Shown here piece after piece: positions 1 through 4,958 of a stretch of 4,958 nucleotides of DNA; position 1 is the first letter of the stretch; every line of letters begins with the position of its first letter. Source of the stretch: a virus. Lineage: Duplodnaviria; Heunggongvirae; Uroviricota; Caudoviricetes. The notes under the pieces are model-generated. The model made no database searches. It worked only from the letters and a program-made list of their open reading frames with translations, and was not told the DNA's origin. The translations under genes were made by a program, and so were the position numbers. Where the stretch lies: IMG/VR virus record IMGVR_UViG_2713896737_000025; one strand, written 5' to 3'.

Positions 1-164
1 ATGAACTGACCTGTATGACAGCGCGAATTAACCGTGGTGAGACGATACCTGAACCAGTAAAACAACTTCCTGTTATGGGCGGTAGACCTCTAAATCGTGC
101 ACAGGCTCTGGCGAAGATCGCAGAAATTAAAGCTAAGTTCGGACTGAAAGGAGCAAGTGTATGA
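1..164 (+). CDS. P: Lambdoid replication protein P, C-terminal fragment (5' part lies outside the window)
   Basis: The frame starting at nt 3 is open to TGA at 162-164 and translates ...ELTCMTARINRGETIPEPVKQLPVMGGRPLNRAQALAKIAEIKAKFGLKGASV, which matches my recollection of the lambda P C-terminus. Its stop overlaps the ren start (ATGA at 161-164), the lambda arrangement. Confidence 0.8.
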   Translation, partial: ELTCMTARINRGETIPEPVKQLPVMGGRPLNRAQALAKIAEIKAKFGLKGASV

Positions 165-463
165 CGGGCAAAGAGGCAATTATTCATTACCTGGGGACGC
201 ATAAGAGCTTCTGTGCACAGGACGTTGCCGCGGTAACAGGTGCAACCGTAACCAGCATAAATCAGGCTGCGGCTAAAATGGCGCGGGCAGGAATCCTGGT
301 CGTTGATGGTAAGGTCTGGCGAACGGTGTATTACCGGTTCGCTACCAGAGAAGAACGGGAAGGAAAGGTGAGCACGAATCTGATTTTTAAGGAGTGTCGC
401 CAGAGTGCCGCGATGAAACGGGTATTGAGGGTATATAAAAGAACATCAATGGGTACACAATGA
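161..463 (+). CDS. ren: Ren (Rex-exclusion resistance protein of lambdoid phages)
   Basis: 100-aa ORF beginning MTGKEAIIHYLGTH...VTSINQAAAKMARAG...VYYRFATREEREGK, near-identical in my memory to lambda Ren (96 aa). Sits directly after P as in lambda; start is coupled to the P stop. Confidence 0.85.
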   Translation: MTGKEAIIHYLGTHKSFCAQDVAAVTGATVTSINQAAAKMARAGILVVDGKVWRTVYYRFATREEREGKVSTNLIFKECRQSAAMKRVLRVYKRTSMGTQ

Positions 464-480
464 TGAAACAGGTGAGTTGA

Positions 481-515
481 GTTCAAACTGTAGTACAATT
501 CTCTCCAGTTTGAAC
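481..515 (+). promoter_or_regulatory. Perfect 10-bp inverted repeat (GTTCAAACTG / CAGTTTGAAC) with a 15-nt spacer, between ren and emrE
   Basis: Read directly: 481-490 is the exact reverse complement of 506-515. No U-tract follows, so it is not a classic intrinsic terminator. Lies at the left edge of the AT-rich cassette; candidate operator, RNA stem-loop or recombination site. Confidence 0.4.
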
Positions 516-530
516 AGGAAAGAATATGTT

Positions 531-863
531 ATGAACCCTTATATTTATCTTGGTGGTGCAATACTTGCAGAGGTCATTGGTACAACCTTAATGAAGTTTT
601 CAGAAGGTTTTACACGGTTATGGCCATCTGTTGGTACAATTATTTGTTATTGTGCATCATTCTGGTTATTAGCTCAGACGCTGGCTTATATTCCTACAGG
701 GATTGCTTATGCTATCTGGTCAGGAGTCGGTATTGTCCTGATTAGCTTACTATCATGGGGGTTTTTCGGCCAACGGCTGGACCTGCCAGCCGTTATAGGC
801 ATGATGTTGATTTGTGCCGGTGTGTTGGTTATTAATTTATTGTCACGAAGCACACCACATTAA
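531..863 (+). CDS. emrE: EmrE, small multidrug resistance (SMR) family efflux transporter
   Basis: 110-aa product MNPYIYLGGAILAEVIGTTLMKFSEGFTRLWPSVGTIICYCASFWLLAQT... is essentially the E. coli EmrE sequence, with the conserved membrane Glu in the first helix (AILAEVIGT). AGGAAA Shine-Dalgarno upstream of ATG 531. The ORF-track start at 477 is an upstream in-frame extension with no ribosome-binding site. Confidence 0.95.
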   Translation: MNPYIYLGGAILAEVIGTTLMKFSEGFTRLWPSVGTIICYCASFWLLAQTLAYIPTGIAYAIWSGVGIVLISLLSWGFFGQRLDLPAVIGMMLICAGVLVINLLSRSTPH

Positions 864-893
864 AAATAATTTCTTTTAAAAGACTGCAATATG

Positions 894-926
894 GCGGTTC
901 ATATCTTTACATGGGCCGCTTTTGTT
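894..926 (+). terminator. Candidate rho-independent terminator downstream of emrE
   Basis: GCGGTTCAT (894-902) can pair with ATGGGCCGC (911-919), including two G-U wobbles, around an 8-nt loop, followed by TTTTGTT (920-926). Begins about 30 nt after the emrE stop. Confidence 0.45.
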
Positions 927-1107
927 AATGTTTTTAGTTTTTGTGTATTCTTTTGTGCCTTCAAGATTATTGCGTAAGCAAATTGCAATACGATTATTGT
1001 TGTATATTCAAGATAGTGTGATCGTAATTGTCTTTTTAAATAAAAATTAAACAAAAATTATATCTCACCACTAAGGTTTATAAAAGCATAAGTTAGCAGG
1101 TGTCACC

Positions 1108-2634
1108 ATGAAAAAAGCCATAGCATATATGCGATTTTCATCACCAGGTCAGATGTCTGGCGACTCATTAAACCGACAGAGAAGACTTATTGCTGAATGG
1201 TTAAAGGTAAATAGTGATTATTATCTTGATACCATAACATATGAAGATTTAGGATTAAGTGCATTCAAAGGAAAGCATGCACAATCAGGAGCTTTTTCGG
1301 AATTTTTAGATGCTATAGAGCATGGTTATATATTGCCAGGAACTACATTGTTAGTTGAAAGTCTGGACAGACTTTCAAGAGAAAAAGTCGGTGAAGCGAT
1401 TGAACGTCTGAAATTGATTTTGAATCACGGTATTGATGTTATAACTCTTTGCGACAATACAGTCTATAATATTGACTCTTTGAATGAGCCATATTCATTA
1501 ATAAAAGCCATACTTATAGCACAAAGGGCAAATGAAGAAAGCGAGATAAAGTCAAGTCGGGTTAAATTATCATGGAAGAAAAAACGGCAGGATGCACTGG
1601 AATCAGGTACGATTATGACGGCGTCTTGTCCGAGATGGCTCTCCTTAGATGACAAAAGAACGGCTTTTGTTCCAGACCCCGACAGGGTGAAAACTATTGA
1701 GCTAATTTTTAAACTCAGGATGGAAAGGCGCTCATTGAATGCAATAGCCAAGTATTTAAATGATCATGCTGTAAAGAATTTCTCAGGAAAAGAAAGTGCA
1801 TGGGGGCCTTCTGTAATTGAAAAATTATTAGCGAATAAAGCTCTGATAGGTATATGCGTACCTTCATATCGTGCAAGAGGGAAAGGGATAAGTGAAATCG
1901 CTGGCTATTATCCCAGAGTCATATCAGATGATTTGTTTTACGCTGTACAGGAAATTCGGTTGGCACCTTTTGGTATTAGCAATAGTAGCAAGAATCCTAT
2001 GCTAATAAATCTACTTCGAACAGTTATGAAGTGTGAGGCTTGTGGTAATACCATGATTGTTCATGCGGTATCTGGAAGTTTGCATGGCTATTATGTTTGT
2101 CCGATGAGAAGATTACATCGATGTGACAGGCCATCAATAAAGAGAGATTTGGTTGATTATAATATCATTAATGAATTGCTTTTTAATTGTAGCAAAATTC
2201 AACCAGTTGAAAACAAGAAAGATGCTAATGAAACTTTAGAGTTAAAAATTATTGAGCTTCAGATGAAAATTAATAATTTAATCGTTGCATTGTCTGTCGC
2301 GCCTGAAGTTACCGCTATAGCAGAGAAAATAAGACTATTAGATAAGGAATTACGAAGAGCTTTGGTATCATTGAAAACTTTGAAGAGTAAAGGTGTAAAT
2401 TCATTCAGTGATTTTTATGCTATTGACTTAACCAGTAAAAATGGACGAGAGTTATGCCGTACACTTGCCTATAAAATATTCGAAAAAATCATAATTAATA
2501 CGGATAATAAAACCTGTGATATCTATTTTATGAATGGCATTGTTTTTAAACACTATCCTTTAATGAAAGTAATATCCGCCCAGCAGGCGATAAGTGCTCT
2601 CAAATATATGGTTGATGGTGAGGTTTATTTTTGA
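1108..2634 (+). CDS. ybcK: Large serine recombinase (resolvase/invertase-type catalytic domain, recombinase domain, zinc ribbon, coiled coil); YbcK-like
   Basis: 508-aa ORF with AGGTG Shine-Dalgarno 5 nt upstream. N-terminus AIAYMRFSSPGQ matches the serine-recombinase YxRVSTxxQ motif (nucleophile at Ser11); SLDRLSR at residues 85-91 matches the conserved DRLxR; Cys-x2-Cys-x18-Cys-x7-Cys zinc ribbon at residues 309-339; predicted coiled coil around 374-428. Length and N-terminus match K-12 YbcK as I remember it. Strongly AT-rich codon usage. Confidence 0.9.
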   Translation: MKKAIAYMRFSSPGQMSGDSLNRQRRLIAEWLKVNSDYYLDTITYEDLGLSAFKGKHAQSGAFSEFLDAIEHGYILPGTTLLVESLDRLSREKVGEAIERLKLILNHGIDVITLCDNTVYNIDSLNEPYSLIKAILIAQRANEESEIKSSRVKLSWKKKRQDALESGTIMTASCPRWLSLDDKRTAFVPDPDRVKTIELIFKLRMERRSLNAIAKYLNDHAVKNFSGKESAWGPSVIEKLLANKALIGICVPSYRARGKGISEIAGYYPRVISDDLFYAVQEIRLAPFGISNSSKNPMLINLLRTVMKCEACGNTMIVHAVSGSLHGYYVCPMRRLHRCDRPSIKRDLVDYNIINELLFNCSKIQPVENKKDANETLELKIIELQMKINNLIVALSVAPEVTAIAEKIRLLDKELRRALVSLKTLKSKGVNSFSDFYAIDLTSKNGRELCRTLAYKIFEKIIINTDNKTCDIYFMNGIVFKHYPLMKVISAQQAISALKYMVDGEVYF

Positions 2635-2753
2635 GTAATAATCACTTTTTCAACCGTGCTATGGTATGAAAGTAAAGTAACTACTATGATATTAACTATC
2701 GAGCAAGAATATCCCCAGGCACTCAACAGGGCGCAGGTCAACGTGAATCGGTC

Positions 2754-2945
2754 ATGACACGACACCGATTTTGCGGAATCAATGTTGCTTATGAATACAA
2801 CATCCCGCTTAGTACATGTTCAACACATCAGCAAATTTTGAACTGGGTGTGGCACTTAACTGAAAAAACATGGATGACACAAAATGTTACTCGTCGCTTC
2901 ATTGAAGTAGCTTGTGGATATCACAAGCTAGACTATCGCCAATGA
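2754..2945 (+). CDS. Hypothetical small protein (63 aa), doubtful
   Basis: ORF from the track; I recognise no motif in MTRHRFCGINVAYEYNIPLSTCSTHQQ..., see no convincing Shine-Dalgarno, and the start codon lies in the loop of a short hairpin. Possibly a remnant of what occupies the ybcL/ybcM position in K-12. Confidence 0.2.
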   Translation: MTRHRFCGINVAYEYNIPLSTCSTHQQILNWVWHLTEKTWMTQNVTRRFIEVACGYHKLDYRQ

Positions 2946-2987
2946 TATTCAATTTTTGATTTTTTAGTATCAACCTTCCATAATAAT

Positions 2988-3016
2988 GTCACCGGAGCTT
3001 GAACAACTCCGGTGAC
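2988..3016 (+). other. Perfect 10-bp GC-rich stem-loop (GTCACCGGAG / CTCCGGTGAC, 9-nt loop)
   Basis: Read directly from the sequence. Followed by TTCTGCGCATTT, only weakly U-rich, so a weak terminator or a regulatory/processing hairpin just upstream of ylcH. Confidence 0.4.
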
Positions 3017-3040
3017 TTCTGCGCATTTAAGGGGACTTAA

Positions 3041-3139
3041 ATGCGACCACAATCTGAACTCCTTACCTTGTCACAGATGCAGAAATGCACCTGCGATGTC
3101 TTGCATCCAGCGTTTGATCTCTGCGGAGGTGAAGCGTGA
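3041..3139 (+). CDS. ylcH: Small protein YlcH-like (32 aa)
   Basis: ATG 3041 is preceded by AAGGGGA; translation is [32 protein letters not shown]. Its TGA stop (3137-3139) overlaps the ybcN GTG start (GTGA). Size and position immediately upstream of ybcN match the small ylcH gene of K-12 DLP12, from memory. Confidence 0.5.
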
Positions 3140-3591
3140 ACCTCCCACAAGATGGCATCAAATTACATCGCGGTAACTTCACCGCTGTCGGTCAGCAGAT
3201 CCAGACTTATCTGGAAGACGGCAAATGCTTTCGCATGGTGCTTAAACCGTGGCGCGAGAGACGCAGTCTTTCCCAGAATGCACTCAGCCACATGTGGTAC
3301 AGCGAAATCAGTGAATACCTCATCAGCAGGGGGAAATCGTTCGCTACTTCAGCATGGGTAAAAGATGCTCTCAAACACACATACCTCGGTTATGAAACCA
3401 AGGACCTGGTTGATGTCGTAACCGGCGAAATCACTACTATCCAGTCGTTACGCCATACCTCCGATCTTGGTACCGGAGAGATGTATGTCTTCCTGTGTAA
3501 GGTTGAAGCCTGGGCGATGAATATTGGCTGCCACCTGACTATTCCACAGAGCTGCGAGTTCCAGCTGCTGCGTGACAAGCAGGAGGCGTAA
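3136..3591 (+). CDS. ybcN: YbcN, NinB/Orf-family recombination protein (DNA base-flipping protein in K-12)
   Basis: 151-aa ORF with GTG start and GGAGGTG Shine-Dalgarno. The [17 protein letters not shown] motif resembles the lambda NinB/Orf RSLDQN region; matches K-12 YbcN as I recall it. Confidence 0.9.
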
Positions 3592-3761
3592 TGGCTACAC
3601 CGCTTATTCGTGTCATGAACGGACACATCTACAAAGTACCAAATCGTCGTAAGCGTAAACCTGAGCTGAAGCCATCCGAAATACCAACACTGCTCGGATA
3701 TACCGCCAGCCTGGTTGATAAAAAATGGTTGCGACTGGCAGCAAGGAGGAATCATGGCTGA
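3591..3761 (+). CDS. ninE: NinE-family protein (56 aa)
   Basis: Not in the ORF track (too short). ATG 3591 overlaps the ybcN stop (TAATG), with AGGAGG 5 nt upstream. Product [56 protein letters not shown] resembles lambda NinE (...YTAHLWDIRWLRRRAR...). Confidence 0.8.
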   Translation: MATPLIRVMNGHIYKVPNRRKRKPELKPSEIPTLLGYTASLVDKKWLRLAARRNHG

Positions 3762-4040
3762 TTTGAGAAAAGCAGCGCGTAGTCGGGAATGCCAAGTAAG
3801 AATCCCTGGCGTATGTAATGGCAACCCTGAAACGTCTGTACTGGCACATATCCGGCTGACTGGATTGTGCGGCACCGGTACCAAACCGCCAGACTTGATT
3901 GCCACCATTGCATGTTCTGCCTGCCACGACGAAATCGACCGCCGCACACATTTTGTCGATGCTGCATATGCAAAAGAATGCGCGCTGGAAGGTATGGCGA
4001 GAACACAGGTTATCTGGCTGAAAGAGGGGGTTATTAAGGC

Positions 4041-4044
<4 letters not shown>
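3754..4044 (+). CDS. ybcO: YbcO, putative nuclease with a Cys-rich metal-binding motif (DUF1364 family)
   Basis: 96-aa product [34 protein letters not shown]...[12 protein letters not shown]... with AAGGAGG 5 nt upstream of ATG 3754. Start overlaps the ninE 3' end by 8 nt. The track ORF 3715-4044 is the same frame with an unsupported upstream extension. Confidence 0.85.

Positions 4045-4958
<914 letters not shown>

Follow-up and report, generated by a model that had tools for sequence, protein, structure and literature searches.

We propose that, in this lambdoid prophage of the DLP12/phage-82 type, the AT-rich stretch between ren and ylcH is a variable accessory ("moron") slot that separates the replication module (P-ren) from the nin module. 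We consider this quite probable, and that judgment applies jointly to the variable slot with its composite AT-rich fill and to the steps of exchange, silencing, and read-through that are proposed below. The fill is AT-rich and foreign, and it is a composite of at least three independently exchanged modules. Thus, the original prediction was right that accessory DNA was separately acquired in the ren-nin gap, but not that it forms a single cassette. The genes and the locus are already known and are annotated as the DLP12-type emrE-ybcK region, and AT-rich accessory genes that are silenced by H-NS and Rho are a textbook feature of lambdoid prophages. The gene order (P'-ren-emrE-ylcJ-ybcK-orf63-ylcH-ybcN-ninE-ybcO-rusA) agrees with how RefSeq annotates a near-identical O157 prophage. 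The features of the window (the whole stretch of 4,958 nucleotides that we analysed) are listed in Table 1.

Table 1. Features of the window and the evidence for each
Feature	Position	Strand	Basis
ren	161–463	+	PHROG 142 Ren-like, E = 6e-42
Probable AT-rich variable accessory slot	437–2954		Homology breakpoints (BLAST against six comparator loci) and GC contrast
emrE module (77-bp leader, emrE, and 8 bp)	454–871	+	Only part in common with the chromosomal fliE-side emrE-ybcL-ybcM island
Stem-loop with 13-bp arms in the emrE leader, GTTCAAACTGTAG...CTCCAGTTTGAAC	481–515	+	Inverted-repeat search
emrE, 110-aa SMR efflux transporter	531–863	+	Pfam PF00893 Multi_Drug_Res, E = 2e-35, residues 3–94; PHROG 1395, E = 4e-58
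Intrinsic-terminator-like hairpin followed by TTTTGTTAATG, downstream of emrE	893–920	+	Terminator scan
ylcJ, 40-aa hydrophobic small protein, most AT-rich part (25% GC)	928–1050	+	Pfam PF23688 YlcJ-like, E = 1.7e-18
ybcK, predicted 508-aa large serine recombinase of phage-integrase type	1108–2634	+	Pfam, PHROG 95, Foldseek
66-bp stretch after ybcK	2635–2700		Moves with ybcK in all E. coli variants
Short remnant of the inside of a "P22AR C-terminal domain" gene	2696–2737		2696–2734/2737 aligns with 88–92% identity to L007 4438–4476 and L008 4439–4480
orf63, intact member of a phage/prophage protein family	2754–2945	+	PHROG 2559, E = 4e-51, full length
Conserved right-junction block, common to all cargo variants	2955–3040	+	Eight-sequence alignment, junction inspection, promoter and terminator scans
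ylcH, 32 aa, first gene of the conserved nin backbone	3041–3139	+	Translation; homologous 33-aa ORF annotated
ybcN, NinB/Orf-like, nin backbone, ~51% GC	3136–3591	+	PHROG 72, E = 6e-51; Pfam NinB, E = 1e-4
IS1203 (IS3 family) end, outside the cassette	4391–4958	−	Sits 13 bp before the rusA stop

The AT-rich stretch that had been noticed between ren and ylcH is real. The sliding GC profile was not uniform: it ran at 0.45–0.53 over positions 1–500, 0.28–0.46 over 401–3100, and 0.47–0.56 thereafter. The slot (2,518 bp) has 36.3% GC, as compared to 50.6% in the flanks (1–436 and 2955–4390, 1,872 bp; two-proportion z = 9.5), and the span first proposed, 464–3040, has 36.4%. The third codon positions show the same step, with GC3 of 24–36% in the genes of the insert and 47–61% in the flanking genes (GC/GC3 of 42/35 for emrE, 25/24 for ylcJ, 36/29 for ybcK, and 40/36 for orf63; 50/52 for ren, 51/49 for ylcH, 51/60 for ybcN, and 54/61 for rusA). 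The values originally read by eye (23–38% for ybcK, ~37% for emrE, and ~53% for ybcN) were close, except that emrE is somewhat less AT-rich than was said.

By homology, the left border of the slot lies at 428–436, within the 3' end of ren, and the right border lies at 2954–2956, ~85 bp before ylcH. The GC-based estimates of 464 and 3040 were off by about 30 and 85 bp. Homology of ren to lambda, PhiR5_1, PhiR30_1, and ev243 stops at 427–436, and the Ren proteins are identical through ...AAMKRVL and divergent thereafter in every lineage. The last ~10 codons of ren (about 428–463) differ by cargo. As this mosaic junction lies inside ren, at codon ~90, each cargo supplies its own ren C-terminal tail. 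The right junction is constant to ±2 nt in seven variants. The block that begins there contains a palindrome (TTGAT-N8-ATCAA, 2956–2973), a −10-like CATAAT (2979–2984), and a 10-bp GC-rich hairpin (2988–3016). An identical, sharp right junction in all variants could also come from a site-specific mechanism. Beyond the block, the 3' end of ylcH overlaps the start of ybcN, and rusA is interrupted by IS1203.

The two fixed junctions are common to phages with unrelated AT-rich cargo. PhiR5_1 (with a Rha cargo) and PhiR30_1 (with an acyltransferase and a lipoprotein) share 1–427/436 and 2954/2955–4391 with the window. Phage ev243 shares 1–427/436 and has no cargo and a different NinB, while the homology of lambda to the window covers 14–436 only. 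Because emrE-ybcK is absent from all four of these phages, it is not a core feature of lambdoid phages. As predicted, NinB directly follows ren in lambda, 73 bp downstream (the spacing is 73–74 bp in lambda and ev243); this spacer holds the terminator tR2. All of the cargos in the slot are 1.5–4.1 kb in size, with 36–41% GC.

With a chimeric query (the end of ren plus the ylcH block), we searched 5,426 complete E. coli genomes and 50,697 phage records and found no ren joined to the ylcH block within ~740 bp. The slot was never found empty in ybcN-type phages. Rather than being the site of a one-off insertion, it behaves like a variable slot that is always filled, and insertion is deduced only from the comparison with lambda and ev243 and with the alternative cargos. 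So, alignment to other lambdoids, as the original prediction had suggested, gave the exact junctions but not an empty site in a ybcN-type backbone.

Within the slot, the module boundaries are nested, and emrE and ybcK are independent of each other. The ylcJ-ybcK module spans 872 to about 2700. What comes after emrE-ylcJ-ybcK varies: orf63 here, an esterase in 4A7, ybcL-ybcM in the DLP12 type, and a P22AR C-terminal domain gene in phage Turner and UPEC-245U. The left breakpoints of these cargos are staggered, as homology to 4A7, Turner, and UPEC-245U stops at 2700 and homology to the DLP12 type stops at 2673, with different cargo beyond. The stretch at 2696–2737, which matches the inside of the P22AR-C gene, is a deletion scar of that gene. 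The short degenerate right part (2701–2954, 254 bp) holds orf63, and its DNA was found only in the 306 genomes with contiguous ybcK-orf63-ybcN; every match that we inspected was O157 or closely related. Orf63 had no Pfam or PADLOC match, and tblastn against the 50,697 phage records found no match to it despite the strong match to PHROG 2559. We found no phage with emrE directly beside ybcL.

Pfam confirmed that the stretch encodes an SMR efflux pump (Multi_Drug_Res) and a serine recombinase (below). EmrE has a glutamate at position 14 (translation MNPYIYLGGAILAE), differs at 1/110 residues from the copy in the DLP12-type phage PhiR70_1, and has dN/dS of 0–0.2. Given its close similarity to K-12 EmrE, it probably exports cationic drugs by coupling to protons. 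The expectation of an undescribed accessory function holds only for ybcK, ylcJ (which is annotated in RefSeq neighbours), and orf63; EmrE is the archetype of the SMR pumps. PADLOC (E of 0.01 or better) gave no defence match for Ren, EmrE, YlcJ, YbcK, Orf63, or YbcN. The stem-loop in the emrE leader is kept in the chromosomal (fliE-side) copy and includes a −10-like hexamer (TACAAT, 494–499). An Rfam scan of the whole window (E up to 1) found nothing, including no guanidine or other riboswitch before emrE, and sigma-70-like sites were not enriched (11 versus 10.7 in shuffled sequence). The region of the hairpin downstream of emrE is present in emrE-ybcK phages.

YbcK is a complete phage-type large serine recombinase with intact catalytic residues, under purifying selection (dN/dS of 0.06–0.18). 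It contains the Pfam domains Resolvase (PF00239, E = 5e-19), Recombinase (PF07508), and Zn_ribbon_recom (PF13408), and it matches PHROG 95 (integrase) with E = 7e-120. R9, S11, D87, R88, and R91, along with the Zn-ribbon cysteines C309, C312, C331, and C339, are invariant in 19 orthologues. The AF2 model has a coiled coil at 367–427 (helices 367–397 and 401–427). A PDB sequence search with YbcK found no match, and Foldseek found full-length matches to the serine integrases 9dxd, PhiC31, and Bxb1 (E of 1e-18 to 1e-14). By analogy to phage serine integrases, YbcK most likely retains att-site recombination. Orthologues with 40–61% identity occur in nin regions, at the tail-fibre ends of prophages, and on plasmids, across Enterobacterales (marker proteins were used to label 18 of these loci, which was only partly informative as many loci stayed unlabelled). 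A survey of co-occurring genes, also suggested by the original prediction, found emrE near none of the orthologues in the non-E. coli loci that we examined.

In the variable-slot explanation, pieces would arrive by recombination, either homologous or illegitimate, and be swapped in the same way among phages and defective prophages. The conserved flanks would serve as anchors: ren as far as codon ~90 on the left, and the block from 2955 (palindrome, hairpin, and ylcH) on the right. The pattern of breakpoints fits ordinary mosaic recombination, and site-specific insertion catalysed by YbcK would not be required to fill the slot. Lambdoid phages swap DNA with DLP12 through relaxed homologous recombination (PMC3945230). 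In the lysogen, the AT-rich DNA of the slot would be largely silenced by H-NS and Rho: in K-12, RpoD promoters that were flagged as H-NS-associated lie in the emrE>ybcK and ybcK>ybcL spacers (PMC3946193), and there is a Rho-dependent terminator in the 5' UTR of ybcK (PMC4150792). Also, ybcK is bound by Hfq/polyP (PMC10954037). For the idea that every gene carries a promoter and a terminator of its own, the support is the K-12 literature plus the one hairpin at 893–920. We propose that emrE is a lysogenic-conversion gene whose product exports toxic cationic compounds, and that, when the phage grows lytically, transcription from pR under N antitermination runs through the entire slot.

A second possibility is that YbcK works for the phage as an additional integrase or as an accessory recombinase, for example by giving it an alternative att site or by resolving or inverting phage DNA. 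The ybcK part would then be phage-propagation machinery and not a host-directed moron. The full-length structural match to phage integrases and the PHROG assignment point this way, and in six prophages from other genera, the orthologue is the last or nearly the last gene before the host junction or an adjacent prophage, positions that adjoin the expected attP. Also, the chromosomal remnant (discussed below) retained emrE-ybcL-ybcM and not ybcK. Nevertheless, this seems unlikely because the window's type of prophage has its own integrase. In the near-identical O157 prophage, a tyrosine integrase and an excisionase are at the canonical end, adjoining icd, and ybcK is 3 kb inside the early region, so YbcK is not placed as the integrase of its carrier element. 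Furthermore, we identified no att site or RDF candidate, and the DLP12 of K-12, which is defective and does not excise, keeps an intact ybcK. The idea that the orthologues at prophage ends are the sole integrases there is also weakened by Ewingella (L025), where there is a tyrosine integrase immediately beyond the common module boundary.

Third, the segment or its ylcJ-ybcK core could be a small integrative element that was inserted by YbcK, with attL and attR at the module borders; we rate this lower still, even when we include the variant in which YbcK uses a site beside its gene to capture or exchange the right-hand cargo. In favour of such an element are the completeness and conservation of the enzyme, a clean 2,083-bp indel that distinguishes the phage from the chromosomal emrE-ybcL-ybcM array and starts 8 bp past the emrE stop, a small dyad (TTATC-CTTGA-GATAA) at the empty site in that array, and the 66 bp after the ybcK stop that always accompany the gene, with the variety of cargo starting right beyond. 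However, to the right of ybcK the breakpoints lie at several positions (2673, 2700, +383 bp, and +515 bp) and not at one dinucleotide, the reconstructed "attP" (the right end of the indel joined to its left end) lacks dyad symmetry, and no significant inverted repeats flank ybcK. The outer junctions of the slot are used equally by cargos that lack a recombinase, and the distant contexts of ybcK have in common only the gene and 62–120 bp upstream. (In L018, we considered whether YbcK insertion had split DUF1367, and we rejected this: the left flank is a diverged copy of the 5' end of DUF1367 (82.5% identity) that the related L023 lacks. Such a duplicate is a scar of homologous recombination and not a 2-bp crossover.) A repeat search across 380–3060 found only short AT-rich chance pairs, none of them placed as element ends. 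A BLAST comparison of the upstream and downstream flanks of seven orthologue loci found no common or inverted terminal motif. The window contains no tRNA or tmRNA and hence no tRNA-type attachment site. Finally, we found no convincing dyad-symmetric att-like sites at the module borders or flanking ybcK, although the att sites of large serine recombinases are only weakly symmetric and their absence cannot be proven in silico. In sum, we found no evidence that YbcK moved the cassette and no att-like ends.

A related idea, marginally less probable again, is that active YbcK uses a site in 2635–2700 or the palindrome block at 2955 to capture, exchange, or invert the right-hand cargo. If so, then the ren-nin slot would be an integron-like, recombinase-serviced cargo platform of DLP12-type phages, and the YbcK family would be a portable "cargo-loading" recombinase of Enterobacterales prophages.

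Fourth, emrE (with ybcL-ybcM) could be an ancestral chromosomal locus beside fliE, with the phage copy being a captured host gene. About 2,300 of the 5,426 E. coli genomes have emrE-ybcL-ybcM, without ybcK and with no phage structural genes nearby, between fliE and yedK, which is more than the 1,398 genomes that have the DLP12-type prophage version. These ~2,300 genomes match only 454–871 of the window, at ~91.5% identity (L019 6001–6419 aligns to this part), so that the fliE locus of other strains holds a second emrE allele (91.5% identical). But the island itself is AT-rich (39.5% GC versus 55.6% in the adjoining fli genes) and adjoins an IS200/IS605 element. It runs from the last 10 bp of ren to the ylcH junction block, the ybcN start codon, and then the 3' end of antiterminator Q, which is the structure of a deleted lambdoid prophage. 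We therefore consider an ancestral origin to be very improbable and describe the island as a prophage remnant. The absence of ybcK from its array could mean either that the phage gained the gene or that the remnant lost it.

Finally, there is almost no chance that the GC step is an accident or an effect of gene content in a core lambdoid region where nothing was acquired: membrane-protein genes such as emrE do tend to be somewhat AT/T-rich, which is the only point in its favour, but this origin is refuted by the z-score for GC, by the contrast in GC3, and by the absence of the segment from lambda and other lambdoids that have the same flanks.

The practical weight of the locus is small. Still, inducible phages (4A7, Turner, and the PhiR series) carry the archetypal pump EmrE as cargo, and EmrE is also part of a fixed chromosomal remnant; these two homes bear on the spread of a resistance determinant. 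YbcK is a conserved and intact serine integrase that more than a thousand E. coli genomes have retained, as have prophages across Enterobacterales. Its att sites, once found, could show why the gene persists and provide one more recombinase tool.

How does the slot compare to known systems? Hendrix and colleagues reportedly described morons as extra genes of deviant composition between conserved neighbours. Like the morons of lambda-type phages, the fill of the slot is extra DNA between conserved genes (adjacent in relatives, as judged by the spacing in lambda and ev243 and the flanks of PhiR5_1 and PhiR30_1) with markedly different GC and GC3, a terminator-like hairpin after emrE, and cargo that would serve the host rather than phage growth; its position is exactly that of lambda's ren-NinB spacer. 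Unlike those morons, the slot is multi-gene and nested rather than one promoter-gene-terminator unit, its left junction is inside ren rather than intergenic, and no precise empty site was found in an otherwise identical backbone.

YbcK shares the catalytic domain, the long alpha-E helix, the recombinase domain, the zinc ribbon, and the coiled coil with PhiC31, Bxb1, and the integrase-RDF complex 9dxd, but with only 14–18% identity, and ybcK is a nin-region gene of a phage already equipped with a tyrosine integrase. EmrE resembles the SMR (QacE-like) family in its length of 110 aa, its full-length PF00893 domain, and its essential membrane-embedded Glu14; the DNA of the region is ~98% identical to K-12, and no functional difference is evident. 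The closest relative of the locus as a whole is DLP12 of K-12 (renD-emrE-ylcJ-ybcK-ybcL-ybcM-ylcH-ybcN), which shares the backbone, the slot, and the emrE-ylcJ-ybcK module (97.7% identity over 440–2643) and has the same ren and ylcH junctions, as in PhiR70_1. In contrast to DLP12, ybcL-ybcM is replaced here by the 254-bp remnant with orf63, and rusA is cut by IS1203.

The original prediction had taken the emrE-ybcK region for separately acquired accessory DNA, and this interpretation holds; the locus is, however, an already annotated accessory region of the type found in DLP12, the cryptic prophage of E. coli K-12. The AT-rich step that was claimed is real. Region 464-3040 has 36.4% GC, and in a 200-bp profile GC is 0.28-0.46 over about 400-3100 and 0.47-0.56 on both sides. 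As defined by homology, the insert (437-2954) has 36.3% GC versus 50.6% for the phage flanks (z = 9.5), and GC3 is 24-36% in emrE, ylcJ, ybcK, and orf63 versus 47-61% in ren, ylcH, ybcN, ybcO, and rusA. Gene order was taken from the ORF list and family scans.

Features of the window, in order
Feature	Position	Remark
P		first gene; 3' end only
ren	161-463	
Stem-loop	481-515	13-bp arms
emrE	531-863	
Terminator-like hairpin	893-920	3' of emrE
ylcJ	928-1050	
ybcK	1108-2634	
orf63	2754-2945	63-codon ORF
Palindrome	2956-2973	TTGAT-N8-ATCAA
CATAAT		17 bp downstream of the -35-like hexamer
GC-rich hairpin	2988-3016	10 bp
Shine-Dalgarno sequence		
ylcH	3041-3139	
ybcN	3136-3591	
ninE, ybcO, rusA		after ybcN, in that order
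IS1203 end (IS3 family)	from about 4390/4391 to 4958	

MegaBLAST against complete E. coli genomes showed that O157 prophages share this arrangement. One of them adjoins icd, carries a tyrosine integrase and an excisionase of its own, and is 100% identical to the window over 1-3084 and 3080-4391; the sole difference is the position of IS1203. (In the window, IS1203 inserted 13 bp ahead of the rusA stop, which gives a 194-aa read-through ORF. Strain AR-0428 has an otherwise identical prophage in which this IS lies between the hairpin block and ybcN, at window position 3084.)

The left junction lies within ren, because the lambdoid phages PhiR5_1 and PhiR30_1 share both flanks with the window (1-427/436 and 2954/2955-4391) and carry other DNA between them (a Rha-containing gene set and an acyltransferase plus a lipoprotein, respectively). 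Ren proteins are all identical up to ...AAMKRVL, and their tails thereafter differ by lineage. The position of the right junction is constant within 2 nt across seven cargo variants. The lambda match to the window is confined to 14-436 (93%), and lambda's expected order of ren and then ninB was borne out: just a 73-bp spacer with the tR2 hairpin separates ren from NinB, and phage ev243 has the same arrangement. With a chimeric query, we found no record with the ren end and the ylcH block within about 740 bp of each other, among 5,426 E. coli genomes and 50,697 phage records. In ybcN-type backbones, then, the slot seems always to be occupied. All cargos seen in it are 1.5-4.1 kb long, with 36-41% GC.

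The fill of the slot is composite. To the right of emrE-ylcJ-ybcK, the DLP12 type (phage PhiR70_1) has ybcL-ybcM; downstream of ybcK, phage 4A7 has an esterase in the opposite orientation, and phages Turner and UPEC-245U have a P22AR-C-domain gene with small ORFs. The window has merely 254 bp, holding orf63, and retains a 39-42 bp scar from the interior of the P22AR-C gene. Where these right-hand parts begin is staggered, with left breakpoints at 2673, 2700, +383 bp, and +515 bp. The window's ybcK-orf63 variant is present in 306 genomes, and all of the matches that we inspected, spread through the listing, were O157 or close kin.

One possibility is that YbcK itself inserted the cassette, which we did not find support for. 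Repeat searches and inspection of the junctions gave no att-like dyads. The staggered right-hand breakpoints argue against insertion by YbcK, as do the cargos that lack a recombinase and yet share the same outer junctions. Also, the flank in L018 (a lambdoid prophage from a metagenome, carrying an orthologue of YbcK) is a diverged duplicate, which is typical of homologous exchange, and experiments have shown that lambdoid phages readily swap segments with DLP12 by relaxed homologous recombination (PMC3945230). The mechanism is most likely ordinary lambdoid mosaicism.

emrE and ybcK are separable. Of the 5,426 genomes, 1,398 covered 80% or more of the core (440-2700), and in about 2,300 additional genomes the match was limited to 454-871, at about 91.5% identity. 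In both of the ybcK-less genomes that we inspected, emrE is directly followed by ybcL-ybcM, between fliE and yedK. Aligned to the DLP12-type phage, this island matches it on either side of a 2,083-bp indel, within which ylcJ and ybcK lie. Because it starts with the last 10 bp of ren, continues through the ylcH block to the start of ybcN, skips from there to the 3' end of Q, and has 39.5% GC versus 55.6% for the adjoining fli genes, the island is best read as a heavily deleted remnant of a DLP12-like prophage. An ancestral host locus for this emrE is made very unlikely by the ren tip, the ylcH block, the Q 3' end, and the low GC. Such an island, seen at the chromosomal loci L019 (6001-8254) and L020, gives some 2,300 complete E. 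coli genomes another emrE allele, of 91.5% identity. An IS200/IS605 element adjoins the island. No sequenced phage in our collection had emrE adjoining ybcL without ybcK.

The stem-loop within the 67-bp ren-emrE spacer is conserved in the diverged emrE copy on the chromosome; it had no riboswitch match and could be a leader, an attenuator, or a substitute for tR2. Otherwise, the expression picture comes from the literature on K-12, and the evidence from the window is the hairpin 3' of emrE and a promoter scan, which found no overall enrichment of promoter-like sites across the window. In K-12, RpoD promoters flagged as H-NS-associated lie in the emrE>ybcK and ybcK>ybcL spacers (PMC3946193), a Rho/NusG-dependent terminator lies within the ybcK 5' UTR (PMC4150792), and ybcK DNA is a binding site for Hfq/polyphosphate (PMC10954037). 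A study of sabinene tolerance lists ybcK as a gene of unknown function (PMC7181518).

At the right junction, the conserved backbone starts abruptly with the palindrome. The arms of this palindrome are invariant, with a variable spacer (most phages have TTGATT-N6-AATCAA), and a -35-like hexamer overlaps it. Variants of the GC-rich hairpin still pair, through G-U and only on the + strand. The block (2955-3040) had no match in Rfam; its appearance suggests an operator/promoter or RNA element that guards the nin genes. In the fliE-side remnant, the palindrome arms have decayed.

YbcK has all three Pfam domains of large serine recombinases and matches a PHROG integrase family; no PADLOC defence-system model matched it. 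The catalytic residues (R9, S11, D87, R88, and R91) and the four zinc-ribbon cysteines are invariant across 19 orthologues, and dN/dS among E. coli variants is 0.06-0.18, similar to emrE and ybcN. The AF2 model (mean pLDDT 79) predicts a catalytic domain, a long helix E, a recombinase domain, a zinc ribbon, an antiparallel coiled coil (367-427), and a small C-terminal beta domain. This predicted fold resembles solved phage serine integrases over its full length (Foldseek; 9dxd, E = 1.5e-18, as well as PhiC31 and Bxb1).

Full-length orthologues (40-61% identity) occur across Enterobacterales in three contexts, and emrE was not seen near YbcK in any orthologue locus that we examined. First, some are in nin-equivalent regions of lambdoid prophages (L018, L023, and L013). 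(The early-region accessory stretch of L018, which lies between P and the nin genes, also encodes a 646-aa SIR2_2-domain protein, at 3755-5695, which is possibly anti-phage defence cargo.) Second, some are on plasmid or ICE-like DNA (L016, L031, and L034). In L016 (Citrobacter koseri, 6145-9530), the orthologue is oriented divergently beside the gene of a 555-aa protein with a faint match to Shufflon_N, which hints that some family members might be invertases acting on a shufflon-like adhesin gene. Third, in Atlantibacter, Erwinia, Yersinia, and Ewingella, the orthologue is the last or near-last gene of a prophage, past the tail-fibre genes. It precedes the prophage-host junction in five loci (L009, L014, L101, L025, and L026) and adjoins a second, P2-like prophage in Yersinia (L011).

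Unrelated contexts share just the ORF and 62-120 bp upstream. In Ewingella, a 2-kb module takes in 62 bp upstream of the gene and about 405 bp downstream (L101, 9939-11938; L025 and L026, 9936-11934), and its end is identical to the nucleotide in one prophage of myovirus type and two of siphovirus type, whose three right flanks differ. Probably it represents the attP-proximal arm of an integration module that these prophages share. Just past its end in L025 there is a tyrosine integrase, which reproduces lambda's order of b region, attP, and int, and by this analogy argues that the Ewingella orthologue is accessory too.

Follow-up and report, generated by a model that had tools for sequence, protein, structure and literature searches.

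ybcK lies in a variable cargo slot between ren and ninB

The stretch of DNA analysed here (hereafter the window) comprises 4,958 nucleotides of a tailed phage (Caudoviricetes; IMG/VR record IMGVR_UViG_2713896737_000025) and contains the genes P, ren, emrE, ybcK, ybcN, ninE, ybcO, and rusA in this order, which places ybcK in the middle of the prophage. The ybcK coding sequence (positions 1108 to 2634, plus strand) is flanked by ren/emrE and ninB; it does not adjoin the prophage-host junction but is separated from the prophage end by about 4 kb. A near-identical O157 prophage encodes a tyrosine integrase and an excisionase at its icd end; hence, YbcK is not the integrase of this prophage, as the preliminary description had surmised from its position. 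A Pantoea prophage with a 42% identical YbcK homolog in the same region also encodes a tyrosine integrase.

We surveyed the breakpoints around ybcK in 80 IMG/VR loci and 4 phage loci. The gene belongs to the ylcJ-ybcK unit (window positions 872 to 2643 or 2700; about 1.8 kb) within the variable ren-ninB slot. On its left, this unit is separable from emrE; on its right, it is separable from the cargo, for which there are at least six alternative sets. Homology to emrE loci without ybcK stops at position 871. The leader of the ybcK unit (872 to 1107, plus strand) contains the intrinsic terminator of emrE (893-920), identified in a terminator scan, and the small ORF ylcJ (928-1050), whose product YlcJ is a reported small protein (PMC6001520). 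An alignment of four alleles showed that the approximately 130 bp preceding the ATG of ybcK are highly conserved. On the other side, a 3' flank (2635 to 2700, plus strand) travels with the gene, the conservation among carriers stopping at 2643 in the DLP12 type and at 2700 in all others.

The neighbouring emrE unit (454 to 871, plus strand), with the emrE coding sequence at 531-863 (Pfam SMR) and an inverted repeat in its leader at 481-515, is separable cargo as well. A 91.6% identical copy adjoins ybcL-ybcM without ybcK in CFT073-type genomes, and a chromosomal emrE-ybcL-ybcM locus lacking ybcK is present in about 2,300 genomes. To the right, a variable cargo segment (2701 to 2953, plus strand) is specific to window-type loci and absent from most ybcK carriers. 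It contains a 63-amino-acid ORF (2754-2945) that matches phrog_2559 in the PHROG collection, and it arose from a Turner-type arrangement when about 230 bp were deleted at a CTATC microhomology. A hairpin with a 12-bp stem (2988 to 3016, no strand assigned), found in a scan for terminator-like structures, marks the right boundary of the slot, and the conserved flank homology restarts at 2954-2980 in all phages compared. Other phages have PD-lambda-1, Rha, or acyltransferase/lipoprotein genes in the gap between ren and ninB. No Rfam RNA family was detected in the window.

YbcK has the complete architecture of a large serine recombinase

The ybcK ORF starts with ATG and encodes 508 amino acids. 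Its translation contains the nucleophile motif YMRFSSPGQ at residues 7-15, with the codon for Ser11 at 1138-1140, and the motif SLDRLSR at residues 85-91. From these motifs, a four-cysteine zinc ribbon, and a coiled coil, the preliminary description had concluded that YbcK is an apparently intact large serine recombinase (LSR), and the motif readings, Pfam searches, family alignment, and AlphaFold model all agree with this assignment. The Pfam searches proposed there recovered all three domains on the plus strand: the N-terminal catalytic (resolvase) domain (residues 4-161, 1117 to 1590; PF00239, E = 5e-19), the Recombinase (RD) DNA-binding domain (residues 191-284, 1678 to 1959; PF07508, E = 2e-14), and the Zn_ribbon_recom zinc-ribbon domain (residues 302-357, 2011 to 2178; PF13408, E = 8e-8). 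The Pfam search detected no extra domain, including DUF4368. The sole NCBIfam match was XisF, with 46.9 bits against a cutoff of 375.

The AlphaFold model (mean pLDDT of 81.7) has a coiled-coil hairpin at residues 373-427 (2224 to 2388, plus strand), formed by helices 373-397 and 402-427. The model matches the full-length SPbeta integrase (9dxd, E = 3e-18) and also the integrases of PhiC31 and Bxb1. A profile of the YbcK family matched the A118/LI integrase (4kis, E = 9e-16), with the RD and the coiled coil aligning to their counterparts in this protein.

All members of the catalytic set (Arg9, Ser11, Asp87, Arg88, and Arg91) are present in YbcK, and the zinc ligands are Cys309, Cys312, Cys331, and Cys339. 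We aligned 43 family sequences sharing 29-97% identity. D87, R88, R91, Q15, C309, C312, C331, and C339 are invariant in this alignment, and Y7, R9, and S11 are conserved in at least 90% of the sequences. Hence, YbcK is an intact, full-architecture LSR, predicted from its sequence to be catalytically competent. The gene and its domain architecture are those of an already published and annotated E. coli prophage gene.

ybcK is widespread and under strong purifying selection

Among 5,426 complete E. coli genomes, 1,423 contain ybcK at 97-100% identity, and at least 80% of its length is present in 1,397 (26%). Of 40 sampled ybcK entries, 39 span its full length and have the annotation "recombinase family protein". 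The gene is also present, at 97-100% identity, in 12 sequenced lambdoid phage genomes, including those of Perceval, 4A7, Turner, and PhiR70_1. The two main alleles differ by 50 nucleotides and 11 amino acids, corresponding to a dN/dS of about 0.07, and the sequence comparison indicates strong purifying selection on ybcK. Together with the retained catalytic residues, this ratio bears out the earlier impression of a functional-looking rather than decayed gene.

To our knowledge, ybcK is among the few site-specific recombinase genes of E. coli K-12 without a known substrate. We found no demonstration of recombinase activity of YbcK in the literature searched. A published search paired YbcK with CisA (PMC6637259), and the only reported phenotype is tolerance to sabinene upon overexpression or deletion of ybcK (PMC7181518), a phenotype that is not explained by a recombinase acting in trans.

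Could the gene be a functionless relic, an undecayed leftover integrase from an old recombination event between phages that is carried along with emrE? Several observations are in line with such a history: the K-12 copy resides in a defective prophage and is transcriptionally silenced, a recognisable att site is absent, and the deletion of ybcK had no effect in the single excision assay that included it (PMC5426353). However, the low dN/dS was obtained across alleles whose synonymous sites differ by 13%, nearly all of the copies in the approximately 1,400 genomes and the 12 phage genomes have the full length, the length of the family stays at 505-522 amino acids across genera, and the catalytic residues and zinc ligands stay invariant or nearly so in sequences with as little as 29% identity. 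We therefore give little credence to a relic.

Relatives of YbcK include terminal integrases and solitary genes

We read the genomic contexts of YbcK homologs within 10-kb flanks, including copies at the tail ends of prophages (Atlantibacter, Yersinia, Erwinia, and Ewingella), where the homolog is the final gene behind the tail fibres. The proteins of a sister clade, which are 37-45% identical to YbcK over the full length, are terminal integrases of integrated elements; their gene is the first of the element and lies 40-80 bp from the junction. In E. coli FDAARGOS_944/Shigella, mdtG is split by a degenerate prophage whose left junction is 40 bp away from the gene of an LSR with 37% identity (WP_038339359.1). 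Both attB and attP could be reconstructed for this element, with a TCAG core and imperfect inverted arms. For 39% identical homologs, the shared DNA begins about 78 bp upstream of the ATG when Mixta is compared with Serratia, Leclercia, or Rahnella, and the shared element DNA is 92-96% identical across these four genera.

The subclade of YbcK itself (41-61% identity) consists of solitary genes whose position shifts between the nin regions of phages, the tail ends of prophages, and plasmids. The tree shows switches of context among close relatives of YbcK, and the common DNA in seven pairs of related genes from different contexts is limited to the gene with at most 0.4 kb on either side. Homologs often directly follow genes for tail fibres and tail-fibre assembly. 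A SIR2-like protein is encoded in the same region, adjoining the gene of a 60% identical homolog. We did not find a ylcJ-like small ORF upstream of homologs from other genera.

The preliminary description had offered three options for YbcK: an enzyme that mobilises or inverts the cassette, a remnant integrase of a nested element, and a recombinase co-opted, for example, in phage-phage conflict. The phylogeny is best accommodated by the remnant or stranded integrase.

Candidate recombination sites around ybcK

Two sites had been put forward as possible substrates, at 481-515 and 2810-2846, and neither was upheld. The sequence at 481-515 belongs to the emrE leader and is kept, with one mismatch, in the CFT073-type emrE-ybcL-ybcM loci that have no ybcK, and the one at 2810-2846 lies within the cargo segment 2701-2953, which is present only in window-type loci (9 of about 85 ybcK-bearing loci fetched). 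Thus, the intact LSR and its position away from that of a phage integrase stand from the preliminary description, and both proposed recombination sites fall.

These sites contain similar words, GTTCAA...TTGAAC, as might be expected if YbcK flipped the emrE-ybcK segment or downstream cargo between inverted sites in the manner of Pin, Gin, or Hin, and the frequent location of homologs behind tail-fibre and assembly genes is that of Gin, Cin, and Pin in other phages. Yet the two sites are no conserved pair, and GTTCAA, the word common to both, shows no enrichment (6 observed versus 3.3 ± 1.75 expected). Moreover, ren, emrE, ybcK, and ninB have a single orientation in all 84 ybcK loci aligned to the window, with no inverted isoform, which already contradicts an inversion. 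We found neither inverted duplicates of fibre or assembly genes nor significant inverted repeats near the homologs, and YbcK has the DNA-binding domains and coiled coil of an LSR in place of the invertases' short helix-turn-helix tail. An invertase of the cassette is thus very improbable.

The best inverted pair in the window (1040-1067/2943-2970, 71% complementary) was no better than shuffled controls. Likewise, when 120 bp upstream were compared with 2.5 kb downstream in 15 family loci, no direct or inverted repeats rose above shuffled controls, and our searches near ybcK and its close relatives recovered no att-like site. Aligned flanks of homologs (165 bp upstream and 240 bp downstream) had no conserved non-coding motif, with the sole exception of about 68 bp common to two Atlantibacter-type copies. 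A comparison of filled and empty sites on Erwiniaceae plasmids yielded no definable element because these plasmids were too mosaic. We found no recombination product involving ybcK in the 5,426 E. coli genomes or in IMG/VR.

A further possibility is that ybcK is a self-mobile one-gene element, with YbcK inserting and excising the ylcJ-ybcK unit just past the stop codon of emrE and using analogous insertion sites in other phages and plasmids. The right-hand end would have been lost in the window and the element would thereby be stranded. In favour of this reading, related genes in different contexts have only the gene and short flanks in common, and the left boundaries are often 40-80 bp upstream of the ATG, the position of the att crossover in the sister-clade integrases. 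Perceval-type phages contain a 2,073-bp insert with ybcK between perfect 15-bp direct repeats CATTAAAAATAATTT, and a sibling prophage in strain Rb-50 has the Perceval arrangement without exactly this insert and hence without ybcK. When the DLP12 type is compared with CFT073, the left junction falls at an identical position, with a degenerate repeat on the right.

However, the right copy of the Perceval repeat is best read as a remnant of the 3' end of a second emrE fused to a truncated Turner-type ORF, which points to ordinary unequal or illegitimate recombination between emrE phages and removes the 15-bp repeat as a candidate pair of att sites. The right-end sequences of the DLP12 and Perceval types differ although their proteins are 97-99% identical, conservation within the leader is lowest in the presumed left arm (874-900), and flanking repeats were never above shuffled controls in any family member. 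In addition, ybcK occupies a single position, downstream of emrE, in all of the approximately 90 E. coli loci and phages inspected, and the genome counts of the two genes are nearly equal (1,397 for ybcK and 1,399 for emrE). Excision of the Perceval-type insert would generate a circle junction in which GGTCACGCCCCCATTAAAAATAATTT is joined to ATTTTTAAACGACT and an empty site CCACATTAAAAATAATTTCTTTTGAATCG; the circle (attP-like) junction was absent from IMG/VR and the 5,426 E. coli genomes, assemblies being a weak test for circles. The support for self-mobilisation is weak and ambiguous, and we consider it rather unlikely.

ybcK and conflict between mobile elements

The ren-ninB slot of phage PhiR26_1 is filled by a known defence gene, PD-lambda-1, and recent work has tied phage resistance to small serine recombinases encoded by cryptic prophages (PMC12529663). 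Moreover, the 60% homolog has the SIR2-like neighbour, and family members recur in the nin region and at the tail-fibre end, both of them classic accessory slots of temperate phages. These observations raise the question of whether YbcK, like other genes of this slot, has been co-opted for conflict, either damaging or rearranging rival phages or plasmids or excluding superinfection. No PADLOC-DB family matched YbcK at an E value of 0.01 or better, and no anti-phage phenotype of ybcK was found in the literature searched. The gene is preceded by terminators and its silencing in lysogens has been reported, contrary to what a prophage gene expressed constitutively for defence would show. YbcK has also kept every catalytic and synaptic feature of true integrases, which gives no indication of a change of function. 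A role in conflict therefore appears quite improbable.

A model for YbcK

Overall, our sequence analysis identifies ybcK as accessory cargo of lambdoid phages encoding an LSR that is predicted to be catalytically competent and is not the integration enzyme of these phages. We consider it plausible, if somewhat short of probable, that YbcK belongs to a stranded integrase lineage that is kept for recombining specific sites outside the window, in an auxiliary integration or excision function exerted in trans. Such a lineage would be retained because the enzyme still recombines these sites, and the function would serve the phage or a partner element.

By analogy with other LSRs, dimers of YbcK would bind two DNA sites of about 40-50 bp each, and the coiled coil would pair the two bound sites. 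Ser11 would then cut all four strands with 2-bp staggers, and half of the complex would turn by 180 degrees before the strands are rejoined. In lysogens, the gene would be kept off by the emrE terminator and a Rho/NusG-dependent terminator in the ybcK leader, the latter reported for K-12 (PMC4150792). The gene order and terminator data from the defective prophage suggest that, once N antitermination is active, ybcK would be transcribed from pR with the delayed-early genes.

Alternatively, members of the YbcK subclade, which come from Enterobacterales, may have abandoned the habit of serving as the one integrase of an element. They would now be gene-sized units that insert themselves into accessory slots of temperate phages and plasmids, or would be kept by these elements as weapons or tools acting in trans against other mobile DNA. 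We regard this as unlikely; if true, it would represent a lifestyle of serine integrases not yet described.

The present finding restates the known annotation of an uncharacterised gene that is present in roughly one in four complete E. coli genomes and in several sequenced lambdoid phage genomes. If the sites of YbcK were found, they would explain why phages with a tyrosine integrase maintain, under strong selection, an additional recombinase of another kind, and would add a serine integrase of Gram-negative origin to the genome-engineering toolbox.

Comparison with known serine recombinases

The small serine recombinases PinE, PinQ, and PinR share with YbcK the recombination chemistry and the residence in E. 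coli cryptic prophages, and the position behind tail fibres that is typical of small serine invertases is often held by YbcK homologs. However, the Pin proteins have about 190 amino acids, a C-terminal helix-turn-helix, and an adjacent invertible segment, whereas YbcK has 508 amino acids and no invertible segment is present.

Among LSRs, SpoIVCA (CisA) and XisF have the same three Pfam domains as YbcK. Each of them removes a defined element from within a host gene, but ybcK has no interrupted gene or element of this kind associated with it. The serine transposases TnpX (Tn4451) and TndX (Tn5397), the model for a self-mobile ylcJ-ybcK unit, are LSRs that move a small element via a circular intermediate. 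Elements of this type have defined ends and multiple insertion sites, and their recombinases often contain DUF4368. By contrast, DUF4368 was not detected in YbcK, no conserved ends were found, and the gene has one position downstream of emrE in all E. coli loci inspected.

The phage serine integrases SprA of SPbeta, A118/LI Int of Listeria phage, PhiC31 Int, and Bxb1 Int have the same domain order as YbcK, with the catalytic domain followed by the recombinase domain and a zinc ribbon with an inserted coiled coil. They also have the same catalytic residues, and the YbcK model matches them over the full length, but the sequence identity is only 14-20%. Each of these enzymes is encoded beside attP and is the only integrase that its phage has, whereas ybcK occupies a cargo slot of the nin region in phages that integrate by a tyrosine integrase, and our repeat searches gave no att site for it. 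Closest to YbcK are the integrases of the mdtG-splitting element and of the Mixta/Serratia/Leclercia/Rahnella element, which belong to the same clade (37-45% identity) and have the same length and motifs. These terminal integrases are encoded by the first gene of an element with reconstructable attB and attP, while YbcK and its closer relatives (at least 41% identity) are internal to phages or plasmids, or solitary.

YbcK is an intact large serine recombinase under purifying selection

The gene ybcK (1108-2634, plus strand) encodes a protein of 508 amino acids that had been described from the sequence as an intact large serine recombinase (LSR), with the motifs YMRFSSPGQ (residues 7-15, containing Ser11) and SLDRLSR (residues 85-91). 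The Pfam domains Resolvase, Recombinase and Zn_ribbon_recom each scored above their curated cutoffs, and careful alignment of 43 family members, with identities of 29-97%, showed that the catalytic residues are kept. Q15, D87, R88 and R91 are invariant, as are the four cysteines of the zinc ribbon (C309, C312, C331 and C339). Y7, R9 and S11 are conserved in at least 90% of the members, and the single sequence seen without them (P0029) is N-terminally cut short. The AlphaFold model derived from these aligned sequences (mean pLDDT 81.7) shows the coiled-coil segment as a helical hairpin at residues 373-427. Foldseek matched the model full-length to the structures of the SPbeta, PhiC31 and Bxb1 integrases (best E-value 3e-18), and a profile search of PDB sequences found the C-terminal domains of A118/LI integrase (E 9e-16), a match that takes in the coiled coil and the terminal beta-strands. 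ybcK is under purifying selection: the alleles of the window and of phage Perceval differ at 50 nucleotides but only 11 amino acids (dN 0.009, dS 0.130, dN/dS 0.07). These selection data speak against ybcK being a functionless relic, which we regard as improbable. We conclude that YbcK is an intact, selected LSR.

ybcK is cargo in a variable slot of a lambdoid prophage

The window covers the early-right region of an E. coli O157/DLP12-type lambdoid prophage. Gene calls and Pfam searches identified the 3' end of P (15-164), ren (161-463), emrE (531-863), ybcK and the NinB-like gene ybcN (3136-3591), followed by ninE, ybcO and rusA in that order; a 63-amino-acid ORF (2754-2945, phrog_2559) is cargo between ybcK and ybcN. 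rusA is cut at about 4386, after about codon 115, by an IS1203/IS629-like element of the IS3 family (4386-4958, minus strand) with rve integrase-core domains. The closest genome has a member of this IS family between ybcK and ybcN instead. The G+C content is about 50% in the flanks versus 31-42% between roughly 430 and 3000, and this drop marks emrE, ybcK and the small ORF as foreign in composition to the phage backbone.

The window has a 99.9% identical match in E. coli O157 strain AR-0428, where the prophage adjoins icd. The preliminary description had noted that ybcK does not lie where a phage integrase would, and this holds: a tyrosine integrase and an excisionase sit at the icd end instead. 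YbcK is not the integrase of its prophage.

Homology to phages sharing the flanks stops at about 427, within the 3' end of ren, and restarts at 2954-2980. The interval from ren to the ninB-like gene (about 427 to 2980) is a cargo hotspot of lambdoid phages. It holds Rha and small ORFs in PhiR5_1, an acyltransferase and a lipoprotein in PhiR30_1, the known defence gene PD-lambda-1 in PhiR26_1, and elsewhere an alpha/beta hydrolase or ybcL-ybcM. ybcK is cargo in this known variable slot; that YbcK, in a slot able to carry a defence gene, itself serves in conflict between mobile elements is a poor prospect, on a par with the relic. Immediately before ybcN, where the slot ends on the right, a perfect hairpin with a 12-bp stem (2988-3016) may be the nin-region terminator of the window's phage type.

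The gene is common, being present in 1,423 of 5,426 complete E. coli genomes (at least 80% of the gene in 1,397). Among 40 evenly spaced genome rows, 39 had the full-length gene annotated as a recombinase family protein. Twelve sequenced lambdoid phage genomes also carry it, with 97.8-99.6% protein identity.

The ybcK unit has borders of its own

We surveyed 80 IMG/VR loci and four phage loci, in which conservation is continuous from ren to ybcK. In the DLP12 type it ends at 2643, where ybcL-ybcM follow, and in all other types at 2700, followed by at least six cargo sets differing in length. About 2,300 E. coli genomes have the emrE unit (454-871) but no ybcK. In CFT073 it adjoins fliE, ybcL-ybcM come directly after it (L021 6001-8154), and 63 bp stand in place of 2,139 bp of the DLP12-type arrangement. 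The roughly 2,300 genomes share the fixed remnant fliE-emrE-ybcL-ybcM-porin, a DLP12-like nin region that has decayed and lacks ybcK; its identity to the phage copies is 90-92%. Because of the left and right conservation breaks among carriers and ybcK-less loci, ybcK is a separable unit within the slot, here from about 872 to 2643/2700. The unit comprises the emrE terminator found by a terminator scan (893-920), the small ORF ylcJ, whose product is a reported small protein (PMC6001520), a leader of about 130 bp that is very conserved in the allele alignment, and ybcK with a short 3' flank. The cargo with the 63-amino-acid ORF is confined to window-type loci and appears to be a derivative of the arrangement in phage Turner, from which about 230 bp were deleted at a CTATC microhomology (2696-2700).

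Relatives of YbcK are solitary genes or terminal integrases

A database search found full-length relatives (505-522 amino acids, 40-61% identity) in Atlantibacter, Yersinia, Erwinia, Ewingella, Kluyvera, Citrobacter and Pantoea. Some occupy the part of lambdoid prophages that corresponds to nin: the genes run O, P ... homolog, KGG, DinI, DUF1367, NinG, Q in two Atlantibacter-type loci, and a Pantoea dispersa prophage with such a homolog has its own tyrosine integrase. Others follow the tail-fibre and fibre-assembly genes as the final large gene at the prophage end, beside host genes (five different prophages with three tail types), adjoin umuC or dinI cargo, or are located on Erwiniaceae megaplasmids and in a conjugative region of Citrobacter, where no phage genes are close by. 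The DNA common to related genes in different contexts is the gene plus at most 0.4 kb (seven pairs), and in a neighbour-joining tree close relatives switch contexts: an Atlantibacter copy from a tail end clusters with nin copies of that genus, and a plasmid copy of Duffyella with tail-end copies of Yersinia. Members of the YbcK subclade are solitary and mobile as single genes. Such mobility raises the thought that the ybcK unit mobilises itself, which we consider unlikely.

YbcK homologs often stand beside SOS-type cargo, namely dinI, umuC, a UmuD-like peptidase or, on a plasmid, psiB/ssb (L016, L106, L107-L110, L184, L185 and L019). In L016, a metagenomic lambdoid prophage with a 60% identical homolog, two 86% identical 200-bp copies of the 5' part of the DUF1367 gene (9652-9851 and 12633-12831) bracket a 3-kb block of the homolog, a KGG gene and dinI; because the segment is duplicated on both sides of the block, we take it as a sign of cassette exchange by recombination. 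The same early region encodes a 646-amino-acid SIR2_2-domain protein (5755-7695), likely a defence gene.

The LSRs of the sister clade are terminal integrases. In E. coli FDAARGOS_944 (L187 20162-35356) and a Shigella flexneri strain (L125), mdtG is split by a degenerate prophage of about 15 kb whose first gene encodes a 509-amino-acid LSR. This LSR is 37% identical to YbcK from end to end, and 40 bp separate its ATG from the left junction. No tyrosine integrase was found within this element. Reconstruction against intact mdtG gave attB as ...GTCTTCAG|CATTAC... and attP as GTGTATTTAGGGAAC ... GTTCCTAAACAC, with imperfect inverted arms; both have the core TCAG. A second group, with an LSR 39% identical to YbcK, occurs in Mixta, Serratia, Leclercia and Rahnella, and the element DNA after the LSR is 92-96% identical across these genera; in the Mixta comparisons, common DNA starts about 78 bp upstream of the LSR ATG. 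Sister-clade LSRs are repeatedly paired with a small serine recombinase (L119-L123 and L187), which lies 0.6-3 kb downstream or at the element's far end; in the mdtG element this is the right end. In four of five loci these small recombinases share 62-65% identity (33% in L120).

Candidate sites for YbcK

Two sites for YbcK had been proposed from the sequence, at 481-515 and 2810-2846; neither can be a conserved substrate. The inverted repeat at 481-515 is genuine (13-nt arms, 92% complementary, 16 bp upstream of the emrE start) and matches no Rfam family. The CFT073 locus, which lacks ybcK, has it with a single mismatch, and since its conservation extends to all occurrences of emrE, the repeat, part of the emrE leader, probably plays a regulatory or structural role there. 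The segment 2810-2846 falls inside cargo present in window-type loci alone. The hexamer GTTCAA, common to both sites, occurs 6 times versus 3.3 +/- 1.75 expected, a count reached in 24 of 200 shuffles. In 15 loci, the 120 bp upstream and the 2.5 kb downstream of the gene had no direct or inverted repeats in common above the level of shuffled controls, and no conserved non-coding motif was found around YbcK homologs. That YbcK is an invertase is highly unlikely.

The strongest lead for att sites came from Perceval. Rb-50 has the Perceval-type arrangement with emrE directly joined to an alpha/beta-hydrolase gene, and two E. coli genomes have this arrangement without the insert. Perceval has 2,073 bp more than Rb-50, holding ylcJ, ybcK and a truncated ORF. 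These 2,073 bp lie between directly repeated, identical 15-bp copies of CATTAAAAATAATTT, a sequence that includes the emrE stop codon (L001 5737-5774 and 7810-7847; L189 4296-4333 in Rb-50). This lead is weakened on several points. Upstream of the right copy there is homology to an ORF that is complete in Turner and truncated in the Perceval type, followed by the apparent final few codons of a second emrE. The right copy is present in only 12 of 86 loci, the DLP12-type right end differs from the Perceval type with proteins still 97-99% identical, and within the ybcK leader conservation is lowest in the presumed left arm. The predicted circle junction was absent from IMG/VR and all E. coli genomes, assemblies being a weak test for circles. 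On the simplest reading of these sequences, the Perceval insert would have arisen by unequal recombination between two emrE-bearing phages.

A possible role for YbcK

No paper in the literature searched assigns YbcK a substrate or activity. The K-12 leader of ybcK carries a Rho/NusG-dependent terminator, and mutation of rho or nusG derepresses the gene (PMC4150792). Hfq binds ybcK DNA in a polyphosphate-dependent manner (PMC10954037), and excision of the H47 island is unaffected by ybcK deletion (PMC5426353). Sabinene tolerance of BL21(DE3) increases upon ybcK overexpression and decreases upon deletion, with no mechanism proposed (PMC7181518).

Our tentative preference is that YbcK is a retained auxiliary integrase or excisionase acting in trans. 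ybcK would be expressed with the delayed-early genes, N antitermination overriding both the emrE terminator and the Rho-dependent terminator, and YbcK would use the standard serine-integrase mechanism on two sites outside the window; nothing in the present data points to an unusual mechanism. The real and testable question is the purpose of a second, different recombinase in phages that already have an integrase. The preliminary observation of an LSR is correct, yet repeats how this uncharacterised gene of K-12 is already annotated: the three-domain architecture of YbcK and its resemblance to SpoIVCA have already been published (PMC6637259).
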